Source of the DNA: Terriglobia bacterium
GTDB taxonomy: Bacteria > Acidobacteriota > Terriglobia > 20CM-2-55-15
DNA: 64,000 bases
Assembly: GCA_965198225.1 (NCBI GenBank)
Contig: CBDAOY010000008.1
Coordinates: 288,001 to 352,000, forward strand
Reading direction: 5' to 3'
How positions within the stretch are numbered: position 1 is the stretch's first letter; the number at the start of each line of letters is the position of its first letter. The notes below the pieces were generated by a model. The model ran no database searches. It saw only the letters and a list, made by a program, of their open reading frames with translations, and was not told where the DNA came from. Made by a program: the position numbers and the translations under genes. Shown here piece by piece: positions 1-64,000 of the stretch.

Positions 1-120
1 TCCATGGCAGCTTACCCGTTACTGATGGATACGCAATGGGCGGGTCGTTTCTTTCTGCGCTTTGAGATTTTTCGTTTTCTGGGGATCGCGGGCCTCGAAC
101 GCATCAGTAATAATGGATAT

Positions 121-735
121 ATGGCCCTCACCCGGATCGTCGCCGTCCGGCACGGCGAGACAGAGTGGAACACTCAGGGACGTTTTCAGGGACACCTGGA
201 CAGCCCGCTGACCGAGCGGGGATGGAATCAGGCCCAGGCCCTTGCCGAGCGTCTCAATCAGGAGACATTCCAGGTCGTCTACAGCAGCGACCTCGAGCGG
301 GCTCGACTGACCGCAACGTGCGTCGCCAACCGGTGCGGCCACAGAGTCGTCTTGGACGATCGTCTGCGGGAGCGGCACTACGGAGTTTTCCAGGGCCTGC
401 GGATGCAGGAGATCGCGGACCAACACGCCGACGCATACCTGAATTATCTGGAGGGGGATCCGGACTACGCGATCCCCGGCGGCGAGAGCCAGCGTCAGAG
501 GTTCCTCCGACACATCGGCTGCTTGAACGAACTGGTGGCCCGCCATCGAGGCCAGACTCTTCTGGTCGTCGTCCACGGTGGTGTGCTCGACAGCCTGTAT
601 CGCAGTGCCACCGGCATGGGGCTGGAACTACCGCGTGAGGATCCGATACCCAACGCCGGTCTCAATGTGTTCGCCCGCGACGACCTCGTCTGGAGGATGG
701 AGATCTGGGCCGACGTAGCGCATCTGGCATCGTGA
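121..735 (+). CDS. Histidine phosphatase (phosphoglycerate mutase-like) family protein
   Basis: RHGETEWN motif, LRERHYG and VVVHGGV; ATG at 121 preferred over the ORF-track start at 4. Confidence 0.9.
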   Translation: MALTRIVAVRHGETEWNTQGRFQGHLDSPLTERGWNQAQALAERLNQETFQVVYSSDLERARLTATCVANRCGHRVVLDDRLRERHYGVFQGLRMQEIADQHADAYLNYLEGDPDYAIPGGESQRQRFLRHIGCLNELVARHRGQTLLVVVHGGVLDSLYRSATGMGLELPREDPIPNAGLNVFARDDLVWRMEIWADVAHLAS

Positions 736-896
736 CTCCCACTTTTTCCTAGTTCCGAAAAAAAACGAAAATTTTGCGGCCAAAACGCGACCCTTGCATC
801 CGGAAAGAATCGGTTCTAAAGGGGTAAAAACCATAAAACCCAGTGGAAAACATGAGGGAAGGGGTAGGAAACAGCTTAAGAAGCGGTAAAAATCTC

Positions 897-926
897 TTGA
901 CAATCATGCCGTCCTGGCATTGAAAT
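897..926 (+). promoter_or_regulatory. Putative sigma70 promoter of the HTH-pil operon
   Basis: Perfect TTGACA at 897-902; weak -10 (TGAAAT) 18 nt downstream, in an AT-rich intergenic region. Confidence 0.45.
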
Positions 927-955
927 AGGGCATCCCCGGGAGATCTAGAGGTCAA

Positions 956-1183
956 ATGGAACGTTTGAAAGAAGTTATGACTCTGCGGGAGGCTTCGCAG
1001 TATCTGGGCATCTCACCCGATACGCTTTACAAGTATCTGGGCGAGGACAAGATTCCCGCGTTCAAGCTTGGAAACCGGTGGCGCTTCAAGAAGGACCTGC
1101 TCGACCGGTGGATGGAAAAGAAGAGCGAACGCGGAGCGAACTCTCAAAGCAGACGAGGGAAAAAGATCAGGACTACGAGCTGA
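956..1183 (+). CDS. Excisionase-like helix-turn-helix DNA-binding protein (HTH_17/MerR-like)
   Basis: MTLREASQYLGISPDTLYKY...IPAFKLGNRWRFKKDLLDRW pattern; GAGG SD. Confidence 0.88.
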   Translation: MERLKEVMTLREASQYLGISPDTLYKYLGEDKIPAFKLGNRWRFKKDLLDRWMEKKSERGANSQSRRGKKIRTTS

Positions 1184-1210
1184 TCCAACCGGTCAAGAGG
1201 CGGTAGAGGT

Positions 1211-2257
1211 ATGCTTTTTAGCAGGAACAAGCCGCTTGTCGGGTTGGATGTCGGTTCCAGCTCGATAAAAGCGGTAGAACTGGTCAAATCCAAGAGCGGC
1301 TACGAAATCGTCGGCTTCGGCCGTCAGGCGCTGGCGGCGGACACTGTCGTCGACGGTGCCATCACCGATGCCAGCTCGGTCTCGGAAGGGATCAAGGCCC
1401 TCTTCACGAGTGGCAAGTTCAAGGCCAAGGCCGTGGCCACAAGCGTGTCCGGGCATTCGGTCATCGTCAAGAGGGTGGTCCTGCCCGTCAACAGTCCAGA
1501 TGAGGTTGCGTCGTCGATCGAGTTTGACGCCGACCAGTACATTCCTTTCGAGATTTCCGAAGTCAATCTGGATTATGAAGTGATCGGTCCGTCCGAATCA
1601 GATGACGGCGGGCTCGAGGTCCTGCTCGTCGCCGCCAAGAAGGACCAGATCCAGAACAACACCGAAGTGATCACGATGGCCGGTCGCGTACCGCAAGTGG
1701 TGGACATCGACGCCTTCGCGATTCAGAACGCTTTCGAGGTCAACTACGCTCCGGACCCCGATGCCACGATCGCCCTGCTGAACGTTGGCGCGTCGCTGAC
1801 CAACATCAACATCGCGAAGGCCGGAATGCCGCTCTTCATCCGGGACGTGTCGGTCGGCGGCGACCAGTACACCGACATTCTGCAGAAGGAACTCCAGCTC
1901 TCGCTCGAGGAGGCGCAGGATCTCAAGTTCGGCAAACAGGTCGGGATGTACGACGCGGAGATGGTACAGCCGTTGCTCGACTCCATCACCGATATGTTGA
2001 CGATGGAAGTGCAGAAGACATTCGATTTCTTCAAGGAGACGTTCCCGGAAGAGTCGATCTCTGCGATTTACCTGAGCGGGGGCGCCGCGCGGGCAACCGG
2101 TTTGACCGAGAAGATTCAGATGGCCTTCGGCTTCCCGACCGAAGTGATGGATCCGCTGAAGACCGTCAAGGTGGGCTCGAAAGTCGATTCGGGGAGCGTG
2201 CAGGGACCGGCCCTGGCCGTTGCGATCGGGCTGGCGCTGAGAGGGTTTGACGAATGA
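1211..2257 (+). CDS. pilM: Type IV pilus assembly protein PilM
   Basis: Actin-like GLDVGSSSIKAVEL, LSGGAA, C-terminal AVAIGLALR; operon position. Confidence 0.95.
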   Translation: MLFSRNKPLVGLDVGSSSIKAVELVKSKSGYEIVGFGRQALAADTVVDGAITDASSVSEGIKALFTSGKFKAKAVATSVSGHSVIVKRVVLPVNSPDEVASSIEFDADQYIPFEISEVNLDYEVIGPSESDDGGLEVLLVAAKKDQIQNNTEVITMAGRVPQVVDIDAFAIQNAFEVNYAPDPDATIALLNVGASLTNINIAKAGMPLFIRDVSVGGDQYTDILQKELQLSLEEAQDLKFGKQVGMYDAEMVQPLLDSITDMLTMEVQKTFDFFKETFPEESISAIYLSGGAARATGLTEKIQMAFGFPTEVMDPLKTVKVGSKVDSGSVQGPALAVAIGLALRGFDE

Positions 2258-2568
2258 TTCGAGTGAACCTAATCGGGGGACCGAAGAAGGCTGCCGCTGC
2301 TAAGAGCGGTATCAGCCTGCAGGTACCGACCGCCATATTGCCACTCGTGTGGGTGGGGCTGGTGGTCGGGGCGACGCTGTACCGAGCAGGGACCGGCCCT
2401 GGCCGTTGCGATCGGGCTGGCGCTGAGAGGGTTTGACGAATGATTCGAGTGAACCTAATCGGGGGACCGAAGAAGGCTGCCGCTGCTAAGAGCGGTATCA
2501 GCCTGCAGGTACCGACCGCCATATTGCCACTCGTGTGGGTGGGGCTGGTGGTCGGGGCGACGCTGTAC
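2200..2568. repeat. 183-bp perfect tandem duplication (2200-2382 / 2386-2568) of the pilM end and pilN start
   Basis: Identical copies, period 186, junction CGA; creates the spurious 60-aa ORF 2254-2436. Confidence 0.95.
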
Positions 2569-3093
2569 GGCTACTCCTGGTATTCGGATCTGGTCGGCCA
2601 GCAGGAGCAGCTCGGCAGCCAGATCTCCGCCGCCCAGGCCCAGATTGCCCAGCTGCAGTCGGTTATCGATGCGGATGCCCTCTACGAGCAGCGGAAGCAG
2701 ATGCTCGAGGACCGCATCGCGGCGATCGAGGACTTGCAGCGAAACCAGATGAGCCCCGTCGTTACGCTCGACATCTTGAGCCAGGCGATTTCCCCGACCG
2801 AGTACGTCTGGCTGAACCAGCTCGGGCAGAACGAGAGCCAGGTGACCATGTCGGGCGTCGGAACCTCGCTGAATGCTATTGCCGATTTCGAGACGAGTCT
2901 GGAAGACACCGGCTATTTCCGGAACATCGTTCTCGCCAACGCGCAGGACTCGCAGGGCCTGTTCACCTTTTCGATGAGCTGTGAGTTTACTCCACCACTC
3001 CTCGACGAGGATGAGGAATCGGAGAACGAGGAAGATTCCGGGGACGAAGCCTCGGACGGAGCCGACGAACCGTCGGAGGGCGCCGGCGGGTAG
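2440..3093 (+). CDS. pilN: Type IV pilus assembly protein PilN
   Basis: N-terminal IRVNL motif, TM helix, coiled coil, VWL ferredoxin-like PilN domain, acidic tail. Confidence 0.92.
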   Translation: MIRVNLIGGPKKAAAAKSGISLQVPTAILPLVWVGLVVGATLYGYSWYSDLVGQQEQLGSQISAAQAQIAQLQSVIDADALYEQRKQMLEDRIAAIEDLQRNQMSPVVTLDILSQAISPTEYVWLNQLGQNESQVTMSGVGTSLNAIADFETSLEDTGYFRNIVLANAQDSQGLFTFSMSCEFTPPLLDEDEESENEEDSGDEASDGADEPSEGAGG

Positions 3094-3101
3094 GACAGAC
3101 G

Positions 3102-3693
3102 ATGGCTATTGAATTCAGCGCTTTTCAAAGGTTGGCCTGGTACTACCAGGCGCTGATCGTGGTCGTGCTCGCCGGTGGTGGCCTGGCCCTGTTCTGGTAC
3201 ATGTATCTGATCCCGATCCAGACCGATATCGACGGGAAAGAAAGCCAGCTCGTGGACCTGACGCAGCAGGTTGCCACGGCCGTTCAGCGCCAACAGGTCC
3301 TCGCGCAGATCAAGGCCGAATCTGTCGAATTGCAGGCCCGTCTGGACGAGCTCAAGAGCGTCCTGCCGCTGGAGAGAGAGACCGACATCATCCTCCGCCA
3401 GGTCGAACAGGCGGCGAGGGACTCCTCGCTGCGGATCCTGCAGTTTGACCCCCGGCAGATGATCGACCAGGAGGTCTATTCGGAGTGGCCAATCGACATG
3501 CAGGTCGAAGCGACTTACCACAACATGGCGCTGTTTCTTGATCGTATTCGGCAGTTACCGCGAATCGTAAACATCACAGGTCTGCAGATGAGTTCGGGCG
3601 GAGACGGTGTGACGACAACGATTTCGGTGAGCTTCAGCGCGACGACTTTTGTGTACCGGGAGGAGGATCCCCCCCCCCCCCCCGGGGATGTGA
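3102..3693 (+). CDS. pilO: Type IV pilus assembly protein PilO (as sequenced it reads through a C15 tract into pilP, ORF 3102-4205)
   Basis: TM helix plus coiled coil, YHNMALFLDRIRQLPRIVNI and ATTFVY motifs; removing one C puts TGA 3691-3693 in frame. Confidence 0.85.
3669..3683 (+). repeat. C15 homopolymer at the pilO/pilP junction
   Basis: GAT-C15-GGGG-ATG-TGA read directly from the sequence. Confidence 0.9.
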
Positions 3694-3701
3694 TCGGGAT
3701 C

Positions 3702-4205
3702 ATGAGGTATACGCGGATACTGCTGTTGGTTCTGCTCGGCGTTGGGGCAACACGGGTACCGGGGATTGCTCTCGTCACGCCCCTCGAGCAACAGGAGGGC
3801 GAAGAGCAGGCACGTCCGGCACTCGCGATTCCGCCGGGGTATCTGTACGAACCCGGCGGACGCCGGGACCCGTTTGTCGATCCCGTTCCCGAGCCGGTCG
3901 TCGTGGTCACGGGCCCGGTGATACCTGCGGTGCGTCCGCCGGGGCTTCCCGGCGTGTTGCTGAACGAGATTCAGATTGTGGGGGTCGTGATATCCGCCCA
4001 GGAGGTCTCGATGAATACCGTCGTGATCATCGCGCCGGGCAACCGGACATTTTTCGGCAAACCGGGTGACGACATGTTGGACGTGGTGATCAAGGAGATC
4101 CGGGCCGACGAGGTCGTGTTCGAAATAAAGCCCATCGAGGGGCGCCCGGAACCGGAGGAACCAGAGCAAGTCGTGCGACGCCTTAGCACGACGCCAGGAG
4201 AATGA
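3702..4205 (+). CDS. pilP: PilP-like pilus assembly protein
   Basis: Own ATG and signal peptide (MRYTRILLLVLLGV), YEPGGRRDPF motif, beta domain; lies between pilO and pilQ. Confidence 0.75.
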   Translation: MRYTRILLLVLLGVGATRVPGIALVTPLEQQEGEEQARPALAIPPGYLYEPGGRRDPFVDPVPEPVVVVTGPVIPAVRPPGLPGVLLNEIQIVGVVISAQEVSMNTVVIIAPGNRTFFGKPGDDMLDVVIKEIRADEVVFEIKPIEGRPEPEEPEQVVRRLSTTPGE

Positions 4206-6544
4206 TTGATGACTGTGCTCGCTAAAACAACCATGGCCGTCGGTGCTTTGTTCCTGCTGGCGACAGTGGCCGTCGGTGCTGCGGATGAAGCCGTAGCTGT
4301 CGAGGGTTTGGCCGTGGATACAGATGGGGAAGTGGTCGAGTTCACGATCACGTCGACCGAGTGGGTTCGGTACACGTATTTCGAGCTCGAAGGGCCACGT
4401 GTTGTCGTCGACTTCCACAACGCCGAGAATCGACTCGGGTTCTGGAGGAGGACGATCGAAGAAGGGCTGGTCGAGAAGGTCCGGGCAGCGTCCTTTGTCG
4501 ATGATAGCCGCGATGCCACGCGAGTCGTGTTCCACCTGACGGAGGCGACTCCGTACGAAGTCGTCGATGAAGGCGACGGGACCGTCCGTGTCCGATTCGG
4601 CATCGATCCGGCTGCGGCTGAGGACGGCGACCAGGAGGTCGGGAACGGCGGCCAAGAAGTCGACCAAAGGATGGACGAAGCCGATCTGGCGGGGATCGAA
4701 GAAGAAACGATACCGGTGGACGCATCCTCCGAGGCCGACTGGAACGTCGGTATCGGCGACCAGGAGGTCGGGATCGTCGCCCCAGCGGATGGCCTCTTCG
4801 ATGACGCGATCGAGGAGATCGATGACGCGGTCGAGGAGACGGCAAGATCGGAGTCCCCGAAGCCTCTTCCTTACGTCGAGAACGGGTCCGGGTTCACCCC
4901 CAGCGCGGAACTGGTGAAGGAATGGGTCCCCGATTTCGACATGGTGGATTCCGAATCAGCGGGGGTTCCGGACGACGCTCCGGCAACGGTTGAGCCACCC
5001 TCGGCCGAGAGTCTGTCGTACTTCCGATCATTGAAGAAGCGGTTGATCCGGCCCCCTCCGCCCTCGTTCGGAACACGAACAGCGTCCTTGAGCGCGTTCC
5101 CGAGGTGCCGGAGCCCACAGCGGTACCCGAGACTGTTGTCCCAACTCCGGTGCTGGAAGAGACGACCTTTCTCGGGCAGGTAGTCACTCCGATCCCGACC
5201 CCACAGTACACCGGCGAGATCATCACGCTGGACCTGAAGGAGGTGGATCTGAGGGACTTCTTCAGGCTGATCGGAGAGATCAGCGGTTTGAACGTCGTCC
5301 TCGATCCGACGGTCGCCGGTACTTTGACTCTTCTGCTCAGAGACGTACCCTGGGATCAGGCCCTGGACGTCGTCCTGCGGAACAACGCGCTCGGTTACGA
5401 ACTTCAGGGCAACGTCCTGCGTGTGGCGACACAGGCCACCCTGCAGGCCGAGGAAGACGCCCGGGCTGCTCTGCGCGATGCGCAGGAATTGAATGCGGAC
5501 CTTGTGACGCGGACCCTTATCCTTAGCTACACGCAGGCGACTGACGTATCGGTGACGATCCAGGACCTGCTCTCTGACCGCGGCACGATCATCACCGATG
5601 GCCGGCGGAACGCCCTGATCGTCAGTGATGTGCCCACGCGTTTCGGCCAGGTGGACTCGCTGGTGAGCTTTCTCGATACCCCTTCGCAGCAGGTGGAGAT
5701 CGAAGCCCGGCTGCTTTCGGCCAACAAGTCATTCTCGCGAGAGCTGGGCTCGCAGATCGGGCTCCTGATCGGAAACAACAGCCAGAACGTCTTTGGCGGA
5801 GTTCCGGGGCTCACCAGCCCGGTTGTCCGCGCGCCGGTGACAGCTTTGGGACCCAGCCTGCCGTTGGTTGCCGATTTCGGGGCATCGGCGACATCCGGGT
5901 TTTCCTACCTGCTCGGTGCCGGTGGCGATATCCTGCTCGACACGATCATCTCGGCCGCCGAGGCCAACGGAACGGCAAAACTTCTTTCTCGCCCCAGAGT
6001 TACGACGCAGAACAACCAGGCCGCCACGGTGTCCCAGGGAACCCAGATTCCGGTTCAGACGAACGTCAACAACACGATCACCACTCAGTTTCTCCCCTTC
6101 ACGCTTAGCTTGAGCGTGACGCCGCAGATCACCGAGGCCGGGACGATCCTGCTGAGCGCTACGATCGAAAACAGCAGTCCCGACTTCGCCCGCGCTGTCA
6201 ACGGTACTCCGTCCGTGTCGACACAGCAGGCCCAGACTTCGGTATTGATACCCGACGGCGGAACAGCCGTAGTGGGCGGAATCCTGATCGACAACGATTC
6301 GATCAACGTGCGCCAGGTGCCCGGTCTCGGTAACATCCCGGTGCTCGGCCACCTGTTCAAGAATACTCAGGTCATTAAGAGTACGAGCGAACTGCTGTTC
6401 TTCATCACGGCCCGGATCAAGCCCGCGAATCCACTGGAATTCGTGCCGACGTCGCAGGAACCCGACGAGGAGGGCGCGACAGGTCCGGTGCCGCCCGAAG
6501 GCATTCAGGAGGAGATGCAGCGTGGTCCCGGGCGCTTTTTTTAA
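4206..6544 (+). pseudogene. pilQ: Type IV pilus secretin PilQ (AMIN, acidic linker, secretin), split by a frameshift near 5007-5011; probably intact in vivo
   Basis: AMIN (PRVVVDF, TRVVF) in ORF 4206-5183; YTGEIITLDLKEVDLRDFF...VPWDQALD...QVEIEAR...ELLFFIT in ORF 5105-6544; removing 2 nt at GAGAG joins the two frames. Confidence 0.88.
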
Positions 6545-6549
6545 ACGCT

Positions 6550-6697
6550 TGATCTTCTGGTTTGAGAATAGTTCTTTGAGTTTGGTGGGATCAAGCGTGC
6601 CCTCAGCCCTCAGCGTTCAGCCTTCAGCTACTTCGGAAACGGGACGACAGTCCCATCCGACTGAGCTGAGAGCCGATAGCTGACAGCTGATCGCCTA
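6550..6697. repeat. Dispersed intergenic repeat D (other copy 34917-35024) carrying TCAGCC-type heptamers
   Basis: Shared blocks GGTTTGAGAAT..GGGATCAAGCGTGC..GCGTTCAGCCT..ACGGGACGACAGTC.CATCCGA.TGA. Confidence 0.8.
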
Positions 6698-6705
6698 TCT
6701 TAAAG

Positions 6706-7083
6706 ATGAGTAACGCTCTGTTCCGCGAGATTTCCGAAAGGGTGCGGAACAAGATCTCCGGGTTTCAGGCCCTCGCCCTGGTAAGCGTCGACGGCAACAT
6801 CGTTGATCAGGTGGCCGTGGATCCGGTCGTGGACGCTGAAGCGCTGGCGGAGTATGCGACGCTTCTTCGGATTGCCGACCACACTGCCGAGGACACCGGG
6901 ACCGGGGAACTGTCCGAGACGGCCTGGGTCGCGGATCGCAGCCTCGTACTGACCCGACGCATCTCTCCGGACAATTTCCTGATCCTTGTGGCGGATCCCG
7001 ACACTCAGACGGGCCAGGCTCGCTATGTACTCCGTCAGGCGGCATGGCGGTTGCGTCCCGCAGTGGAGGAAACGGAGCGCTAG
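6706..7083 (+). CDS. Roadblock/LC7 (MglB-like) domain protein
   Basis: 125 aa; ALALVSVDG..., [13 protein letters not shown] pattern; position between pilQ and accB. Confidence 0.7.
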
Positions 7084-7136
7084 CTAGCACCCCGACGGGG
7101 AGAAGTGCCCGACGATGTTATACTTGTGCGGCTAAC

Positions 7137-7595
7137 ATGAATCAGAAAGACCTGAAAGAACTGATCGAACTGTTCTCATCAAAGGAGGGCATCGAAGAGC
7201 TTGAGGTCGAACGCTCCGGAGTGCGGCTGAAGATCCGTCGTGCGTCGAATCACGCGTCGATGGCCAGCATCGAGCAAGCGTCTCCTGGAGAACGCCCAGT
7301 CGAAGCGATCGCGCCGCCCCCCGTACCAGCTCAGATTCCAGCCGAAAGCAGCGGTCTCTCTTATGTGACTTCACCCATCGTGGGAACGTTCTATCGCGCC
7401 CCGAGTCCGGATGCAGATCCGTTCGTGACTGTCGGTGACTTCGTCGAGAAGGGTAGCGTGGTGTGCATCGTCGAAGCGATGAAGCTCATGAACGAAATCG
7501 AATCTGAAGTCGCAGGCGAAATCGTCAGCATCTCCGTCGAAAACGGCCAACCGGTCGAGTACGGCGAGCGGTTGTTTGCCATCCGCGAGCGCTAG
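7137..7595 (+). CDS. accB: Acetyl-CoA carboxylase biotin carboxyl carrier protein
   Basis: [22 protein letters not shown] biotinylation motif; extended -10 TGtTATACT at 7116-7124. Confidence 0.97.
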
Positions 7596-7622
7596 CGACC
7601 TCGGACCGTTCCCACTAACCAA

Positions 7623-8987
7623 ATGTTCAGAAGAGTGCTCATCGCGAATCGGGGGGAGATTGCACTCCGCGTGATGTTTGCCTGCAAGGAACTGGGTATT
7701 CAGACCGTCGCGGTTTTTTCCCAAGCGGACCGCGACGCTCTCCATGTCCGATTCGCGGACGAGGCGATCTGTATCGGTCCAGCTCGAAGCACAGACAGCT
7801 ACCTGAACATACCCGGGGTGATCAGCGCGGCCGAGATTGCCAATGCCGACGCGATCCACCCCGGATACGGCTTCCTTTCCGAGAGCGCCTATTTCGCGGA
7901 GGTTTGTGAAGAGTGTGGAATCAAGTTCATCGGACCCTCCGCTGACAGCATCCGTTTGATGGGCGACAAGGCCCGGGCCCGGAATGAGATGGTCCGCGTG
8001 GGTCTACCGATCCTTCCCGGTAGTTCCAATCCCGTCGACGAGCCGGACGAGGCGCTCGAAGCGGCCGAAGAGATCGGCTACCCACTGATCATCAAAGCAG
8101 CCGCTGGCGGCGGGGGGCGCGGGATGCGGGTCGTCGGCAATCGTGAGGAATTGCCGGCGGCGCTCGGGACCGCGCGGGCCGAGGCTGCCGCGGCTTTCGG
8201 CGACTCCCATTGCTACCTGGAGAAGTTCATCGAGAACGCCCGGCATATCGAGTTCCAGGTTCTGGCCGACGATTTCGGTAATGCAATCCACCTCGGCGAA
8301 CGCGAGTGTTCGATCCAGCGTCGGCATCAGAAACTCATCGAGGAGGCGCCGTCGGTGATCATGACCGATGAGTTGCGCCGTCGGGTCGGCGATGAGGTCG
8401 TCGCGGCCGTCAAGGAGCTCGGGTACACAAACGCCGGAACATTCGAGTTTCTCGTCGATGAGAGCAACCGCTTCTTCTTCATGGAGATGAACACGAGGAT
8501 TCAGGTCGAGCACGGAGTTACTGAGATCCTGACCGGCATCGACCTGCTGCGGGACCAGATCCTCGTCGCAGCGGGCGAGGAGATGCCCCATCGCCAGGAG
8601 GACGTTCATTTCAGGGGGCACGCCGTTGAGTGCAGGGTGAACGCCGAAGATCCTTTCACCCACAGGCCCTCGCCGGGCAAGATCACGTCGTGGCACCCCC
8701 CGGGCGGTCCGGGCGTTAGAGTGGACACAGCCGCATATGCCGAGTATGAGATCCCTCCCTACTACGATTCATTGATCGCCAAGGTCATCTCGCACGGTGC
8801 GAACCGGGAAGAGACCCTCCGGCGGATGGAACGCGCTCTCCGGACGTTCATCATCGAAGGGGTGAAGACGACAATCCCGATGCATCTGGAGATCTTGACC
8901 AATGACCAGTTCCGAGCCGGAGACATTTCGACACGATTCCTCGAAGACCTGCTCGAGCCGAAGCCCCGGATGGCCGCACCGGTATGA
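7623..8987 (+). CDS. accC: Acetyl-CoA carboxylase biotin carboxylase
   Basis: [47 protein letters not shown]. Confidence 0.98.
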
Positions 8988-9604
8988 CGGCGGTCCCGCG
9001 TCTGTATGCGATCGCGGACGCATCTTTTGGTGACCCAGTCGCCATCGCTGCGCGTCTATTCGCTGCCGGAGCCGAACTGGTTCAGGTGCGTAACAAGAAC
9101 GCCTTTTCCGGCGTCCTGCATGCACAGGCCGCGGCCATCGTAGCCGAAGCGCCCGCCGCCGCCCGAGTCATAGTAAACGACAGGGTGGATGTGGCGCGTC
9201 TGGTCGGAGCGGCCGGAGCGCACGTGGGGCAGGAAGATCTGCCTGCGGCCCACGCCAGGAGCATTCTCGGCTCGGACGCGGTTCTCGGGCTATCGACGCA
9301 CGACCTGGATCAGGCCTTGAGAGCCGACACGGAGGCAATCGACTATCTCGCCCTCGGACCGATTTTTCCGACGTCAACGAAGAAGGATGCCGAAGATGTT
9401 CTCGGACTCGAGGTCCTGGAGAGGGTCTGCGGGCTCGTCCGCAAGCCGGTCGTCGCAATCGGCGGCATCAACCTCGACAACGCGCCGGACGCGCTGGCTG
9501 CGGGAGCCAGTTCCGTTGCTGTGATTTCAGACCTTATCGCACACAACGATATCGAGACGAGGGCCCGGGAGTTCTTGAACAAATTGGACGCCACTCGCGT
9601 CTAA
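8984..9604 (+). CDS. thiE: Thiamine-phosphate synthase
   Basis: [33 protein letters not shown]. Confidence 0.95.
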
Positions 9605-9610
9605 TGAAGA

Positions 9611-9770
9611 CGTAGGCCGTTGTCCGTAGGCCGTATTCCGTTAAGAAGTGACGAGTGACAAGTGAGGGTCCCTATTGGTAATCCGTTGAGAAAGTGACAC
9701 GTAACGCGCGGCGAGAAGGAGTGGGAAGGGGTAACTGTGGTCGGTAACGGCCTACGGCCTACGGACAACG
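9611..9770. repeat. Inverted pair of degenerate heptamer tandem repeats (GGCCGTA/GTCCGTA ... TACGGCC)
   Basis: cgtaggccgttgtccgtaggccgt ... aacggcctacggcctacggacaacg; same family at 24485, 36595, 42108, 63228. Confidence 0.8.
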
Positions 9771-9841
9771 TTCCCGAACTGACAACTGAACGGTGTTCCC
9801 GTACACTGAACGGTTACGCTTGAAAGGGTGATGGTGGATTC

Positions 9842-10537
9842 TTGAGTGTCTCCGAACAGAAGGGTCTGGATGTCGAGATCGAGCCGACGACGTCTCTTTC
9901 GGTCGAGTTGTACCTGATCCGGACCCGGGCAAACCGGCACCTGCCCTACATTCCTCCGCGCGGGCTCAAGGCTTGCGAGGCGACAGAAGGAGATCACATC
10001 CGGGACTTCATCCGGAAGATGGTTCGCCATCGGAGCAGGGTCATCCGCTGGCTGGGTCGCGTGACCCGGACAGCACATCTTTATTACCAGAAACTCGAAG
10101 ACAAGATTGATCCGCTGGAACGAATGATCAAGGCGATCAATTGCCCCGATCAGCTGAAGATCCGGCATTCTCCGGACGCTCGGCCGGAGTCCGCTTTTCA
10201 TGCGTTGGTCCGCAAGCAGCAGGTCAAGCACCTCGTGTGGCTGCTCGTCGATGGTTCCATCACTCTCGTTGTCGTGATACTGACGCCCTTCTTTTTCTTC
10301 ATACCGGGTCCCAATGTGTTCTTCTACTATCCGGCCCTCCGCCTGGCCAGCCACTATCGCGCGATGACCGGCGCTCGCCGGGCGCTCGACCAGAATCTGC
10401 TCAGGTTTCATGAGTTGCCTGAACTGGCCGGTCTCGAAGACAATTTGCAGGCTGCCCGAGACAAGAGCGATATCGGCAGGGCGACCAGAGATGTCGAAAT
10501 CGAAGGTCTGGACAAATTCCTGGAGCGGATGGGCTAG
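9842..10537 (+). CDS. Membrane protein resembling the mitochondrial K+/H+ exchange-related (Mit_KHE1) family
   Basis: Hydrophobic hairpin then IPGPNVFFYYPALRLASHYRA; family call from recalled motif similarity; TTG start. Confidence 0.6.
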   Translation: MSVSEQKGLDVEIEPTTSLSVELYLIRTRANRHLPYIPPRGLKACEATEGDHIRDFIRKMVRHRSRVIRWLGRVTRTAHLYYQKLEDKIDPLERMIKAINCPDQLKIRHSPDARPESAFHALVRKQQVKHLVWLLVDGSITLVVVILTPFFFFIPGPNVFFYYPALRLASHYRAMTGARRALDQNLLRFHELPELAGLEDNLQAARDKSDIGRATRDVEIEGLDKFLERMG

Positions 10538-10575
10538 CAGCCCGCGGCTGCCAGCATCCCGATTGGAGATAGCAA

Positions 10576-11496
10576 ATGTTTGACTTGAAGGGCATTGTGC
10601 CTCCCATGGTGACACCATTCGACGAGTCGGGTGAGGTCATCTATTCCGACTTTGAGAGCAACATCGGAGGATACCTGGAAGCCGGTGTTGAAGGGTATCT
10701 CGTGCTGGGCTCGAACGGCGAATCGGTCTATCTGGAACACGATGAGAAGCTCAAACTCATCGAAGCCGCCCGCAGATGCGTGCCTGAATCGATGATGCTG
10801 CTTGCCGGAACCGGCTTGGAGTCGACCCGGGCAACGATCCAGCTCACCCGTGAGTCAGCCGACCGCGGCGTGGACGGAGTCCTGGTCAAAAACCCGTTCT
10901 ACTACAAGAGCCGCATGACGTCCGACGTGTACCTGGCTCACTACACGGCCGTCGCGGACGCATCGCCGGTGCCCGTGGTTCTCTACAACGTTCCGATGTT
11001 TACGGGGATTTCGATGGAAGCGCCGCTGATGATCGAGCTGGCGAAGCATCCGAACATCCGCGGAGTCAAGGAGAGTGCCGGGAACGTTCAACTGATCTCC
11101 GAGATGGCCTGGGCGACGACGGATGATGATTTTCCGATACTCGCCGGAGCGGCTCCGACGCTGTTTCCCAACATGACAGCCGGCGCCCGTGGGGGCATCG
11201 TCGCGCTCGCGTGCGCTGCCCCGGGGATCATGATCCGGTTGTACCGCGCTGTCGAGGAGGGGGATCATGGTCTGGCAGCGGCGATGCAGCGCATCGTGGC
11301 GCCTTCCGCCCTCGCCGTTACGGCCAGGTACGGGATTCCCGGTCTGAAGGCGGCCATGGAGTTCGAGGGTCTCAGGCCCGGGTTGCCGCGCTCCCCGTTG
11401 CTGCCGCTGGGCGCATCCGAACGCAAGGACCTGGAGCGAACCCTGGAATGGATGAACAGCCAGGCCGCCGAAGTGAGGGTCGAATCTCACGCCTAG
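10576..11496 (+). CDS. Dihydrodipicolinate synthase (DapA)/HOGA-family aldolase
   Basis: GIVPPMVTPF, GSNGE (not GTTGE), LYNVP, GVKES Schiff-base lysine. Confidence 0.9.
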   Translation: MFDLKGIVPPMVTPFDESGEVIYSDFESNIGGYLEAGVEGYLVLGSNGESVYLEHDEKLKLIEAARRCVPESMMLLAGTGLESTRATIQLTRESADRGVDGVLVKNPFYYKSRMTSDVYLAHYTAVADASPVPVVLYNVPMFTGISMEAPLMIELAKHPNIRGVKESAGNVQLISEMAWATTDDDFPILAGAAPTLFPNMTAGARGGIVALACAAPGIMIRLYRAVEEGDHGLAAAMQRIVAPSALAVTARYGIPGLKAAMEFEGLRPGLPRSPLLPLGASERKDLERTLEWMNSQAAEVRVESHA

Positions 11497-11560
11497 TGGC
11501 CTGAAGCATGGGAAGCATCGACCTCAAGACAAGGCATCGGTCCGGGACGCGACGCCCGTA

Positions 11561-13093
11561 ATGCAGATTCCATTCGATGCCCTCCCATCCGCGTCTGGTT
11601 TCTTCCTCGATTACACACTCAACTGGAAAAAGGTCAGTCGGTTCTACTCCTCTCCCTACACGCTGGGTGGGATCGCGAAGTTTGCCAGGGACTTGCCCGG
11701 TGCCGACATCGCCCACCTGGAGCGATTGTGCGTGGCTCTCGAAGCCCGACAACGGGGTTGGGATGGGGAGAACCTCGGTGTGAAAAAGCTCGCCGCGGGC
11801 GCCGTGGCAGTGCTTGCCGGGCAGCAACCGGGTTTGTTCACCGGCCCCCTGTACTCGATCTTGAAGGCGCTTACGGCGGTCAAGATTGCCAGGAAGCTGG
11901 AGGGAATGGATATTCCCGCCGTCCCCGTGTTCTGGATAGCGGCCGAAGACCACGACCATGCGGAGATCGAGTGGGCCGCGGTCCTGGATCGAGACTCGAC
12001 ACTGCACAGGATAAGAACGGAACTGTCAGATGGAGGCCGTACCCCGGTTGGGTGGCTGACGTTTGGCGATGATGTGACGAAGGCTGTCGACGACTGTTTC
12101 GATCTCCTGCCGCAGTCGGAATTCCACCAAGACGTCCGCTCCGTGGTTGGCCGGGCCTATCGTCCAGGGTCCTCACCGGTCGATGCGTTCGCGCGAATGA
12201 TGGTACGTCTGTTCTCGGGTACCGACCTGGTTCTGGCGGACCCGCTGGATTCGGGTTTGAGGGGTTTGGCCGAACCAGTTCTCCAGCGCGCCGCTCGGTC
12301 CAACGACGACATCCGCCGGGCCGTAATCGTGCGAACTGGAGAGATTTCCGAGGCCGGCTATCAACCGCAGGTCCGAGTGGATCGCAACTTTACCGGGCTG
12401 TTTACCTACAACGGTCGCTCCCGTGATCCGGTCCGACCCGATGACGCCGTCGATGGTTCGGACCTGAGTCCGAACGTCCTGATGCGGCCCGTGGTGCAGG
12501 ACTCCATTTTTCCGACGGCAGCTTATGTCGGGGGGCCGGCTGAGGTCGCCTATTTTGCGCAGGCGGCTCCTATCTATGAATGTCTTGGAAAGACTATGCC
12601 ACCGGTGTTCCCGCGCATTACCGCGACGCTGATCGAACCGCCGGTAGTCCGAGTGATGAACAAATATGCCCTGGGCGCGGAGGATCTGTTCGCGGGGCGG
12701 GACCAGCTGAGAAAGCGCGCCGTCGGTGCGGTCCACGACGCACGGGTCTTCGAGGAGGTCCGCGAGAACGTTGCCGTCGAGGTCGAGCGTTTGAGACCGG
12801 CTCTCGCCCGGATCGATCCGACTTTGGCCGGGGCATTGGATAATTCGCGCCAGAAGATGATGCATCAGGTCGAGAGTCTGCAGGCCCGATTCGTGAGTGC
12901 CGAGATTCGCCGGAGCGAAGTTCTCGACCGCCACCTGAGCACATTTACGAACCGGCTGTTTCCCGACAAGAGGCTCCAGGAGAGGGTCGTCAACGTGACT
13001 TCCTTCCTGGTGCGATACGGCCTCGGACTGGTTCCCCTGCTCGATGAACGAACGGAACTGGGCATCTCCGCCCACCAGGTCGTCGAATTATGA
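11561..13093 (+). CDS. bshC: Bacillithiol biosynthesis cysteine-adding enzyme BshC
   Basis: GQQPGLFTGPLY, FWIAAEDHD, SPNVLMRP, YVGGPAEVAYFAQ, LQERV. Confidence 0.95.
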   Translation: MQIPFDALPSASGFFLDYTLNWKKVSRFYSSPYTLGGIAKFARDLPGADIAHLERLCVALEARQRGWDGENLGVKKLAAGAVAVLAGQQPGLFTGPLYSILKALTAVKIARKLEGMDIPAVPVFWIAAEDHDHAEIEWAAVLDRDSTLHRIRTELSDGGRTPVGWLTFGDDVTKAVDDCFDLLPQSEFHQDVRSVVGRAYRPGSSPVDAFARMMVRLFSGTDLVLADPLDSGLRGLAEPVLQRAARSNDDIRRAVIVRTGEISEAGYQPQVRVDRNFTGLFTYNGRSRDPVRPDDAVDGSDLSPNVLMRPVVQDSIFPTAAYVGGPAEVAYFAQAAPIYECLGKTMPPVFPRITATLIEPPVVRVMNKYALGAEDLFAGRDQLRKRAVGAVHDARVFEEVRENVAVEVERLRPALARIDPTLAGALDNSRQKMMHQVESLQARFVSAEIRRSEVLDRHLSTFTNRLFPDKRLQERVVNVTSFLVRYGLGLVPLLDERTELGISAHQVVEL

Positions 13094-13109
13094 TCTGTGG
13101 AAGAGAGTC

Positions 13110-14252
13110 ATGAAGATTGGCATTACCTGTTATCCCACATACGGCGGCAGCGGTGTCGTCGGCACCGAGCTTGGCAAGGAACTCGCGGTGTACGGTCACG
13201 AGGTTCACTTCATCAGCTACGCGTTACCGATACGCCTGACGATGACCGATCGCGTCTACTTTCACGAGGTGGAGGTGCTGTCCTATCCGCTCTTCGAATA
13301 CCCGCCCTACGATCTGGTTCTCGCGACCAAGATGGCAGAGGTAACCACCAAGTTCGATCTCGACATCCTGCACGTCCACTACGCGATACCCCATTCGATC
13401 AGTGCCTTCCTCGCCAAGAAGATGCTGCCGGACAGGTCGGTCCCGTTCGTGACCACCTTGCACGGAACCGACATCACGCTCGTGGGAAACGATCGGTCTT
13501 ACCTTCCGATTACCCGGTTCGGCATCGACGAGAGCGACGCGGTTACCGCCGTGTCGGAGTACCTGCGCGAGAGAACCATCAAGGAGTTCGGTACTCGGAA
13601 GGAGATTGAAGTCGTCCCAAACTTCGTCAACTGCGAGGTGTTTCGGAAGTCGCTCGATTCAGAGTTCCGTTCACAGTTTGCTGCCGCCGATGAAGCCTTG
13701 ATGATCCACATCTCGAACTTTCGGCCGGTCAAGCGAGTCGACGATGTCATCGAGGTGTTCGACCGGGTGCGCCGGAAGAAAAAGGTCAAGTTGTTGATGG
13801 TTGGCGACGGTCCCGATCGACCTAAAGCGGAATGGCTGGCGGAAGTGAAGGAGATCGCCGGCGACGTCCACTTCCTGGGCAAGCGCAACGACATGGATCG
13901 CCTCCTTTCGGTAGCCGACGTCCTGATGCTGCCGAGCGAGCTCGAATCGTTCGGGCTGGTTGCCCTCGAGGCGATGGCCTCGGAGGTTCCGGTGATCGCG
14001 ACGCGTGTCGGTGGGGTGGCTGAGGTCGTGGACGACGGTGTGGACGGCTTTCTGTTCGATGTCGCCGATCTCGAGTCGATGGCAGACGCCGCAGCGTCCA
14101 TCCTTTCGGATCCAGACCTGCGAACCCGGATGGGGCAGGCCGGAAGGGAGCACGCGAAGCGGAACTTCTGCCACGATCGCATCGTCGGTCAATACGCCGA
14201 TCTGTACAGTCGGACCATCGAGCGAGTGCACTCGGCAGAACGGGCGTCTTGA
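13110..14252 (+). CDS. bshA: N-acetyl-alpha-D-glucosaminyl L-malate synthase BshA
   Basis: MKIGITCYPTYGGSG, HVHYAIPH, TLHGTDIT, SNFRPVKR, ESFGLVALEA. Confidence 0.97.
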   Translation: MKIGITCYPTYGGSGVVGTELGKELAVYGHEVHFISYALPIRLTMTDRVYFHEVEVLSYPLFEYPPYDLVLATKMAEVTTKFDLDILHVHYAIPHSISAFLAKKMLPDRSVPFVTTLHGTDITLVGNDRSYLPITRFGIDESDAVTAVSEYLRERTIKEFGTRKEIEVVPNFVNCEVFRKSLDSEFRSQFAAADEALMIHISNFRPVKRVDDVIEVFDRVRRKKKVKLLMVGDGPDRPKAEWLAEVKEIAGDVHFLGKRNDMDRLLSVADVLMLPSELESFGLVALEAMASEVPVIATRVGGVAEVVDDGVDGFLFDVADLESMADAAASILSDPDLRTRMGQAGREHAKRNFCHDRIVGQYADLYSRTIERVHSAERAS

Positions 14253-14325
14253 TTGCATGCACTCTGCATCTGAGAGCAAGCCCTCAGGCCTAAAGATCAA
14301 CCGTGTAGTTTCTTAGAAAGAAGCG

Positions 14326-14419
14326 GTAACGTTTTTCCCGTGGCGCGTGTCTTATAAGTAACAAGATTTCCTCCACGCCATAACGTGACCCGCGGTCTCA
14401 CCCGCCGCGGGCTTTTTTT
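14326..14419 (+). ncRNA. Candidate small RNA (~60 nt) with an ECF-type promoter and intrinsic terminator
   Basis: GTAAC-N16-GTGTCTTATA, then UUUCCUCC, small CACG/CGTG hairpin, CCCGCGG/CCGCGGG stem and U7. Confidence 0.45.
14389..14419 (+). terminator. Rho-independent terminator
   Basis: CCCGCGG-tctcacccg-CCGCGGG-C-T7. Confidence 0.8.
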
Positions 14420-14498
14420 GCTTCAGTCGGAAACTACCGCTTGCTGCGCTAGCGCGCATTTCTCACCGGGATCCGCCAGACAACGTTCGGAGCTCCTA

Positions 14499-14620
14499 AA
14501 TTCGGGGACGGAGACCGAATTTTTGGGAACCGAAAACGACGGTCTGATGGTCCGGGTAATTCGGTCTCCGTCCCCGATCTCCTCGGTTTTGTGAATTCGG
14601 TCTCCGTCCCCGAATTCCCC
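14499..14620. repeat. Palindromic REP/MITE-like repeat A (other copy 38477-38561, inverted)
   Basis: AATTCGGGGACGGAGACCGA arms around a conserved spacer; an extra third arm in this copy. Confidence 0.88.
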
Positions 14621-14646
14621 ACGGGTCTAAAACGCTGAAAACAAGA

Positions 14647-14719
14647 AGCCAACGAGCGGATTTGAACCGCTGACCTGCTGATTACGAATCAGCTGCTCTA
14701 CCAGCTGAGCTACGTTGGC
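14647..14719 (-). tRNA. tRNA-Thr (CGT)
   Basis: GCCAACG/CGTTGGC acceptor stem, AGCTGGTA D-loop, CTGAT-TTCGTAA-TCAG anticodon arm, GGTTCAAATCC T-arm; CCA not encoded. Confidence 0.97.
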
Positions 14720-14901
14720 AAAAAAATGCTCACCCAGAGGGTGAGCAAGAGTTGTAAAGAGAAAAAGGATTCACCCCGCAGGACGGGGCGGAAAAGCTCC
14801 AATGCATCCATAATTTAAATAGGGGGTTGAGGCTTGTCAACCAAAATCATCGAAGGCGCTTCGAAGGCCTTCACTTTCATCAGCTTGGGGAGAATTGCGC
14901 T

Positions 14902-15975
14902 CTACTGGTTGAGCTGCCGCGGCGTAACTGACTGATCTATATTGAGTTGTATGAATCCTTCATCATGGCCGCCCCCGAACCCTCGGTTCGGGTACCGTGT
15001 TTTCATATAGATGCGGAGCCCGCCAAAACCGACTCCGGCGACCACCGTGAACGCGAGCGCAATTCCAATCCACGTAAAGATCGTCAGGATCATGTAGGGC
15101 AACGTCAAAGCGCCCGGAAGCGGCTCGTTCCACGTCACCTGAGACTCGTAGTTCACCGTCGAAAGGATCGATCCCCAGACGTCGGGATCGGTGGTTTCCT
15201 GGATGATCGCGACCAGAGGGCCGGAACGTTTGTGCGGCGTGATGCTGCCCGTTGCGGCGAGCCAGTTCTCTGAATGTTGTTTGGCGAGTTGCTGCGTCGG
15301 GTAGAGAAGCATCACGAGCCGTGCTTGGGTTGCTTCGGTCCTGTATCGGGCGACGGCCACTTCGACGCTGTCGTCGAAACCAAAATGAGCGGACTCGAGT
15401 CCGACCGAATCTTCGAACATCAACGGGTCGAGGATGTACTGCTCCGACCCCGCCACAAGACCCTCCGGGGGAAGATGCCGGGATACTGGAGGCTTGGCCG
15501 ATCGCCCGACGATGTTCGCTGATAGAATTTTGGCGAGACCTTCAACAGCGAGACTGGAACCAGCAAGTCGGGCGACGTACTTGGACTGCCAGAAGACCAG
15601 CTCGTCACCGAGTCGGTAGCCCTCGGCCCCGACCGGAGACAACTCGAATCCGTCGCGACCCCGCTCCCGCTCGAGCGTGAACAGACCGAACGCCGCAGTC
15701 GATTCGATCATCTCATAGAGCGTCGTCTCGACGCGTCCGTCCCGTCCATCGAACGTCACCAGCGAAGCCCCGATCAGGCCGTACTTTCGAACGGCTCGGG
15801 CGTTGTCGCCTGCAAGGGTCTCGATGTCGTCCTCGCCGTACTCGACCGGCTCGGATGCCGCTTCCCACGCCGTCTCATCGACGATCCACGCAATCAGGGT
15901 CTCTCTGTTCTGCGCTTCGAGAGTCGCGGGAAACAGCAACACGACGACCCATAGCCACAATGGGGTTCTCATCAT
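14902..15975 (-). CDS. Exported protein with C-terminal TM anchor (DUF6599-like, uncharacterised)
   Basis: Signal peptide; LYEMIESTAAFGLFT; YPTQQLA; C-terminal TM then GFGGLR. Confidence 0.65.
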   Translation of the reverse strand: MMRTPLWLWVVVLLFPATLEAQNRETLIAWIVDETAWEAASEPVEYGEDDIETLAGDNARAVRKYGLIGASLVTFDGRDGRVETTLYEMIESTAAFGLFTLERERGRDGFELSPVGAEGYRLGDELVFWQSKYVARLAGSSLAVEGLAKILSANIVGRSAKPPVSRHLPPEGLVAGSEQYILDPLMFEDSVGLESAHFGFDDSVEVAVARYRTEATQARLVMLLYPTQQLAKQHSENWLAATGSITPHKRSGPLVAIIQETTDPDVWGSILSTVNYESQVTWNEPLPGALTLPYMILTIFTWIGIALAFTVVAGVGFGGLRIYMKTRYPNRGFGGGHDEGFIQLNIDQSVTPRQLNQ

Positions 15976-15991
15976 TCCGACCGGTAGGTCA

Positions 15992-17665
15992 CTACTCTCG
16001 AATTCTGGCGGCCCGAAAGCCGCTCAAGGTATCCGAGTACGATCTTACACCTTCGAAGAGAGCCTCGGCAATCTGATGCCGGCGATCCTCGCCTCTCAGA
16101 AGTCGTTCGTCGTCTGGATTGCTGATGAAGGAAACCTCGGCGAGGATGGATGGCATGTTGGCGCCGATCAACACGACGAACGGGGCCTGCTTGACGCCGC
16201 GATCCTTGCCGAAATGTTTTCTGGTCGCCAGCGATCTCTGAACATGCGCAGCGAACTCGCGGGACTCGTCCACTTTGTCCCGCAATATGATTTTGCTGAC
16301 GATGTCCTGGAGCTCGGATATGGACCGCTGGGATGCCGCGTTCTCCCGCGCCGCGATCTGAAGACCTTCTCTGGATGTTGTGAAGTTCAGGAAGTAAGTC
16401 TCGAAACCCCGGATCGAGCTGATGTGACTGGCATTGGCGTGGATGGAAAGGAACAGGTCGGCTTCGGCTTGGTTTGCGATCGCGGTTCGATTCTCGAGCG
16501 GGACGAAGGCATCGTCTTCCCGCGTCATGACGACCTCGGCTCCGAGTTCGGTTTCGATCCTTTCCTTCAGCTTGCGGGCGATGTCGAGCACCAGCGCTTT
16601 TTCCGTTAGACCTGTCGGACCAATCGTGCCTGTATCTTTCCCGCCGTGCCCGGCGTCGATGACAACCCGCCCCACCTTCAGGCCGAGACTGCGAATCAGC
16701 GAATGATCCCCGTTCGCGGTCGGGCGTGCGGGTGTTCCGACCGGGTCGTCGGCCGCTTCGGCGCTTTGCTCGGAGGCTTCTTCCGGTTCGATCGCGGGTG
16801 TTGCCGGATCGGGAGTGCCCTGCGGTTCGCTTCGCGTGACTGATCCCAGCTCCAGGTCCCCAACCACGTCGATCACCAGGCGGTCGGGTTCCCGCAGCGT
16901 GAACGTGGTGACGTTGGTGAGTTGGACCAGGTCGAGAACCACACGCACGGTGTCGGAATCATGCTGAGCGACCCGAATTTTTTCGAGCATCCCCGATTCC
17001 ACAGGGAAGGCACTGTTTCGGAGTGCCTCGCTCAGCCGGGCATCGGCGATATCCACGAAGACCCGGGCCGGATCCTTCGCGTCGCCCTGCGTGAAGATCG
17101 GTCTTCCGCCCAGATCGACGACCACCCGCACCGATTTCTTGGACTCCCAATAGCGGATGCTGTCGACTGATGTGAGCGACGTTCGGGTGGCGAGGGCTGG
17201 CTCAAGATCGCTTTCCGCCGGGGCATCGCTTTCGAGTTCTCCGCCGGCTTCCTCGGCGGTCTGGACCAGGACCGGTTCCACCGTGGGCGGATTCATCAGG
17301 TGGTCAATGTTTTCACGGGCGCTGGAAATGAAACGAGATCCGGGATACTCCCGGATCAGGAACTGGAGTGTCTTGATGGCGTCCCTGGCATCGTCGATTT
17401 CCTGGTAGAGTGCGGCGATATTGATGAGCGCGTTGTCGGCGTACCCCGTGTGCGGGGTAATCAGGTACACACGCTCGTAGAGGCGGATGACACGCAGGTA
17501 TGCCGAGCGGGCGCGTTCCCCGATCGGCTTCTCCTTGAGTGCGGCTTCTTCCTGTTGGGCTGCCTGGTAGGCGTCGCTGGCACGCTGGCGGAGGGACTGC
17601 CCGAAGCCCGCGGACGCCATGACGAGCGCGATCAGGAGAACTGGAATGAGCCTGAGCTTTAGCAT
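15992..17665 (-). CDS. N-acetylmuramoyl-L-alanine amidase (TPR, AMIN, Amidase_3; AmiC-like)
   Basis: VVIDAGHGGKD, LSIHAN, PSILAEVSF; RVVVDL/RLVIDV AMIN repeats. Confidence 0.95.
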   Translation of the reverse strand: MLKLRLIPVLLIALVMASAGFGQSLRQRASDAYQAAQQEEAALKEKPIGERARSAYLRVIRLYERVYLITPHTGYADNALINIAALYQEIDDARDAIKTLQFLIREYPGSRFISSARENIDHLMNPPTVEPVLVQTAEEAGGELESDAPAESDLEPALATRTSLTSVDSIRYWESKKSVRVVVDLGGRPIFTQGDAKDPARVFVDIADARLSEALRNSAFPVESGMLEKIRVAQHDSDTVRVVLDLVQLTNVTTFTLREPDRLVIDVVGDLELGSVTRSEPQGTPDPATPAIEPEEASEQSAEAADDPVGTPARPTANGDHSLIRSLGLKVGRVVIDAGHGGKDTGTIGPTGLTEKALVLDIARKLKERIETELGAEVVMTREDDAFVPLENRTAIANQAEADLFLSIHANASHISSIRGFETYFLNFTTSREGLQIAARENAASQRSISELQDIVSKIILRDKVDESREFAAHVQRSLATRKHFGKDRGVKQAPFVVLIGANMPSILAEVSFISNPDDERLLRGEDRRHQIAEALFEGVRSYSDTLSGFRAARIRE

Positions 17666-17734
17666 CCGTCGCAGAATACGGCCCGAAATCGGGTGCCGTC
17701 CTTCCGTCGGCCCCGGATGTCCGGTTACTCGCGA

Positions 17735-18496
17735 CTACCGCTTCGGTCCGACGTTGGAGAAGTGCGATACTCCACGGTCGTCTACCGTACGGTAGAGCGC
17801 GGGTGCAGGAGGCTTCGCGGCCTCCTCTTTCGCAATCTGGCTGACAGGCTCCGAAACAACCGGTCGCGGTTTCGGTGCGACCGGCGCTGCGGACCGGGCT
17901 TGGGCGTGAATCTTGCGGTACGCCGCCTGGACTTTCCGCACATAGTTTTGCGTTTCGGGAATTCGCGGAATCCGACCGAGGCGCGCCACCCGGTTCTCAC
18001 CCGAGTTGTAGGCCGCCAGCGACAGATCCAGCCTCCCCGGGAACATATCGAGCAGGAGTCGGAGGTATCGGACACCGCCTTCGATATTCTGTGCCGGGTC
18101 GAAGAAATCGCGAACCCCGAACCGCTTGCCGGTTGCCGGAATGAGTTGCATCAGACCCCGGGCGCCCTTGTGTGAAACCGCACGACGATCGAAATTGGAT
18201 TCGACCTGGATCACCGCCCGGACCAGCGACGGGTCGACCCGGTGTCTGGTCGAAATGGTGTCGATCAGCCCGTCTATGGTGCCCACCGTCCTTGGTGGGG
18301 TCACGGCGATGGACGGGATCGCTGTCGGTGTGACGGGTATGGTTTCCGTGACGGCCGGGGTGTAGTCAGCGAGATTGGTGAAAACGATCTTGCCCTCCCT
18401 GTTCACGAACGCCGTGATGCGGTCGTCCGCCCACACCTGCGAAGTCCCCAGCAGGAGTAGAATCGCACCCACTCCGATGAGCTGTCTCGTTTTCAT
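17735..18496 (-). CDS. Lytic transglycosylase (SLT domain)
   Basis: VIQVESNF, GARGLMQL, LAAYNSG, ETQNYV; signal peptide from M at 18496. Confidence 0.93.
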   Translation of the reverse strand: MKTRQLIGVGAILLLLGTSQVWADDRITAFVNREGKIVFTNLADYTPAVTETIPVTPTAIPSIAVTPPRTVGTIDGLIDTISTRHRVDPSLVRAVIQVESNFDRRAVSHKGARGLMQLIPATGKRFGVRDFFDPAQNIEGGVRYLRLLLDMFPGRLDLSLAAYNSGENRVARLGRIPRIPETQNYVRKVQAAYRKIHAQARSAAPVAPKPRPVVSEPVSQIAKEEAAKPPAPALYRTVDDRGVSHFSNVGPKR

Positions 18497-18518
18497 TTCG
18501 AACACAACAGACTGTGGT

Positions 18519-21161
18519 CTAGGAGACCATCTCAGCCACGATATTGTACACTGCTTGTAAAGCTTGATCCAGTTTTTCAGGCTCTTTTCCACCGGCCTGG
18601 GCGAAGTCCGGTCGCCCGCCTCCGCTGCCTCCGACCAGCTCGGCGACCTGCTTGACGATCTTACCGGCGTGTAAGCGGGCCCTCAGGTCTTCCGAAACAG
18701 CGGTGACCAGTATTGCCTTGCTGTCGGAAGCGGACCCGAGGACCACGAGACCGGAGCCCAGACCGGCCCGCGCACTTTCGGCCAATTCTCTCATCAAAGC
18801 GGCGTCAACCCCTTCAACTTTCTGCGATATGACCTGGACGCCGCTGACCGTGTTCTGGGACTCGAGGAGGTGCTGAAGTTGCGACTTTGCGCCCTTTCGC
18901 TTGATCGTGTGCAGTTCATCTTCGAGATGCTTCTGCTGTTCGAGCATCTTTTCCACAGCTCGGGTCAACTCGGACCTCGGAGCGCGAAGCCGATCGGCAA
19001 GCGCTTTCAGCAGGTTTTCATCTTCTCCAAGGCGCTGGTAGCTGCCGAAACCCGTGAGCGCCTCCAGTCGTCGAACGCCTGCGGCGACGCTGCTCTCGGA
19101 AACGATCTTGAAAAGGCCCACGTCCCCGGTCATTCTCGTGTGCGTACCCCCGCACAATTCCATGCTGATGTCCGGGATCGACACGACGCGCACCTTCTGC
19201 TGATATTTTTCGCCGAAGAAAGCGATGGCTCCGGACTCGATCGCCTCGTCCAGTGCCATCTCCCGCGTCTGGACCGGATGGTTATCCAGGACGATCGCGT
19301 TGATACGTTCTTCGATCTCTTCGACTTCTGCGTCGGTCAGGGACGCGTAGTGAGTGTAGTCGAAACGCAGCCGGTCCGGCGCCACGAGCGATCCGGCTTG
19401 TTTGACGTGGACACCAAGCGTGTCTCGCAGGACTGCGTGGAGCAGGTGCGTGCCGGTGTGGTTCGCAGCGATTCTGCGTCGCCGTCCGGCATCGACTTGA
19501 GCAGAAACTTCGTCTCCGGTCGAGATCCGACCGAAGTCCATCTCGACCCGATGCAGGATGAGTCCCGGTGTCGGGGAATAGGTGTCCAGGACGCGGGCCG
19601 CGCCGGAGGGAGAAGTCAGCATTCCCACGTCGCCGACTTGACCACCGGATTCGGCATAGAAAGGCGTCTGATCGAGAGCAATCTCTGCCTGCGTTCCGCT
19701 GCCTTCGACGGACTTGTCAAGTCTGCCGTCACGGACGATTCCCAACACTCGACTCGCCGCCTGGGTCGTTTCGTAGCCCAGGAAGACGCTTGCTCCGTTC
19801 TCGATGAACTGGTCATAGAGCGGCAGATCGCCGGATTCGCTGCCCTTCCAGCTTTCCCTGGCGCGGGCTCTCTGTCCCTCAAGCTCGACTTTGAATCCCT
19901 CGATGTCCAGCTTCAGGGACTTTTCGCGCGCGATTTCTTCGGTGAAGTCCAGCGGCAAGCCGTAGGTGTCATAGAGCTTGAAGATGTCTGGGCCCGGGAT
20001 TACCTCTTGCCGCTCGGAGACCAGCCGTGAGGAGATATCATCGAGCTTGCCGATGGCCACGGCAACCGTCGCCGAAAAGCGCCGTTCTTCGTTCTCGACA
20101 ATGCGGGCGACGTATTCTCGAGTCTTGAGCAGCTCAGGATAGGCCTCCTTCATCAACTCCACGACATGCCCCGTCATCGAGTGGAGAAAGGGTTCATCCC
20201 GCCCGAGTAGGGTGCCCTGTCGTATTCCACGCCGCATTATCTTCCGCAGGACATAGCCTCGACCCTCATTGGACGGGATGATCCCGTCACTGATGAGGAA
20301 CGTGGCCGCTCGCGCATGATCGGCGATGATGCGGAGAGATACGTCGGTCGGCTGCGAGCTCCCGTATTTCACCCTGAAATGCTCGGCGGCTCGATCGATC
20401 AGGGATCGCAGCAGGTCCGTTTCGTAGTTGCTGATCTTGCCCTGCAGGACGGAGGCGATGCGCTCCAGGCCCATACCCGTGTCGATGGAAGGCGCCGGCA
20501 GTGGTTGGAGATGGCCCTGATCGTCGCGGTCGAATTGCATGAAGACCAGATTCCACACCTCCACGTAGCGTCCACACTCGCACGGAAAGTCGCAGTTATC
20601 GTGGCCTTCTTCGCTGGCTTCCGGGCCGAAGTCGTAATGAAGTTCCGAGCACGGTCCGCACGGACCCGTCTCTCCCATCTGCCAGAAGTTGTCTTTCTCG
20701 TCCATCCGGACGACCCGGTCCGGGGCGATGCCGATGTGGTTTTTCCACAGTTCATCAGCTTCGTCATCCTCCTCGAAAACCGTCACCCACAGACGATCCC
20801 CCGGCAGTGCGAACTCGTCGGTCAGGAGTTGCCAGGCGTACTCGACGGCTTCCTTCTTGAAGTAGTTGCCGAAAGAGAAGTTGCCGAGCATCTCGAAGAA
20901 CGTCTGGTGACGGCGTGTGTGACCGACCACATCCAGGTCGTTGTGTTTACCTCCGGCCCGCACACATTTCTGACTGCTCGCGGCCCGGTTGTAACTCCGC
21001 TCGTCCCTGCCCAGGAAGACGTCCTTGAACTGGTTCATTCCCGCGTTGACGAACAGCAGCGTCGGGTCGTCGGCGGGAATCAAGGGCGAGCTGGCAACCA
21101 CGGTGTGGCCGCGTTCTTCGAAGAACTTGAGAAAACGGCTTCGGACTTCGCTACTCTTCAC
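18519..21161 (-). CDS. alaS: Alanine--tRNA ligase
   Basis: FFEMLGNFSFG, TGMGLER, HTGTHLLH, ELCGGTH, GGGRPDFAQAG. Confidence 0.99.
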   Translation of the reverse strand: MKSSEVRSRFLKFFEERGHTVVASSPLIPADDPTLLFVNAGMNQFKDVFLGRDERSYNRAASSQKCVRAGGKHNDLDVVGHTRRHQTFFEMLGNFSFGNYFKKEAVEYAWQLLTDEFALPGDRLWVTVFEEDDEADELWKNHIGIAPDRVVRMDEKDNFWQMGETGPCGPCSELHYDFGPEASEEGHDNCDFPCECGRYVEVWNLVFMQFDRDDQGHLQPLPAPSIDTGMGLERIASVLQGKISNYETDLLRSLIDRAAEHFRVKYGSSQPTDVSLRIIADHARAATFLISDGIIPSNEGRGYVLRKIMRRGIRQGTLLGRDEPFLHSMTGHVVELMKEAYPELLKTREYVARIVENEERRFSATVAVAIGKLDDISSRLVSERQEVIPGPDIFKLYDTYGLPLDFTEEIAREKSLKLDIEGFKVELEGQRARARESWKGSESGDLPLYDQFIENGASVFLGYETTQAASRVLGIVRDGRLDKSVEGSGTQAEIALDQTPFYAESGGQVGDVGMLTSPSGAARVLDTYSPTPGLILHRVEMDFGRISTGDEVSAQVDAGRRRRIAANHTGTHLLHAVLRDTLGVHVKQAGSLVAPDRLRFDYTHYASLTDAEVEEIEERINAIVLDNHPVQTREMALDEAIESGAIAFFGEKYQQKVRVVSIPDISMELCGGTHTRMTGDVGLFKIVSESSVAAGVRRLEALTGFGSYQRLGEDENLLKALADRLRAPRSELTRAVEKMLEQQKHLEDELHTIKRKGAKSQLQHLLESQNTVSGVQVISQKVEGVDAALMRELAESARAGLGSGLVVLGSASDSKAILVTAVSEDLRARLHAGKIVKQVAELVGGSGGGRPDFAQAGGKEPEKLDQALQAVYNIVAEMVS

Positions 21162-21586
21162 AGGAGGTTTTCCAGTTCATCGCGTATGGCTTCTTCCTCA
21201 TAACCAAGACGCACCAGTGACCTCGAAAGACGACTGGCATCACGGACTGAGAGAGGCGGTTTCACGTTCAAATCCTTCATTTTAGTCCCGAGGGCCTCGA
21301 CAAGCGAGGGCCATTTCCCCGCTGCGATCACATCCGCGATGATGGTGTCGCCGACGCCGTGGCGCATCAACTCGTATTCGAGCCGTCGGCGGCCCCAGGA
21401 CGTCCTGCCCCGCACGTAGGTCTCCGAGAAACGTCGGTCGTCGAGGTATTTCTTCTCGATGAGGCGGTCGATCACCGAGGGTGGAACGTTCCCAAACCGG
21501 CGATCGAGCCGGGCCCGAAGCCGATGGATACTGAATTCCCGACGGGCCAGGAGCTTGATGGCGTAGTTGTAGATTTCGTCCTGCAT
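21158..21586 (-). CDS. recX: Regulatory protein RecX
   Basis: AIKLLARREFS, YLDDRRF, WGRRRLEYEL, LVRLGY; overlaps the alaS start. Confidence 0.85.
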   Translation of the reverse strand: MQDEIYNYAIKLLARREFSIHRLRARLDRRFGNVPPSVIDRLIEKKYLDDRRFSETYVRGRTSWGRRRLEYELMRHGVGDTIIADVIAAGKWPSLVEALGTKMKDLNVKPPLSVRDASRLSRSLVRLGYEEEAIRDELENLL

Positions 21587-21624
21587 GGGGAGAGCAGCTG
21601 CAAGCTCAGGCGACACCCAAAACT

Positions 21625-21696
21625 CCCCTCCTCGGATGAGGAGGGGTGGCGCGAAGCGCCGGGGTGGTGTCGACCTGGAAGAAACCACCCGTCTGC
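21625..21696. repeat. REP-like repeat E (CCCCTCCTC..GAGGAGGGGTGGCGCGAAGCGCCGGGGTGGTG), inverted copy at 49955-50028
   Basis: Near-identical reverse complement at 49955-50028. Confidence 0.88.
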
Positions 21697-21720
21697 CTTC
21701 TCCAACTTTGCGGCGAACTG

Positions 21721-21756
21721 AACACCCGGGGACAGGGCCAGCCCTGTCCCCCTCAC
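21721..21756. repeat. Palindromic repeat B (AACACCCGGGGACAGGGC.AGCCCTGTCCCCCTCAC)
   Basis: Copies at 21721, 24403 and (inverted) 49794. Confidence 0.9.
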
Positions 21757-21781
21757 GTCCGTTCTCCCGCGGATCATTCGG

Positions 21782-22731
21782 CTAAGCGAAAAACCCAACT
21801 GGCAACTGACTACTGACTACCGGATACAACCAATTGTCCGGGTCCGGAAGCGCACCCTGGATGATATCGAAGAACGCACGCTGGATTCTTCCCGTCAGCG
21901 GACCGCGGTTTCCTTCACCGATGGCGATGTGATCGACGGACCGAATCGGTGTGATTTCCGCAGCGGTGCCCGCGAAAAAGAGCTCGTCGGCGATGTAGAC
22001 AGCCACTCGCGGGGAATCGCTTCTTCCCGCACCGTCAACCCCATGTCGGCGGCGATTCGCATGACCGAGTCGCGCGTGATACCCGATAGCACCGAATGTG
22101 CCAGCGATGGGGTGTGAATGACACCGTCGCGAACCAGGAAGAGGTTCTCGCCGCTGCCCTCGCTGACGTATCCCATCGCATCGAGCGCCACTCCCTCCGC
22201 GAAGCCGTTGTGGACGGCTTCCATCTTGATTAGCTGGGAGTTCATGTAGTGCCCGCCGGCTTTGGCGATTGCAGGGAACGTGTTCGGAGCCATACGCGCC
22301 CAGGAAGACACGCATATGTCGACGCCGTTCTCCATGGCATCCGCGCCGAGGTAGGAGCCCCATTCCCAGACGGCGATGTATGTCTCCACCGGAACGCCGA
22401 TCGGGTTCACGCTCAACGTGCCGTAGCCACGCAGGACGACGGGTCGGACGTAGCAGGCTGCCAGCCGGTTTGCAAGGATCGTTTCGATGACCGCACTCGT
22501 CAGCGAAGCCTCATCGTAGGGGATGTCCATGCGGTAGATTCGTGAAGATTCCACCAGGCGGCGGATGTGGTCTTTCAGTCGGAAGACGACGGAGCCCCCC
22601 GGCGCTTCGTAGCACCGGATGCCTTCAAAACAGGATGAGCCGTAGTGGACGACGTGGGAAAGAACGTGTATCTGTGCCTCATCCCAGGAGATGAACTCTC
22701 CGTTTTTCCAGATTGTTTCAGACGGGTTCAA
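21782..22731 (-). pseudogene. ilvE: Branched-chain amino acid aminotransferase, frameshifted near 21998-22006; probably intact in vivo
   Basis: [30 protein letters not shown] in one frame; [18 protein letters not shown] in another; GGAGG plus TTG start. Confidence 0.92.
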
Positions 22732-22897
22732 AAGCGTTCCTCCGTGTAGATCGGCCAAGAGAGGGGACTTATCGGGATACGATTCCCGCGACGCCCGGCA
22801 TGTTATCCTAACTGTCTCGTATCACAAATAAGCCGGGCTTTCGGGACGAGATGCTGCGGATCAGCCGTGGCGCTGCGTTCCTCGCCGAGAACCGCCG

Positions 22898-23422
22898 ATG
22901 CCGCGTCCACGAGTCATTCTGCTTCAGTCTTTGCTGGTGCTGGTTCCGTTGTTGGCCGGCTGTGGCTATCGTTTGGCTGGAGGCAACCTCGCGTCCGGGT
23001 CCGGGCGGAGCATTGCCGTGCCGTTGTTTCAGAACGCCACGACAAACTATCGCATCGAGCAGCGCCTGACCGAAGCCGTTCGCCGCGAACTCATCCAGCG
23101 CACCCAGTACGACGTGCTGCCCGCTTCCGCGGGGGACTTTGTGTTATCGGGGCAGGTGTTGAGTGTGACTTCGATTCCCATCATCTTTACCGACCGGGGA
23201 CGGAGCACCGCCTACACCGTGGCAGTCGAAGTAAGCGTGAGTCTAACCGACAGTCGCGACGGCTCGCTGGTCTTCGCCGACGAGCGTTGGACGTTCCGTG
23301 AAGTCTTCGAGTTGTCGAATGACTCCGAGACCTTTGTTCCGGAAGACGCGGCCGCTATGGATCGCCTCGCCCGTCGCTTCGCTTCTTCCCTGGTTGCGTC
23401 GCTCTTCCACCGAAGTCCGTGA
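22898..23422 (+). CDS. lptE: LPS assembly lipoprotein LptE
   Basis: Lipobox LAGCGYRL; upstream of holA. Confidence 0.85.
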   Translation: MPRPRVILLQSLLVLVPLLAGCGYRLAGGNLASGSGRSIAVPLFQNATTNYRIEQRLTEAVRRELIQRTQYDVLPASAGDFVLSGQVLSVTSIPIIFTDRGRSTAYTVAVEVSVSLTDSRDGSLVFADERWTFREVFELSNDSETFVPEDAAAMDRLARRFASSLVASLFHRSP

Positions 23423-24381
23423 AGTTTTCAGAATTTCGAAAAAAGAATGACGCTCCCCCCGGGCATGTCTTCGTGTTCGTGTGCGGAGACGAATTTCTAG
23501 TCGAGGAATCGAAGGAAGTGTGGGCACGGCTTTTCGGCGGGAACTGGGCGGTCGAGAAGACCTCCGCCAAAGAGCTGGATTCCGTCGAGCCGTCCGAGCT
23601 TATGTCGTCGGCGCTGACGCCGCCACTGTTCGGAGAAAGCCGCGTTCTGATGGTCACCAACGCGGGAAAAGTTCCGAAGAAGCGACTCACCCATTTCGCC
23701 GAGATCAACGCCCTGGAGGACTCCTCCCTCAAGATCATCCTTTGCGTCGCCGGCCGGAGGTCGCTCCAGGCGTGGACCAAGACGTTCAAAGTTGTGGAGA
23801 TAGAACCGCTTCGGCCGGCCGATACGATCCGGTGGGTCAAAGAACGGTATGGCGTCCGAGCCGAGGTGGCGAGCTACATTGTCGAGAACATCGGGGCTGA
23901 GCTGTATCCGCTGTACCGGGAATTGGAGAAGCTGCAGACGTACGTGAAGAAAGAACGACCTATAGAGGTGGAAGACGTCGACATGCTGATTCTTCGCTCC
24001 GAGCAGTTCGGACCTTTCGAGTTGGACGACGCCGTGCTCGCACAGGATTATCCGAAGGCGGTTCGTGTCGCCGAAGCCATGATCGAAGAAGGCATGGAGC
24101 CTCTCCAGATACTTGGAAAGCTTGCCGGCCTGTGGCGGAAACTATTCGCCAGCAAACAACTCGTCTCCCGCGGGCGCGGAAGTGAGGTCGGGCGCGCTCT
24201 GGGTGTACACGATTTTGTCGCTGGGAAGCTTCGGAAGGCAGCACCGGGTTTCAGCTCGGAGCAGCTGGCCGTGGGGTTCGGCGAGCTCCTGAAGGCCGAC
24301 AAGGCGTTCAAGAGCACAAGCGCCAGCGCCAGGCCCGAATACACGTTCGACGCCATGCTGTGGAAAATGGTGGGGAAGTAG
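23419..24381 (+). CDS. holA: DNA polymerase III subunit delta
   Basis: CGDEFL, PPLFGESR, ELEKL, FELDDAV; lptE-holA-rpsT context. Confidence 0.88.
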   Translation: MKFSEFRKKNDAPPGHVFVFVCGDEFLVEESKEVWARLFGGNWAVEKTSAKELDSVEPSELMSSALTPPLFGESRVLMVTNAGKVPKKRLTHFAEINALEDSSLKIILCVAGRRSLQAWTKTFKVVEIEPLRPADTIRWVKERYGVRAEVASYIVENIGAELYPLYRELEKLQTYVKKERPIEVEDVDMLILRSEQFGPFELDDAVLAQDYPKAVRVAEAMIEEGMEPLQILGKLAGLWRKLFASKQLVSRGRGSEVGRALGVHDFVAGKLRKAAPGFSSEQLAVGFGELLKADKAFKSTSASARPEYTFDAMLWKMVGK

Positions 24382-24402
24382 TCCCGACGTTTCTGCTTAG
24401 CC

Positions 24403-24438
24403 AACACCCGGGGACAGGGCTAGCCCTGTCCCCCTCAC
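24403..24438. repeat. Palindromic repeat B, copy 2
   Basis: 35 of 36 nt identical to 21721-21756. Confidence 0.9.
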
Positions 24439-24524
24439 ATTGGCTCGCTCACGGCTCGTTTCGCGAAGTGAATAACACTTATTGACAACGACAACGGCCT
24501 ACCGATAACGGCCTACGATCCGAA

Positions 24525-24791
24525 TCAAGCCGCCATGGCGTTGACGTTTCGCGTCATGCGGGACTTGTAGCGCCGTGCCGCATTCGCCTTGATAACGCCC
24601 TTCTGAACGGACTTGTCGATCAGGCTGAACGTCTTCGGCAACATCGCCCGGGCGTCGTCGACCTTGCCCTCGGAGATCACCGATTTCAGCTTCTTCAACT
24701 GTGTCTTCAGCTTGCGTCGGTTCATCTGGTTGATGAGTCGTCTCTGCTCGCTTTGTCGGTTCCGCTTTATCGCAGATGCATGGTTTGCCAT
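24525..24791 (-). CDS. rpsT: 30S ribosomal protein S20
   Basis: [13 protein letters not shown]...[21 protein letters not shown]. Confidence 0.97.
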
Positions 24792-24951
24792 TAGCTTCAG
24801 TCTCGAAACGACCATGATAGCAATTGCTTCGCCTGGTGGTCAATCTCACCAGGTGGGACAGACTTGCGGTCGTACCGGCAAAGGCCCCACCGACGGTGGT
24901 CCCCGAGCCCCGCGTGCTATAATTCAGAACGAGTTACGTCCTCAGCCAGGA

Positions 24952-25956
24952 ATGAAGAAAACCATCCCCATCGGCGAAGGCATCGCCGACCTCTTCGGTA
25001 CTTACGACGGGAACATCAAGTATCTGGAATCTCTTCTCAACGTCGAGGTCCATATCGCTCCCGACAACCTGACGGTCGAGGGAGGCGACGAGCAGGTGAC
25101 GTTGGTGGAGCAGTTCATCCAGGACTACGCTCATCTTCGGGCCGAAGGGATCCAGCTTTCGAGCGAAGACCTGAAATCGATCATCCGGATCGTCTCGGAG
25201 GACAACTCGGTGACGTTGCGCGAGGTCGTTGCCCCCCCTCGACAGTTTCAGGTAGGAAAGCGCAGTATCGCGCCCAAGACCCTCAACCAGAAAATCTACA
25301 TGGAAGCCATCGACACCTACGACATGGTCTTCGGCATCGGGCCCGCGGGCACGGGAAAGACTTACTTAGCGGTCGGCATGGCTGTTCGGGAGCTGCTGGC
25401 GAAACGTGTCAGTCGCATCGTGCTGACCCGGCCGGCGGTGGAAGCGGGCGAACGACTGGGTTTTCTGCCCGGGACACTGGAGGAGAAGGTCGATCCCTAC
25501 TTGCGGCCGCTTTATGACGCCCTCTATGACATGCTCGACGCAGATCGGGTCGACCGGTACCTGGAACGTCGCGTGATCGAGATCGCGCCGATCGCGTTCA
25601 TGCGTGGAAGGACGCTGAATGACTCGTTTGTCATCCTCGATGAAGCCCAGAACACGACGTCGGAACAGATGAAAATGTTTCTGACTCGAATAGGCTTCAC
25701 CTCCAAAGCAGTCATCAACGGCGACATTACACAGATCGATCTTCCGTTCGGTAAGACGTCCGGCCTCGTCGAAGCCCGCGATGTTGTCTCCGGTATCGAG
25801 GGGATCGGGTTCGTGACCTTCAACGACCGGGATGTGGTGCGACATCCGCTCGTTCTCCAAATCGTGCGGGCCTACGAGAAATACTTCCCGTGGCGTATGG
25901 GGAGCCAACGAGCGCTGTCGTTCAAACCGCCCGAGGACAAGGGTCACCCCTCATGA
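24952..25956 (+). CDS. phoH: PhoH family ATPase (YbeZ)
   Basis: [34 protein letters not shown]; TGcTATAAT promoter just upstream. Confidence 0.95.
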
Positions 25957-26399
25957 GCGCGCCGGCCCCGACATCGACCGAACCGGGAGACCCCGAGCCA
26001 TACCTCCTACTCAACCGGCAGCGTAAACACAGCGTCGACCGGTACGAGCTGTCGGACTTCATAACCCTACTGGTGGACCACCTCCATCCTGCTGGAACGT
26101 TTTCAGTTGTGCTGGTCAGCGACCGCGTGATCCGCGGTCACAACGCGACTTACCGGGGCCTTGATAGGCCGACCGATGTGCTGAGTTTCCCCGGCGACGA
26201 GGGGTACCTGGGCGATGTGCTCATCTCCACGGAAACCGCCTATCATCAGGTCCGACGTTCCCGAACCGTCAGCTTTGAGACCAATCTGAAAAGACTGGCC
26301 TTGCACGGATTGCTGCATCTGATGGGCTACGACCATGAGAGCGATGACGGTGAGATGCGGGCTCTCGAACGTCGCTTGCGCCGGAGATTTCGATGTTGA
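25953..26399 (+). CDS. ybeY: rRNA maturation RNase YbeY
   Basis: [18 protein letters not shown]. Confidence 0.96.
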
Positions 26400-27667
26400 G
26401 CGTGCTGGAGTTCCTGATCGCGGCCGTCCTTGTCGCGTCGTTGCTCGTGATGTCGATCCTCGATTTCGCGCTCGGAGGTGTGAACCAGATCGCGTTGCGA
26501 CGACTCGCCGACGCGTCCAGGTCGAAATCGAGCCCGCTCTGGGCCGCGATGGTCGAGTCGCGAGCGGAGGTGCTGATGGTGATCCACATCAGCATCCAGA
26601 CGCTGCTGATCGCGATAGCCGTGTTGCTCACCGGAGCGTTCCTCCGAGCACCGCTTCATGACGCTCTGGCGCTTCCGGCCGGAGCGGCGACGACTCTCGT
26701 ACTGGTTTTGGTTTTTCGGCAATTGTTACCCCGCGCAGTGGCCATCGGCAATCCTGATGACGTGTTAGCGCGGCTCGTCCCGACCCTGACCGTCCCCTAC
26801 TACCTGCTGCGCCCGCTGGTTCAGTTGATGATGTCGGTCTTGAATCGCTTTCACCGGTGGGAGGAGGAGACTGAGTCCGAAGACGAGGAGGAGGCGTCCG
26901 AAGATGAGATCCAGGCCTTCATCGACGCGGGGCAGGAGGAGGGCATCCTCGAACAGGACGAAGGAGCAATGATCCAGTCCATCGTCCATTTCGGTGACAA
27001 AGCTGCTCTCGAAGTGATGACGCCTCGGCCGCAAATCGTCGCCGCCGACGTCTCCTGGAGTGTGGATCGCACGGTCAACTTGATCGTATCCAACCGTCAT
27101 TCCCGCATTCCCGTCTACCGGACCGAACTGGACAACATGGAAGGTATCCTGCACGAGAGGGACCTGCTGCGGATCTGGAGAAGCGGGGAGCAACTCGACA
27201 ATCTGCGATCCGTCTTGCACCCGGTTCACTTTGTGCCCGAGACCAAGCCGATCGACGACCTGCTGCAGGAAATGAGGGCCGAGGGCCATCAGATCGTCCT
27301 CGTGGTCGACGAGTATGGTGGAATTTCCGGTCTGATCACCGTCGAGGATCTGGTCGAAGAGATCGTCGGCGAGATCAACGACGCGGACTCCGAAGGCGAA
27401 AAGGTGTTCGAAGAGGGTGGAGGCAGCTATCTGGTGCCGGGCGGCCTCGAACTCGACTCGATGGAAGATCGATTGGGGATGCCCCTGGTTGAGGATACCG
27501 AATGCACAACCGTCGGTGGGGCCGTGGTCGAGCTGTTCGGGAGGCTGCCCGCTTCAGGAGAGAAAATCGAACATCGGGGTCTCGCCATAGAGGTCGTCGA
27601 CGCCGACCGGCGGAAGATCCGCAGGATTCGCATCCGATCGATGACGGCTAAAGGGGGCTCCAGGTAA
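26393..27667 (+). CDS. Hemolysin/CNNM family protein (DUF21, CBS pair, CorC/HlyC)
   Basis: TM region, VMTPR, HSRIPVY, VVDEYGG, TVEDLVEEIVGEI. Confidence 0.92.
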   Translation: MLSVLEFLIAAVLVASLLVMSILDFALGGVNQIALRRLADASRSKSSPLWAAMVESRAEVLMVIHISIQTLLIAIAVLLTGAFLRAPLHDALALPAGAATTLVLVLVFRQLLPRAVAIGNPDDVLARLVPTLTVPYYLLRPLVQLMMSVLNRFHRWEEETESEDEEEASEDEIQAFIDAGQEEGILEQDEGAMIQSIVHFGDKAALEVMTPRPQIVAADVSWSVDRTVNLIVSNRHSRIPVYRTELDNMEGILHERDLLRIWRSGEQLDNLRSVLHPVHFVPETKPIDDLLQEMRAEGHQIVLVVDEYGGISGLITVEDLVEEIVGEINDADSEGEKVFEEGGGSYLVPGGLELDSMEDRLGMPLVEDTECTTVGGAVVELFGRLPASGEKIEHRGLAIEVVDADRRKIRRIRIRSMTAKGGSR

Positions 27668-27671
27668 CTAG

Positions 27672-28992
27672 CAGGCTGCTGAAAAACTTCGTTCGTTAAG
27701 AGAACGAGGGCTTCGATTGGGAATCTCAGAGCAATGAACGCCGAGGTGAATGACGAAAGTGAGAAATCGGTCATCCGATGGAGACGGATTGAGGGGCCAG
27801 GCGATCCAGAGTGGCCTGTGTTGATCCATTCAGCAGGTCTCCATTGTGAGATTCCGTATGCGAACCATGTTGTAGGCGGCCGCGGCGAAAGTGAACATCC
27901 AGCCCACTCGATCCGCCCCGCGATGGCGCGTCTTGCGCATCGTGCCAACGGTCTTCATCCAGCCAAAGATTTCTTCGACGCGCTTGCGCTTCCGTTGACT
28001 GACCCGGTAGCTGTCGTGTCGCACGGTGCGCCGGTCGATCGCAGTGAACTGTCGTTTCTGAGCGACATGAGGTGTCACCTTCAACGCGCGTGCCTGAGAG
28101 ACAAACGACCGGGTGTCGTAGCCCTTGTCCGCACCCAGAGTTGCGCGTCCCGCTCCCGATACGCCGGCAACCATCCTCAAAGCGGCTTCGCGTTCCGCTG
28201 TCCCGGTCGCGGCGGTGACTTCGGCATCGACCACCAGTCCGTGCCGGTTGTCCATGAGCACATGTCCCATGTAATTGAGTTTCGCTTCAGTCCCAAGCGA
28301 CTTGCGAAACATCCGGGCACCCGGGTCCGTCGTCGATTGATGCGTCTGATTCGTCCGCTGTTCCCCGTGAAAATGGACATCGGGGTTCCGCGGCCCACGC
28401 CGGTTCTTTCGCCGCACCTTCCCTTTCTTTCGGAAGCTCTTCTGTCCGGCCCACGCTTCAATCAGCGTTCCGTCCACGCTGAAATGTTCATCCGAAAGCA
28501 GACGGCTCGCGCGTGCCTTCTCCACCACAGCCCGGAAGAACAACTCGGCGACTTCTCCGGCCAACAATCGGTCACGGTTCTTGGTAAACACCGTCGGTAC
28601 CCATACCTCGTCGTCCAGGCTCAGGCCAACGAACCAGCGAAACAGCAGGTTATAGTTCAGCTGCTCCATCAACATCCGTTCACTGCGGACCGTATACAGC
28701 ACCTGCAACAGCAACGCGCGCAGCAACTGCTCGGGCGGAATCGACGGTCGCCCGACACCGGAGTACATCGAATCGAATACGCCCGAAAGCTCCTCCAGAA
28801 CCTCATCGACCATTTCCTTCATCGGTCTCAACGGGTGGTCTTCCGGTACCCGGCGTTCTGGCGATATGTAACTAAACATCGACTCCTGATGGCTCTCCAC
28901 TCCTCGCATTCGGTGCCTCCTGGGCTCGTTTCGCCCAGATTCCCCCGAATCGATGTCAGCGTTGGTCCATCTCGGAGTTTTTCAGCAGCCTG
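27672..28992 (-). mobile_element. IS5-family insertion sequence flanked by CTAG
   Basis: TIRs CAGGCTGCTGAAAAACT / AGTTTTTCAGCAGCCTG; CTAG at 27668-27671 and 28993-28996. Confidence 0.95.
27830..28909 (-). CDS. IS5-family DDE transposase (DUF772 plus DDE)
   Basis: GRPSIPPEQLLRA, NLLFRWFVGL, VDGTLIEA, GADKGYD, RKRVEEIFGW. Confidence 0.96.
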   Translation of the reverse strand: MRGVESHQESMFSYISPERRVPEDHPLRPMKEMVDEVLEELSGVFDSMYSGVGRPSIPPEQLLRALLLQVLYTVRSERMLMEQLNYNLLFRWFVGLSLDDEVWVPTVFTKNRDRLLAGEVAELFFRAVVEKARASRLLSDEHFSVDGTLIEAWAGQKSFRKKGKVRRKNRRGPRNPDVHFHGEQRTNQTHQSTTDPGARMFRKSLGTEAKLNYMGHVLMDNRHGLVVDAEVTAATGTAEREAALRMVAGVSGAGRATLGADKGYDTRSFVSQARALKVTPHVAQKRQFTAIDRRTVRHDSYRVSQRKRKRVEEIFGWMKTVGTMRKTRHRGADRVGWMFTFAAAAYNMVRIRNLTMETC

Positions 28993-28996
28993 CTAG

Positions 28997-29263
28997 TGGC
29001 CTGTAACGGAGATATCGGTACCAGCGTTGCGGTGGAACGGCACCGGATTCTAGGAGCCGACGACGAGGTAATGCTCCTACATTGCGAGGAGGAGAGACAA
29101 CGAAGACGGTGCCGTTCCGCCGCAACCCTCCGGGCCGATGGGGGTTGGGGTCGATCTCTTTGTCGTTCGTCGTCATGATGAAACCGCATCAATTTCTCCT
29201 CTCTCCTCGACCTCGACTGGCAAGACCCATCGGCGATGGTGCCGATATCTCCGTTACAGGCCA
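28997..29263. mobile_element. MITE-1, 267 bp, CTAG-flanked, two-armed structured core
   Basis: TIRs TGGCCTGTAACGGAGATATCGG.ACCA; CTAG at 28993-28996 and 29264-29267. Confidence 0.9.
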
Positions 29264-29267
29264 CTAG

Positions 29268-30158
29268 ATGGGTCTCGGGGATTTCAAGTCCGGCTTCGTC
29301 TCGATCGTCGGAAGGCCGAATTCTGGCAAGTCCACGCTGTTGAACCGGCTCGTCGGCGACAAGATTTCGATCGTGACACCGCGTCCCCAGACGACACGCA
29401 ACATCGTCCGTGGAATACTAAGTGACGCGCGCGGTCAGGTTGTGTTTCTCGACACACCGGGAATACACAAACCGGGGCACCGGATGAACGAGCGCATGAT
29501 GCGCTTCATGCTGGAATCGTTGGAACACATCGACGTGGTCCTGTTGATGGTCGACGCTTCCGTGCCCCACGGTCGCGGCGACGAGTTCGCGTTGGAACTC
29601 GTCAAGGGCTCGAAATCCCGCCGGTTCCTCCTGTTGAACAAGATCGACAAGATCGCCAAGGAAGAACTGCTACCGGCGATCGACCGATACCGGAAGAAGG
29701 CCGATTTCGACCAGATCATCCCGCTTTCGGCCCTGGACGGCGATGGCGCGGAGATCGTCACTGAGCAGCTATTCAGTTACCTTCCAGCGGGTCCGATGTA
29801 CTATCCAGGCGACCAGCTGAGCGACCAGCCCGAGCGTTTCCTTACTTCCGAAATCATAAGGGAGAAGCTGATTCTGGCGACCCGCGAGGAACTGCCTCAC
29901 GCCACGGCAATCGCCATCGAACGGTTCGAAGAAGACGAGAAGCTGGTCCGGATCCATGCCTCAGTTTACGTAGAGAGAGCGTCGCAGAAGGCCATCGTCA
30001 TCGGTAAGGGCGGCCAGCTGTTGAAGCAGGTTGGCACCGAAGCCCGCCACGAACTGGAGTCGCTCCTGCATAGCAAAGTGCACCTGGCGCTCCATGTGAA
30101 GGTCAAGAAGAAGTGGCGGGACGATGAGAAGATGCTGGAAACGCTTTTGGGGAGGTAG
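29268..30158 (+). CDS. era: GTPase Era
   Basis: GRPNSGKST, QTTR, DTPG, NKID, KH-domain VIGKGG. Confidence 0.98.
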   Translation: MGLGDFKSGFVSIVGRPNSGKSTLLNRLVGDKISIVTPRPQTTRNIVRGILSDARGQVVFLDTPGIHKPGHRMNERMMRFMLESLEHIDVVLLMVDASVPHGRGDEFALELVKGSKSRRFLLLNKIDKIAKEELLPAIDRYRKKADFDQIIPLSALDGDGAEIVTEQLFSYLPAGPMYYPGDQLSDQPERFLTSEIIREKLILATREELPHATAIAIERFEEDEKLVRIHASVYVERASQKAIVIGKGGQLLKQVGTEARHELESLLHSKVHLALHVKVKKKWRDDEKMLETLLGR

Positions 30159-30341
30159 TGTAGGTGCGCTCTATGAGCGGAACCATCTATTAGCGTCGGG
30201 CCCACCGTCCCCCTCACGACGAAAGACTGAACGTTCACGGACCGAATTGCAGTGCGTGGGCTCGCGGAGAAAGACAGTTGGTCCGGTCCCCCCACGCCAT
30301 CCTTGACCAGAACAGTGTGCGGTCATAGACCGCACCTACAC

Positions 30342-30731
30342 CTACCACTCGCTGTACGGGGTTCCCTCAGACGATACTGCCGTCGAACCGCTGTGCACGT
30401 CGACTATGCCGGTCTCCAGTTGGTCGGGAATCATGGCCGTGTCGCCGAACTCCACCTGCCACGTCGTGCTCGACTCGGTGATGGGATCTTCCGGAATCTC
30501 CCGGTAGTAGCCGGCGTCGACGAGATCCTCCAGTGCCTGCGGGGCCGTCTTTTTGTCTGCCGTGTACTGGTCGATCACCGTCCGCAAGCCGTGCAGGTTA
30601 TCTTTGAGGACGGCTTCCTTCGCGCGCAGTACGACGGACTGGTACATCGGGATCGAGATGGACGCCAGGATTGCGATGATCGTCAGGACGATCATCATTT
30701 CGAGCAGGCTGAAGCCGTTCTTACCACTCAT
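30342..30731 (-). CDS. Type II secretion pseudopilin (GspG-like)
   Basis: GFSLLE prepilin site; KEAVLKDNL; IPEDPIT. Confidence 0.88.
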   Translation of the reverse strand: MSGKNGFSLLEMMIVLTIIAILASISIPMYQSVVLRAKEAVLKDNLHGLRTVIDQYTADKKTAPQALEDLVDAGYYREIPEDPITESSTTWQVEFGDTAMIPDQLETGIVDVHSGSTAVSSEGTPYSEW

Positions 30732-31185
30732 GGTAGTTGGTTCCGTCCAGAGCGGTTCCGCCGGATCTCGTGTAGACGTCGAACACGTTAGACCCGCCCC
30801 AGGAGTTGGATTCCGGGTCGTCCTGGTACGCCCGCAGGCCCCAGTCGGTGGAGTTCGTCATGGGGTCCACGGGGACTCGGCGCAGAAACTTCATCTTACG
30901 GTCGACCTGGCCGACCTGATCGACGCCCTCGACGAGGATTTCCAGGCTCTCCGGGTAGCCTTCCGTTCCCAACGTCACCTGGATCATACCCAGGTCCGAC
31001 GCCTCCTTGTAACGATCTATCGCAACACGCATCTCGCGCAGCACGCGGCGCAACTCCACTTCCTTCTGCCGCCGAATTGAATTTCTTGCCAGCGGCACGG
31101 CGATCCCAGCGAGGATCGCGATGATCGTCGCGGTGACGATCAACTCAATTAGAGAGAAACCACGCTGGGATCTCGCTCGAAACAT
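30721..31185 (-). CDS. Type II secretion pseudopilin (GspG-like)
   Basis: GFSLIE prepilin site; FLRRVPVDPMT; DGTNYHEW. Confidence 0.88.
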   Translation of the reverse strand: MFRARSQRGFSLIELIVTATIIAILAGIAVPLARNSIRRQKEVELRRVLREMRVAIDRYKEASDLGMIQVTLGTEGYPESLEILVEGVDQVGQVDRKMKFLRRVPVDPMTNSTDWGLRAYQDDPESNSWGGSNVFDVYTRSGGTALDGTNYHEW

Positions 31186-31195
31186 ACCCTTATCT

Positions 31196-33460
31196 TTATG
31201 GCACGGTGATCGGCAACTCTGCAATCTTTCCTGTCCGTGGTTGGGCGTCGGGCGCTCGGACACTAAAGCCGGTGACCCTCAATGTCGATTGTCCGCTCCG
31301 CAACCCGCGGAGGGTCAGACGCACGATGCTGCCCTCTCCCGACAGAGGGGCCGAGAGCTCGGGCCTCTCGAGGGATATGATCGCCCGGCCCGCTCCGGTG
31401 TCGATATTTTGCATGACTGCGACGCTGGCGCCGTCCTGGCTCAGGAATCCTCCGTCCACGACGTTGTCGAGCGCGACGAGAGATGGATCGAATTCGATCG
31501 TCAGGTCCGCACCGCTCATGCCCGTGGCGTTGACGTTGATGTCCAGTTCGGTCGGGCTTTCGGTTGAGAGCGTCAAGACCGCTGGATCGAACTGTATGGC
31601 GTCGGTCGGGACCGATACCGCTGCGGAGGGATCCGGAACCGCGCCCTCAGGTTCGGGCTCGGGTTCGACGATCTCGGCGTTGTCCGGTTCCGGCTCTTCA
31701 GGCTGCGGAATCGACGGCTCTCCAACCATTCCTCTAAACCGTGTGTCGGTCTCGGTACCGACAACGATACCGCGCAGGTTACGGTCGTTGATGTCGGGCA
31801 TCTTCACGATATGGGGCGTCAGAAGAATAATGATTTCCGTCTGATCCTGCTGCCGCGTCTCGGAGCCAAAAAGGTGCCTCAGGATCGGGATTTTTATCAG
31901 GCCGGGAATACCCGCAAAAGCCGTGCTTTCCGTTTCCGTGATCAACCCGCCCAGGATGTTGGTTTCACCTTCCTTTAGTCGAATCTCGTGTTGGATCGAA
32001 CGGTTGGTAAAGACCGGCAGCGCTACCCCACTGATGATGTTCAAACCGGCAGTGGCCTGGACCTGGACCAGGACGGTCATGGAGATCTCCCGATTCAGCA
32101 GGACCCTTGGGGTGATGTCGAGGTTGACACCGACATCGATGTACTGGAACTGAACGACGGGCGTTCCGGTCGCACCGACGAACGCGGGCTGGAAACTGCC
32201 GGAAGCGACCGGCACGCGGGAGCCGATCCGGATCTGGGCAAGCTTGCCGTCTGTCGCGCGGACGCTGGGATTCTGGACCAGTCGCGTCCTGGAGTCGCTT
32301 TCCAGAAAACGCGCGACGGTGTCCGGGATTACGATGTTGAAGCTTCCAGAGTTGATCGTATCGAGGTCTCTCAAGCTGATCTGACTAGAACCGCCCCCGC
32401 CTCCAGCGCCATCTCCGGTCGGGGCCCCGGAATCAAAGCCGAGCGTCGTTCCCTGGGGTGGAAGCACGCCGAGTTCCCGGAGCCGGTTCCGGTCAACTTC
32501 CAGAATCGTGGCTTCGACCAAAACCTCCGGTTTGATCATGTCGATGTCGGCGATGATTTTTTCTGCGATGGCGACCTTATCGGGCGTATCGCGCAGGATG
32601 ATCGCGTTCATGGATGTGCTCTGGGCGATGAAACGCATGTTCAGGAGAGTCCGGATCGCCGTGATCGCTTCGGTGATGTCGGTCGGGTTGACGCTGTGGG
32701 TCAAGTAGATCGTTTTCAGGATGTGTTGTTCGTATTCCCGGCGCTTTTGCTGGTTTTCGGGCGCAACGATTAGCGTTCTCTGGTTGATAGGCTTCCAGAA
32801 GGTTCGAGTCTGGAGCGCCAGGATGTCCAATGCCTCATAGACGCTGAGGTTGTCGAGCTCGACGGAAATGCGAGTCGACCGGAAATCCGGATCGAAAATG
32901 ATGTTGAGCCCGGCCAACTCGGCGATCGTCTCGAATATCGACTGGGCTTCTTGGGTAATCCGGAGCGAAATCGGTCCCTCGACGGTTGGTTGGAGCTGAC
33001 TCTCGATGCTGGCGTCGGTGCGGGCGAGTTCTTTGCGGACTTCGAACACCGTCTTCTCCTCCGGCTGCCCCACATTGCCGTTACGGATCAGCTCTTCGGC
33101 TCGAGCCAGTTCCGTTTCGGCCATGGAGTGGGTCCGGTCGAGCTGGAGAGCTCTCGTAAACTCCACCCGAGCGAGGGCCGGCTCGCCCGCCTCCATCGCG
33201 CGCCGTCCGCGTTCGTAGTGCTCGAAAGCCGCTGCGAACCGGGCCTGCTCGACCTTGAGGCGGTACTCGATATCGCCCGGCTTTTCCGCGAGGGCTTCTT
33301 GGTAGTGTGTCAGGGCCAGATCGTAGTCCCGGGAAAGCTCGGCTTCGAGACCGCGGTCATATGCCGCCCGGTGTGACGCACACCCCGTCAGGTGGATGAT
33401 CGCGAGCATCAGAGAGAGCAGAAGTTTTAGTCCTGAAGGTCTGTTCATGGTAGCGTTCAT
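31196..33460 (-). CDS. Type II secretion secretin (GspD-like lipoprotein: TPR, secretin, C-terminal cohesin-like domain)
   Basis: Lipobox HLTGC; EVLVEATILEV, IGSRVPV, DVGVNLDITP, IIILLTPHIV; IEFDPSL cohesin-like C-terminus; start uncertain (33460 or 33448). Confidence 0.88.
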   Translation of the reverse strand: MNATMNRPSGLKLLLSLMLAIIHLTGCASHRAAYDRGLEAELSRDYDLALTHYQEALAEKPGDIEYRLKVEQARFAAAFEHYERGRRAMEAGEPALARVEFTRALQLDRTHSMAETELARAEELIRNGNVGQPEEKTVFEVRKELARTDASIESQLQPTVEGPISLRITQEAQSIFETIAELAGLNIIFDPDFRSTRISVELDNLSVYEALDILALQTRTFWKPINQRTLIVAPENQQKRREYEQHILKTIYLTHSVNPTDITEAITAIRTLLNMRFIAQSTSMNAIILRDTPDKVAIAEKIIADIDMIKPEVLVEATILEVDRNRLRELGVLPPQGTTLGFDSGAPTGDGAGGGGGSSQISLRDLDTINSGSFNIVIPDTVARFLESDSRTRLVQNPSVRATDGKLAQIRIGSRVPVASGSFQPAFVGATGTPVVQFQYIDVGVNLDITPRVLLNREISMTVLVQVQATAGLNIISGVALPVFTNRSIQHEIRLKEGETNILGGLITETESTAFAGIPGLIKIPILRHLFGSETRQQDQTEIIILLTPHIVKMPDINDRNLRGIVVGTETDTRFRGMVGEPSIPQPEEPEPDNAEIVEPEPEPEGAVPDPSAAVSVPTDAIQFDPAVLTLSTESPTELDINVNATGMSGADLTIEFDPSLVALDNVVDGGFLSQDGASVAVMQNIDTGAGRAIISLERPELSAPLSGEGSIVRLTLRGLRSGQSTLRVTGFSVRAPDAQPRTGKIAELPITVP

Positions 33461-33555
33461 TCTTGAATAGTTGATGGTGGATTGACCGCCCTCGACATTC
33501 CGTCGGGCCGGTTTCGGACCCGAATCCACGTCATGTCATTCCCAATCCGCTGCGT

Positions 33556-34911
33556 ATGATCCAGCAACGCAAGAGAGTTCTGGCGTTCAACCTGTTGTTG
33601 ATCGATCTGGCTCTGACCGCCGGCAGTTTCTTCCTGGCGTACGGCGTCCGCAACTCCTTCGAGCTCGAGGGGTATACCGTGATGCCGGTGGGTATATACC
33701 TGTGGTTGCTGGCGCTGATCCTGCCGATATGGGCGGTTCTGCTGCCCGCTTTCGGCGTGTATTCCGCCCGTTTCCTCTCCCTGCGGGATCAGGTGGTCCA
33801 GCTTTCCAAGGCCATCGGGCTTGCGTGGATCGTCGCTGCTGCCGTGCTCTTCTTCGTCGACCGGGAAGCGACCAGCCGCTTGATCGCGGTGTTCACTCTG
33901 GTGATCAACTACGGTCTTCTGGTTTGCTACCGAATCGTGCTCTTTGCCGTTCGTAGCCGAAGCCGCAGCCATACGAACGCGCGGCACGTGGCCGTCATCG
34001 GCGATTCTTCGTCGGCTGACGATTTCGCTCGTACCATCGAGGCCCACAGTGAGTGGGGTCTCGAGCCGATCGGCGTGTTTCCCGAAGAGGAGGCGCGCCA
34101 GGTGCTCGAACGGGGAGGCGTCGACGACATGATATTTGTCGTTGACCGTCAACGACTAGACTCCTGCGAGGAACTCTTCTTGTTGTGTGAGGAACTCGGT
34201 GTGACGGCGCGCGTGGTGCTCAATCTGTTTCCCCATTCTATTGCGCGCATGGAACTCCACGAACTGGATGGGTTCCCCCTCTTGACGTTCAGTACCATCC
34301 CTTCCGACGAATTCCTCCTGTTCGTCCGGCGAGCCATGGACGTCGTGCTTTCCGTATTCCTGCTCATCCTGGCCTCGCCGGTGATGCTGATTGCCGCCGC
34401 CGCAATCCGGATCACTTCGAAGGGGCCCGTGCTGTTTAAACAGCAGCGCTGTGGTCTCCACGGGCGCCCCTTCGTCATGCACAAGTTTCGATCCATGGTC
34501 GATGACGCTGAGCAGCGGCGGGTGGAGATGGAAGCCCTCAACGAGATGGACGGGCCCGTCTTCAAGTCGTCCACGGATCCCCGTATCACTGCCCTCGGAA
34601 GGGTTCTGCGCCGTTTCAGCATCGATGAACTTCCTCAGCTCTACAACGTACTCCGAGGCGACATGAGCCTCGTCGGTCCACGCCCGCCGCTTCCACAGGA
34701 GGTCGAAGGCTACGAGCGCTGGCAGCGCCGGCGGCTGAGCATGAAACCGGGTATTACCTGCCTGTGGCAGATCAGCGGCCGGAACCAGGTCGGCTTCGAC
34801 GAATGGATGAAGCTCGACCTGAGTTACATAGACAACTGGTCGCTGCTTTTGGATTTGAAGATTCTGATCAAGACGGTTCCTGTCGTTCTACTGGGCAAGG
34901 GCGCCCGGTAG
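33556..34911 (+). CDS. Priming undecaprenyl-phosphate glycosylphosphotransferase (WcaJ/CpsE family)
   Basis: KFRSM, DPRIT, IDELPQL, MSLVGPRP, KPGITCLWQ. Confidence 0.95.
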   Translation: MIQQRKRVLAFNLLLIDLALTAGSFFLAYGVRNSFELEGYTVMPVGIYLWLLALILPIWAVLLPAFGVYSARFLSLRDQVVQLSKAIGLAWIVAAAVLFFVDREATSRLIAVFTLVINYGLLVCYRIVLFAVRSRSRSHTNARHVAVIGDSSSADDFARTIEAHSEWGLEPIGVFPEEEARQVLERGGVDDMIFVVDRQRLDSCEELFLLCEELGVTARVVLNLFPHSIARMELHELDGFPLLTFSTIPSDEFLLFVRRAMDVVLSVFLLILASPVMLIAAAAIRITSKGPVLFKQQRCGLHGRPFVMHKFRSMVDDAEQRRVEMEALNEMDGPVFKSSTDPRITALGRVLRRFSIDELPQLYNVLRGDMSLVGPRPPLPQEVEGYERWQRRRLSMKPGITCLWQISGRNQVGFDEWMKLDLSYIDNWSLLLDLKILIKTVPVVLLGKGAR

Positions 34912-34916
34912 GCGCG

Positions 34917-35024
34917 TGATCCTCAGGTTTGAGAATTTGCTCCCAGATTGTGGGGGATCAAGCGTGCTGTCCGCCCCTCGGCGTTCAGCCTCTGGAGACG
35001 GGACGACAGTCGCATCCGATTGAC
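34917..35024. repeat. Dispersed repeat D, copy 2, followed by an ACGGATT/AATCCG 9-mer-like inverted repeat (35025-35100)
   Basis: Aligned by eye to 6550-6663. Confidence 0.78.
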
Positions 35025-35259
35025 ACGGATCGAGCGGATTGGATGGATTCAACGGATTAATCTGGCGTAATGGAATCTGTCAAATCCGATGAATCCGCGG
35101 CACGCCGATTGCACTGCTAGCTCACGGCTGATGGCTGACCGCCGCCGCCCAAGGGCCGACTTCGGCTAAGGGCCGACCTTCGGTCGGTTAGGGGCTGCCG
35201 GCAGGTCGCGCTGAACGATCCGTGTGGTAGGATTGTCTTACTCACTAGGAGCCCTTGCC

Positions 35260-36084
35260 ATGAATCTGATTGTCGCCCTGGCCATAGCCGCGCTGATGCC
35301 CCTCAGTGCAGGTGCGGCCGACCGGAAACCTCTGGAAATCAAGGTGGTTGACGATCACGTGTCGATCCACGCCGAAGCCGTTCCCCTCGGGCGATTGCTC
35401 GCGTTGCTGGACCGTACGGCGGGGACGACTTCCACTGTCCCCCCGGAGTTGGCGAACCGCAACGTCAGCACCCAGTTCGCCGGACTTCCTCTCGACCAGG
35501 CGGTGAAGAAAGTCTTCGAGGGCCTGCCGCTGGACTACGTTGTACTGGAAGGCACCCGGATTGTCGTCACGGCGGTGTCGCAGAGTCTTACCGGACAGGC
35601 TCAAGCGGCGGCACCTGCCAGCGGGTCGAATCCTCAGCCTTTTGTCAGCCCGAATAGAGCTCCGACCCCGGCGCCCCAGAATCCGTTCCAGGCTCAAGGA
35701 AATCCGAACCCCGCTGTAGGGGGGAGTCGGAATGCGGGCAACGCTCCGGCGCAGCCTGCTGTGATCCAGACTCCGTTTGGACCTCTCGTGAATCCGCGAG
35801 CGAACCAGAACCAGCAACAGCAGCCGGGGATGCCGATGACGATGCCTGGACAGGCGGGTTTCCCCTTCGGTGCGCGCGGCGCTTCTCCGACAGGCTTGCC
35901 GACCTCGCCCGGCGGAGCGATGTCTCCGAGTGACTACATGAGGCTGCAACAGCGTGCTCCAGGCGCGACACCCAGTACGCCGGGTGGGCAACCCGGTCCG
36001 CAGCCGAACGTCTTCGGGAACACGTCGCCGACGATCCTGGATCTGAACAAGAAGCCCCCCAACCCCCCACAGCCAGAGCTGTGA
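35260..36084 (+). CDS. Exported hypothetical protein: STN/secretin-N-like domain plus Pro/Gln-rich disordered tail
   Basis: AGGAG SD, signal peptide, VSIHAEAVPLGRLL...LPLDQAVKKVFEG. Confidence 0.65.
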   Translation: MNLIVALAIAALMPLSAGAADRKPLEIKVVDDHVSIHAEAVPLGRLLALLDRTAGTTSTVPPELANRNVSTQFAGLPLDQAVKKVFEGLPLDYVVLEGTRIVVTAVSQSLTGQAQAAAPASGSNPQPFVSPNRAPTPAPQNPFQAQGNPNPAVGGSRNAGNAPAQPAVIQTPFGPLVNPRANQNQQQQPGMPMTMPGQAGFPFGARGASPTGLPTSPGGAMSPSDYMRLQQRAPGATPSTPGGQPGPQPNVFGNTSPTILDLNKKPPNPPQPEL

Positions 36085-36134
36085 TCGCCCCTCCGGTTGA
36101 CGATCGTTCCCCTTTTTTGCACTAAACGTCACCG

Positions 36135-36590
36135 ATGGGAACCGAGAATCCTGTGCTGGGAGTCAACCGGAAAGCTTTCCACAACTACCAAATCCTGGAA
36201 AAATTCGAGGCGGGCCTCGTGTTGACCGGTACCGAAGTCAAGTCGGCCAAAGAGGGCCGCGTCAGCATGAAGGAAGCTTACGGGGTGGTCAAGGCGGGCG
36301 AAGTCTGGCTCCTGAACTGTCACATCAGTCCTTTTTCACACGGCAACATTGCCAATCACGATCCCCTGCGGACCCGAAAGCTCCTGTTGAAGAAGTCAGA
36401 GATCCGTCGCCTCATCGGTCGCACCACGGAACGCGGTCTGACTCTGGTGCCCCTGCGGATGTACTTGAAGAAGGGACGAATCAAGTGCGAAATCGCCCTG
36501 GCCAAAGGCAAGAAAGTTCACGACAAGCGCGAGACGGAACGGCGGAAAACGATCGAGCGAGAGACGCGGCAAGCGGTGCGGGAGCGGTGA
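36135..36590 (+). CDS. smpB: SsrA-binding protein SmpB
   Basis: NRKAFHNY, EAGLVLTGTEVKS, RKLLL, GKKVHDKRE. Confidence 0.98.
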   Translation: MGTENPVLGVNRKAFHNYQILEKFEAGLVLTGTEVKSAKEGRVSMKEAYGVVKAGEVWLLNCHISPFSHGNIANHDPLRTRKLLLKKSEIRRLIGRTTERGLTLVPLRMYLKKGRIKCEIALAKGKKVHDKRETERRKTIERETRQAVRER

Positions 36591-36594
36591 GGGG

Positions 36595-36790
36595 CGTAGG
36601 CCGTTGCCCGTAGGCCGTTGGGCGGCACGTGGTTGCGATGACGTAGGCCGTTGTGCGTAGGCCGTTAGGTGGCACGTTGTTCGTAACTTGTAAGGGGTTA
36701 CACTGTTTTAACAGGGTGCGGTCTCCGGATAACCGACAACGGACAACGGCTTACGGATAACGAACAACGGCCAACGGATAACGGCCTACG
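36595..36790. repeat. Large inverted heptamer-repeat pair
   Basis: cgtaggccgttgcccgtaggccgtt... versus ...acggataacgaacaacggccaacggataacggcctacg. Confidence 0.85.
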
Positions 36791-36795
36791 ATCAT

Positions 36796-37413
36796 ATGGA
36801 CGAACTTCCCATCTACTCCGACGCCATACGGCGGGGACCCGATCCCTTCGCCGATCTGAAGAATCTCGAGGGCGCGGACCTGACGACGTGCTGGGAGCGG
36901 TTTGATCGCTTGATTGACTTTGCCGAGTCGGCGTCCGACATTAACCACGCCAGGGAGTTGTCGACGGCGCCGACGAAAGAAGTGCTGCTGAAAATGCACA
37001 AAGTGATGTTTTCCGGCAGGGACAGTGCGGGTGCCTTGAGACACTCCGTTACGACTGCGATGTTTCGCGGGCAGGATTGTCCGGAGCCTGAATTCGTGGA
37101 TCGTTCACTGGACAACTTCGAGCGATGGCTGACGGCGGACAGCTTCATGGAAATCCACGCGGTTGAGAAGGCGGCGCTGGTGCTGACCCGCCTGATTGAC
37201 ATCTGGCCTTTCGAATTCGGCAATCGCACGACGGCCGTCGTGTTCTCGAATCACTTTCTGGCCGAAGCCCGGCTGCCGCCGTTCTTCATTCTTGCAGAGA
37301 AAATCGAGGAGTTCGACCGAGTGCTTGAACAGGCGATCACCATGCAAACGCAACCCCTCGTGACAGCCATGTATGAATCCATGCGGCGGGAGCTGAACCT
37401 TGTCGGACGGTGA
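36796..37413 (+). CDS. Fic/Fido-fold protein with a degenerate catalytic motif
   Basis: LLKMHKVMF...AGALR; HAVEKAA...IWPFEFGNRTTA versus canonical HPFxDGNGRxxR. Confidence 0.75.
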   Translation: MDELPIYSDAIRRGPDPFADLKNLEGADLTTCWERFDRLIDFAESASDINHARELSTAPTKEVLLKMHKVMFSGRDSAGALRHSVTTAMFRGQDCPEPEFVDRSLDNFERWLTADSFMEIHAVEKAALVLTRLIDIWPFEFGNRTTAVVFSNHFLAEARLPPFFILAEKIEEFDRVLEQAITMQTQPLVTAMYESMRRELNLVGR

Positions 37414-38422
37414 CCGTTACTCCCGTCAGGTGCGCTTCGACGGGATCGGCGAAGCGGGGCAGAAGCGCCTGGAGGCGGCAAGCGTCGTTCTGGTCGGCCT
37501 CGGCGCGCTGGGCTCGGTGGCGGCAGATCAGCTGGTTCGCTCCGGCGTGGGTCGATTGCGTTTGATCGACCGCGACCTCGTCGAACTAACGAACCTCCAG
37601 CGACAGACCCTCTACGACGAAGAGGACGTCCGCCGGGGTCTTCCAAAGGCGGTGGCCGCCCGAGCGAGGCTCGAACGCACCAACTCCACCGTCAAGTTGG
37701 AGGCTATCGTCGACGACCTGAATCCCTCGAACGTCGAGGAGTTCATCCAAGATGCTGACCTCGTCCTGGATGCTGTCGACAACTTCGAAACCCGGTTCGT
37801 CCTCAACGACGCCTGCCGAAAATCCCAGCGTGCGTGGATCTACGCTGCGGCCGTCGGGAGCTACGGTGTGATGATGCCGGTCCTTCCCGACGGCGCCTGC
37901 CTCCGTTGCGTCATCGAGAGCCTGCCCGCACCCGGCTCTTCGCCCACCTGCGACACGGCGGGCGTCATCGCTCCGATCACGAACGCCATCGCCTCGATGC
38001 AGGTTTCCGAGGCCTTCCGTTTTCTGACGGGTCAACTCAGGGCAGAGGATGTCCGCCTCATTTCTTTCGATGTTTGGTCCGGCCGTTTTCACTCGATGAG
38101 AATCCCGGCCGAAGCCCGGAGCCACTGCCCGCTGTGTGCGGAGGGTCGGCTGGAGTACCTGGACGCCGCACCTCTGAGGACCATCAGCCTTTGCGGGCGC
38201 AACGCCGTGCAACTGATCCCGGCCGTGCGGGGAGAACTGGACATGTCCGAGGTCGGGAAGTCCCTCGAGGCGTTCGGTATTGTCCAGTCCAATGAGTTCC
38301 TGCTCAAGTGCTACAACCCTCCCTATGAGCTGACCTTGTTCCGTGATGGTCGTGCCATCGTGAAGGGAACCGAAGAGGCCTCGGTCGCCAGATCCGTATA
38401 TTCAAGAATGGTGGGGCTCTAG
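37400..38422 (+). CDS. ThiF/MoeB family adenylyltransferase
   Basis: RYSRQ, GLGALG, DRDLVELTNLQRQ, CLRC/CPLC, TCDTAGV, LCGRNAVQ C-terminal domain; TTG start. Confidence 0.93.
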   Translation: MSDGDRYSRQVRFDGIGEAGQKRLEAASVVLVGLGALGSVAADQLVRSGVGRLRLIDRDLVELTNLQRQTLYDEEDVRRGLPKAVAARARLERTNSTVKLEAIVDDLNPSNVEEFIQDADLVLDAVDNFETRFVLNDACRKSQRAWIYAAAVGSYGVMMPVLPDGACLRCVIESLPAPGSSPTCDTAGVIAPITNAIASMQVSEAFRFLTGQLRAEDVRLISFDVWSGRFHSMRIPAEARSHCPLCAEGRLEYLDAAPLRTISLCGRNAVQLIPAVRGELDMSEVGKSLEAFGIVQSNEFLLKCYNPPYELTLFRDGRAIVKGTEEASVARSVYSRMVGL

Positions 38423-38476
38423 TCCGCATTTCTCATCGAAATACGCAGGACTACCATCGAAGCGCTTGAATTCGGT

Positions 38477-38561
38477 GAATTCGGGGACGGAGACCGAATT
38501 ACCCGGACTATCAAACCGTTGGTTTTCGGTTCCCAACAACTCGGTCTCCGTCCCCGAATTC
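38477..38561. repeat. Palindromic repeat A, copy 2
   Basis: Reverse complement of 14499-14577. Confidence 0.88.
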
Positions 38562-38679
38562 CCCGACAGCTGGGCTTGAGCGTCGGTGAGAAATGTGGGT
38601 ACCGAACATTAGTGAGAAGTTCGGGCTGACGGATTTTTGGTAGACGCTGCCGCGGAACGTGTGGTACACCCTCACGGCC

Positions 38680-40179
38680 ATGGAAGCTTCCCCACAAGGC
38701 GAGACGAAGGTTCGCCAGCTAGTTAGTGAAGGCGAATCCCGCTTCGACGAACTGCGACGAAAAGCCGGCTTCATACTGGCACCGGGCCTGCTGCTCCTGA
38801 TTCTCTGGCTGCCCTTGCCGGGTCTGTCGACTGAGGCGCACCGTCTCGCTGGAATCATGGCGCTGGTCGTCACATTGTGGGTGACCGAGGCCATCCCGCT
38901 TCCGGTGACCGCCCTGCTCGGCCCTACCCTGGCCGTGATTTTCGGAATCGCCCCGGCCCGGGAGGCCTTTGCCGCGTTTTCCGATCCACTGATCTTTCTC
39001 TTCATCGGGAGCTTCATCGTCGCCCAGGCGATTTTCGTCCATAGGCTCAACGAACGGATCGCGTACGGCGTGATGTCGTGGAAGGTCATCGGTGCGCGCC
39101 CTGCTCGAATCCTTGTTGCCTATTGCGGCATCGCGGCGGTGCTCTCGGCCTTTATGAGCAACACCGCGACGGCGGCGATGCTGTTGCCCCTCGGGATGTC
39201 TCTGCTGGCATTCATGGACTCGGAAGGAGGCGTCACCAAGAAGTACGGAACAGTCCTGATGCTCTCGACCGCCTACGGTTGCTCGCTGGGCGGGATCATG
39301 ACCGTGGTGGGGACGCCGCCTAACGTTGTTGCCGTCAGCATGATCGATCAGCTTGTGGATAGGCAGATCAGCTTTGTCGACTGGATGGTCTTTGCCGTCC
39401 CGATCTCGATCGTGATGCTCGCGTTCCTGTTCATCTACCTCAACTGGGCTGGAGGAGCGGCTGGAGAGATCCCCGGCGCGGATCTGATCATCAGGGAGCG
39501 CAAGGCAGCTCTGGGGCCCTGGAAACGCGGTGAGCGAAATGTCCTGATAGCGTTCGCTGTCACGGTGACGCTCTGGGTCGTTCCCGGGACGCTACCGAGG
39601 ATTATCGATCATCCCATCGCAAGTCAGATCGCGGCTTCGGTCCCGATCTCCGTTGCAGCCATTGTCGGGGCATCGTTGCTGTTTCTGCTGCCGATCAGCC
39701 GGAGCGAGAGATCGACCATCACATGGAAACAGGCGGCGCAGATCGACTGGGGAACGATTCTGCTCTTCGGCGGAGGGCTTGCGCTGGGTAGTTTGGCGTT
39801 CTCGACTGGTCTGGCCGAGGCGTTCGGGAGGGGCATCACCAGCTTGGTTCCGGTGTCGTCGGTTGTGACGCTCACGTTTGCCGCGGCCGTGTTCGGCGTC
39901 GTCCTGTCTGAGGCGATGTCGAACACAGCCGCCGCCACGATAGCCATACCCATCATCATTTCAATCGCCCAGGCAGCAGGTACCGACCCGATTCCGCCGG
40001 CCATCGCGGCCAGTCTCGCGGCCTCGGTCGCCGTGGTCCTGCCGGTATCGACGCCTCCCAACGCCATCGTGTATTCCTCCGGCAAGGTTCCGATCACCCA
40101 GATGATCAAATACGGGCTACTGCTCGACGCGGTTGCCGTCATCGTGATTCCAACCGCGGTGCTGTTGTTCCTCGCCTGA
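38680..40179 (+). CDS. DASS/SLC13 family Na+:dicarboxylate/sulfate symporter
   Basis: WVTEAIP, MSNTAT, GTPPN, MSNTA, PVSTPPNAI. Confidence 0.95.
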   Translation: MEASPQGETKVRQLVSEGESRFDELRRKAGFILAPGLLLLILWLPLPGLSTEAHRLAGIMALVVTLWVTEAIPLPVTALLGPTLAVIFGIAPAREAFAAFSDPLIFLFIGSFIVAQAIFVHRLNERIAYGVMSWKVIGARPARILVAYCGIAAVLSAFMSNTATAAMLLPLGMSLLAFMDSEGGVTKKYGTVLMLSTAYGCSLGGIMTVVGTPPNVVAVSMIDQLVDRQISFVDWMVFAVPISIVMLAFLFIYLNWAGGAAGEIPGADLIIRERKAALGPWKRGERNVLIAFAVTVTLWVVPGTLPRIIDHPIASQIAASVPISVAAIVGASLLFLLPISRSERSTITWKQAAQIDWGTILLFGGGLALGSLAFSTGLAEAFGRGITSLVPVSSVVTLTFAAAVFGVVLSEAMSNTAAATIAIPIIISIAQAAGTDPIPPAIAASLAASVAVVLPVSTPPNAIVYSSGKVPITQMIKYGLLLDAVAVIVIPTAVLLFLA

Positions 40180-40287
40180 GGAATTCCCGCTCCGCTGCCA
40201 GATCGACGCTGTTGTCGAGGTGCATCTGTGCCCTATATCACCTTCTGTAAGTGACGGTTACGCCACCTTTCCGTTTCGGCGAAAGTG

Positions 40288-40316
40288 TTGACACTCCTCC
40301 CGGCGGAGTGTAAAAG
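40288..40316 (+). promoter_or_regulatory. Putative sigma70 promoter of cstA
   Basis: TTGACA-N17-TAAAAG. Confidence 0.5.
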
Positions 40317-40358
40317 GTAAGGCGATCTTTCCATGAGGGAAGCCTGAAGGAGGATGAT

Positions 40359-42038
40359 ATGCCACCAGTGTTGGCAGCCGCGTTGTGCTTCGTCACCTAC
40401 GTCCTGTTCTATCGGTTTTACGCCCACCATTTGGGAGGTCGGATCTTCAAGCTGGATCCGGATGCGATTACCCCCGCGCATGCGATGACGGACGGAGTGG
40501 ACTACGTCCCCTGCCGGAAGAGCGTGCTCTTCGGACATCACTATGCTTCGATTGCCGGATTGGCGCCGATGCTCGGCCCCGCCATCGCCGTGATCTGGGG
40601 ATGGTTGCCGGGCATGCTGTGGGTCGTCCTCGGAACCCTGCTGATCGGGGCGGTGCATGACTTCAGCGCGCTCGTCGTTTCGATGCGCCACAAGGGGTTG
40701 AGCATTGGAAAGGTTGCTGAGAACTTGATCGGAGCCCGGGCGAAGGCGCTTTTCCTCCTGATCATCCTCTTTCTGATCTGCCTCGTGATGGGCGTGTTCG
40801 TCGGTGTTGTCGCCGACCTGTTCACGACGAGCTTCTACCCGGAATCGGTCTTCCCGACGTTCTTCCTGATGGGGGTTGCAATCGTGATCGGCTGGATGGT
40901 CTACAAGCGCTCGGCCGGTATCGGAAAGAGTACGGCCATCGGCTTTGCGTTGATGCTGGGATCGATCGTCGTGGCCCTGAACATCACCCAGCCGGACCTC
41001 GGACGAGGATCCTGGATCCTGATCCTCCTGGTGTACGCCTTTGCCGCGTCCGTCCTGCCGGTCTGGCTCTTACTCCAACCGCGGGATTACCTGAACTCGC
41101 TGCTGTTATACCTGGGCCTCGGGGTTGCATACATCGGTTTCTTCCTGCTGCGTCCGGAGTTCGCCGCCCCGGCGCTCGACACCGCGCCGGCAGGAGCCCC
41201 ACCGATCTTCCCGTTCGTCTTCATCGTGATCGCGTGCGGGGCCGCCTCCGGCTTCCACGGGCTGGTCTCGTCGGGCACGACATCCAAGCAGATCGACAAA
41301 GAACCCGATGCCGTCGCGATCGGCTACGGAGGCATGGTCGGCGAATCCCTCCTGGGGCTGATGGCGGTCCTGGCCACGACGGCTGGATTCCGTTCGTTGG
41401 AGGCCTGGAGCGAACACTACTCCAGTTGGTCGGTCGCCGAAGGGCTGGCTCCAAAGATGAGCGCGTTCATCGACGGCACGGCTCTGTTCGTGACCCAGCT
41501 CGGTGTGTCGATGCCGCTCGCTCAAGCGTTCATCGCTCTTGTCGCGGTTTCGTTCGCCCTGACCTCGCTCGATTCCGGGACGCGTCTTTTGCGTTATAAC
41601 ATCGGCGAAATCGCGGATTCCATCGGTGCGCCCCAGCTCGCCAACCGGTACGTCGCCTCCGGTATCGCTGTCGCTCTGATCGCGTTCTTCGCGTTCTACG
41701 AGATCAACGGGCAGTCGGCGGGCCTGGCTCTCTGGGCGTTGTTCGGGAGCACGAACCAGGTGCTGGCCGGGCTGACACTGCTGACCGTCACCGTCTATCT
41801 CCGACAGAAGGGATGGAACTACTGGTACACCTTCGTGCCAATGGTATTCATGCTGGGAGTGACCATCACCGCCATGGTCTACAACCTCTGGGTCTACTAC
41901 AGCGGCGGCCAGTTCCTTCTGACGTTTGTCGCGAGCAGCGTTTTCGTCCTGAGCATCTGGCTGGTAGTCGAAGCCATCCTGCGCTTCCGAAAGGACAGCG
42001 TAATGGTTTCTGTTCCGGAGGCGGCCGGGGGCGATTAG
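40359..42038 (+). CDS. cstA: Carbon starvation protein A (peptide/pyruvate transporter)
   Basis: DGVDYVP, GHHYASIAG, GAVHDF, PVWLLLQPRDY, SGFHGLVSSGTT. Confidence 0.95.
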   Translation: MPPVLAAALCFVTYVLFYRFYAHHLGGRIFKLDPDAITPAHAMTDGVDYVPCRKSVLFGHHYASIAGLAPMLGPAIAVIWGWLPGMLWVVLGTLLIGAVHDFSALVVSMRHKGLSIGKVAENLIGARAKALFLLIILFLICLVMGVFVGVVADLFTTSFYPESVFPTFFLMGVAIVIGWMVYKRSAGIGKSTAIGFALMLGSIVVALNITQPDLGRGSWILILLVYAFAASVLPVWLLLQPRDYLNSLLLYLGLGVAYIGFFLLRPEFAAPALDTAPAGAPPIFPFVFIVIACGAASGFHGLVSSGTTSKQIDKEPDAVAIGYGGMVGESLLGLMAVLATTAGFRSLEAWSEHYSSWSVAEGLAPKMSAFIDGTALFVTQLGVSMPLAQAFIALVAVSFALTSLDSGTRLLRYNIGEIADSIGAPQLANRYVASGIAVALIAFFAFYEINGQSAGLALWALFGSTNQVLAGLTLLTVTVYLRQKGWNYWYTFVPMVFMLGVTITAMVYNLWVYYSGGQFLLTFVASSVFVLSIWLVVEAILRFRKDSVMVSVPEAAGGD

Positions 42039-42067
42039 GTCGCTTTTCGGAGTTGGACACCGTTGAG

Positions 42068-42094
42068 AAAGGGGTGGCGAAAGCCACCCTTTTT
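42068..42094 (+). terminator. Intrinsic terminator between convergent cstA and speB
   Basis: AAAGGGGTGGC-GAAA-GCCACCCTTTTT. Confidence 0.88.
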
Positions 42095-42107
42095 GATTTT
42101 TGGGAGA

Positions 42108-42213
42108 AGTAGGCCGTTATCCGTAGCCGTTAGGGGAGCGTCCCGCTTTTCCCGCGGCGCAGCCGCCAACGGCCTACGCCCTACGGCCTACGTCCCCAAG
42201 CCTACGGCCTACG
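42108..42213. repeat. Inverted heptamer-repeat pair overlapping the speB stop
   Basis: gtaggccgttatccgtagccgtt ... aacggcctacgccctacggcctacg. Confidence 0.8.
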
Positions 42214-43083
42214 TCCCATGAACACGTACCCGATGATCTTGTACGCCAGTTTCGCGCAGAGAAAGTCCGCCGAGTGGAGCCCCTCGATCGGTGAGAGCTC
42301 GACGATGTCGGCTCCGACGATCGTGCGGCGCTCGGCCACCTGACGGATCAGCTCGAGGGTTTCCGACCATCCCATCCCTCCCGGTTCCGGGGTGCCTGTT
42401 GCGGGCACGAGGGAAGGATCGAGACCATCGACGTCAATCGTAAGGTACACGTGTTCGCTCAAGCTGGCTACGGCGTCCGCGATCCAGGCCGTGTGACCGA
42501 CGATGTCCCGGGCGAAGAAAATCCGCGTAGGTAGCTCAGCCGCGGCCTCTTTTTCTTCTTTGGATATGGATCGGATTCCAACCTGGACCAACGGGCAGAT
42601 TTCCACGACACGGCGCATCACGCAAGCGTGGCTGTGCGGAGTCCCGTCGTAAGAGTCCCGGAGGTCGGCATGGGCGTCGATCTGGAGAACGGTCAGGTCG
42701 GAGTACTTGTCTTTCACGGCCCGGATGATCGGTGTCGAAAGCGTATGTTCGCCCCCGAGAGTCAGGACGAACTTGTCGTCCAGGCAGTATCGGGCGGCGT
42801 TGGCGCCGATTCGTTCCAGGGCCTCAGATTCGGTGAGGTCCGCAACGTCGGTCTCCGGCAAGGTGTGGATGCCGATCCTGTAAGGTTCCCAGTCGAGTTC
42901 ATCGTCGTAGTACTCGACGTAGCCGGAAGCGTTGAGGATGGCGCGCGGCCCCCCGATGGTTCCATGTCCCCAGCTCGTGGTCCGTTCGTAGGGTACGGGC
43001 CAAACGAGGACCCGGCTGTTGGTGTAGTCGCGGAATCCGTCCGGAATGTCCAGAAACCGGGAGGAGCCGGATTCGTCACTCAT
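42202..43083 (-). CDS. speB: Agmatinase
   Basis: GGEH, DAHADLRD, IDVDGLDP, TGTPEPGG. Confidence 0.95.
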   Translation of the reverse strand: MSDESGSSRFLDIPDGFRDYTNSRVLVWPVPYERTTSWGHGTIGGPRAILNASGYVEYYDDELDWEPYRIGIHTLPETDVADLTESEALERIGANAARYCLDDKFVLTLGGEHTLSTPIIRAVKDKYSDLTVLQIDAHADLRDSYDGTPHSHACVMRRVVEICPLVQVGIRSISKEEKEAAAELPTRIFFARDIVGHTAWIADAVASLSEHVYLTIDVDGLDPSLVPATGTPEPGGMGWSETLELIRQVAERRTIVGADIVELSPIEGLHSADFLCAKLAYKIIGYVFMGRRP

Positions 43084-43646
43084 TTTGGGACGTAGACAGG
43101 TTCTGGAATGAAGATCGCTCCGGCGACGACAGTCGTCCAGAGTCCGTTCTTGTTGCCAACTGCCGATTTCGTAACACTCGTGCTCTTGACGATCTTGTTG
43201 GAGATGCGCCAGATTTCTCTTTTCTCATCCCAGCTCCGATCCGGATCGAACTCCACTCCCTGGGTGGTCGCCAGCATTTCTGCGGCGAGATCTTCCGCGT
43301 AGTCTCCCGCCACGTCTTCCCGCTCGCCGAAGGAGTGGTGTTCGGACAGGTATCCGAAGGAGTGGGGATCTGCCGGTATCGCGACGCCGATCGAGGCGGC
43401 CAGCAACCGGTGAGGTTCGTTCGTTGCGTTCGAGCTGATTACAGAGAAAACGATCTGGCCCGGATACAGGAACTTCAGCCCCTGAGTTCTCGGGATCAAC
43501 TTGCATCGTGGAGGGAAGATGCTGGAGACGTGGACGAGGTTAAACGGCGCAAGCCCGGCGTCGCGCAGGGCCATTTCGTAGCTGGGCAGTTTTTCTCGAT
43601 GCCGACCGACGCCCTTGGTCAGGAAGATCTTCTTGGCTACAAACAC
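43080..43646 (-). CDS. Pyruvoyl-dependent arginine decarboxylase
   Basis: ALRDAGLAPFNLVHVSSIFPP with Ser-Ser cleavage site, GYLSEH, WTTVVA. Confidence 0.92.
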   Translation of the reverse strand: MFVAKKIFLTKGVGRHREKLPSYEMALRDAGLAPFNLVHVSSIFPPRCKLIPRTQGLKFLYPGQIVFSVISSNATNEPHRLLAASIGVAIPADPHSFGYLSEHHSFGEREDVAGDYAEDLAAEMLATTQGVEFDPDRSWDEKREIWRISNKIVKSTSVTKSAVGNKNGLWTTVVAGAIFIPEPVYVPK

Positions 43647-43726
43647 CCGGCATGAACCTCCGCCTGCCGATGGCCGATCGTGTGGAGTCCGGAATCAAAA
43701 GATCGAGCTTGTCCGGCAGGTTCCGG

Positions 43727-43784
43727 ACGTTAGCAGAACCGCTTTGGGGTGTCAATTGACATCCATCGGGGCGCATGTTAGGTT
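43727..43784. promoter_or_regulatory. Back-to-back divergent sigma70 promoters sharing the palindrome TGTCAATTGACA
   Basis: Minus strand TTGACA-N17-TAACGT toward the decarboxylase; plus strand TTGACA-N17-TAGGTT toward icd; both have a TG extension. Confidence 0.65.
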
Positions 43785-43820
43785 CGGCCTTCCGTTCGGC
43801 ACGAGCGGCCCCGCCCTCAG

Positions 43821-44088
43821 CAGCCCGTGGCAGAAGTCTGATGGCTCGCGTTACGGCGACGTCGCGCCAGCTGCTAGGCGCCGCGCCGACCGGCCCGCGG
43901 TCCGGAGAAATGTTGCGCGGCAACAACGCCCGCGTGTGACGCCGCCGTAACCCTCCGGGCGCACGGGGGTTGCGGTCGGATACTTTGTTGCTCGTCGTCA
44001 TGATGAAACAGCATCAGTTCCTCCTCGCGCCTAGTCTCCGCCTCGCAAGACCCGTGCGCGCGAACCATCAGCCTTCTGCCACGGGCTG
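43821..44088. mobile_element. MITE-2, 268 bp, same two-armed core as MITE-1 but different TIRs
   Basis: TIRs CAGCCCGTGGCAGAAG.CTGATGG.TCGCG; flanks CTCAG/CTAAG. Confidence 0.85.
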
Positions 44089-44120
44089 CTAAGCCATCGA
44101 ATTATTCTGGAGGTCTAATT

Positions 44121-46288
<2,168 letters not shown>

Positions 46289-46449
46289 CGTTTCGTACGT
46301 ATTGCGTGGGGGTACGTTGCGCCTTTCCTGGTAATGCCCGGACTCATCAGCCAGACAATAGCCGGCGCCTCGACTGTCGGACATCTGCGGGCGATTCGCC
46401 CCGACGATCCGGAGGAGAGTACGCAGTGATCAACCGAGGATCAAACACA

Positions 46450-48528
46450 ATGAGCAGATTCAAGAAAACCACGTTCTGGACTTTGGCCGTTCTGAGCGCC
46501 CTTCTTCTTGCGAGCGTCCCAGCAACGGCTCAGGAGCCGGAAGAGGCAGCGGAGCCGTCGATCGTCGATAGCGCCGCGACCGTCGAGGTGACGCCCGCTT
46601 CTTTGACACTCGACGTCGGCGAGAAGGCCAAACTGGAGGCGGTCGTCAAGGACGCCGAGGGTAACGTCATACAGGCTCCGGTCATCTTCATCTCACGTGC
46701 ACGCCGGAACCTGGGCGTTCAAGCCTCGGGAGACGTCGAGGCCTACCGTCCGGGTGAATACACGATCGTCGCGATCGTGCCCCAGGGTGAGGATTTCAAC
46801 CCGAGGAACCCGAACCAGGAAGGCGTGCGTGCCGAGATCGCCGTGACGATCCCCCAGCCGCCACTGGACCGGATCATCATGAGCGGCCTCTCCGCCACGA
46901 TGTTTGAGGGCACGACGCTGCGGACCAAGGCCGATGTCTATGACACGACCGACGTCATCCGGCGCGACCTGACGCCGACGCTCGCGACCAGCGATTCTTC
47001 GGTGGCCACCGTCGACCGCTTTGGTCAGGTGAAGGCGAACCGGACGGGGACGTTCAAACTGATTGCCTCGATCGAGTCCGTGACGGAGGAGATGACGGTC
47101 GATGTCGTGACGAATCCCATCCGCTCGCTCGAACTCGACCCGTCCGAGACCGAAGCGCGAACGGGAGACGTCATCCTGATGGGAGGCGTGGCCAAAGATG
47201 CTTCGGGCAACCCGATAGAAGGTTACCCGATCCGCTACGCCGTCCAGGCGCACGAAGTCGATGCGAACCCGGGGGCCGCTGCGCGGGCCCAGATCCTGGA
47301 CGACGGTCGTTTCGTAGCCGAGGAGCCCGGCCTGTACACCGTGATGGCGCTTGCCGGTGACCTTTCGGCGACCACGACGGTTGAAATCACGCCGCGCGAA
47401 GTGCGGAGAACAGTGGAAGTCCTCGGCCGTGGCCCCGTGATCGACCGCCATACCTCGGACCTCTGGGTCTGGGAAGGCGTCGACGGTCGGGACTACGCGA
47501 TCACCGGAACCTGGGGGGCTGCCGGACACGCCTACTTCTGGGACGTCACCGATCCTGAGAACATCAAGCTGATCGACACGATCAACGTCGACGCGAGGAC
47601 CGTCAACGACGTCAAGGTGTCCGAAGACGGAACGATCGCGGTGATCAGCCGGGAGGGTGCATCGAACCGGCGCAATGGAATCGTGTTGCTCGACGTCAGC
47701 AATCCGGGAGAGGTCAAGACGATCTCGACGTACGATGAGGAATTGACAGGCGGTGTGCACAACGTTTTCATCCACGACAACCACGTGTACGCGTTGAGCA
47801 ACGGACGGCGATACGACATCATCAATATCGCTGAGCCGAAGCTGCCGTTCCGGGTCGGCCGATTCGAACTGGACACTCCCGGACACTCGATTCATGACGT
47901 TTGGGTCGAGGATGGCATTGCGTATTCGTCGAACTGGAGGGACGGCGTCGTGATGGTCGATGTCGGTAACGGGATCAAAGGGGGCAGCCCGGAGAAGCCC
48001 GTCGAGATCGGCCGCTATGCCGACCCGAAGGGAGCCAACCATGCCGCCTTCCCGTTCCGCAGCCAGTCGACGGGCAAGTTCTACGTGATCATGGGCGACG
48101 AGATCATGGGCGGCCGGCTCTTCCCGTATCGTGACAACATGAGCGAAGGCGATCCGGAGATGGCCGCCGGCTACATGCACTTCGTCGATTTCACCGATCC
48201 GGACAATCCCGTCGAGGTGGCGCGTTACGAGGTACCGGAGGCGGGGACGCACAACCTCTGGGTGGACGGTGACACACTTTACATCGGTTACTACAACGGC
48301 GGGTTGCGGGTCGTGGACATCTCGGGCGATCTTGTCGGCGATCTGTACCGTCAAGATCGGGAGATAGCCTGGTTCACGCCCTACGACAATAACGGTTTCG
48401 TACGCAATGCGCCCATGGTGTGGGGCGCCCAGGCTTACAAGGGCATGATCTACCTGGCCGACTTCAACAGCGGCCTGTGGGCCGTGAGGCTGAAATCCGA
48501 CGAAGAGGAGCAGACGACACCGCAATGA
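46450..48528 (+). CDS. Exported Ig-like (Big_2) plus LVIVD-repeat beta-propeller protein
   Basis: Signal peptide; VEVTPASLTL, TSDSSVATVD; FWDVTDP, LLDVSNP, LRVVDIS repeats. Confidence 0.85.
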   Translation: MSRFKKTTFWTLAVLSALLLASVPATAQEPEEAAEPSIVDSAATVEVTPASLTLDVGEKAKLEAVVKDAEGNVIQAPVIFISRARRNLGVQASGDVEAYRPGEYTIVAIVPQGEDFNPRNPNQEGVRAEIAVTIPQPPLDRIIMSGLSATMFEGTTLRTKADVYDTTDVIRRDLTPTLATSDSSVATVDRFGQVKANRTGTFKLIASIESVTEEMTVDVVTNPIRSLELDPSETEARTGDVILMGGVAKDASGNPIEGYPIRYAVQAHEVDANPGAAARAQILDDGRFVAEEPGLYTVMALAGDLSATTTVEITPREVRRTVEVLGRGPVIDRHTSDLWVWEGVDGRDYAITGTWGAAGHAYFWDVTDPENIKLIDTINVDARTVNDVKVSEDGTIAVISREGASNRRNGIVLLDVSNPGEVKTISTYDEELTGGVHNVFIHDNHVYALSNGRRYDIINIAEPKLPFRVGRFELDTPGHSIHDVWVEDGIAYSSNWRDGVVMVDVGNGIKGGSPEKPVEIGRYADPKGANHAAFPFRSQSTGKFYVIMGDEIMGGRLFPYRDNMSEGDPEMAAGYMHFVDFTDPDNPVEVARYEVPEAGTHNLWVDGDTLYIGYYNGGLRVVDISGDLVGDLYRQDREIAWFTPYDNNGFVRNAPMVWGAQAYKGMIYLADFNSGLWAVRLKSDEEEQTTPQ

Positions 48529-49715
48529 GACGGACGTTGATCCTATCGCTTCTGGCGTTCACGGCCCTTTCGGGGGCCGTGAACGCCCAGGGTCCGACGC
48601 GCAACTACTGGGTCTACGTGGCATCGGAGTCGGAGGACGAGGTTTCTCTCATCCGGTACGGCCCCGGGGGCCTGGAGGTGCAGAAGCGGATAGGAGTCGG
48701 AATCTGGCCGACCGAAATCGAGGGTCCGCACGGAATCCGGGTGTCTCCTGACGGCCGGCACTGGTACATGTCGCTGGCCCACGGAAACCCTTTCGGGTCG
48801 ATCTACAAGTACCGTACCGGGACCGACGAGCTGGTGGAGACCGTCGAGGTCGGCATGTTTCCCGCGACGCTGGACATCGCACGGAGCACCGGGCTGTTGT
48901 ATGTGGTGAATTTCGATCTGCACGGTGAGATGAAACCCAGCACGATTTCCGTCGTCGAGACTCGAAGCATGCTGGAAGTCGCCGAGATCGAAGTCGGTAT
49001 CATGCCGCATAGCGCCCGGTTGAACCGTGCCGGCGACCGCCAGTACTCGGTCATGATGATGACGGACGAGCTGGTAGAGCTGGATGCGTTCAAGTTCCAG
49101 GTCAGCCGCCGCCTGCCGCTGTCCGACATTGCCCGCCGGAGGGCCGGGGGGATGTCCGACGGCATGCGCATGAGCCATGACATGTCCGACATGCCCGAAG
49201 CCCCCGAGCGTGACGAAATGCCGGGCGAACCGATCGAGGGCATGGCGGGCACGGGTGGCATGGACATGACCGTCATGGCCACCGCCAAACCGACATGGTC
49301 CCAGCCGCACCCGAATGGCAAGTTCGTTTACGTGGCGGCCAACGGCAGCGACGAAGTCATTGAAGTAGATCTGGAGAAGTGGGAAATCGCCCGAACCTTC
49401 GAGACCGCCGCCGGACCCTACAATATCGACGTCACTCCCGACGGCAAGCTTCTCGTCGTCAGCTATAAAAGCGCCGGTTCCACAGGTGTCTGGGACCTCG
49501 AGGACGGCGAGGAAATCGCCCGCGTCGAAAACTCGCGAAGCGTGACTCACGGTGTCGTGATCAGCCCGGATTCCCGATACGCTTTCATCTCGGTGGAAGG
49601 CGTTGGCGGCGAACCCGGGGCTCTCGATGTGATCGACCTTGAAACGCTGAAGTTGTCCGACAGTGTGGATATCGGGAAGCAGGCGTCGGGGATTTCCTTC
49701 TGGAAAATGCAATAA
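48525..49715 (+). CDS. Exported YncE/YVTN beta-propeller with a Met-rich insertion
   Basis: PHGIRVSPDGR, YVVNF, YVAANG, THGVVISPDSRY; ATGA overlap with the upstream gene. Confidence 0.85.
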   Translation: MRRTLILSLLAFTALSGAVNAQGPTRNYWVYVASESEDEVSLIRYGPGGLEVQKRIGVGIWPTEIEGPHGIRVSPDGRHWYMSLAHGNPFGSIYKYRTGTDELVETVEVGMFPATLDIARSTGLLYVVNFDLHGEMKPSTISVVETRSMLEVAEIEVGIMPHSARLNRAGDRQYSVMMMTDELVELDAFKFQVSRRLPLSDIARRRAGGMSDGMRMSHDMSDMPEAPERDEMPGEPIEGMAGTGGMDMTVMATAKPTWSQPHPNGKFVYVAANGSDEVIEVDLEKWEIARTFETAAGPYNIDVTPDGKLLVVSYKSAGSTGVWDLEDGEEIARVENSRSVTHGVVISPDSRYAFISVEGVGGEPGALDVIDLETLKLSDSVDIGKQASGISFWKMQ

Positions 49716-49793
49716 GAAATGACGAGTGAAGAGTGACGAGTCGGAGGCAGGCGTTTTTCGCTTTGTTTCGAGACGATCCGCGAGAGAGTCACT

Positions 49794-50028
49794 GTGAGGG
49801 GGACTGGGGCCTGGCCCTGTCCCCGGGTGTTGGCTACAGAGACACGTCCGCGAAGGACACTGCCTGCGTTTCGGGGCAGGCGGTAGTGTGTGGGATTCGA
49901 GCCGACTGCCCTCCTTGACGAACCACCCGACCGGCAGCAGGGCTGCCGGCAGGCGCAGACGGGGAGGTTGGATTCCTGATCAACACCACCCCGGCGCTTC
50001 GCGCCACCCCTCCTCATCTGAGGAGGGG
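49794..50028. repeat. Composite of repeat B (49794-49836) and repeat E (49955-50028), inverted relative to 21625-21756
   Basis: Reverse-complement matches to both units. Confidence 0.85.
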
Positions 50029-50072
50029 TGTCTGGCGTGTTGCATACCCAGACTATTCGCCATTGGAGATTG

Positions 50073-50106
50073 AAAAAGGGCGTGGCCGCGGGGCCACGCC
50101 CTTTTT
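50073..50106. terminator. Bidirectional intrinsic terminator
   Basis: AAAAAGGGCGTGGCC-GCG-GGCCACGCCCTTTTT. Confidence 0.9.
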
Positions 50107-50126
50107 CGGAGTTGACGTTCGGGAAT

Positions 50127-52063
50127 CTAGCCGATCGTTTGTGCCAGTTGTTGGCCAGTTGTTGGAGGATCTGGTCGTTGATGACGATGTCGCCGTCGCG
50201 TTCCATGCGCTCCCGAACCTCCTTGTTGTATGCGTCGAACAACTGATTGCGTTTCGTGACGAGGAGCTCCGACTGCAGTTCGTCGAAACCGGCCCGCAGT
50301 TGTTCAGTGTCGACCTCTTCCTTTTCCGTGACGACGAAAGCGATCGTCTTACCGGCCACCGTCACCGGCTCGCCGGGGGTTTCAAGCTCCAGGCTGAACA
50401 ACTGATCGTCCAGTTCCGACGTCGAACCGAATTCCTGTATGAAACCATTGCGCGTCAGCATCTCGCTCGCCTGGATCTCCAGTCCGACGGCCCTGCCGGT
50501 CGCTTCGAGGCTGCGCCCGGCTTTCAGGAGTTGTTCGACTTCGATCGCCTTCTCGCCCGCCAGTTCGCGCGCGCTCTCAGCACGTAAATCCCCCTCGACT
50601 TGATCGGCGGCTTCCTCGAAAGTGGCAGCGTGGGCTTCCTGGATTTCGGTGACCATCGGAATGACGAAGCCGTCCTTGACGGGAACAGCGGTGCCGATCT
50701 CGTTTAAGGCCATCGAAAAAATGGGGCTTTCCAATTCAGACGTTTCTTCGAGACCAGGGAAGCCCTCGCCACGGCCGACGAGGCCCGTCTCACGCAACTC
50801 GCCACCGCTCGCTTGCGCGACGGCCTCGAAGTCCGGGTCTCCGAGGAGGTCTACCGCGACGGACTGGGCTGTCGCCGCTGCCAAATCCGCTGCCAGGCGA
50901 AACTTCACGATCGACTCGATCGCCGGCCGAACCTCTTCGAACGGGCGAATCCGCGCTTCTTCCTTTTCGTTCACCCGGATGATATGGATACCGAATTCCG
51001 TCTCGACCAGGTCGCTCGTTCCGCCCTCGCCAAGGTTGAACGCCACGCGCTCGAATTCGGGCACCATCTGTCCCGGACCGAAGAAACCGAGGTCTCCCCC
51101 GAGCGAAGCCGATGTGTCCTCGGAATACTCCCGTGCTAGTTCCGAGAAGTCTTCGTCGTCCTTCGCCCGTCGGAGAACGTCGGTTGCTCGCTCTCGGATT
51201 TGTTCGATCTCTGCCGGTGTCTTGTCCTGGGTTCTCCAGAGAATATGCTGTGCGCGGACGCGCGCTTGAAGCTGGTACTCCTGCTCGTGGTCCCGGAAGT
51301 AAGCAAGGAGCTCGTCCTCACTCACTTCCATCTCGGTCCGGATCTTGATCGTGTCGATAAACACGTAGCGTGCCTGTCTCTTCTCCGGGATGTTGTAACG
51401 CGCGAGGTTCTTCTCGAAGTACTCGCGCTGTTCGTCTGCGGCCAACTGGACATCGTCTTCAAATTTCGGGCCGTCGATAATGAAGTAATCGAGCTTTACC
51501 TTCTCGTTCCGGTCGCGATATTCGGTTTCGACATCCTCATCGGAGACAGTCGCTGCTGCGGTCAGGAAGCTGTGCAGTTTGCCCACGAGGATCTGGTTGC
51601 GGATGCTGGACTCGAACTCCGCGACCGTGAGGTTGTTTTGCGCCAGGATGCTCTCATATAGCGCCAGCCCGATGAACGCACCGCTCTCCTGAAAGACCGG
51701 GTTTTCGAGAATCGTCCGTTCGATCTCGGCTGCCGACACGTCCAGCCCAAGTCGTTTGGCTTCGGCGACCATCACATACTGGTCGACCAGAGCGTTGACG
51801 ATCTGCGTCTCAAAGCGGAATGCCCGCATCATCTCCGGCGTCATCTGAGACCGCATCTGGTCTACGTAGTTGCGGTAGGCCGTCTGGAACTCACGAGCCG
51901 TCACCGCCTCGCCGCCGACCGCGGCCACGTCGTTTGTCAGAGTTACACTGCCGAGGTCACTGACCGGGATGTAGAGAGTGACCAGCGTTACACTGAAAAT
52001 GAGAATTACGAGAATCCAGACCCACTTCAGGCGTGATCGCTGACGCCGAAAGAAATTCAGCAT
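50127..52063 (-). CDS. ppiD: PpiD/SurA-like periplasmic chaperone-PPIase (native stop bypassed by an 11-bp duplication)
   Basis: N-terminal TM, SurA-N, rotamase VRAQHIL..GGDLGFF..MVPEFE..ETEFGIHII; removing one CAACAACTGGC copy gives LQQLAQTIG-stop at 50127. Confidence 0.88.
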
Positions 52064-52203
52064 GAAACCTCCGTTTAATGAACTTTTATGCTACCTGAAA
52101 GAAGTGGTCAGTGGCCAGTGGTCTGTGCGGAAGTGATAAGTGACGAGCGGGAAGAAGAAGTGGTCGGTCGTGCGTGACGTCGACGCTAACCCTCTCCGCT
52201 TAC

Positions 52204-52251
52204 CTAGTGGCCTGTAACAGAGATAGTGATAGCATCTCCGATGGGCCTTGC
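52204..52251. mobile_element. Truncated MITE-1 end
   Basis: CTAGTGGCCTGTAAC.GAGATA....A.CATC.CCGATGGG.CTTGC matches the reverse complement of 29220-29267. Confidence 0.75.
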
Positions 52252-52316
52252 GGGTCCTCCCCGGTGTCTTCGCTAAGCTGAAAAATCTGTAAAGACGTCA
52301 CTGAACACTGACCACT

Positions 52317-52542
52317 GACGTCTTCCCAAGACTCACAAACTGCCGGCCCTGCCTACGCTCTCGACCCCGATCTGGGTCTTCAAACTGTGGTCCAACCCCG
52401 AATTCTTACCTCTGCCGACCTAAACGGGCTGGCAATTCGACGTCTTCCCAAGACTGCCTACGCTCTCGACCCCGATCTGGGTCTTCAAACTGTGGTCCAA
52501 CCCCGAATTCTTACCTCTGCCGACCTAAACGGGCTGGCAATT
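52317..52542. repeat. Tandem duplication (52317-52437 / 52439-52542); the second copy lacks 17 bp
   Basis: Direct comparison of the two copies. Confidence 0.93.
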
Positions 52543-52676
52543 ACTGGTTCATTTTCACTATGATAGGTTTACTTCTCGGTTTGGGCGGCCATCGTTGTGG
52601 CCGTGAAGTCCTTATTTTCAATTGTCTGACTTTCGTGACGCAATAGGTGCGCGTCTGAGGAGCCGAAGAGAAATCG

Positions 52677-53702
52677 ATGAATTTCCGTCCGTGGTTGAGC
52701 ATGTTCTCGAGCGATCTGGCGATCGATTTGGGCACCGCAAACACACTCGTTTACGCCAAAGGGCGGGGTATCGTCGTGAACGAGCCGTCGATTGTGGCCA
52801 TCAACAAGGTGACCAATCAGGTTGAAGCCGTGGGTAAAGAAGCCAAGGACATGTTGGGACGCACGCCGGGCAACATCATTGCGATTCGTCCCATGAAGGA
52901 CGGCGTCATCGCCGACTTTACGATCACCGAAAAGATGCTGACCTACTTCATCCAGAAGGCCCACGGGCGGAAAGTTCTGGTGCACCCGAGAATCGTCATC
53001 GGTGTGCCCGCCGGGATCACCCAGGTGGAGAAGCGCGCGGTCCAGGACTCCGCGTACCGCGCCAAGGCGAGCGAGGTCCATCTTGTGGAGCAGGCAATGG
53101 CGGCCGCAATCGGTTCAGGGTTGCCGGTGACCGAGCCTTCCGGAAACATGATCGTCGACATCGGTGGCGGCACGACCGAGATCGCGGTCATCTCTCTCTC
53201 CGGTATCGTGCACAGCCGATCCGACAAGGTTGCCGGTAACGAAATGGACGAGGCCATCACGCAGTACATCAAGCGTAAGTACAACCTCCTGATCGGGGAA
53301 AGGAGTGCGGAATCGGTGAAGATGGAGATCGGGTCCGCACATCCTTTGGACGAACACCGGAACATGGACATCAAGGGTCGCGACCTGATGGAGGGCGTGC
53401 CCAAGAGCATAACGGTGTCGGACGAGGAAATCCGCGAGGCGCTGGACGAGTGCATGAACGTCCTCGTGAATTCGATCCGGATCGTGCTCGAGCGCACCCC
53501 TCCGGAATTGTCTGCCGACATTGCCGACCGAGGGATCGTCCTGGCCGGTGGCGGAGGACTCATTCGTAACCTCGACCGAAGAATACGAGAGGAAACCGGA
53601 CTTCCCGTGACGCTGGCGGAGAACCCGCTGTCTTGCGTGGTCATGGGGACGTCGAAAATGCTCAGTGATTTTGTCTTGTTGCGCAAGATCGCGCTCAACT
53701 AA
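52677..53702 (+). CDS. mreB: Rod shape-determining protein MreB
   Basis: IDLGTANT, RPMKDGVIADF, DIGGGTTE, LAGGG. Confidence 0.98.
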   Translation: MNFRPWLSMFSSDLAIDLGTANTLVYAKGRGIVVNEPSIVAINKVTNQVEAVGKEAKDMLGRTPGNIIAIRPMKDGVIADFTITEKMLTYFIQKAHGRKVLVHPRIVIGVPAGITQVEKRAVQDSAYRAKASEVHLVEQAMAAAIGSGLPVTEPSGNMIVDIGGGTTEIAVISLSGIVHSRSDKVAGNEMDEAITQYIKRKYNLLIGERSAESVKMEIGSAHPLDEHRNMDIKGRDLMEGVPKSITVSDEEIREALDECMNVLVNSIRIVLERTPPELSADIADRGIVLAGGGGLIRNLDRRIREETGLPVTLAENPLSCVVMGTSKMLSDFVLLRKIALN

Positions 53703-53773
53703 GCACCGCGTTTGGAGACTGCGCCGCTAACGAGCGTAGTGTCGCCGTATCCGGGCGCCAATCAGGAGCCTTC

Positions 53774-54628
53774 ATGGCCGGCGAATCTAACAAGACGGTA
53801 TGGATCGTGCTGGCTACCGTCCTGCTTGCCCACGTCATGCTTGCTGCGCTGCCCCCCGGTGACCCTCCCCGGACCGGTCTGGTTCGAACCTTGATCCTTG
53901 ATGGCCTGACCCCAATCGAGAAGATGTTCGACTTCACGGTTAACGGAGTCGCCACTGTCTGGAACAACTATTTGGCACTGCTGGATACCCGCAGCGAGAA
54001 CCAGCGCTTGCAGCGGGAGAACGCTGATCTTCGTATGGAGATCGAGCGCAATCGGGAGGAGGTCCGCCAGGCCGAACGATTACAGCGTCTTCTGGACGCC
54101 CTCCCCTCCGATACCGGCCGCCGCGTCGTCGCACGAGTGATCGGGAGCGACCCAACGCCCGGCCGAAAGACTGTCACTATCGATAAAGGGAGACTTCACG
54201 GACTCTTCATCGACGCTCCGGTTATGACGCCGGACGGCATTGTGGGCAGGGTGATCCACACTGGACATTTCGCCGCGATCGTTCAGCTGATCTCCGATCC
54301 GGAGAGCGGCGTCGGTATCCTGGTCCGATCAAGCCGGGTGCAGGGAATCGTCCGGGGTGATGGTCGGGTGTTGGAACTGGACCTGATAGTCGACGACACG
54401 GAGCTTGGGGTCGGGGATGAGCTTCTGACTTCCGGCACTGATCGAATCTATCCCAAGGGGCTGAAGGTCGGCGTCATCGAGTCGATCGGACCTACTGAAG
54501 ACCTGATGAAAACCGCTCGAATTCGACCGGCCGCGGATCTGGCCAGGCTTGAGGAAGTACTGTGTCTTATCGATCGTCCTGACACGAGCGAACTGGTGGA
54601 TGACCCATTGAACCGCCCACCCGCGTAG
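53774..54628 (+). CDS. mreC: Rod shape-determining protein MreC
   Basis: Coiled coil, IDKG, GIVGRV, TSGTDRIYPKG. Confidence 0.95.
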   Translation: MAGESNKTVWIVLATVLLAHVMLAALPPGDPPRTGLVRTLILDGLTPIEKMFDFTVNGVATVWNNYLALLDTRSENQRLQRENADLRMEIERNREEVRQAERLQRLLDALPSDTGRRVVARVIGSDPTPGRKTVTIDKGRLHGLFIDAPVMTPDGIVGRVIHTGHFAAIVQLISDPESGVGILVRSSRVQGIVRGDGRVLELDLIVDDTELGVGDELLTSGTDRIYPKGLKVGVIESIGPTEDLMKTARIRPAADLARLEEVLCLIDRPDTSELVDDPLNRPPA

Positions 54629-54636
54629 CCATGCCG

Positions 54637-54818
54637 CTAGCCCGGATTATTCATGAATTGTCTGCTGCAGCGGCGGATACACTCGCAGATACGGCGTTGC
54701 GCTCGGTCGGCCTCCTCGACGTATTGTCATATACGCCTGCGGGGGCCTCGGTCGCGCGCCTTGTCTCTGCGGCGTCTCCACCGCTTCGCGACGACAACCA
54801 CGAATAATCCGGGCTTAG
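54637..54818. mobile_element. MITE-3, single-armed relative, between mreC and mreD
   Basis: TIRs AGCCCGGATTATTC.TG / CACGAATAATCCGGGCT; CTAG/CTTAG flanks; core GATACGGCGTTGC...GCGCCTTGTCTC. Confidence 0.8.
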
Positions 54819-54837
54819 GAGGAGGCAGCATCCGACT

Positions 54838-55353
54838 ATGGACGACCCTATGAAACGTCAGGGCGCCTTCGGCACCCTCGCAAAATTTGCGCTTATCCTG
54901 GTTGCCGTTGTCGTGGCACAGGGCATTCTTTCGCTCAAATTTGAAGTTTTCGCCTACTTTGATTTGCCCCTAATCTACACGATATATTATGGTTTCACCC
55001 TGGCAAGCCCAACCGGATCCATCGCCGTAGGTAGCGCCCTGGGTCTGATGCAGGACAGTTTGTCCGGCGCAATTCTGGGTCTGAACGGATTCAGCAAGAC
55101 GCTGATCGGCTTTCTGGCCGCTTCTGCGGGGTCGAGATTCGACGTCGATCAACCCATTGCCCGAGCGTTGGCTTTGGTGCTGTTCACCTTTGCCGATGGG
55201 ATCCTGAGGATTCTGCTGGGTGCCCTGGTGGACCCGGGCGCTGAGAGTTTTGTTCCTGGCCCCGGCGCATGGGTTCTGTCGGCCGCGTTCAATACTTTGT
55301 TCGGCATGATCTTGTTCGGATACAGGAGCCGATTCGCTGATGCGACAACGTGA
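54838..55353 (+). CDS. mreD: Rod shape-determining protein MreD
   Basis: Hydrophobic, GLMQDSLSG..LGLNGFSKT; operon position. Confidence 0.9.
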   Translation: MDDPMKRQGAFGTLAKFALILVAVVVAQGILSLKFEVFAYFDLPLIYTIYYGFTLASPTGSIAVGSALGLMQDSLSGAILGLNGFSKTLIGFLAASAGSRFDVDQPIARALALVLFTFADGILRILLGALVDPGAESFVPGPGAWVLSAAFNTLFGMILFGYRSRFADATT

Positions 55354-57181
55354 GGAACTCGAACTTCTCAAGCGACGGATAGCCGCGATATTTGCGTTGA
55401 TCCTTCTGGCTTTCGGAGTCCTCGTTTTTGGTTTCTGGAATCATCAGATTGCGCAGTCGCCCCGTTACCGTCAGCTCGCGGAGCGGAACAGGATTCGCGA
55501 CATCCCTCTGGCGGCGCCTCGCGGAAGCATCCTCGACCGCGAGTTCCGTGTCATAGCAGACAGTCGTTCTTCCTACAATCTCATGCTCACGCGGGAAAAC
55601 AGTCCTCGTCACCCGGAAGAGACCATCGCGATCCTGGCTTCCGGGATCGAAGCCTCGGAGCGGGAGCTGCTGCGGTGGTTCGAGCCGCATCGGGACGAAC
55701 CCGAGTATAAGGCGATCCCTCTGAAGGAAGACCTGTCGCTTGCCGACATCGCCTACGTCAAGGCTCACAGGTACGAACTTCCAGAGATCAGCCTCGAATT
55801 CGAACCGCGTAGACGCTACGAGCGCGGCGAACTGGCAGCCCTTCTGCTGGGCTATCTCGGTGAGATCAGTCAGGACGAGTTGGGCACGGATGAGTTCCCC
55901 GGGCGCCGGGCCGGTGACCTTGTAGGGAAGTCGGGTCTCGAGCGGCAATACGACGCGCTCTTGCAGGGCAAAGACGGCCTGCGCCGAGTCATCGTCAACA
56001 ACTACGGCAGGGAAATGGGCACGCTCGCGGAGGTCAAGCCTGTTCCCGGTCAGGACCTGGTGACGACGCTGGACCTGGACCTTCAGTTGGCAGCCGAGCA
56101 GGCAATGGCGGAACGAACCGGCGTCGCGGTCGCGATCGATCCGCTTACCGGAGAAGTACTGGCGCTGGTCAGCCGGCCGGCGTTCGACCCGACGGTGTTC
56201 GCCAGAGGAATCCGGCTGGACGAATGGGAGGCACTGGTTTCCGATCCGCGCAAGCCGCTCCGGAATCGGGCAATTCAGAATCGCTATTCACCAGGCTCGG
56301 TGTTCAAGATCTTCATGACGGCCGCCGGACTCGAGGAGCTAGCGATCGTTCCGGACGATGTCCTCTTCTGTCCAGGTGCCGCGGTTTTCTACGGTAACAG
56401 GTTCGACTGCTGGAAGGGCGGTGGGCACGGGCGCATCGCGCTGCACGACGCGCTGGTCCATTCCTGCAATGTGTTCTTCTACAACGTCGGGTACAGGCTG
56501 GGAATCGACGCGATCTCGTCGCACGCCATCACGATGGGCTTGGGGCGCAAGACCGGCATCGATCTGCCGAGCGAAGACGCCGGCATCATGCCGTCTGAGG
56601 AATGGCGGCAGCGCGTCTCGAATACCCAGTGGTACCCCGGCGAGACGATATCGGTCAGCATCGGTCAGGGGCCGGTGAATGTGACACCTCTACAGTTGAC
56701 CTGGGCTGTCGGCGGCCTCGTTACTGGCGGCCAGCTCCACCAGCCGCATCTGGTCGATCCGGGGTTCCTTCGCGGGCTCGGTGTCGAGGTCCCGGACCTG
56801 AGATACGAGCGATACCCGGTGCAGGAATCGACCGTACAGATCGTGCGTCAAGCCCTCTGGGGGGGCGTCAACGAACTCGGCACGGGAACAAGAGCGCGCG
56901 TGCGGGGCTTCGACGTCGCCGGCAAGACCGGAACCGCACAGGTTGTCCGTAAAGAAATCTATGACCGCGTCGGCGAAGAGTTTGAAGACCATGCCTGGTT
57001 CGTCGGCTTCGCACCGTTCGACGACCCGCAGATCGCAGTTGGCGTCTTCGTCGAAAACGGCGGTCACGGTGGGGCGGCTGCTGCCCCGGTGGCGCAGGCC
57101 GTCATGCAGGTCTATTTCGACAAGAAGGAAGACGGCGTTACCGACAACCGGGGCGGTGAGCTTGACCGGTTGGGCCAGTAG
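55340..57181 (+). CDS. mrdA: Penicillin-binding protein 2
   Basis: PRGSILDR, PGSVFK (SxxK), SCN, KTGTAQ. Confidence 0.96.
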   Translation: MRQREELELLKRRIAAIFALILLAFGVLVFGFWNHQIAQSPRYRQLAERNRIRDIPLAAPRGSILDREFRVIADSRSSYNLMLTRENSPRHPEETIAILASGIEASERELLRWFEPHRDEPEYKAIPLKEDLSLADIAYVKAHRYELPEISLEFEPRRRYERGELAALLLGYLGEISQDELGTDEFPGRRAGDLVGKSGLERQYDALLQGKDGLRRVIVNNYGREMGTLAEVKPVPGQDLVTTLDLDLQLAAEQAMAERTGVAVAIDPLTGEVLALVSRPAFDPTVFARGIRLDEWEALVSDPRKPLRNRAIQNRYSPGSVFKIFMTAAGLEELAIVPDDVLFCPGAAVFYGNRFDCWKGGGHGRIALHDALVHSCNVFFYNVGYRLGIDAISSHAITMGLGRKTGIDLPSEDAGIMPSEEWRQRVSNTQWYPGETISVSIGQGPVNVTPLQLTWAVGGLVTGGQLHQPHLVDPGFLRGLGVEVPDLRYERYPVQESTVQIVRQALWGGVNELGTGTRARVRGFDVAGKTGTAQVVRKEIYDRVGEEFEDHAWFVGFAPFDDPQIAVGVFVENGGHGGAAAAPVAQAVMQVYFDKKEDGVTDNRGGELDRLGQ

Positions 57182-57189
57182 TTCAGGAC

Positions 57190-57283
57190 GAGACGCGAAC
57201 AACACGAAGGATGGGGAAGATGCAACCACGGAGGCACGGAGGCGCAGAGCGGCAAATGGTCTCTTCACCGTGCCTCCGTGTTT
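57190..57283. repeat. 9-mer-type inverted repeat (CACGGAGGCACGG ... CCGTGCCTCCGTG)
   Basis: accacggaggcacggaggcgcagag ... ctcttcaccgtgcctccgtg. Confidence 0.7.
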
Positions 57284-57300
57284 AAAAGCTCTTCGTTACT

Positions 57301-58398
57301 ATGATCGAATTACTCCGCAGCCCGCGATTCTGGAGGGATTTTGACTGGGCCCTGTTCGTGGTCGCGCTGATGTTGTGTGCGATTGGTCTTGTCGAGATCT
57401 ACAGTTCGACGCTCAACATGGAATCGGACTTCTTTCTCCGCCAACTCGTCTGGGTAGGCGTGGGCATTCTCCTGCTGTTCGTCGTTGCCGCGATCGATTA
57501 CCACGCCTTCGCGGAGAATGCTCCGTTGCTTTACATGGGCGCAGTCCTGCTTCTGGCCTACGTCCTGTTCTTCGGCCACACGGTCTCCGGATCCAGATCC
57601 TGGTTCGGTGTGGGTTCGCTGGGCCTGCAGCCTTCCGAGATCACCAAGATGGTAGTCGTCATTGCCCTGGCACGCTATCTGGCAGGGCTCAAGCAGCGAT
57701 ACATGAGCTTCTCCCAGATCGTCACAGCCGTCGCAATCTGTGCCCTACCGGTATTGCTGGTCGCCCTGCAGCCCGACCTGGGAACAGCGATCACCTTTGT
57801 TCCAATCGTGGCGTTCGGGCTTTTCGTACGAGGGGTAAGACCGGCGGTTCTGGTGTCCGGGCTTCTCATCTTGATCCTCCTGCTCCCGTTGACGTGGCTC
57901 GTACTGAAGGACTATCAGAAGGATCGAATCATCACATTTCTTCAGCCCGAAACGGACCCGCTGGGTAGCGGGTATCAGGTCATCCAGTCGAAGATTGCGA
58001 TCGGGGCCGGCGGACTCTGGGGTAACGGACTGTTCCAGGGAAGCCAGAACCAGCTTGGATTCCTCCCAACCCGGCATACCGATTTCATTTTTTCCGTCGT
58101 GGCGGAAGAACTGGGCTTCGTCGGCGTTTCGCTCACGCTCGGCTTGCTTCTCGCTTTGCTCCTGCGCGCTCTGGCCGGTGCCCTCATGCCGCGAGACACG
58201 CTGGGACTGTTCATCGTGGTCGGAGTCGTCGGCATGTTTGTGTTCCACATCCTGGTAAATGTAGGGATGGTGATCGGTTTCATGCCGATCACTGGAATAC
58301 CGCTTCCGTTTGTCAGCTACGGCGGATCCTCGGTGCTGACGGCTTTCATCGGACTGGGGCTGGTGATCAGCGTAAGACGTTGTCGTTACGTGAATTGA
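57301..58398 (+). CDS. rodA: Rod shape-determining protein RodA
   Basis: GSRSW, QPSE, QPDLGT, HTDFIFSV, PITGIPLPFVSYGGSS. Confidence 0.97.
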   Translation: MIELLRSPRFWRDFDWALFVVALMLCAIGLVEIYSSTLNMESDFFLRQLVWVGVGILLLFVVAAIDYHAFAENAPLLYMGAVLLLAYVLFFGHTVSGSRSWFGVGSLGLQPSEITKMVVVIALARYLAGLKQRYMSFSQIVTAVAICALPVLLVALQPDLGTAITFVPIVAFGLFVRGVRPAVLVSGLLILILLLPLTWLVLKDYQKDRIITFLQPETDPLGSGYQVIQSKIAIGAGGLWGNGLFQGSQNQLGFLPTRHTDFIFSVVAEELGFVGVSLTLGLLLALLLRALAGALMPRDTLGLFIVVGVVGMFVFHILVNVGMVIGFMPITGIPLPFVSYGGSSVLTAFIGLGLVISVRRCRYVN

Positions 58399-58403
58399 AT
58401 TCG

Positions 58404-59355
58404 TGATATAGTTTTTCTGTCGCCCGCGAGGAGGGCAGGAGAGCAGAGCCCGTTTCGACCGCAAGGCCCACATTATTAATGGCTTACGTGGGTCGGACGA
58501 AAATTTTTCGCCTCGGGGTCGTTTAGTGCACTTGTAAGAGTTTTCTTGATCGCCCAGTGTGCGATCGGCCGGCTGGGTTCGCAGGGTCGGTTGCTTGTCT
58601 TGTTGACGGGGCTTCCGGTTGGGAGCCATCCCCGGACGGGCAACCCATGATCCTCGAGTCGACCACAGCGCCGGCGCGAGACTTAAGGTCTCATCCCAGG
58701 CTCCGCGGCTGCCGGAATTGCCCCAGCCGGAGCCCGTCGAAGAAAGCTTCGACGCCGTTCGGAGGGAACCCTTCGAACATACCGTGGTCTCGATCGCTGT
58801 TACCTACTTCTTGCGCAAGTGAAAGGCGCAGGATTCGAGGGGACGGAAGCCGAGTCGAAACCTGACGGTTCTAAGAATTTCAGCGCGAAGCCTTGCCATG
58901 TGAAGGCGGGCCTCGATCGCTCAGGATTAAAGATTTGCCCGTAACGCTGCGGCGTAAGAGTCGAGCTTCAACTCGCGGTTGAACCTGCGACGCCCGATAT
59001 CGGCGGTCTAAGAGATCGGTGCTGGACGGAATCCCGTGGGGTTCCTCGAGCCGATCGAGTCTGGACTGCGACATTAGAGGTCCTGCTGGTGACGTTTCAG
59101 AGGAAACGAACCGGTGGGGCTTTATTTGAGCAGTTCGTCAGACAAGCCGCTCGGGTCGTTCGCGACAATCCGAGACCGGCTCCTCCGGGCCAGGAGTTTC
59201 CATGACAGCATGTGGAGTTTGCGCTCGCGCAATCGCGTCGAGGAGTACACCTGTGCGCCGCCCCAGTCGGGCCTACCCTCTGTTCTAGACAGGATCAGAA
59301 GCGGCGACGCCGCCTGAAGGTCCGGTCTGGGTGGAACAGCGGCACAGGAGTCTCG
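58404..59355 (+). ncRNA. Candidate ~940-nt structured 5' leader or large ncRNA upstream of RNase E/G
   Basis: Extended -10 TGaTATAGT at 58404-58412; at least 15 hairpins and nested long-range helices; no credible ORF. Confidence 0.55.
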
Positions 59356-61761
59356 ATGCGGAAAGAATTAATCATCTCTACGATCCCGCAGGAAACACGG
59401 GTCGCGGTTCTCGAGAACGATGAACTGGTGGAGTTCCTGATCGAACGCCACCGGACTCAGAACATCGCAGGCAACATCTACAAGGGACGCGTTACGAAGG
59501 TCCTTCCCGGAATGCAGTCTGCGTTCGTGAACATCGGCCTCGACCGGGACGCGTTCCTATACGTTTCCGATTTCTTCGAAGATACAGACGAATACGAGAG
59601 AGTTGTCGCTTCGGCAGAGGAGGACGCCATTGCTGAAAGCGAGAAGCCTCGATCGGTCGGTCGGGGTAAGACCCCGCGACCGGAGAAGCCTGTCGAGAAG
59701 ACCGAACGACCCGAGAGCGAGCCCTCAGAGTCCGTCAAGAGCTCGGATCGTCCCAGCCCCCGGCGTCGTGGCGAGAAGCGTGAGCGTAAGCCACGCATCC
59801 CGTCACTCGAGTCGCGCGAAGCTGAATCCGACTCCAGAGAGACCCGACCTCCCAGGGAGACGCGGGAAGCGCGAAGTCCCAGGGGGCCCCGAGACGAGGA
59901 GCGTCGTCAGGGCAGCATTCAACTGTTGCCTGGAGAGTCCCTCGCCAAGTACGCCGACGAGGTTGTTTCCGACCCCAACGAGGTTGCGGAATCCGAACTG
60001 GAACAGGTCATCGGCGAGACCGAGGAGCAGCACCTGCTCGAGCAGTTTCCGCGGGAAGCTCGGATGCCCGTCGCCGATCAGGACGCCGGCCTGTACACCA
60101 CTGAAAACGGGCAGCCGGACACCACTGAAAAGGAGCCGGTTGAAGAGGAGACAGCCTCCAACGATCGGCCTGGATCCAAAACGGATCCGGTCGTCACTGA
60201 AGAGACATCCCCATCCGACGGTGCCTCGGGCGAGGCTTCGAGCGTCCCGGAAGTCCAGGAAGAGGTGAACGAGGAAAAACCGATCGCGACCCCGGAGCCT
60301 GCTGACGCGAGCACGGCTGAAGCGTCCGCCGCTGGTGTCGACGACACGAGCGAAACCAAGATCGACGAGGGTCCCGCTCTCGCGGAATCGGACTCCCCGG
60401 CGGAAGAAAGCGATTCGGGTGAGGAGGGCGAGTCCCGGACCGCACGGATCGCGGATCGTCGAGACAAGCGAACGTTCTCGCGGCGCCCGCCGGCCAGGAG
60501 GCCGAGGCGCCGTTCCCCAGCGAAGTCCGAATCGAGCCGTGCGGGATCGGGCTCGAGAGGTCCGACAATTTCCGACCTTCTGCAGGAGGGTCAGGAGATC
60601 CTGGTCCAGGTGTCGAAGGAACCCCTGGGCAAGAAAGGGGCGCGGATCACATCGCACATCGCCCTGCCGGGCCGGTACATCGTTTACATGCCCACCGTAG
60701 ATCACATCGGAGTGTCTCGGAAGATCAGTTCTGAGGACGAACGCGCTCGTCTGAGGCGAATTATCAACGAGAATCGAGAGGACCTTCCGGGCGGTTTCAT
60801 CGTTAGGACGGCCGGCGAGGGCAAGGATGAGAAGGAGCTGATCCAGGATCTTCGCTTCCTCGGAAGTCTGTGGGGCGAGATTCGTAGCGGCAACGAGCGA
60901 AACTCGGCGCCGGCCCTGATTCACAGCGATTTGAATCTGGTGCAGCGGGTTTTGCGAGATCAGCTTTCCGAAGAGTTCAAGGCTATCCGCCTGGATAGCG
61001 AGACCGAGTACGAGAAGGTGTTGGAATTCGTCAACCGGTTCCAACCCGACCTGGTCAATCGGGTCCGATTGCACCTGAAAGATAACTCGATCTTCGAAGA
61101 ATACGGGCTCCAGCAGGAAATCGACAAGGCGTTGCGCTCGAAGGTCTGGCTCAAGTCCGGCGGCTACATCGTTGTCAACCAGACCGAGGCCCTCGTGGCG
61201 ATCGACGTCAACACGGGAAAATTCGTCGGCAAGTCGAACCGACTGGAGGACACGATCGTTCGGACCAACATGGATGCGGTTCACGAGATCGTCCGGCAGA
61301 TACGCCTTCGAAACCTCGGCGGCATCATCGTCGTGGATTTCATCGACATGGAGGAAAGGAAGAATCGGCAGCGTGTGATGCTGGCGCTCGAGGAGGAACT
61401 CCGTAAGGACCGGTCGCCTTCGAAGATTCTTCAGTTTAACGACTTCGGTCTGGTCGCGATCACTCGCAAGCGCACCCAGCCGTCGCTGGAACGTGTTCTC
61501 GGCTCACCGTGCCCTCGTTGCGCGGGATCGGGCTTCGTCAAAGCGGTCGAGACCGTTTGCTACGAAATCCTGCAAGAGGTCAAGAAGATGCTCTCGGAGA
61601 TCGACGGGCCCGAGCTCACGGTTCGCGTCAGTCCGGATGTCGCAAAGGCTCTGAAGAGCGGGGACTACATCGATCTGACAGAGATGGAGGACGAGACGAA
61701 GACCGACATCCGGATCCAGAGTGACCCTCTACTGCACGCCGAGCACTTTGACATTTTCTGA
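59356..61761 (+). CDS. rne: Ribonuclease E/G family protein with a large disordered insertion in the S1 domain
   Basis: GNIYKGRV, GMQSAFV, LVQVSKEPLGKKGAR, IDVNTG, GGIIVVDFIDM, CPRC; AGGAG SD; rne versus rng not resolved. Confidence 0.93.
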   Translation: MRKELIISTIPQETRVAVLENDELVEFLIERHRTQNIAGNIYKGRVTKVLPGMQSAFVNIGLDRDAFLYVSDFFEDTDEYERVVASAEEDAIAESEKPRSVGRGKTPRPEKPVEKTERPESEPSESVKSSDRPSPRRRGEKRERKPRIPSLESREAESDSRETRPPRETREARSPRGPRDEERRQGSIQLLPGESLAKYADEVVSDPNEVAESELEQVIGETEEQHLLEQFPREARMPVADQDAGLYTTENGQPDTTEKEPVEEETASNDRPGSKTDPVVTEETSPSDGASGEASSVPEVQEEVNEEKPIATPEPADASTAEASAAGVDDTSETKIDEGPALAESDSPAEESDSGEEGESRTARIADRRDKRTFSRRPPARRPRRRSPAKSESSRAGSGSRGPTISDLLQEGQEILVQVSKEPLGKKGARITSHIALPGRYIVYMPTVDHIGVSRKISSEDERARLRRIINENREDLPGGFIVRTAGEGKDEKELIQDLRFLGSLWGEIRSGNERNSAPALIHSDLNLVQRVLRDQLSEEFKAIRLDSETEYEKVLEFVNRFQPDLVNRVRLHLKDNSIFEEYGLQQEIDKALRSKVWLKSGGYIVVNQTEALVAIDVNTGKFVGKSNRLEDTIVRTNMDAVHEIVRQIRLRNLGGIIVVDFIDMEERKNRQRVMLALEEELRKDRSPSKILQFNDFGLVAITRKRTQPSLERVLGSPCPRCAGSGFVKAVETVCYEILQEVKKMLSEIDGPELTVRVSPDVAKALKSGDYIDLTEMEDETKTDIRIQSDPLLHAEHFDIF

Positions 61762-61778
61762 TCCAAGGTAGGCACGCT

Positions 61779-63226
61779 GTGGCAGAGCAGAAGCTTTTCG
61801 ACGTCGCGATAATGGGAGCCGGACCCGGGGGCTATGTCGCGGCGATCCGCGCGGCACAGTTGGGCTTGTCTGTAGCGATCATCGAGAAGGACACCCGGCT
61901 CGGGGGGACCTGTCTGCTCCGCGGCTGCATCCCGACCAAGGTGCTGCTCCACGACGCCGGGCTTCTTCAGAAGATACGGCGCGCAGCGAGGTACGGTTTC
62001 AACACAAGCGACGCTGACGTCGACTTTTCGAAGATACAGAAGCGTAAGAATGACATCGTCGCCAAGCTGACCAAGGGCGTCGAATACCTGATGAAGAAAA
62101 ACAAGGTTTCGAGCTTCAAGGGCACGGCGTCAGTCGACGGTCCGGGACGGATATCCGTCAAGGGCGGTGGCGCGGGGGTCGAGGTTCGGGCGAAGAACAT
62201 CATCGTAGCGACCGGTTCGGAACCCAAATCCCTGCCCGGCTACGACATCGACGGTCAATTCGTAATCACCAACAACGAGGCATTGGACCTGGACGCGATC
62301 CCGAAGTCGATGGTTATCGTCGGCGCCGGAGCGGTCGGTGTAGAGTTCGCCTCTATTTACGCGAGTTTTGGAGCGAAGGTCACTCTGCTCGAGGCCCTGC
62401 CCCACATCGTTCCGCTCGAAGACGAAGATGTCTCCAAGGAACTCGCACGCTGGATGAAGAAGCAGGGTGTCGATGTGTTTCCGGGCGCAAGGCTCGAAAG
62501 CGCGAAGACCGTGAAGGGTGGGGTCGAAGTTACTTTCCGCACGGCGAAGGACGAAGACAAGCGGGTCAAGGTCCAAAAGCTGCTCATGGCGACTGGAAGG
62601 GCCCCGAACACTTCAGGAATCGGGCTCGACAAGGTCGGAGTGCAGGTCGACGCACGTGGCTTTGTCCAGGTCAATGAGTTCATGCAAACCGGTGCCCGGA
62701 ACGTTTACGCCATCGGCGACATCGTGCCGACACCCTGGCTCGCCCACGTCGCGTCCGCCGAAGGGATCGTCGCGGTCGAGCATATCGCGGGGAAAAATCC
62801 CGTACCCCTCCGTTACAACCAGATTCCGAGTTGCACCTACTGCGAACCCCAGGTCGCCAGCGTCGGCCTGACCGAGAAAGCCGCTGGTGAGGCGGGCCAC
62901 GCTGTGAAGGTTGGCAAGTCGGCGTACCGATCCGACAGATTTAGGACCTCCCGGTCCTAAAGTTTCCATTTGCAGCGTTGGGCAACATGATCGAGGACGC
63001 GACTGAGGGGTTCGTGAAGGTGGTCGCGGACGAGAAATACGGCGAAGTCCTGGGCGTCCACATGGTCGGTAACGGTGTTACCGAGTTGATCTCAGAAGGC
63101 GTCGCTGCCATGGGGCTGGAAGCTACTGCCGAGGACCTCATCCATACAGTGCATCCTCATCCGACTCTTTCCGAAGCAGTTCATGAGGCCGTGGAGGGAA
63201 TCTACGGCGTACCGATCCACCTTTAG
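61779..63226 (+). pseudogene. lpdA: Dihydrolipoyl dehydrogenase interrupted by a 44-nt insert (62919-62962); probably intact in vivo
   Basis: GAGPGGY, GGTCLLRGCIP, GAGAVG, YAIGD; downstream frame FPFAALG...HPHPTLSE. Confidence 0.93.
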
Positions 63227-63227
63227 G

Positions 63228-63320
63228 ACGTTGCCCGTTATCCGTAGGCCGTAGGCCGTTGTCGCGCGCCCGAGCCGACGGGGTGGTTCTTCTGACTACT
63301 GACCACCGACAACTGACTAC
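63228..63320. repeat. Heptamer-repeat cluster between lpdA and lipA
   Basis: gttgcccgttatccgtaggccgtaggccgttg ... ctgactactgaccaccgacaactgactac. Confidence 0.78.
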
Positions 63321-63335
63321 TTGTATACTATCCAC

Positions 63336-64000
63336 ATGAACCGTCGGCCCGAATGGCTCAAGGTGCGGCTCCCCGGCGGCGAGGACTATGCCGACGTGCG
63401 TCGCATCCTGAGGACGCACAAGCTGAACACCGTGTGCGAAGACGCGATGTGTCCGAACGTCGCCGAGTGCTGGGGTAAACATCGCACGGCCACGTTCATG
63501 ATCCTCGGAGACACGTGCACGCGCGCCTGTGCCTACTGTGCGGTCAGCTCGGGCCAGCCCACCGAACTCGACCTGCTGGAGCCTGCGCGGGTCGCGGCGG
63601 CGATCGGGGACCTCAAGCTGAAGCATGCCGTGATCACCTCTGTCGACCGCGACGATCTTTCGGACGGCGGCGCGATGATATTTTCCGAGACCGTCCGTGA
63701 GATCCGGAGGCTTGACCCGAGGGTCAAAGTCGAGCTGCTGACGCCGGACTTTCAGGGATCGGTGGACTCCCTCCGTACAGTCCTCGATTCACGGCCAGAC
63801 ATCTTCTCTCACAACATCGAAACCGTACGACGCCTGTATCCGACGGTCCGGTTCCGGTCCGACTACGACGTGTCGTTCGGTTTATTGCGAGCCGCCCGTC
63901 GGACGAGTGCGGGACTGTTTACGAAGACCGGAATCATGGTCGGTCTCGGAGAGGAGTGGGACGAAGTGTTGGAGTTGATGAGGGACGCCGCCGCGGCGGG
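63336..64000 (+). CDS. lipA: Lipoyl synthase (partial, runs off the window)
   Basis: Translated by hand: RPEWLKV, TVCEDAMCPNVAECW, CTRACAYC, TSVDRDD, HNIETV; TATACT 6 nt before the ATG. Confidence 0.97.
   Translation, partial: MNRRPEWLKVRLPGGEDYADVRRILRTHKLNTVCEDAMCPNVAECWGKHRTATFMILGDTCTRACAYCAVSSGQPTELDLLEPARVAAAIGDLKLKHAVITSVDRDDLSDGGAMIFSETVREIRRLDPRVKVELLTPDFQGSVDSLRTVLDSRPDIFSHNIETVRRLYPTVRFRSDYDVSFGLLRAARRTSAGLFTKTGIMVGLGEEWDEVLELMRDAAAA

Follow-up and report, generated by a model that had tools for sequence, protein, structure and literature searches.

Locus and flanking genes

The pace of mRNA decay across the cell is set by RNase E-family enzymes, whose dosage is kept under tight control; cis elements of their genes have, according to the abstracts that cover them, been described for few lineages: gamma-proteobacteria, Caulobacter and Synechocystis (10.1101/2023.12.15.571756, PMC10989929). 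The question raised here is what occupies the 957 nt (58399-59355) between rodA and such a gene in the window, by which we mean the whole 64,000-nt stretch of Terriglobia DNA that was analysed. A sequence-only reading of the window had proposed one unusually large autoregulatory sensor RNA or an undescribed large ncRNA co-transcribed with the nuclease.

On the plus strand the spacer is preceded by rodA (57301-58398; FtsW/RodA/SpoVE family, Pfam PF01098, E 1.1e-93) and followed by a gene for a Rne/Rng-family ribonuclease (59356-61761; Pfam PF10150, E 5e-99), which we call rne, encoding 801 aa from a conserved MRKELIIS start, with an N-terminus conserved in relatives. The product scores 498 bits against TIGR00757 (cut-off 326) and falls below the cut-off of the RNase G equivalog model; its PF10150 match is the only one in this 97%-complete genome, hence the sole RNase E/G gene found. 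Annotation of rne is affected because gene callers carry its frame up to 59212. A scan of 58399-59355 revealed no terminator-like site, the only one reported being at 58219 inside rodA, and the spacer does not show the layout of a trp-type leader-peptide attenuator (an intrinsic terminator hairpin with U run between leader peptide and gene). The spacer is the folded 5' leader of the rne mRNA.

Promoter element and RNA coverage

The extended -10 promoter-like element that the sequence-only reading had placed at 58404-58412 (TGATATAGT, plus strand) is present, rare in the window and kept just after rodA. Its CGTG-TATAGT columns are invariant in 12 of 12 aligned relatives; the pattern TGNTATANT occurs at 3 sites in the 64 kb (0.55 expected) and lies 7-36 nt past the aligned end of rodA in 26 of 27 relatives, the offset being meaningless in the 27th, where the rodA match is partial, and a 28th locus being cut at a contig end. 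A scan of the leader for classical -35/-10 promoters gave none; the element is an extended -10 without a -35. We infer that the leader is transcribed from this promoter of its own just past rodA, with a transcription start near 58419.

Metatranscriptome contigs from four runs of one study cover 58435-59155 of the leader. Their starts (58435, 58442, 58446, 58478) give only a weak hint of the transcription start, and the coverage must be tempered by low depth, by contigs that show neither RNA ends nor strand, and by possible DNA carry-over. The view of the spacer as the leader of an RNase E/G gene with its own promoter-like element is upheld.

A conserved core in a variable leader

Relatives keep a core of approximately 200 nt of the 957-nt spacer. 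Covariance model R1 finds one copy each in 28 of 34 family genomes, and model R2 one copy each in 31 of 34 genomes of the Terriglobia family/order, including all 24 high-quality genomes. The core stands directly before the rne start in all 31 loci checked (28 family loci and 3 further genomes), with rodA upstream of it in 27 of the 28 family loci and in the 3 further genomes.

Outside this group, R2 recovered no true copy in 130 other Terriglobia genomes; 3 matches among them (E 0.003-0.01) were attributed to chance because none adjoins rne or rodA. Scanning 57900-59900 with cmscan for every one of the 4227 families of Rfam 15 (E <= 10) produced no real match, only chance-level ones to Atu_C6 (E 6.9) and sR47 (E 6.7). 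An exact 18-mer scan of a genome collection returned 114 stretches, mostly chance, with an rne match in 12 of the 114 loci; ten of these are Terriglobia that carry the core, mostly genomes already in our set, and the other two, which fall within coding sequence that precedes an rne in a Bacillota-labelled record, were dismissed as chance. Four more 18-mer matches, labelled Terriglobia or Acidobacteriota, resemble, as we read their sequence, the part of a peptide-chain release factor gene that encodes the GGQ motif. A 28-mer scan of a metagenome collection yielded one locus that is near-identical to genome G001 and thus adds no diversity.

We divide the core into five blocks which would act, in order, as z (anti-anti-Shine-Dalgarno), a (anti-Shine-Dalgarno), b (upstream Shine-Dalgarno, followed by an AUG and an ORF), c (second anti-Shine-Dalgarno) and d (rne Shine-Dalgarno). 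Spacer length spans a roughly seven-fold range across relatives (210 to 1503 nt), and the variation is located before z, in the loop between z and a and, in the source genus, in the loop between c and d. Module spacing is constant, with loops of 3 to 253 nt. Across 10 genera the promoter element, the AUG and blocks z, a and b change little or not at all amid variable surroundings, and the remaining ~750 nt of the leader are lineage-specific insertions in the 5' domain, the z:a loop and the c:d loop. Conservation in relatives therefore extends to some 200 of the 940 nt that had been taken as one element, and not to the remainder.

Blocks z, a and b

Block z (GCCCG...GAGUNGAGC, 58937-58966), present in 31 of 31 genomes and one of the two islands of the leader with DNA matches, consists of the 5' arm of a helix P1 (GCCCG, 58937-58941) followed by a small ACGC/GCGU hairpin and by a segment complementary to block a, GAGUCGAGC (58958-58966); the sole variable base of GAGUNGAGC is a predicted bulge. 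Block a (59179-59190) is an anti-SD-like GCUCCUCC followed by CGGGC, the 3' arm of P1; it is invariant in a 27-genome alignment, and the window has no second match to the 18-mer at <= 2 mismatches. Block b (59192-59196) is an upstream Shine-Dalgarno, AGGAG (SD1), with GGAG invariant and an AUG 5-8 nt on in 28 of 28 genomes.

A MAFFT alignment from z to b of 16 short-loop genomes misplaced z in long-loop rows, so pairs were counted by anchoring instead, and in the 31 genomes 150 of 155 P1 cells and all 217 z:a cells are able to pair. Block b has two potential partners, a (pairing in 99% of cells, and invariant) and c (97.1% of cells). The invariance of z, a and b leaves z:a, P1 and a:b with no covariation, and these pairings are predicted from complementarity and geometry alone. 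In the full-length fold of the window's leader z:a, P1, a:b and b:c all have a pair probability of 0.0, and forcing z:a costs 6.9 of 425 kcal/mol; the composite helix of z:a and P1 is clear in the unconstrained minimum free energy (MFE) fold of 4 of 10 short leaders (G044, G017, G011, G040). Candidate mid-domain GACA/UGUC helices pair in only ~70% of cells across two sequence subtypes.

Just 5' of z lies an A/U-rich linker, UUAAAGAUUU (58927-58936), predicted to be single-stranded. A/U-rich runs (AAAGAUU, GUUUU) also precede GCCCG in the relatives inspected, and the known preference of RNase E makes the linker a candidate entry and cleavage site for the nuclease.

The distance from z to a (3-253 nt across genomes) is filled in the window by an insertion (58967-59178) that folds as a self-contained domain closed by pairing of its two ends. 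The insertion opens with UUCAACUC (58967-58974), an alternative local partner of z, and one pair of this local hairpin covaries among 14 long-insert genomes (UA in 5, UG in 5, CG in 3). Alignment of the insert from 14 genomes displayed no common structure besides that hairpin.

The rne ribosome site and the upstream ORF

Block c (59250-59256), the anti-SD CCUGUGC, pairs with 59342-59348 at pair probabilities of 0.85-1.0. Its partner, block d (GCACAGGAG, 59342-59350), contains the rne Shine-Dalgarno AGGAG (59346-59350; SD2), which stands 5 nt from the AUG in 30 of 31 genomes and lies inside a conserved helix, as expected of a sequestered ribosome site. Across 26 distinct sequences 91.2% of c:d cells pair and 3 of 7 pairs have changed on both sides; none of 500 shuffles reaches the observed pairing or covariation score, and slid controls pair at 35-53%. 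In genome G008, for example, c is CCUGAU and d is AUCAGG where other genomes have CCUGUG and CACAGG, a compensatory change. The pairing of CCTGTG with CACAGG over the rne SD, noticed in the sequence-only reading, is thus real, conserved and covarying. Local MFE folds pair the first three or more bases of the rne SD in 26 of 31 genomes and some of its bases in all 31. Between c and SD2 there are 17-20 nt in 26 of 31 genomes; another has 41 nt, and the 4 genomes of the source genus have 89-120 nt. In that genus the genus-specific insertion in the c:d loop (59257-59341 in the window) is enclosed by a fold of 59246-59358 that closes through c:d.

The statement that the spacer has no credible ORF was right for the long frames (64-102 codons), since a Pfam search of four frames within the spacer, these included, gave no match; it missed an ORF of 28 codons plus stop (MTACGVCARAIASRSTPVRRPSRAYPLF, 59202-59288) which begins at the AUG behind SD1 and runs through block c. 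Its length varies from 24 to 58 codons, with a variable C-terminus. All 28 genomes lack an in-frame stop in the first 72 nt, c included (the two alternative frames have 34 and 28 stops), an openness that could in part reflect shared descent. As in coupled leaders that sequester a ribosome site, the sequestering strand is crossed in all 28 genomes by an upstream ORF that has an SD and start codon of its own. It ends at or beyond the rne AUG in 24 of 28, and in the source genus 60-110 nt short of it. In 20 genomes it enters rne by 44-98 nt, out of frame, an overlap that could occlude the rne start instead of helping it.

The ORF has no three-base periodicity (entropies of 0.45, 0.50 and 0.57 for the first, second and third codon positions, with 15, 16 and 14 variable columns), and the genera read the conserved bases in different frames; the peptide itself is therefore not conserved. 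Within the ORF lies an apical hairpin, UGCG-CUCG-CGCA (59220-59231), in which 90.4% of cells pair and whose loop is closed by CG in 11 of the 26 distinct sequences and by GC in 8.

Folding of the variable domains

Most hairpins of the sequence-only reading fall in the 5' domain (58419-58926), a lineage-specific segment; the interval from promoter to z measures 51-999 nt in 30 genomes, and the domain shrinks to 51-134 nt in several genera. Outside the two islands it has no DNA match even within the genus, and 58610-58833, which holds most of the listed hairpins, has none at E <= 0.001 at that level. An origin of the 5' domain as a repeat or mobile element was rejected, there being no second copy in its own genome.

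The leader does fold better than shuffled sequence: a 972-nt stretch has an MFE of -429.6 kcal/mol (z-score -5.05, equalled by 0 of 20 shuffles; minus strand -2.88). By sub-domain, z-scores are -2.32 for 58419-58930 (1 of 100 shuffles equal it), -4.76 for 58967-59178 and -2.75 for 59246-59358. We tested the helices of the sequence-only reading as 13 arm pairs in the full-length fold. Eight are in the MFE structure with pair probability >= 0.8 (GGCTTCC/GGGAGCC, GAGAC/GTCTC, GGCTCC/GGAGCC, GGCTG/CAGCC, CGTCGAAG/CTTCGACG, GTTCGGAGG/CCTTCGAAC, TCTTGCGC/GCGCAGGA and CCTGTG/CACAGG), and three are weak (GATCGC/GCGATC 0.19, TTCAACT/GGTTGAA about 0.25, GTCG/CGAC about 0.45). The two long-range helices that were to close a multibranch domain of ~300 nt, ACGGGCAA/TTGCCCGT and TGATCCT/AGGATTA, lack support, with a pair probability of 0.01; TTGCCCGT has a conserved alternative partner at 59186-59190, not at 58636. 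The tiled hairpins are thus predicted in their majority, and most of the hairpins of the leader are probably fast-evolving filler. A single 940-nt sensor built on that multibranch domain finds no support in the comparison, since the core is ~200 nt and spacers of 210-385 nt suffice in relatives.

Proposed mechanism and alternatives

The reading we favour, with somewhat better than even confidence, is that of a leader with its own promoter in which the relay of blocks z, a, b, c and d opens the rne SD through translation of the upstream ORF, with probable feedback by the nuclease. The conserved c:d hairpin buries the rne SD. When z is paired with a, SD1 would be free and ribosomes would translate the upstream ORF, melting c:d and exposing the rne SD, a translational coupling by unfolding; when a is paired with b, the upstream ORF would be silent and the rne SD would remain locked. 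Autoregulation by the nuclease itself would enter through cleavage of the A/U-rich linker or the z:a loop, which would part z from a; alternatively, cleavage may expose an untranslated leader to decay. In a more ambitious version, to which we give a rather low probability, the sole RNase E/G would weigh its own activity against ribosome loading in a two-tier relay with SD1 as a decoy ribosome site: cleavage would free a for SD1, translation of the upstream ORF would stop and the rne SD would be relocked, the loop inserts, which reach 200-1000 nt in the source genus, serving as adjustable nuclease 'antennae'. If true, this would be a translation-coupled homeostasis of RNase E, unlike the decay-coupled kind known from E. 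coli.

The same two ribosome sites could instead be the target of an RNA-binding protein, for example of CsrA type, that binds the GGA of b and d and represses via the upstream ORF. Two CAGGAG sites are separated by ~150 nt in the window and by ~90 nt in short forms, both ribosome sites share up to 15 identical bases in one genus, two CsrA-family proteins of this genome score above the Pfam cut-off, and E. coli iraD offers a precedent (PMC5574718). These GGA motifs are, however, ordinary SD sequences, GGA being the only part compared with a CsrA-type consensus; they sit in stems or single strands of predicted folds, not in hairpin loops as is typical of CsrA-regulated leaders, and nothing ties CsrA to rne here. 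We consider control of this kind unlikely.

Could the 5' part (about 58420-59150) be a separate stable ncRNA, processed or independent, that for instance titrates the nuclease? In 4 of 4 runs contigs span 58435/58478 to 58995/59155 at a word depth of 4.4-6.5 (0-5 on the flanking genes), 59156-59392 is without a contig in 3 of 4 runs, and the fold of the region beats shuffles. Contig depth and gaps are nevertheless uninformative at a depth of about 5 with all runs from one study, the 5' domain is unconserved even within the genus, and the leader has neither a terminator-like site nor an Rfam match. Because the 5' part varies from 51 to 999 nt, a separate large ncRNA of this sort is unlikely.

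A further possibility is that, besides the SD-masking hairpin, the spacer is non-functional, fast-evolving DNA whose hairpins come from chance, G+C richness and past insertions. About three quarters of the 957 nt lack detectable similarity in the same genus, and the modest z-score of the 5' domain and the length range given above point the same way. As an account of much of the variable parts this probably holds. For the whole spacer we think it quite improbable, given the near-invariance of z, a, b, the AUG and the promoter element in 10 genera, and insertions that are placed precisely in loops and fold as closed domains. Finally, although every genome examined keeps the SD and AUG of the ORF at 59202-59288, all 28 have an open frame and a Cys-rich MTIRDxCLxAxCLxVSLC occurs in most of the 15 among them that belong to genera g2, g5, g7 and g11, a functional small protein whose gene would explain the conservation of the core is scarcely credible, as its frame over the conserved bases varies by genus, its codon positions are equally variable, its most variable codon coincides with the loop of a hairpin with a covarying stem, and its length ranges from 24 to 58 aa.

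Comparison with known leaders

The E. coli rne 5' UTR is 361 nt long, with an hp2/hp3 sensor, and its control acts through mRNA decay; to our knowledge it has no upstream ORF. Like E. coli rne5 (Rfam RF00040), the leader described here is a long structured 5' UTR that has its own promoter and precedes the main RNase E-family gene, and by analogy feedback by the enzyme would be the expected logic here too. Its placement, in the 5' UTR of the RNase E gene, is that of RF00040 in the window and in 28 of 28 family loci. The RF00040 covariance model does not match the leader at E <= 10, and the twin ribosome sites, upstream ORF and two anti-SD blocks are an architecture unlike that of E. coli. The rne-II motif, the Pseudomonas-type rne leader, likewise had no match to the leader in the whole-Rfam 15 scan.

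Autoregulation of RNase E through the 5' UTR is summarised for gamma-proteobacteria (10.1101/2023.12.15.571756). In the abstracts concerned, RNase E of Caulobacter crescentus cleaves the rne 5' UTR in a feedback (10.1101/2023.12.15.571756), and that of Synechocystis cuts a U-rich stretch of its own 5' UTR, also in a feedback (PMC10989929). Compared by these descriptions, the counterpart here is the conserved A/U-rich linker, at which cleavage is inferred; the two abstracts mention neither an upstream ORF nor an SD-masking hairpin.

An upstream SD and AUG opening a short ORF that overlaps or approaches the main start, as here, are outlined for E. coli iraD (PMC5574718) and for upstream sites of Sinorhizobium meliloti (PMC13285730), where the output of the main gene is set by how the upstream ORF is translated. 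Both concern single proteobacterial genes, unrelated in sequence to this leader. Here, in contrast, the upstream ORF runs across a dedicated anti-SD strand and a second anti-SD stands opposite the ORF's own SD, an arrangement that would make a two-tier relay.

Closest in setting are the rne leaders of another Terriglobia family (f3), which have the same rodA-rne synteny and a spacer of 335-698 nt and are missed by covariance model R2. There the word GCUCCUC, as in block a, has the rne SD itself as its partner in all 8 loci, and the 7 loci scanned have exactly one GGAG-spacer-ATG site each, with no second ribosome site or upstream ORF. The leader is not a new kind of system. It is a family-wide, sequence-defined rne leader for Acidobacteriota, a phylum nearly without RNA-regulation data, and it tolerates large loop insertions, which bears on how RNA family models are built. 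Its combination of twin sites, upstream ORF and two anti-SDs leads to clear, testable predictions.

Genomic context and the ribonuclease

A PBP2-type transpeptidase gene (55340-57181) is followed by rodA (57301-58398), and a 957-nt gap then extends to a gene of the Rne/Rng ribonuclease family (rne), whose conserved N-terminus, MRKELIIS, begins at ATG 59356. An in-frame GTG at 59212 adds 48 codons (59212-59355; open-frame figures 849-851 aa), and this extension is not conserved as protein among relatives. These added codons overlap the leader core, and with the conserved N-terminus beginning only at 59356, automatic annotation may put the rne start in the wrong place.

The ribonuclease passes TIGR00757 (498 bits, cut-off 326), is nearest to RNase G yet under the RNase G equivalog cut-off, and is the one PF10150 match in this 97%-complete genome. 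Profile matches to its gene (59356-61761) begin only at residues ~391-404 of 801; a charge-rich, poorly conserved insertion of ~300 residues (~100-400), with large indels between relatives, separates the catalytic domain from a conserved segment at the N-terminus. In two genomes of one genus (G012, G020; loci L017, L016) one or two tandem 15-nt duplications directly follow the rne start codon (MQKDS-TQKDS-IQKEL...), so that the protein alignment there starts at an ATA codon.

Distribution of the leader

Of 40 related genomes searched by BLAST with the rodA-rne spacer, 12 gave matches, in two islands only (58927-59012 and 59163-59262); in each of the 12, rodA, gap and rne follow in that order, the gap measuring ~460-1500 nt. 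The sequence-only reading had described a ~940-nt densely structured leader, taken for an autoregulatory sensor or a large ncRNA. Conservation in relatives holds for the two islands and a ~200-nt core, the remainder being unmatched by BLAST, and the proposed sensor is mostly a lineage-specific expansion around that core. No Rfam family matched the spacer at E <= 10, nor any Pfam family its longer frames.

Searching with R1, a covariance model of the 3' island, gave a single copy in 28 of 34 genomes of the family, with the rne N-terminus directly downstream in 28/28 loci and rodA upstream in 27/28, the remaining locus being truncated at a contig end. R2, a model derived from 24 short forms, detected a copy in 31/34 (24/24 high-quality genomes, 10/11 genera), and the three genomes gained have the rodA-element-rne arrangement likewise. 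In a class-wide test of 150 sampled genomes, 130 of them outside the family, weak matches (E 0.003-0.01) arose in 3 of the 130, none near rne or rodA. Given its family-wide presence, and outside matches that are only weak and away from these genes, the element is by model search confined to the family, which is the whole order within the genome set examined. True matches in the public genome collection are labelled Terriglobia, Solibacteraceae or Acidobacteria. The 18-mer GCTCCTCCGGGCCRGGAG also turns up by chance in other Acidobacteriota (L035, L054, L087, L098), in what resembles the part of a peptide-chain release factor gene that encodes the GGQ motif, so that a pattern this short lacks specificity when scanned over 596 Gb.

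Layout of the leader

Alignments and anchored measurements give a chain of elements in identical order everywhere. Immediately 3' of the rodA stop lies TGNTATANT, the extended -10, at the position first proposed for it (58404-58412), followed by a variable 5' domain, an A/U-rich linker and block z, the anti-anti-SD (GCCCG, a small optional hairpin, then GAGUNGAGC). A variable loop leads to block a, the anti-SD (GCUCCUCC, then CGGGC). Next come block b (SD1, AGGAG) with AUG1 5-8 nt downstream, a short hairpin, block c (the second anti-SD, CCUGUGC) and its loop, and block d, the rne SD (SD2), with the rne AUG 5 nt further. Block a lies 23-27 nt from AUG1, AUG1 45-49 nt from c (except in one genome, where the anchor pattern possibly misplaces c), and c 17-20 nt from SD2 (89-120 nt in the window's genus alone); the distances from promoter to z (51-999 nt) and from z to a (3-253 nt) are variable. 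Since core distances are near-fixed, variation falls in three places and leaders in five genera measure 210-385 nt, the window's 957-nt spacer is, on this alignment, an expanded form of the shorter leader.

The leader contains no terminator-like site, and its 5' domain is single-copy in the genome. In one relative (G040, locus L147) the 5' domain carries long inverted repeats rich in G+C (CCCTCTCCC.../...GGGAGAGGG), which resemble a palindromic repeat element acquired by insertion. Two further TGNTATANT sites in the window, at 7116-7124 and 24915-24923 (total 3 versus 0.55 expected), may be additional extended -10 promoters.

Helices

Strong folding, anticipated by the sequence-only reading, was borne out: the minimum free energy of the 972-nt stretch is -429.6 kcal/mol (z = -5.05, 20 dinucleotide shuffles), and its opposite strand gives z = -2.88. 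Among 13 arm pairs listed in that reading, 8 belong to the MFE at pair probabilities of at least 0.8, three local ones reach 0.19-0.47, and two long-range helices claimed to close a ~300-nt domain have a pair probability of 0.01. Its c:d pairing over the rne SD stands, with window pair probabilities of 0.85-1.0. When 27 short forms (26 distinct) are aligned with MAFFT, 91.2% of the c:d cells are paired, with both sides changed in 3/7 pairs (CCUGAU/AUCAGG in one genus, CCUGUG/CACAGG in others); in the window it encloses an 85-nt insert. The apical hairpin in this alignment pairs in 90.4% of cells, its closing pair being CG in 11 sequences and GC in 8. For the whole structure, 0/500 shuffles matched the observed pairing or covariation score, and sliding the partner by 1-3 columns lowers pairing to 35-53%. 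Block c can just as well pair with b (97.1% of cells, zero double changes).

Blocks z, a and b are invariant, the sole variable base of z being a predicted bulge; z:a pairs in 217/217 cells and the flanking helix P1 (GCCCG/CGGGC) in 150/155. Support for the predicted z:a helix is geometric, in that the variable insertion is located exactly in its loop, which in short forms is 3-7 nt or an insert forming its own hairpins. The composite z:a and P1 helix is clear in the unconstrained MFE of 4/10 short leaders, and forcing z:a in the window costs 6.9 of 425 kcal/mol, the 212-nt insert then being a closed folded domain. Evidence against z:a comes from the free fold of the window, in which z:a, P1, a:b and b:c have zero probability, and from the long-insert genera, where z also has a covarying local partner (window 58967-58974).

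The upstream ORF

An AUG stands 5-8 nt past SD1 in 28/28 genomes first examined, and the ORF it begins (59202-59288 in the window) is open for 24-58 codons; its first 72 nt hold 0 stops, compared with 34 and 28 in the two remaining frames. The ORF stops at the rne AUG (UGAUG) in 4 genomes, 44-98 nt inside rne and out of frame in 20, and 60-110 nt before the rne AUG in the window's genus (4 genomes). The predicted peptide itself is not conserved, because indels shift the frame between genera and codon-position variation is flat in the 14 genomes sharing a frame (entropy 0.45, 0.50, 0.57; 15, 16, 14 variable columns). Between the two ribosome sites, up to 15 bases are identical in one genus and 7 in the window.

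Expression

Contigs at least 99% identical over 58435-59155 occur in four metatranscriptome runs, all from a single study and carrying the label sponge metagenome. They start at 58435, 58442, 58446 and 58478; one ends at 58415 and none crosses 58416-58434. Because such contigs reveal neither ends nor strand, and may stem from carried-over DNA, their starts give only a weak hint of a transcription start just after the -10.

Proposed regulation and comparison with other rne leaders

Alignment and predicted pairing describe a conserved, family-restricted leader with a covarying SD-masking helix, a conserved SD-AUG-ORF crossing the masking strand, complementary z, a and b, and insertions confined to loops. 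Translation of the upstream ORF would open c:d, competition between z:a and a:b would govern access to SD1, and RNase E/G would be the source of the feedback signal. We infer this RNase E/G feedback on the leader purely by analogy with precedents, those in 10.1101/2023.12.15.571756 and PMC10989929 and the 5' UTR of E. coli rne. A CsrA-type regulator might conceivably act on the leader, the genome encoding two CsrA-family proteins above the Pfam cut-off (G000:C9:546155-546310 and G000:C2:30887-31012).

The leader is real, conserved and regulatory, another form within the known class of RNase E-gene leaders. Among the papers listed by our literature search, none concerned an acidobacterial rne leader. 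A class-wide protein search located the rne N-terminus in 115/120 genomes, a tally that takes in three unpublished ones (G118, G126, G099), which enter no other result. In another Terriglobia family, f3 (L220-L227, 170 nt before rne), rodA-rne spacers measure 335-698 nt in 8/8 loci and terminate in a GCUCCUC...GAGGAG hairpin that covers the rne SD, one of the eight reading GCUCUUC. Most of 7 f3 loci compared also have in common an upstream block, GAAACACnAAAGAGCUUGAACGGUA, which probably marks a distinct rne leader family, so far undescribed. As the GCUCCUC hairpin covers the rne SD in f3, SD masking by this word looks ancestral in the class. Compared with the f3 leaders, the window's family adds a second ribosome site, an upstream ORF and a second anti-SD.
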